Source: Isurus oxyrinchus (lineage: Eukaryota). Taken from it: a stretch of DNA of 64,000 bases. Numbering within the stretch: the stretch's first letter is position 1; every line of letters starts with the position of its first letter. The notes under the pieces were generated by a model. The model saw nothing but the letters and a program-made list of their open reading frames with translations. It searched no databases and had not been told where the DNA came from. The translations under genes were made by a program, and so were the position numbers. Shown piece after piece: positions 1-64,000 of this stretch. The DNA lies in contig JANJGN010000052.1 in assembly GCA_026770705.1 (NCBI GenBank), positions 3,782,001-3,846,000 of the forward strand, in the 5' to 3' direction.

Positions 1-25073: not shown

Positions 25074-25776
25074 CTAAGAACAAATCAAGTGTTTAATGTG
25101 AGCAAGCAGCGTGCACAGCAAGACTCCATGCATCATCTCTGTGTATCTGATGTCTGTATGCATTTCCAGATACCTTCCCTCCATATAACTTCCACTGTCA
25201 AATTTATAATGGGCACTGCCGATGTAAACAGTCAAACTACAGTTACATTCTCCCACCAGTAGAGGTGCTGTTCACCTAGAATGAAAGAAACTTTCACATC
25301 CTCAGGATTTTGCCAAGGGATTTACGGGAATGAATTGTATTTGATCGATGGAGCACTGAGGGGTAAATCTACAATTCTCTGTTCAGGAGGTTGCTCATCC
25401 AGTTCAGGGTCTTGTTGATCTGGAGTTTACCTTCCTTCAACACAGAATCGGAGCTGACACCGAGACTCCAGTGCAGCCCTGAGAGAGGAGAGGGACCTCA
25501 CGCGTGTTTATGTGTATGTGTTTGTGTTTCTACATATGTGAGTATGTTTGTGTGAGTATGCATGCATGTGTCTGTGTGTGCATGTGTGTATGTGTTTGCG
25601 CAAATGTGCGTGTGTCTTTGTGTATATTTCTGTGCATAAGTGAATGTGTGTACATGTGTATGTGTATGTGTGTGCACGTGTGAGTGTGTGTGTGTGAGTT
25701 GAGTGTGTGTATGTTTCTGTGTAGGTTTTTGCACGTGTATGACTGTGTGTAAATGTGCATGTATGTGCCTACACAT

Positions 25777-25820
<44 letters not shown>

Positions 25821-26999
25821 ATGTGTGCATGTGGATTGTCGCATCTTTATTATTAACGTTATTTAAAAATAGTGATCACACAAGCCTGGCTTCTAAGGAG
25901 ATGAAACTGCAAACAATTTACAGTAAAGTGAAATGTACAGGAATAATCTATTTATTTTGAGTTGATGATATATAATTATACATGAGGCATGTTGCTAATT
26001 TCAAACATCATCTGAAATATGGCAGGTCTGACAGAGCAGCATTCCCTCAGTGTCCACCCTCTGACAGTGCAGCACTCCCTCAGCATTGACGCTTTGAGAG
26101 TGCAGCACTCCTTCAGTATTGACCCTCTGGAAGTGCAGCACTCCCTCAGTGCTAACACTCCAACAGTGCAGCACTCCCTCAGTACTGACCCTCTGACAGT
26201 GCAGCACTCCCTAAGTACTGACCCTCTGACAGTTCAGCACTGCCTCAGTACTGACCCTTTGATAGAGCAGGGTTTCCCTCAGTACTGACCCTCTGACAGT
26301 GCAGCACTCCCTCAATATTGACCCTCCAACAGTGCAGCACTCCCTCAGCACTCCCTCACTGGGGAGAGTCCATCTGGGTTTTGAGCTGAAACCTTGAGAT
26401 GGTTTGAAAACCCCAACCTGCTGTCTTGGAGAGAGAGAAAGAGAGAGTGAGTGCGTGTGTGAGAAAGAGAGACAATGTGTGTGTGAGACAGTGACAGTGC
26501 GTATGTGTGCGAGAGAGAAGGATAGAGAGAAAGAGAAAATGTGTGAGAGAGCAAAAGAGAGGTAGAGTGTGTACGCATGAGAGAGTGAGGTAGCTGAATT
26601 GTGTGAGAGAGAGAGTGTGTGTGAGAGAAAGGGAATGTCTGTGTTAGGGAGAGAGCTTATGTGTGAGAGAGAAAGAAAGAGAGAGAATCTGTGGGTGTTA
26701 GATAGTGTGTGTGTGAAAGAGAGAGTGTGTATGTGAGAGAGCGTGTGCGTGAGAGCGTGTGTGTGTGTGTGTTTGAGAGAGAGGGTGTATGTGTTTGAGA
26801 GAAGGAGTGTGCGAGAGAGGGTGTGTGTATTTGAGAGGGAGTGTGTGTGTTTAAAAGAATGAACAAGAGAAAATGTGTGTACGTGTGTGTGTGTGTCTGC
26901 GTGTGCATTCTGACTGAGCCGAGTTTACAGTTTCACACGTTGCTAGGGACCACTTTTCCGCCTCTCTGTCAGACTGCGTGTATCTGACAGCAGGTCAGG

Positions 27000-27240
27000 C
27001 AGAAATAGTCCAGAATGCGCTGTGGTTTTGTAGCATTGAAACAACGACATGAACTAAATGAGTGCTGCACCAAATAAAGACATGGAGTGACCACACCAAA
27101 AAACCACGTGACTTCCCCAGTTTCACATCTCCCTCAAACACAGAAAAACTGGGTTAACACTGACCCTCCTCCCAGAGCCAGTTCACCTCGTGTCCGATGC
27201 AGTCAGGAGAGGAAGATCATCTCTCCTCCGATCCTGGTAA
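27000..27240 (+). promoter_or_regulatory. Candidate promoter and non-coding first exon of gene B
   Basis: TGTGGTTT, GACCACA and AACCACGTGACTTCCCCAGTTTCAC cluster, with donor CTG|GTAAAC after 27236. The leader exon at 30010 has an acceptor, so an upstream exon is expected. Confidence 0.4.
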
Positions 27241-28679
27241 ACTGAACATTTCCAGAATGAGATCAGCTCCCTGAAGTGTCTCCAGTTAGACATTCATCTG
27301 ACAGGATTGACTCTACAACCCTGGGGACTCATTCTCCTGTAAGTAAAACACTTGCTGCTCCTGTCAAATCTCTTCTGTACAGCATGGTCTCTGGATGTCC
27401 CAGAACACTTTACAGTTGAGTACACCCTTTTTTCGAAGTGTGGTTACTGTTGTAATGTAGGAAACGCAGCAGCCAATTAGCGCACAGCAAGCTCCCACAA
27501 ACAGCAATGTGATCATCTGTTTTTGGTGATGTTGGTTGAGGGATAAATATTGGTCCCAGGACACCGGGGAGATCTCCCCCCTGCTCTTCCTCCAAATAGT
27601 GGTTGTGGGATCTTTCACACCCGCCCGAGAGGGCAGACGGGGGACTCGGTTTAGTGTCTAATATTGGACTAATCTCCAGGCGAGGTTGGCTGGATGGATT
27701 ATTGACAAGGTCCATTCACCCTGTAAAGAGTTTCTCTGGTTTGAAATACCCAATCAAACATCGAGTTCTGTGTCTAAACCTTGTGTTGAAAAGACACCTT
27801 TCCAGCTCTTCACCTGCCATTAGCTTGTTGAGTCTTCACACGCTCCGTCTGTCCGTGACCAACCCCTCTTAGCTCATCCTTTCCTTGTCGTACATCGAGC
27901 TGTTCATCCTGACGGGTTCCATCCTTCCCAGTAACACTCCATCTCCGACATCAAACTAACTCCCAACACGTTGATGAATTGTATGGATTCCAGCGTCAGT
28001 TGGTTCTGTCTGAGGCTGTTTCTCTGATCGGGGACCGAGCTGTTCTGAATGGACATTGTGTTCAGTACTGATCCTCTGACAGTGCAGCACTACCTCAGTA
28101 CTTACCCTCTGACAGTGCAGCACGCCCTCAGTACTGATCCTCTGACAGTGCAGCACTCCCTCACCACTCCCTCACTGGGGAGAATCTACCTAGGTTTTGA
28201 GCTGAAATCATGAGCAGGTCTTAAAACATTCTGTATCAGAGAGAGAGAGAGTGTCTGAGAGACAGAGAGAGACAGAGAGACTGTGTGAGAGAGAAAAAGA
28301 GATAGAGAGAGTGTGTGCATGTGTGAGGGAGAGTGTTTGTATATGAGGGAGAGAGTGTGCTTGTGAGAGTGCATGAGAGAGAGTGTGTGGGAGAGAGAGT
28401 TTGTTTGTGACAGAGAGTGTGTGTGTGTGCGAGGGAGAGAAAGAGGGAGACAGCAGAAGATCGAGATGAAGAGAAATGTTAAATGTTTGAGAGAGAGAGA
28501 ATGTGTGTGTCTGAGAGAGAGAGTGTGTGTGTGTGAGAGACAGTGTGTGCTTGACAGAAAGAGAGATTGTGTTAGTTTTAGGGAAAGTGTGTGAGTGTGT
28601 GAGAGAGTGTTTGTGTCTGAGAGAGAGAGAGAATGTATTTGAGGGAGGGAGACAGAGAGAATGTGTGTGTGAGAGAGAG

Positions 28680-29417
28680 AGAGAGCAGAAGAGTGCGATA
28701 GAGAGAGATTGTGAGTGTTAGAGAGAGAATGTGTGTGTGAGAGAGATAGAGCAGATGAGTGTGATAGAGAGAGATTGTGTTTGTTAGAGAGAGAAGGTGT
28801 GTGTGAGAGAGATAGAGCAGAAGAGTGTGATAGAGAGAGATTGTGAGTGTTAGAGAGAGAATGTGTGTGTGAGAGAGAAAGAGAGAGCAGAAGAGTGTGA
28901 TAGAGAGAGATTGTGAGTGTTAGAGAGAGAATGTGTGTGTGTGAGAGAGAGAGATAGAGCAGAAGAGTGCGATAGAGAGAGATTGTGAGTGTTAGAGAGA
29001 GAATGTGTGTGTGTGAAAGAGAGAGAGATACAGCAGAAAAGTGCGAGAGAGATTGTGAGTGTTAGAGAGAGCATGTGTGTGTGAGAGAGAGAGATAGAGC
29101 AGAAGAGTGTGATGGAGAGAGATTGTGAGTGTTAGAGAGAAGGTGTGTGTGTGAGAGAGAGATAGAGCAGAAGAGTGCATTTGAGAGAGATTGAGTGTTA
29201 GAGAGAGAATGTGTGTGTGTGAGAGAGAGAGATAGAGCAGAAGAGTGTGATAGAGAGAGATTGTGAGTGTTAGAGAGAAAATGTGTGTGTGAGAGAGAGA
29301 GATAGAGCAGAAGAGTGTGATAGAGAGAGATTGTGAGTGTTAGAGAGAAAATGTGTGTGAGAGAGAGATAGAGCAGAAGAGTGTGATAGAGAGAGATTGT
29401 GAGTGTTAGAGAGAGAA

Positions 29418-29449
<32 letters not shown>

Positions 29450-29757
29450 CAGAAGAGTGTGATAGAGAGAGAATGTGAGTGTCTGAGAGAGAATGTGTGT
29501 GAGTGAACGAGAGATAGAGCAGAAGAGTGTGATAGAGAGAGATTGTGAGTGTTAGAGAGAGAATGTGTGTGTGAGAGAGAGAGATAGAGCAGAAGAGTGT
29601 GATAGAGAGAGATTGTGAGTGTTAGAGAGAGAATGTGTGTGTGAGAGAGAGAGATAGAGCAGAAGAGTGTGATAGAGAGAGATTGTGAGTGTTAGAGAGA
29701 GAATGTGTGTGTGAGAGAGAGAGAGAGAGCAGAAGAGTGTGATAGATAGAGATTGTG
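28680..29757 (-). repeat. ~70-bp compound minisatellite, arm B copy
   Basis: Reverse complement of the 7025-9740 unit. Confidence 0.95.
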
Positions 29758-30023
29758 AGGACTAAACTCACTGAGAGAAAAAGCTGGACACCCAGCACAG
29801 GGAGTGAGGGAACAATGAATTTTTGCCGTGTTTGGTGAATCGGTTTGCGATGTCCCTTCTCAATCTCTCCTTCCTTGTCTTGACATTAGTTTATTCCCTG
29901 GGGCTGTTTAACTCACTGAAAGGTGCCATTTAAACACAAGTTGTTGTTTGAGGAAGAAACACTGGGGACAATTTCTGAAAAAGTCTCTGTCTTTATCATT
30001 TCCATTTAGATGAGGAACTGAAG

Positions 30024-30069
30024 ATGGGAGAGGTCGGTCTGATATTGATCTTCATCAGCTTGCTGCAAG
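30024..30069 (+). pseudogene. Signal-peptide exon of Siglec gene B (MGEVGLILIFISLLQ|G)
   Basis: Acceptor at 30009, AAGATGG Kozak-like start, 46 nt, phase-1 donor G|GTACAA. Confidence 0.85.
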
Positions 30070-30889
30070 GTACAAATTCATTACTGATCGGAACTCAGGG
30101 AATTGGATTCTTTCCTGGAGTGAGGAAGTGAACATTTAATTTTAGAGAACAGGGTTAGTGATCACACAGAGAGTGAGTGAATAGCGAGTCAGAGAATATA
30201 GCAAAAGAAAAAGTCTCATACGGACTCGAAACACCAACTCTGTTTCTCTCTCCACAGATGCTGTCAGACCTGCTGTGTTTTTCCAGCATTTTCTGTTTGT
30301 GCATCAGAGAGCTTGTTTCAATAGGAATGACAGTGCATTTATACAGCACCTTTAATGCAGTAAAACAACCTTATTGCTTCACAGGATTCCCCCACAAGGG
30401 GTAACATCCCCTCAGCATCCACCCTGTCAAACCCCCCACCACCTCAGAATCTTATATGTTTCAATAAGATCACCTCTCATTCTTCTAAACTCCAATGGAT
30501 ACAGGGCCCAACCTGCTCAACATTTCCTCATAAGACAAACCCCCTTCATCCCAGGAATCAGCCCAGTGATCCTCCTCTGAACTGCCTCCAATGCAGAGTC
30601 TATCCCTCCCTAAGTAAGGAGACCAGAACTGTACACACTGCTCCTGATACAATCTCACCAACGCCCTGTACAGTTGTAGCAAGACTTCCCTCCTTTTATA
30701 CTCCATCCCTTTGCAATAAAGGCCAACATTCCACTTGCCTTCCTCATTCCGTGCTGTTCCTGAATGCTGACTTTCTGTGATTCATGTACATGGACACCCA
30801 GATCCCTCTGTACCGCATTCTGTAGACTCTCTCCATTGAAGTAATATTCTGCTTTTTGATGTTCAGTCCCCTCCCTTGTTGCCTTTCAG

Positions 30890-31191
30890 GAGTGACGTCA
30901 GAGGGATGGTCTATGAAGGCGCTGCCTCGGAGGGCCATCAGCAGCTCTTGTGTGGTTATTCCGTGTAGCTTTGACTTTCCTTCCCACTCTTACACAGCAC
31001 TGCACGGAGCTTGGTATAAATATTGGTATAGATGGAAATATACCATCACATACACCAAAGATCCCAACTATGGGATGGCCACATTCGTGGGACGTGCTAA
31101 AATAATCGGCAACTTGGAAGGGAAGAATTGTTCGGTGAGGATTGACAGTCTCAGAGCTGAAGACAGTGACGTGTATTGCACCCAATTCTAA
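30890..31191 (+). pseudogene. Truncated Siglec/MAG-like V-set exon of gene B
   Basis: GVTSEGWSMK...SSSCVVIPCSFDFP...LHGAWYKYWYRWKY...FVGRAKIIGNLEGKNCSVRIDSLRAEDSDVY|CTQF*. Siglec CxxIPC and E-strand Cys are present, but the F-strand FR and G strand are missing. Confidence 0.85.
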
Positions 31192-32290
31192 ATCTTTTCA
31201 CCAATTAGTCGACCTCATGAAGATGTGTTTTCAGCTGAAGCCGTGGGTAATAATGAAAAGGTTTAAGTTTAACTCCAGAGTAAGGGCCCAGGGAGAGTCC
31301 ATCGCAACCTCTACAGTGAAGTGGAAGCAGGTGACTGAGCACTGGGACCTCGGAGACACACTCAATGACATGTTGCGGGGCCGATTGGTTTGTGTCGTTC
31401 ACCCCAACGCCATTCAGAGCCGTTTACTCGCAGAAGCCGACATCGATTTGAAGCGCACCATGGAAATAGCGCTAGGCATGGAAAGTGCTGGGAGAGACTG
31501 GCGGGATTTACAGGATGTACAACATGGCGCCAGTCCTCAGCTGGGACAGGAAACAACCACCAGGCGTGAGGCTCAAACTGGAGAGAGAGAGAGAGAGACA
31601 GCCGCCAAGCGAGAGACAGTCTCTGCCGCTCCAGAAACTAAAAGGCTTCGTGGGAGTATTTCAGCAGCAACTCCGAAGTTGGCCTGTTCTCGATGTGGGG
31701 GGCATTGAGCACGTACTGGACACCTGCAGGTCCAAGGGGGCAGAAGGCCATCACTGCCACAAGAAAGGGGTGGGTAATAAAGCAATGCAGGGTGAAATCG
31801 AGACAGTCTATCAGGCAGTGCACCAACATGATGGAAGTGAATAATATCACAGAGCCTGAAGCTGCTGATACCGATGTCTATTCCCTGTCCAATGTCACAG
31901 CGGTAAAAACTGAACCTATAACCATCACAACCCAAGTGAATGGGCAGCCACTAGTAATGGGGCAGATACGGGAGCCTCAGACACAGTGGTGGAAGAGCCC
32001 ACATTTAAACAGCTAAATGAAGGAACCCAGACGCTGAATTTAGAGCCAACAATGGATCAGCTGAAGACACACACTGGAGAATCCATACAGGGAAAGGACC
32101 TCATCCCAGTACCTGTGTCCTACAGGCAGCAGACAGCCCAGCTTCCAGTGATCATAGCGACAGGTGAGGGCCCTAGTCTTCTGGGCCGAGACTGGTTCCA
32201 GAAAACCAAGCTCAGCTGCTCTGAAATGTTTCACTGGAGGAGTTGCTGAGTTGCTGGGGGAATATGAGAGTGTATCTCGGAATGAGTTTG
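31177..32290 (+). mobile_element. Degenerate Gypsy gag-protease fragment (arm B)
   Basis: Gag core, CSRCGG..H....C knuckle, GATACGGGAGCC (DTGA) near 31966, and GEGPSLLGRDW. No LTR at either end. Confidence 0.85.
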
Positions 32291-32544
32291 AAGAATTGAA
32301 GCATCCTCACAGGCTGCAAGTGTCCCTCAGGTCAGAGTTGGTTCCACTGGAAAATCCTGAAGAGAAAGAAAGCGAATTCTGTGCCGCTCTGAGCAAACTG
32401 AAGAAACAGTTGGCAGGGAAGACCCAACCATGTCCAATGTTCCAGGAGGAAGGCAAGAGATACAAGGAAGAGACTGAAGAGCTGAAGATTCAGCTGAATG
32501 AAACCAAAGAGGCAGTTACAGTATCACAACAAGTTTACAGTGCA

Positions 32545-32950
32545 GAAGGAGGCCATTCAGCCCCTTGAGCCTGTTACACAGGAACAGGAGGAGGCCATTC
32601 AGCCCCCTCAAGCCTGTTACACAGGAACAGGAGGAGGCCATTCAGTCCCCTCGAGACTGTTACACAGGAACAGGAGGAGGCCATTCAGCCCCTTGAGCCT
32701 GTTACACAGGAACAGGAGGAGGCCATTCAGCCCCCTCGAGACTGTTACACAGGAACAGGAGGAGGCCATTCAGCCCCCTCAAGACTGTTACACAGAAACA
32801 GGAGGAGGCCATTCTGCCACTTATGTCCGTTACACAGGAACAAGAGGAGGCCATTCTGCCACTTATGTCCGTTATACAGGAACAGGAGGAGGCCATTCAG
32901 CCACTGATGCCCGTTACACAGGAACAGGAGGAGGCCATTCAGCCCCTTGT
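32545..32950 (+). repeat. ~39-42-bp minisatellite, arm B copy
   Basis: Mirror of 3895-4260 with a slightly different unit count. Confidence 0.9.
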
Positions 32951-33339
32951 AGGGTGTGGTGGTGTGTGTCAGCTTCACCTGCGACTTCTGAGCCGTCTGA
33001 ATCACTCCCACTCCCTGGGTTCTAGACCTTGGACTTATTCGGGGCTTGTCACAAAGTGCAGCAGACAACTGGTTTTGGTGCAAGACAAAAACTGAGTTTA
33101 CTGAAGTCACAAATGAACTTATAACATTAGGATGACACTGAGATTATACAGACTTACAAAGTACACTGAGTTAAGAATAGGGAACACACGGCATAACGAG
33201 GGAGAATCACGCTACTAATGCCCTTACCCTTGTCCCACCCCCAAACCCTAACTAAATTGCACTAGGAGAGGTCAGGGGTCACGCTCACCAACCCAGGGTT
33301 CCTTGACAGTTGGAAATTTTGAGAACCCTTCAAGAGATG

Positions 33340-33990
33340 GGGAGGGTTACAGGGGCTGGAGGAGGTTACAGTGATAGGGAGGGTTGTAGGGGCTGGAGGA
33401 GGTTACAGAGATAGGGAGGGTTGTAGGGGCTGGAGGAGGTTACAGAGATAAGGAGTGTTGTAGGGGCTGGAGGAGGTTACAGAGATAAGGAGGGTTGTAG
33501 GTGCTGGAAGCTGTTCCAGAGATAGGGAGGGTTGTAGGGGCTGGAGGAGGTTACAGGTATAGGGAGGGTTGTAGGGGCTGGAGGATGACACAGAGATAGG
33601 GCGAGTTGCAGGGGGTGGAGCAGGTTGTAGAGATAGGGAGGGTTGTAGGGACTGGAAGAGATTACAGAAATAGGGAGGGTTGTGGTGGTTGGAGGATGTT
33701 ACAGAGATGGGCAGGATTGTCAAGGCTGGTGGAGGCTTGGGAGATTATTAGGGTTACAGTGGCTAGAGGAGGTGACATGTATAGGGGTGTTGTCGGGCTG
33801 GAGGTTGTTACAGGGATAGGGAGGATTGTATGGGCTTGTGGAGGAGGTTACAGATATAGGGAGGGTTGTGGGAGGTGGAGGAGGTTACAGAGATGGGGAG
33901 GATTGTAGGGGCTGGTGGAGGTTACAGAGATAGGGAGGGTTGTAGGGGCTGGAGGAAAGGGACAGAGAGAGGAGGTTACAGATATAGGGA
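33340..33990 (+). repeat. Degenerate 37-bp G-rich minisatellite
   Basis: Same unit as 1273-2645. Mostly missing in arm A, where only 3400-3510 remains. Confidence 0.9.
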
Positions 33991-34134
33991 GGGAGACAGT
34001 CAGAGAGAGAGCGACAGGGAGAGAGAGAGCGATAGAGAGATTGAGAGACAGACAGAGACTGCGAGAGGGAGAAGAGAGAAGGAGAGTGAGAGAGAGAGAG
34101 AGAACAAGTGTGAAAGATGGTGGAAGGGAAGAGT

Positions 34135-34490
34135 GGGGAGGTGTTGGCCTGATGGTATTTTCACTGGACCAGTAATCCAGAGACCCAGTGTAATGCTCCT
34201 GGGACCCTGGTTAGAATCTCACCACAGCAGTTGGTGGAATTTCAATTCAATAAAAACCTGGAATTAAAAGTCCGATGATGACCAGGAAACCATTGCTGAT
34301 TCTTGTATTTGGGTCACAAATGCCCTTTAGGGAGGGAAATCTGCTGTCCTTACCTGGTCTGGCCTACATGTGACTCCAGACCCACAGCAATGTGGTTCAC
34401 TTTTAAAAAGTGGCCTCTGAACAAGGGCAATTAGGGTTGGGCAATAAATGCTGGCCTGGGCAGTGATGTCCACATCACATGAAAGAATGA
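34135..34490 (+). mobile_element. tRNA-derived SINE sharing its 3' tail with the LINE family at 16950 and 41350
   Basis: Degenerate A/B-box-like head, CCTTACCTGGTCTGGCCTACATGTGACTCCAGACC core, and GGGCAATTAGGG.TGGGCAATAAATGCTGGCC tail. Related copies at 49870-50240 and 51085-51345. Confidence 0.7.
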
Positions 34491-35089
34491 AATAAAAGGA
34501 CAGAGAGGGACAGACAGAGTCGAGAGACACCCAGAATGAAAAAAACACAGTAAACACTGGAAAATAAACATTCTGGTCTGATCTGGTCTTGTATACCTTC
34601 AAATGGAACACCAGTAAAACAGGGAAATAAGAGTACTGGGCCAAACTGTTAGAGAGGGTCACATTTAGAGAGAGAGAGAGAGAGAGAAAGAGGGAGACAC
34701 TGAAAGAGATAAGGACAAGGAAAGAAAGAGTGAGAGAGAGAGACAGACAGAGACACACAAAGAAGTAGAAAGAAAGTGATAGAGATGAAGCAGGAGAGAA
34801 TGAGGAGAAAGATAGATAGATAGAGAGAGAGGATGGTAGAGAAAGAGAACGAGAGGAAAAGAGACAAAGGCAGAATGTGATGGAACACTGAATCCTTGTC
34901 TATGCGTTTTGAAATCCAGCCCAGAACTATCATTGGAAGATTCAGCGAGTGTCCAGTACAGGGGACCCAGCCCAACCTTCTCATCCTGACCTTCCCAGTG
35001 GGGCTGAAGAGGGCAGAGAGGAAACCTTCCTCTGTTATTCTGTTGTCAAATAAACACAACAATTCTGGAACTCTGCCCTTTCTATCTCA

Positions 35090-35675
35090 CGGATTAGAAT
35101 ATAAGGGGGCAGAGGTCATGCTTCAGTCTACATAAAGCCCTGGCTAGACCACACCTGGAGTCACTGTGAGACATTCTGGGCCCCACACCTTAGGAAGGAT
35201 ATATTGACCTCGGAGGGAGAGCAGTGTCAGTTTACCAGAATGAGACCGGGACTCCAAGGGTTAAATCACAAGGAGAGATTAAACACAAACTCGGCTTGTC
35301 CTCCCTGGAAGTTAGAATGTTAAGCAGGGGATTTGATGAAAGTTCGCATGATATTAAGGGGAACAGATCGGGGGAGATAAAGAGAAACCATTTCCCCTGG
35401 TTGGGGGGAGTCTGGGACTCGGGGTCAGAGCCTAAAAAGGAATTAAATGAGGAAGTACAAAGGGTGGGAGAAATTTGGAACTCTCTTCCCCAAACAGGAA
35501 CTGATGCACGATCAAGTTGTTCATTTTAAACCTGTGAGACTGATAGATTTTTGTTATCCAAAGGTATTAAAGGAGATGGGACAAAGGCATATGGGGCTAG
35601 TTTGCAGATCAGCCATGAGCTCATTGAATGGTGGAGCAGGCTCGAGGGGCCAAATGGCCTCCTCCTACCCTCATG
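35090..35675 (+). mobile_element. CR1-type LINE 3' end (arm B only)
   Basis: GLEYKGAEVMLQ...LARPHLE..., ...WNSLP, and tail ATTGAATGGTGGAGCAGGCTCGAGGGGCCAAATGGCCTCCTCCT. Confidence 0.8.
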
Positions 35676-36649
35676 TAATAGAAACTTACCTGTCAGAAGC
35701 CAGTTTATGTTGATGTGAGTCTGAGTCGATGACTGAACCCAGTTGGTAACTTGTTCCATACAAAGCAAGAACGTTCATGCCCTTCAATGTTCCTGGATAA
35801 ACCATTAACAAAGCTGGTGACAGACAGTCTCCACATGGTAAACACTGACCGATCAACACATGACATGGCTGTTAACCCCTAAACCTCAGCGTAAATCAGT
35901 TCCCCCTCGAGGCCCCTTGTCCGAAATAAAAGCAACGCACACAATTTGTAAAATAGTAAGTGTCTGGCAGGAAGGAGGAGCAATGAGAGGAGTAAGGGGT
36001 TAGGGGGCATGCGGTTCACCTGATTTGCCGACATTAGAACCAGCCCCTATGTTTTTGCTATGTTGTGTTGCATCAATATGAACACATATTTGCACAAGGT
36101 GAAGGGCGTTGCGGAGGGACTGATAGTTCTCGGCGCCAGACAGTCTATGTCCCAGTGACCTTACTGCTGGTCCCAGGCCAGTGGGACAGGGAACATCGAC
36201 ACTGCAATATCCAGAAATGGGTGTGATACCACACAGCTACCCGCCCGCGGCTGTCCCCTTCAAGTGTTTCAGGTATAAGAGCAGGAAGCTCCTCTAGTTA
36301 CAAACCAAAGCATCAAAGCAGAGCCAGAAGATCAGAAGAGACAGGCAGAGATGGGAAGCTCCCAGATGAAATGGCGACTTGTCTTGTCCACTCTGACTTT
36401 GCTGCTCTCCCTGCAGCTGAGTCACTTCTTCTCCTTGTCGAGGTTAAGCTAAGAGATGTCCCTCTGGGTGAGGTGTTTCTTGCACATGACTCTACGTCTA
36501 CCACCCAGATAGACTGGTCTCTTCCGCAGTTTGATATTATTATGTTCGTGCCTTTAATATTGTCGCCCTCTATGAATTTAACATCATTTCCTTCTGTCAT
36601 TTCCCCTGAAATTCTCATTCTTGTTTTCAATCCCTCCTCAGCCACTCCC

Positions 36650-37500
36650 TATCTCTGTAACCTCCTCCAGCCCGTACAACCCTCCCTATCTCTGTAACCT
36701 CCTCCTGCCCCTACACCCCTCCCTATCTCTGTAACCTCCTCCAGCCCCTACACCCCTCCCTATCTCTGTAACCTCCTCCAGCCCCTACAACCCTCCCTAT
36801 CTCTGTAACCTCCTCCAGCCCCTACAACCCTCCCTATCTCTGTAACATCCTCCAGCCCCTACAGCCCTCCCTATCTCTGTAACCTCCTCCAGCCCCTACA
36901 CCCCTCCCTATCTCTGTAACCTCCTCCAGCCCCTACAACCCTCCCTATCTCTGTAACCTCTTCCAGCCCCTACAACCCTCCCTATCTCTGTAACCTCCTC
37001 CAGCCCCTACAACCCTCCCTATCTCTGTAACATCCTCCAGCCCCTACAACCCTCCCTATCTCTGAAACATCCTCCAGCCCCTACAACAATCTCTATCTCT
37101 GTAACTTCCTCCAGTCCCTACAACCCTCCCTATCTCCGTAGACCTCCTCCAGCCCCGACAACACTCCCTATCTCTGTAACCTCCTCCAGCCCCACAACCC
37201 TCCCTATCTCTGTAACCTGCTCCAGACCCTACAACCCTCCCTATCTCTGTAACCGCCTACAGTCCCTACAACACTCCCTATCTCTGTAATCTCCTCCAGC
37301 CCTTACAACCCTCCCTATCTCTGTAACCTCCTACAGCCTCTACAGCCCTCCCTATCTCTGTAACCTCCTCCAGCCCTTACAACCCTCCCTATCTCTGTAA
37401 CCTCCTACAGCCTCTACAACCCTCCCTATCTCTGTAACGTCCTACAGCCTCTACAACCCTCCCTATCTCTGTAACCTCCTCCAGCCCCCACAACCCTACC
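36650..37500 (-). repeat. 37-bp minisatellite, arm B copy
   Basis: Reverse complement of 1273-2645, about 0.85 kb versus 1.37 kb. Confidence 0.95.
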
Positions 37501-37504
37501 TAAA

Positions 37505-38120
37505 TCACTGGTCTGAGTCTCACTCCAGGGAATTCAGTCCCATAATGTAGGTCAACGCTCCGTGCTGAGGGAGTGCTGCACTCTCAGAGGGTCAGTAGTG
37601 TGGAAGTGTTGCGCTGTTGGAGGGACAGTACTGAGGGAGTGCTATACTGTCGGAGGGTCAGTACTGAGGGAGTACTGCTGTGTTGAAGGGTTAGTACTGA
37701 AATAGAGCTGCACTGATGGAGGGACAATACTGAGGGAGCGCAGCACTATCGAAGGGTTAATACTAAGGGAGTGCTGCAGTGTCAAAGGGTTAGTACTGAG
37801 GGAGCTCAACAATGTTGAATGAGACATTAAACTGAGTCCCCCGTCTGCCCTCTCGGGCGGGTGTGAAAGATCCCACAGCCACTATTTGGAGGAAGAGCAG
37901 GGGGAGTTCTCCCCGGTGTCCTGGGACCAATATTTATCCCTCACCCAACATCACTAAAAAGCAGATGATCTAGGCCATGATCACATTGCTATTTGTGGGA
38001 TCTTGCTGTGCACAAATCAGCTGCCACATTTCCTACAGTGTGAGTGCACTTCAAAAACATCCTTCAGTGGCTGTGAAATGCTTTGGGATGTGGTGAAAGG
38101 CGTTAGAGAAATGCAAGTCT
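37505..38120 (+). mobile_element. DeuSINE/SacSINE1-like SINE, arm B copy
   Basis: Mirror of 655-1260. Confidence 0.7.
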
Positions 38121-38219
38121 GTCCTCCTCCCCCTCTCTCTCCTGTACCTCTCTCTCTCTCTCTCCCTCTCCCTCAATCCTCCTCTCACTTTCTCCCTGAT
38201 AAATTCTTTCTTTTTGCAG

Positions 38220-38276
38220 GTTGACACTGCTTTAGGTTCTTCGACGATTGAGAAATCTGTGGATTCCCCGGACACG
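38220..38276 (+). other. Candidate 57-nt phase 0-0 cytoplasmic exon (VDTALGSSTIEKSVDSPDT)
   Basis: Strong acceptor and ACG|GTAGGT donor. Phase-compatible with the terminal exon at 40515. Confidence 0.4.
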
Positions 38277-39819
38277 GTAGGTGGAAATTCATTCCTTATT
38301 TTAAGGTTTCTCCCTGCTCGTTTCTTCCACAGAAAGTTTTCTGATTTCAAGCTGATTTCAGTGGCAGTCTGTCTCGGTTATACTCAGGAGGCATGTTTGA
38401 AATCGAGCCCCCCCCAACTTTTTTTTGCAAAGCTGGGAAGAGGCAATTCCAAGGAAGTGAACATATCCCCACAGGAATTTTAAATGTAACCCACGCCGGG
38501 AATAGTGAGAGGGAGACTGATCCAGCCTGGGAGTGGGTTAAAGAGAGGCTGGGAGTCGAGAGTCGGAGAGAGGGATGGAATGGGGGAGGGAGGGATTGGA
38601 AGAGAGAGACAGAGAGTGGGACGGGGAGGGGTGAAAGGGAAAGAACATAGGTGGGAGAGAGTGACAGAGGGAGAAATTAAAGAAGTGATGCAGAGTGAGG
38701 GAAAGTGAAAAGGGAAGAGAGATTGTCCAAGAGAGAGAAATTAACAGAAAAGGGAGAGTTACAGAGTGAGCGAAAGGTACAAAAATAGTGTGAGAGAGAG
38801 GGAGAGATACAGAGTGGGAGAAGGAGACAGGGGAGAGAGAGGGAGAGAGACAGGAAAAGGGAGAGAGGAGAGAAAGATTGGGAGAGAGGGCAATTGAGAG
38901 GAAGAGTAGGAGAGAGAGAGACAGGGAGAGGAGGAGTGGATGAGAGGAAGAGAGAGAGAGATATGGAGCAGGAGAACACCTCCTCCGGTCCCGATGTTCC
39001 TCCAAAATCTCTGACATTACTGCATCTCCCGGGTCCCCCTGATTCCCATCGCTCCACCATTGGTGGCCGTGCCTTCAACTGCCTGGGGCCCTGAGCTCCG
39101 GAATACCCTCCCTTTACCTCTCTGCCTCTGTCTCTTTCTCTCTCTCTCTCCTTTAAGACGCTCCTTAAAAACTGACATCTTTGACCAAGCTTTTGGTCAC
39201 CTAACCCTAATATCTCCATATGTGACTCAGTGTTAGACTTCTCTCTGATTTACGCTCCGGTAATGTGGGCGGGGACATTTTGCAATATCAGAGGCGCTGT
39301 GTAAATGCAAGTTGTGAGTGTTATGTGGAAGGGAGACCCCAGGCGGCAGTCAGTGCCAGAGACTGGAGTCATTGTGTGCAGACCATATCTAATCTCTCCG
39401 AATGCACAATCGGTTTGACTGTCAGCCAAAGCACTTTTGATATTTGATCCTTCTAACTGTTTATAACCAGGCCTACATCAAACACCGAGAGGCTGGTTAA
39501 TCAACAGACACCTTAGAGGATCGAGTGAAAGACAAAGAGGACTTGCATTTCTCTAGCGCCTTCCAACACATCAGGACGTCCCAAAGTGTTTCGCAGACAA
39601 TCAAGTGGTTTTTTTCTTTCATGTGAGGTCACTGATGTACTGTGGGAAAAGAATCAGCCATTGGCGCACAGTAAGATCCCACAGACAGCAGCATGATAAT
39701 GACCAGCGCGCTCCCAGTACTTGCACTGCAAGTGTCAGTTCAGGATGTGTGCTCGATTCTCTGCAACTCTCAGCTCTGAGTTAAAAGGACCACCAGGCAT
39801 AATTGAGAAATTACCGAGC

Positions 39820-40390
39820 TGTCGGAGGGTCAGTACCGGCGGGGGGGCAGGACAGTCGGAGGGTCAGTACTGAGGGGGTGCTGCATTGTCAGACGGTCAG
39901 TCTTGGAGTGCTGCACTGTCAGAGGGTCAGTACCGGCGGGGGACTGCACAGTCGGAGGGTCAGTACTGAGGGGGTGCTGCATTGTCAGACGGTCAGTACT
40001 GAGGGAGTGCTGCACTGTCAGAGGGTCAGGGCTAAGGGAGTGCTGCACTGATGGAGGGTCAGTACTGAGTGAGTGCTGCACTGTCAGAGGGTCAGTGCTA
40101 AGGGATTGCTGCACTGTTGGAGGGTCAGTACTGAGTGAGCGCTGCACTGATGGAGGGTCAGTTCCGAGGGAGTGCTGCACTGTCAGAGGGTCAGTGCTAA
40201 GGAAGTGCTGCACTGTCAGAGGGTCAGTGCTAAGGAAGTGCTGCACTGTACAGAGGGAGTGTGAGACTGACAGAGGGTCAGTAATGAGGGAGTGTGAGAC
40301 TGACAGAGGGTCACTATTGAGGATGTGCTGCACAGTCGGGGGGGTCAGTACTGAGGGAGCACTGCACTGCCATAGGTGGTTTCTTTCAGA
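39820..40390 (+). repeat. 33-bp SINE-derived minisatellite
   Basis: Tandem units immediately upstream of the tail exon at 40515. Confidence 0.9.
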
Positions 40391-40514
40391 TGACATGAGA
40401 GAGAGGGTTAAACCCACTGAGACAAGACTGACACTAATGAGGCTGCTCAATAATTTAACCCTATCAGTGCCAGTAAATAATGTGAGGATGTCTTCTGTTT
40501 CCATTTCTCTGTAG

Positions 40515-40763
40515 GGTAAACAGAACGTGCTGATTACTGAGCCCCGGAACACAACCAGAGACACAACTAGTGAGGGGGAGACCCCAGCTCCCCGGGGTCT
40601 CTCTGAAGGTGCATTGGGAGGCGATGCTGGACATTGGCACATCGACAATCCCAACGGCCTTCTCTACGCCAATCCCCAAGTATTGAGGATGTCCAGTGAT
40701 GATGGGTCTGTCCACAGGGAAGAGGAGACGGAATACGCACAGATCAGGTTCGAGCATAACTGA
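40515..40763 (+). CDS. Orphan Siglec terminal exon 1 (LLYANP, TEYAQI)
   Basis: 249 nt, open, intact acceptor, paralogous to 19201-19449. No TM exon found upstream on this strand, so its status is uncertain. Confidence 0.75.
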   Translation, partial: GKQNVLITEPRNTTRDTTSEGETPAPRGLSEGALGGDAGHWHIDNPNGLLYANPQVLRMSSDDGSVHREEETEYAQIRFEHN

Positions 40764-40960
40764 ATGAGAAATGGGGAGTGAGAGTGAGGAGGTGTGGGGG
40801 TGGGGGTAGTGATTGAGATTCCTGGGAACAGGAAACAACCCACCGGGGGACAGGGGGAGAGAGGGAGGAAGGGATGCGATTGGGCTGCGGTTGGTGTGGT
40901 TTGGAATGAAATGCTTCTCCAGAGAGGACTGGATGCTGAGCCACTGGGGATAGAGATTCA

Positions 40961-41001
<41 letters not shown>

Positions 41002-41344
41002 TCTTTGTCTTTCTTTCTGTGTCTGTCACTCATTCTCTATCTCCAGCTCCTCCTTTAAGATGCCCGTTAATAACTGACTTTGTTGACTCAGCTGTTGGTC
41101 TCCTGTCCCTTATATCTCCTCATGTGCCTCAGAGTCAGGTGAAGATGTGACTAACAATTCCCGGATGAGCCTTGGGACATTTTGCTACATTAAAGGTGCT
41201 ATATAAATGCAAGTAGTTGCAGTAAGTCTGATCTGCTTCGATTAACAATGAAACCACAAAGGCTCCTTCGACAGGGCGTGTGTGCAGGAGGATCCCAATA
41301 AATACATTGAGCTGTGAGATTTTTAATTCTTACATCGAATGTGG

Positions 41345-41790
41345 CTGTCACTGGTGATGCCAGCATTAATGCCCATCCCTAATTGCCCTTGAGAAGGTGG
41401 TGGTGAGCTGCCTTCTTGACCCGCTGCAGTCCATGTGGTGTAGGTACACCCACAGTGCTGTTAGAGAGGGAGTTCCAGGATTTTGACCCAGTGACAGTGA
41501 AGGAACGATGATATATTTCCAAGTCAGGATGGTGAGTGGCTTGGAGGGGAACTTCCAGGTGGTGGTGTTCCCATGTGTCTGCTGCCCTTGTCCTTCTAGA
41601 TGGTAGAGGTCGTGGGTTTGGAAGGTGCTGTTGAAGGAGCCTTGCTGAGTTGCTGCAGTGCATCTTGTAGATGGTACACACACTGCTTCCACTGTGTGTT
41701 CGTTGTGGAGGGAGTGAATGTTTAATGTGGTGGATGGGGTGTAGATCAATCGGGCTGCTTTGTCCTGGATGGTGTCAAGCTTCTTGATTC
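41345..41790 (-). mobile_element. CR1/L2-superfamily LINE 3' fragment
   Basis: Near-colinear with 16960-17395 (CTIYKMHCSNS.RLL.QHLPNP...KSWNSL...AHHHLLKGN). Confidence 0.85.
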
Positions 41791-41920
41791 TGTGCTTTGT
41801 ATAGAACTGATTTAAAGAGACAGTCCCAGTCGTTGGTCTAAGATTACAGTGGGCTCTGTGTCTGTGCTACACTGACTCTCTGCTATATGATAACCACAGT
41901 GTGATATTTTGTTATTACAG

Positions 41921-42002
41921 GAGAAAGACAGCGATGGAGGAGAGAGTTTCAGGGACCAGTGACATTGTATTGACCCCCAGTCCACTCTCTGTGAAGCACC
42001 AG
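41921..42002 (+). CDS. Orphan juxtamembrane cytoplasmic exon (RKTAMEERVSGTSDIVLTPSPLSVKHQ)
   Basis: Near-identical to 20796-20877, with intact AG/GT. Confidence 0.75.
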
Positions 42003-42137
42003 GTACAGGAGCTGTTTACACTCACTCCAAAGCTTCTATCTCAGTGTGTAGACAACACATGTCCCAGATTCCCAGCCAGGTTACCCACTGATTTGTACCT
42101 GTGGAGTCAGCAATGGTTCAGTATCATGCTGTCTCTC

Positions 42138-42894
42138 TGTTATGTCACAGCAACTGGTAAAGGCTGTTGTTTAAAATCCCAGAGGGAAACTTTAAACAAC
42201 TGTCATAACCTATATTTCCCAGTGGAATGTTTGAGATGCAGCTCTAAATTCAGGAATAAGACCATCAGTTCTTGAGATGGGTTTATATCAAACTACATGA
42301 GACATTTATTAATTTTCACAAGTTAATCATATGCACATGGCTACAAGCTAGTACTATCATAACTTTTTAACAAATTCCCAAACTAACGTCCTCTAAGACA
42401 ACCCATAGACTTTAAGCAGATTCCAAGCGAAGCATTTTCACCTCACAAATTCCAAATGAGGTTCCTTTCACTTTGGTTCCTTTGCAGACAGGTGTAGGCT
42501 TACAGCTGCTTTGATGTTACAAGCCTCTGCTCTGCACACACAAAACTGCTCAAGTTATACCCAGCTCTTCTCTTTGAATGTAAATTCTCATTGTATCATC
42601 AGGACCTTTGATCTCCATCTCTTCTAACTATAAATCCCGTTTCATAGTATCAATTTTATTAGTAATATAAACATTGATTGGTTTAAGAATTCACTCCCAG
42701 GCTTTGAATCCTCCTTTTAAAAATGCAATATGCCTCTTTACCTCTTTGTTTACATCTCAAAACTACTATACATAAAAGTACCCAGACCGGCTGGCTTTAA
42801 TCCAATTAAAACACACACACACACACCCACAGACTAAACCTCTGTTTAAAAAGACAATTTCCAATTACAATACATACATTAATAGATTCATAAC
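42138..42894 (-). mobile_element. Solo LTR (TGTTATG...CATAAC family)
   Basis: Short terminal inverted repeats. Absent from the paralogous intron at about 20660. Related to 46515-47342. Confidence 0.7.
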
Positions 42895-43019
42895 GCTCAG
42901 TCTCTGACCCTTCATCTCTCTCTCTCTCTCTCATCCTCTCTCTGATTACAAGATTCATGTTATTGAGCCTCACACCAGGCACCTGAGTGCAGAATCCAAG
43001 CCGACACTCGCCAGAGCCA

Positions 43020-43310
43020 TTACCGAGGGAGTGCGAGACTGACAGAGGGTCAGTACTGAGGGAGTGCTGCACTGTCAGAGGGTCAGTACTGAGGGAGTGT
43101 TGCACTGTCAGAGGGTCAGTACTGAGGAAGACCTGTACTGTCGGAGGGTCAGTACTGAGGGAGCGCTGCACTGCTGGAGGGTCAGTACTGAGGGAGCGCT
43201 GCACTGTCGGAGGGTCAGTACTGAGGGAGTGCTGCACTGTTGGATGGTCAGCATTGAGGAAGTGCTGCACTATCGAAGGGTCAGTACTGAGGGAGCACTG
43301 CACTGCCATA
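43020..43310 (+). repeat. 33-bp SINE-derived minisatellite
   Basis: Tandem units upstream of the tail exon at 43451. Confidence 0.9.
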
Positions 43311-43450
43311 GGTGTTTTCTTTCATAAGACATGTGAGAGAGGGTTAAACCCACTGACCCACGACTGACACTAACGAGGCTGCAGAATATTTTAACCCTAT
43401 CAGTGCCAGTAAATGATGTGAGGATGCCTTCTGTTTCCATTTCTCTGTAG

Positions 43451-43699
43451 GGTAAACAGAACGTGCTGATTACTGAGCCCCGGAACACAACCAGAGACAC
43501 AACTAGCGAGGGGGAGACCCCAGCTCCCCAGGGTGTCTCTGAATGTGCAGTGGGAGGCAATGCTGGACATGGGAACCCCGACAATCCTGACGAGTTTCTC
43601 TACGCCAATCCCCAAGTCTTCAGGGTGCCCAGTGGTGATGGGTCTGTCCACAGGGAAGAGCAGACGGAATACGCACAGATCAGATTCAAGAGAAACTGA
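43451..43699 (+). CDS. Orphan Siglec terminal exon 2 (FLYANP, TEYAQI)
   Basis: 249 nt, open, intact acceptor, in frame with 41921-42002. Confidence 0.75.
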   Translation, partial: GKQNVLITEPRNTTRDTTSEGETPAPQGVSECAVGGNAGHGNPDNPDEFLYANPQVFRVPSGDGSVHREEQTEYAQIRFKRN

Positions 43700-44579
43700 G
43701 CGTGAAAAAGGCAGAGGTGGTCAGGAGGTTTGTGGATGGTGGCAGGGATGAAGATTCTTGGGAACATGAGACAACCCACTGGGGGAGAGGGGGAGAGAGG
43801 GAGGAAGGGACTGAATGGGTCTGTGGTTGGTGTGGTTTGGAATGAAATGTTTCCCCAGTGACGACTTGATGCTGAGTCATTGGGGACAGAGATTCAGTNN
43901 NNNNNNNNNNNNNNNNNNNNNNNNNNNNNNNNNNNNNNNNNNNNNNNNNNNNNNNNNNNNNNNNNNNNNNNNNNNNNNNNNNNNNNNNNNNNNNNNNNNN
44001 NNNNNNNNNNNNNNNNNNNNNNNNNNNNNNNNNNNNNNNNNNNNNNNNNNNNNNNNNNNNNNNNNNNNNNNNNNNNNNATTAACTGGCTTTGTGAAATCA
44101 GCTTTTTGTCACCTGTCCCTAATACCTCATTATGTGTCTCTGAGATGGATTTATATGTAGGTAACAATCCCCTGAAGAGATTTGGGACAGTTTGTTACAT
44201 TAAGTGTGCCATATAAATGCAAGTTGTTGCAGGAAAGTTGATTTGCCTCGATTCAGAATGGTAATTCGGAGGGTCCATCGACAGGGCGTGTGTGCAACAG
44301 CCTCGCAATAAATGCATTGCACGGCAACAACTAAGCATGTCCTTTGATGCTGATGCATCCCAGTACTGCTGTGTGGACACATCACAACCGAGGGACTGCC
44401 TGACTGCGTGCAGCCAACATGGCCGAATAGTAATTAGCAGAAATGTGATGTCACTGAACTTTGTTGACATTTCAGAAAGTGCTTTCTGAATTCTGCAACT
44501 TGTTTATTCTGTGATAGATTACAAGAAGCCTTTGCATTTTCTATAATATTACATTTATTGTCACAAGGGATTGAAATGC

Positions 44580-44830
44580 CCAGACACCACCACCTGGAAG
44601 TTCGCCTCCAAGACACACATCATCCTGATTTTGAAATATATCGCCGTCCCTTCACTGCCACTTGGTCAAAATCTTGGACTTCCTTCTCTAACTGCATTGT
44701 GGGTGTACCTACACCACATGGACTGCAGAGGGTCCGGAAGGCAGCTCACCACCACCTTCTCAAGGTAATTAAGGATGGGCCATAAATGCTGGCCTAGCCA
44801 GTGATGCCCACTTCCCATGGAAGAATGAAT
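44580..44830 (+). mobile_element. LINE 3' fragment (same family as 41345-41790)
   Basis: HHHLEVRLQDTHHPD.EIYRRPFT...KAAHHHLLK followed by the ATAAATGCTGGCCTAGCCAGTGATGCCCAC tail. Confidence 0.8.
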
Positions 44831-44834
44831 ATAT

Positions 44835-47760
44835 AAAACATAAAGTTGGAACAAAATGAATGAAGTTATAGCACAAATAGAGATTAATGGGTACGATAAG
44901 ATGGACACTGCAGAGAGTTGGTTGCAAAGTGACCAAGGTTGGAAATTGAAAATTGAAGGATATTTGGAATCTTTGAAAGGATAGGAAAAATGAAAAGGAG
45001 GTGGGGTAGCTCTGTTAATAAAAGATGAGACCTGTAAAATAGTGAGAAATGATCTTGGCTCAGATGTCAAGATGCACAGTCAGTTTGGGTGAACATAAGG
45101 AATTGCAAGGGAAAGAAATCACTGGTGGGTTGGTTTATACTCCCCCCTGAATGTAGTTACACTGCAGGGGTAGATTATAAATCAATACATGAGGAGGTTT
45201 ATGAGAAAGGCACCACATTAATCATGGGAGTTTTCAATCGTCATATGGATTAGCCAAATCAGATTAGCAAATGTAGCTTTCAGCGAGGTTATACAGATTG
45301 TATTCAGGACAGTATTTTAGAACAATCCAACATGGAACCAACCAGGGAAGAGGCTGTTTTAGTCCTGGCAATGTTTAATGAGACAAGACTAATTAACATC
45401 TCATTGTAAAGGACCCTCAAGGGAAGAGTAATCATACGGTGTTGAAATTTAATATTCAGTTTAGAAACTTGGTTCTTAAGCTAGTGTCACAAACTTAACT
45501 AAAGGCAATTACAAGGGTTAAAAGTAGAGTCGGCCCAAGTAGAGTGGGACAGCAGGTTAAAGTGGGGGGGGGGGTGTAGATGAGGAGTAACAGGTGTCTA
45601 AAGAGATGTTTCATAAATTCCAATGACGATATTTTCCAGTAAGAAAGAAAGAATCTATAAGAAGGATGGAGCATCGGCGGCTAACTCAGGAAGCTAAGGA
45701 CGGTATCCAATTGTGAGATAAAGCCGGCAATGTTGGGATGCTTAGTGATAGGCTGGAGATTGGGAATATTTGAGAAACCAGAAAAGTGAGGGGAGAAATA
45801 TAAGGAGGCAGAAATGATGATATGAGAGTAAACTAGCAAGAACCATAAACAATGACAGTGAGATGTTGTACATTAAGATAAGAGAGAAGCTACAGTAATA
45901 ATGGGACACATAGAAAATCAGACTGGGGAATTAATAATGGGAAACAAGGAAATGACAGAGACTTTCAACAAGAATTTTGTGTCTGTCTTCACAGTAAAAA
46001 TCTCTAAAACCATCCCAATAGCAGGAGAAAGTCACGGTGCAACAAGGAGGGAGGAACATAAAACAATCACTATCACCAGAGAAAAAGTATTAAGAAAACT
46101 AATGAGACAAATGCTGACAAGTCCCATGGAGCAGACGGCCTGAATGTGAGGGTCTGAAAGGAAATGGCTGCAGAGACAGTGGATGCATTGGTTGTAATCT
46201 TCCAGAATTCCTTAGATTATGGGAAGGTCCCAGTGGATTGGAAAAACATAAATAAAACACTTCTGTTCAATAAAGGGGGGAGGTAGAAAGCAAGAAACTA
46301 CAGGTCAGTTAGTCTAACATCTGTCATTGGGAAAATACCAGAATTCATTATGAAGGAGGGAGCAGCAGGACATTTAGAAATCCATAATTCAATCAGACAG
46401 AGTCAACATGGGTTTGTGAAAGGGATATCATGTTTGAAAAAATAATTAGATTTCCTCGAGGATGTAACAAGTGGATTGGATAAAGGGGAACCTGTAGATG
46501 TGGTGTATTAGGGACTATGACACAGCCAAGGGTAAAGGCTGAGTTGTTCAAATCCCAGAGGGAAAATTGAAACAACTGTCATAACCCAATTTTGCTGTTT
46601 GTAATGTCGAGATGAAGACTTTGAATTCAGTAGGAATAAGACCACCGAGGATTGTGGGTTTTTTATATAAAACTAAATAGACCATTTATTAACTTAACAA
46701 CAAAATTAACATATACACATTGGCTACAAATAACTACTATAATAACTTTTTAACAAATCCCCCAACTAATCATCCCCATGTAAATCTCTACTAAGGCAAC
46801 AATGAACCATTGACATAATATAGACACCAGGCAAAGCACATTTGACATTACGAATTCCGAATGAGGTTCCTTTGCAAGTTGGTTGGAGGCTACAGGCTGG
46901 TTCGGTCTGAAATGCTCCTGCCTCACACACACAAACTCATTCCTTTATATAGCTAGCTTTCCCTTTGAATGTAAATTTTCCGTTGTATCACTCGGTCTTC
47001 TGAACTCCACCTCTTCGAACAATAAAACCCCATTTCATAGCACCAATTTCATTAGTAAGTTCAAGAAAAAACACATCTTTTGGCTCCTTCTAACTAGGTG
47101 CAAGATTTTACCCCCAGTCTGGAATGGTTTATTCAACAATTGCAAATGAACAATTTACTGTTCTCCTCACAATTCACCCAATTAACATCTCAAAACTACT
47201 AAACATCAAAGCACACAGACCAGCTGGCTTTAATCCAATTAAGACACACCCAGACACACACCTATACATGGACCACCACTAGAATTCTATTTTAAATAAT
47301 AATTTCAAAGCACATTTTACACACAAATATCTCTTCATGACATTGGATTTCCAAAAGGCATTCGATAAGGTGCCACATCAAAGGATACAGCACAGGGTGA
47401 AATTGGATGGTGTTGGGGGGGATATATTAATATGGATAGAGGACTGGCTAACTGACAGGAAACAGAGAGCCAGGATAAATGGGTGATTTTCAGCTTGGTA
47501 AACTGTAACTAGTGGAGAGCCACAGGGATCAGTGCTGAGGCCTCAACTATTCACAATCTACATTAGTGACTTGGATGAAGAGACTGACTGTACTGTAGGC
47601 AGATTTTCTGACTGTATGGTGAAGATAGGTAGGAAATATATAAGCTGTGCAGGAAAGCAAGTTGTGAGGAGGACACAAAGAGGCTGCAGAGGGAGATAAA
47701 TAGTTTCAGTGAGTAGATAAAAAAATGAGTGGATGGAATATAAGGAATGAAAATGTCAGG
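44835..47760 (+). mobile_element. Degenerate CR1 LINE ORF2 (APE endonuclease + RT), interrupted by a solo LTR
   Basis: ESWLQSDQGWKLKIEGY..KGGGVAL, NYRSVSLTSVIGK, SQHGFVKG.SC, VDVVY|insert|LDFQKAFDKVPH, SGEPQGSVL.PQLFTIYISDLD. Many stops. Confidence 0.9.
46515..47342 (-). mobile_element. Solo LTR inserted in the CR1 RT
   Basis: Splits the VVY/LDFQKAFDKV motif, ends CATGACA, and has TATATAAAG (about 46945) and AATAAA (about 46685) on the minus strand. Confidence 0.75.
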
Positions 47761-47849
47761 GTGTCCAGCTGATCCTACTTGTTCTGTTCTTATATTCTTA
47801 TACAGACACAGGGTTTGCTGACAGTGCACAGCTAAGTGCTGTTCACTCA

Positions 47850-47999
47850 CTTTGTTCCAACTTCCTCATTTTGGCTCACAGTGACACATCAGCCTTTTCT
47901 AATTTAATACACAGATGGATCAGCACAGGAAGAGGTCATTCAGCCCAAGCAGAGCGTGTGGGCAGTTCCTCCCCAGGCGAGCAGTCGGACAGGTCCTGG
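47850..47999 (+). promoter_or_regulatory. Candidate promoter (PU.1 site) and non-coding exon 1 of gene C
   Basis: ACTTCCTCATTT at 47860-47871 and consensus donor TGG|GTAAGT at 47999/48000. The leader exon has an acceptor at 48389. Confidence 0.5.
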
Positions 48000-48431
48000 G
48001 TAAGTAACGGAACGATTGGAATTCACTTCCACCACCAACACCGTCCTTTGTTGATGTTGTGACTTTATAAAGACAGATTCCAATGATCGATGCCTTTGAA
48101 AGATTTCTACTGATTATTGAGATCTGGGTGTGAGACTCAAGTCTGTTGTACAGAACATCTTTCTAGCTCAAGGGACATGAGCTTGGGGACATCCAAGGTG
48201 GTGAAAGGTGCTATAGAAATGCAAGACCTTCATTGTTTTTCTTTCTGAAAGCCTTGTAACTCTCTGTAGAGCACCTATCATCCCACAGAGAATCAAATTT
48301 GTCTGTGAAGATATTGTCTAAAAGCAGTTCTGATCTCTCAAGAGCATTCGGACAAGAGGTGAAGTCTCATTAACTCCTTTCTCTTTCAGAACTTCAGAGT
48401 TAGAAGCTGAGGAAATATCTGGGAGTGGACA

Positions 48432-48471
48432 ATGATCGGGAAATCTTACTTCCCCCTGTCACTTCTCCAAG
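48432..48471 (+). CDS. Signal-peptide exon of Siglec gene C (MIGKSYFPLSLLQ|V)
   Basis: Exon starts at 48390 after CTCTTTCAG, ATG at 48432, 40 nt, phase-1 donor CAAG|GTAATA. Same SLLQ ending as the gene B leader. Confidence 0.75.
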
Positions 48472-63294: not shown

Positions 63295-63576
63295 ATGCAC
63301 CACGGAACCTATCAATTACTTCTCTTGATATGATTAACGCTTCATCGATCAATATAATTGAGGGGAATTCTGCAGTGATAATCTGCTCTGTCGAGAGCTT
63401 CCCAGCTTCTAACCTGACGTGGCGACATCTTAATGTCCCAATGAACAGAACAAGTTCCAACAATGAGCTGTGGTTGGTGATTCCTCACGTTACATCCAGG
63501 GACACTGGAGACTATCAGTGTGTGGCAGAGAATGAACATGGAGCAGTGGAGGGGTTCATAACCATCACTGTGGAAC
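63295..63576 (+). CDS. C2-set Ig repeat exon R10 (array continues beyond the window)
   Basis: 282 nt, open, followed by the usual repeat intron up to the window end. Confidence 0.92.
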
Positions 63577-64000
63577 GTGAGTTANNNNNNNNNNNNNNNN
63601 NNNNNNNNNNNNNNNNNNNNNNNNNNNNNNNNNNNNNNNNNNNNNNNNNNNNNNNNNNNNNNNNNNNNNNNNNNNNNNNNNNNNNNNNNNNNNNNNNNNN
63701 NNNNNNNNNNNNNNNNNNNNNNNNNNNNNNNNNNNNNNNNNNNNNNNNNNNNNNNNNNNNNNNNNNNNNNNNNNNNNNNNNNNNNNCATACACATGCACA
63801 CACTCACTCATGCACAGATGTATACAAACAGGCACACGCACACATGCGCATACACACACACACGCACACATAAACATACTCACTAGAGCAAAAACACAAA
63901 CACACAAAAACACACAAACACAAACACATGTGTGAGTTCCCTGTCCTCTCTCAGTGCTGCACTGGAGTCTCGGTATCAGCTCCGATTCTGTGTTGAAGGA

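Follow-up and report, generated by a model that had tools for sequence, protein, structure and literature searches.

The tail exons described here probably belong to a large shark Siglec cluster in which a splice donor inside the exon lets a block of cytoplasmic linker exon and tail exon be stacked. On this reading, which we consider the probable one, paralogues anchored by a transmembrane (TM) exon are predicted to be ITIM-only, YANP-plus-ITIM or ITIM-less and likely differ in inhibitory strength, and the two YANP tail exons that begin at positions 40515 and 43451 of the window (the whole 64,000-nucleotide stretch of DNA analysed) are likely left over from a broken gene.

Tail exons of the window and the genes around them

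The window contains three open exons of 249 nt, each with an AG acceptor, at 19449-19201 on the minus strand and at 40515-40763 and 43451-43699 on the plus strand. Their proximal motifs are LLYANI, LLYANP and FLYANP, respectively, and the distal motif TEYAQI is present in all three. These exons and motifs had been reported by the sequence-only reading, and their coordinates and acceptors were confirmed. Pairwise, the exons differ at 0-3 positions in the first 90 bases and at 23-37 positions in the other 159. The features relevant to the analysis are as follows.

19201..19449, minus strand, terminal exon of the minus-strand gene with an ITIM (LLYANI) and an ITSM-type motif (TEYAQI)
20796..20877, minus strand, cytoplasmic linker exon of the minus-strand gene
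21756..21852, minus strand, uncharged TM exon of the minus-strand gene
22671..25071, minus strand, three C2-type Ig exons that are nearly identical, with a stop codon in the middle one
30889..31176, plus strand, truncated V-set exon of a second ectodomain type, within an inverted duplicated block
40515..40763, plus strand, internal-type ('FEHN') YANP tail exon; splicing from the in-exon donor gives 40515-40747 (233 nt, phase 2), otherwise 82 codons lead to the stop
40745..40753, plus strand, internal 5' splice site, with GT at 40748-40749 and G at +5
41921..42002, plus strand, cytoplasmic linker exon of 82 nt, entered in phase 2 and left in phase 0, AG and GT intact
43451..43699, plus strand, terminal-type ('FKRN') YANP tail exon, which has no internal GT
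48432..63575, plus strand, next Siglec gene: leader 48432-48471, V-set exon 51574-51938 with the F-strand Arg, C2 exon 52311-52607 and ten open C2 exons at 53320-63575

The V exon at 51574-51938 matches PF07686 (V-set) and PF24518 (Ig_CD22) above the cut-off, and its best matches among solved structures are all Siglecs (sialoadhesin, MAG, Siglec-5, Siglec-8 and CD33). Its F-strand Arg is aligned with that of sialoadhesin, and intact genes of the cluster carry both C2-set domains and a single type I TM segment. By these sequence features, the cluster consists of shark Siglec genes with putative sialic-acid binding. The nearest named proteins are those of white shark and basking shark, which points to a lamniform shark. 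The gene at 48432 ends just beyond the window with a TM exon, a linker exon and an LFYANI tail (locus L161). The minus-strand gene comprises three C2 exons, an uncharged TM exon, an 82-nt linker exon and an ITIM tail; it looks headless because neither a V nor a leader exon was found upstream of it on that strand in the window.

At first look, 406 tail-exon candidates and 330 TM-exon candidates were found in the genome, and in exact 20-base counts YANP reached 191, one YANI variant 77, the TM exon 215 and the distal motif 364; some of the contigs counted may be alternate haplotypes. Since the family comprises 406 first-look candidates, the exons of the window are paralogous family members and not chance open frames. 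No Pfam family matches the tail exons.

The motifs were compared in 115 tails. The ITIM pattern (I/V/L/S)xYxx(L/V/I) is present in 44 of the 47 YANI-class tails, the other three having His at -2, and in none of the 68 YANP/YANT-class tails. The distal motif had been called invariant, which holds within the window but not across the 115 tails, where five variants occur (TEYAQI 97, TEYTQI 13, MEYAQI 2, TKYAQI 2 and TELAQI 1), 112 tails conforming to the ITSM pattern TxYxx(V/I). The proximal Tyr is kept in 114/115, the Asn in 115/115 and the distal Tyr in 114/115. YxN, named earlier as the Grb2 motif, does not mark out the altered tails: the Asn is shared by YANI and YANP alike, and a Grb2 site therefore cannot separate the two classes.

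The in-exon donor and stacking of the tail block

A GT with G at +5 was found at the internal donor position in 36 of 36 modules that are followed by another module and in one of 79 last exons at the first count. The locus of this single exception continues with a linker exon and a YANI exon at the start of a contig, so that the counts become 37/37 and 0/79. YANI exons have the GT without the +5 G, and in terminal YANP/YANT exons, 43451 among them, the GT is missing.

Four runs, presumed to be RNA, were aligned to 40400-40960, and contigs from three of them show use of the donor. Contigs leave the exon at 40748 and continue into linker-exon sequence in X1 and X2 (one sample) and in X8 (a second study), and the X8 junction contig bears letters of the YANP class, although paralogues are indistinguishable at the junction itself. 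A processed copy as the source of this junction was ruled out, the joined sequence having no match in the assembly. Among computed models of white and basking shark, 6 of 16 run from the distal motif straight into linker sequence. A separate read alignment, dominated by repeats, contains the TM-to-linker and linker-to-tail joints, which do not discriminate the tail classes, and none of the run contigs spans TM, linker and YANP sequence in one piece. Contig coverage is absent behind 40763, an observation that was not counted as evidence. The donor at 40748 is used in splicing, and the 40515-type exon is an internal module that is often stacked ahead of an ITIM exon instead of replacing it. The term 'terminal exon', previously applied to all three exons of the window, is accordingly correct for 43451 (terminal type) and 19201 (last exon) but not for the 40515 type, whose internal donor is used in spliced contigs.

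The window's contig alone contains 80 loci (two of them in the window and 78 elsewhere, two regions on other contigs being left out of the count). In the list below, c stands for a linker exon and I, P and T for YANI, YANP and YANT exons; L091 appears in its reassigned architecture.

TM with an ITIM-type end: TM-c-I, 32; TM-c-P-c-I, 14
TM-linked without an ITIM (20 loci): TM-c-P, 10; TM-c-T, 1; TM-c-P-c-P, 5; TM-c-P-c-T, 1; TM-c-P-c-P-c-T, 3
Remainder: TM-less P-c-P, 11; TM-less I, 2; TM only, 1

Thus, a YANI-class exon comes last in 46 of the 66 TM-linked genes (with His at -2 in 3 of these) and is missing from 20, the call of a 'last' exon resting partly on exact-pattern lists, with many loci read only about 600 bases past it. 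An I exon never precedes another module across the 80 loci. Ectodomains in the cluster range from 2 to 13 Ig domains. When 16 of the ITIM-less loci were read 20 kb upstream, an open V exon with the Arg was found in 15; a leader lay within the span read in only 6, and one V exon contained a stop in 2. YANP exons are joined to TM exons in many paralogues, contrary to the possibility that they are never attached to one in any paralogue.

The TM-less pair at 40515 and 43451

The exons at 40515 and 43451 were flagged earlier as receptor tails, and in this respect the window does not bear the proposal out. Hydrophobicity and homology scans of its plus strand revealed neither a TM exon nor a first cytoplasmic (linker) exon upstream of 40515, and the pair has no ectodomain and TM exons of its own. 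The 40515 class forms one clade (support 100/98), and upstream TM and linker exons are missing from all 11 copies on the window's contig and all 20 on other contigs (31/31), within upstream spans of about 6 and 9 kb, one of them stopped at 2.2 kb by the end of its contig. The pair, without a TM exon, is likely what remains of the 3' part of a broken gene, and the two flagged exons are probably not part of a receptor. An inverted duplication (window 26927-38769, matching 1-11471) sits where the 5' part of the pair's gene would be. The pair was also considered as the end of a gene of the second ectodomain type, represented by the V exon at 30889; this was not established, the C2 exons of that type being absent from the window.

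Some transcript evidence counts against the leftover reading. A 163-nt contig of X2 and a 61-nt contig of X1, from runs presumed to be RNA, show zero differences to the TM-less 40515 class, which therefore seems to be transcribed, as a dead remnant would not predict. Such exact-match contigs would also suit a different arrangement, in which the pair serves a remote gene as an alternative 3' end: a long Siglec lying upstream would skip its own ITIM exon and splice its linker to a 40515-type exon, giving an ITIM/ITIM-less switch within one gene. The exon phases fit this arrangement, the three plus-strand exons of the window spliced via 40748 give a frame open for 187 codons with tyrosines at 51, 74, 156 and 179, and a same-strand TM exon lies 19-25 kb upstream in 8 of 21 copies on two contigs. 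Among the listed TM exons on the same strand, however, the one nearest to the window's copy lies 127 kb upstream; the neighbour at 19 kb is inverted, and stops occur in 2 of the 22 exons of the 11 pairs on this contig. Moreover, the 43451 exon begins 4981 bases before the next leader, near the tail-to-leader spacing of intact genes, as is expected of the stump of the previous gene. We consider a distant alternative end improbable.

A broader scheme that includes such ends appears doubtful as a whole, if possible. In this scheme, a Siglec system of several hundred genes would set its output by exon arithmetic: the block would be stacked one to three times, a dual-use exon would either end the protein or read on to an ITIM, and detached YANP pairs would serve as long-range alternative ends. 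Single genes would then switch between inhibitory and ITIM-less forms, forming a third class beside ITIM and arginine-TM receptors.

Selection on the tails and origin of YANP

Open frames maintained despite many substitutions had been taken to suggest selection on these exons; for the YANP copies of the window, the data do not sustain this. The dN/dS values among the three window exons are 1.24, 0.86 and 1.64, none of them significant, and pN/pS within groups is 0.8-2.2 (0.8-1.8 in TM-linked groups), again without significance. As dN/dS is close to 1 throughout, these comparisons do not show constraint on amino acids beyond the motifs, even in TM-linked tails. Stops are found in 2 of 24 TM-less exons (both among the pairs on the window's contig) and in 0 of 91 TM-linked exons (p=0.04), and TM-linked exons have 0 indels among 195 substitutions, compared with 10 among 181 in the flanks (p=0.0008); both p-values are rough because the paralogous copies are not independent. 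The anchored tails are under selection for an intact frame. In the TM-less groups, the indel comparison rests on too few changes, and under neutrality 0.4-0.5 stops are expected per group, with 1 observed in each; open frames are therefore no argument for selection there. The differences between the classes predate the detachment of the pair and are therefore uninformative on selection in its two copies.

In a midpoint-rooted tree of the 3' 159 bases of all 115 rows, YANI is separated from YANP/YANT by a single branch (support 100/100). The first 90 bases and the upstream intron are near-identical between classes (0.89-0.95), and the downstream part has an identity of about 0.5 between the YANI and YANP classes; 5' identity so far above 3' identity suggests that gene conversion homogenises the first 90 nt. 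Homologues in catshark and epaulette shark have an ITIM at the proximal site in 6 of 8 cases, no tyrosine in 2 and Pro in none, and YANP is found in white shark and basking shark models. The split, the outgroup ITIMs and the presence of YANP in both other lamniforms indicate that loss of the ITIM is derived and predates those species. The central observation of the sequence-only reading, loss of the ITIM with retention of the distal motif, is therefore real: it is supported by the YANI/YANP split, the white and basking shark models and the outgroup sharks.

Could YANP be a functionless, decayed ITIM that recent segmental duplication has spread? The dN/dS values near 1 fit such decay, as do the many identical copies (15 of the best 40 matches to 40515 have the maximal score) and the broken genes common in the cluster. 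On the other hand, YANP persists in the white and basking shark models, the Tyr (114/115) and Asn (115/115) are kept across synonymous codon change, TM-linked tails are free of stops and indels, and the donor, which is used, matches exon position in every case, all of which makes simple decay quite unlikely.

Under the preferred reading, that of a stackable linker-tail block, YANP would have arisen once from an ancestral ITIM in lamniform sharks. The block would then have been duplicated in tandem, the upstream copy keeping or gaining the +5 G donor and terminal YANP copies being without the GT, and full-length mRNAs would join the TM, YANP and ITIM modules as the gene models predict.

Signalling model and known receptor systems

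Pro at +3 from the phosphotyrosine is favoured by Abl, Crk and Nck. Such a Pro would putatively remove the main SHP-1/SHP-2 site, as the SH2 domains of SHP-1/2 are described as preferring a hydrophobic residue at +3 and that of Grb2 an Asn at +2 (PMC9783222). In the report on human CD33, the ITIM and not the ITIM-like motif carries most signalling (PMC8242067), and for Siglec-6 it is described that both motifs must be phosphorylated for SHP-2 recruitment (PMC9659267). From this literature, ITIM-less members would be expected to act as tuners with weak or no inhibition, and stacked members to inhibit while offering additional docking sites; activation in the cluster is predicted to run via arginine-TM members.

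An arginine-bearing TM exon was confirmed at two loci, 3' of V-V-C2 exons and followed by a short tail and a stop. The genome contains 229 candidates for this exon, and the 40 that were scored are identical to the query. Charged-TM members with related ectodomains thus exist in the cluster, and for the cluster the suggestion of tail rewiring rather than a charged TM residue is wrong. The YANP genes themselves have an uncharged TM and long tails, not the charged TM and short tail of an activating paired receptor, and Lys or Arg occurs within the membrane stretch in 0 of 67 TM exons of the tail-bearing class. Given the arginine-TM members, tail variation adds to charged-TM pairing and does not replace it.

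These findings bear on another proposal, that YANP tails substitute for charged-TM pairing by making activating or switch receptors, with SAP/EAT-2, Grb2 or Crk/Nck/Abl as putative partners. It would draw support from the 20 of 66 TM-linked genes without an ITIM, from TxYxxI kept in 112 of 115 tails and from the uncharged membrane stretch of all 67 TM exons of that class; a catfish ITIM/ITSM receptor is also reported to stimulate phagocytosis without an ITAM (PMC4810170). We give it little credence, as the cluster already has an arginine-TM short-tail exon with its 229 candidates, YxN is common to both tail classes, 14 genes put YANP ahead of an ITIM-type exon, and human Siglec-10, with a comparable distal motif, is described as not binding SAP (PMC5539825).

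The shark genes resemble mammalian CD33-related Siglecs (CD33 and Siglec-5, -7, -8 and -9) in having a V-set domain with the Arg, C2 domains, an uncharged TM, a proximal ITIM and a distal TxYxx(I/V), as these are described in PMC13358205 and PMC5539825. Both are clustered with many broken copies. The shark system differs in having hundreds of copies instead of about ten, ectodomains of 2 to 13 Ig domains and a tandemly stackable cytoplasmic block with an in-exon donor. In mouse CD33, too, the ITIM is absent and the ITIM-like motif retained, but its TM residue is charged (PMC8242067), whereas in the shark YANP members the TM is uncharged and the proximal Tyr is preserved, followed by Pro at +3. 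Human Siglec-10, with a Grb2-type motif proximally, an ITIM centrally and an ITSM-like motif distally (PMC5539825), is similar to the predicted TM-YANP-ITIM product; the shark tail, however, comes from duplication of one exon pair and has four tyrosines, two of them ITSM-type. In the paired Siglec-5/14 and -11/16, an inhibitory and a charged-TM member of one cluster have similar ectodomains (PMC13358205). The shark cluster shares this arrangement, with putatively opposite signalling, but its charged residue is Arg and it adds a third, uncharged ITIM-less class. Catfish IpLITR 1.1b likewise has a proximal non-ITIM tyrosine region with YxN ahead of a distal ITIM/ITSM, and mixed outputs (PMC4810170), although its ectodomain family is unrelated and the resemblance is one of design only.

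No report of the shark cluster or of the tail module was found in the literature on shark Siglecs and tail-exon duplication, as represented by titles and the beginnings of abstracts, mostly from non-subscription journals. The whale shark genome paper mentions Siglecs once, and the word 'shark' is absent from a 2025 review of sialoglycan-binding proteins. How large the expansion is may also be reflected in the gene-family tables of papers on shark genomes. Loss of the ITIM (as in mouse CD33), tails with several tyrosines and paired Siglecs are known ingredients; what is new is that, on this scale, an exon pair with a putative dual-use member can be stacked.

Diversity of Siglec signalling is known from small mammalian families, in which activation proceeds via charged-TM partners. 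In this cluster, a cartilaginous fish combines three tail designs with charged-TM members across hundreds of genes, through a simple generating exon mechanism. Genes with an ITIM, with extra blocks ahead of it or with none are predicted to tune the strength of the brake on immune cells. They also form a natural series of receptors that share a nearly identical TM and linker and carry from one to three tyrosine modules, in which the roles of the proximal and distal motifs are testable.

Copy number and ectodomain length

Hundreds of Siglec-like gene copies are present in the Isurus oxyrinchus genome (G000), on contigs C52, C71, C121, C150, C189, and C323 and on others. Genome-wide, 406 tail, 330 uncharged-TM (tail-bearing class), and 229 arginine-TM (charged, short-tail class) candidate exons were identified, with all contigs counted together, some of which may be alternate haplotypes. 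The very different lengths of the ectodomains arise from tandem arrays of C2 exons, two of which are found in the window, with exons that are 85–98% identical and spaced at ~1.1 kb:

53320-63575, + strand, tandem C2 exons
22671-25071, - strand, tandem C2 exons

Among the loci read, long runs of this C2 exon are mostly followed by single ITIM tails, and short ectodomains by YANP tails. The leader of the plus-strand gene (window 48432-48471, +) carries Pro in its hydrophobic core, at which the paralogues carry Leu.

The second ectodomain type

Two truncated V exons of the second ectodomain type are located in the window:

30889-31176, + strand, truncated V exon
5900-5628, - strand, truncated V exon

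The sequence behind the truncated exon, which we take to be retroelement-like, gave no match in Pfam. Basking shark models P0007 and P0012 match the truncated V exon, and the F-strand Arg is apparently absent from both. The C2 exon of this type has ~25 close copies. At locus L223 (G000:C52:405000-414999), a second-type gene leads on to C2 exons of the first type and then to a TM exon that is divergent, at 69% identity.

TM-less pairs and membrane exons

In a subset of the TM-less pairs of YANP tail exons (L119, L153, L158, L163, L166, L179–L184, L189, and L190), V exons lie ~6 kb away on the opposite strand. Those at L119 are part of an arginine-TM gene, and a promoter region shared with the opposite-strand gene could therefore account for transcription of such a pair. 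A solitary YANP tail exon lacking an AG acceptor is located outside the cluster, on a large contig (L169, G000:C2:177206000-177215999). Among the uncharged-class TM exons of the C52 loci, 5 of 67 encode Glu within the membrane stretch.
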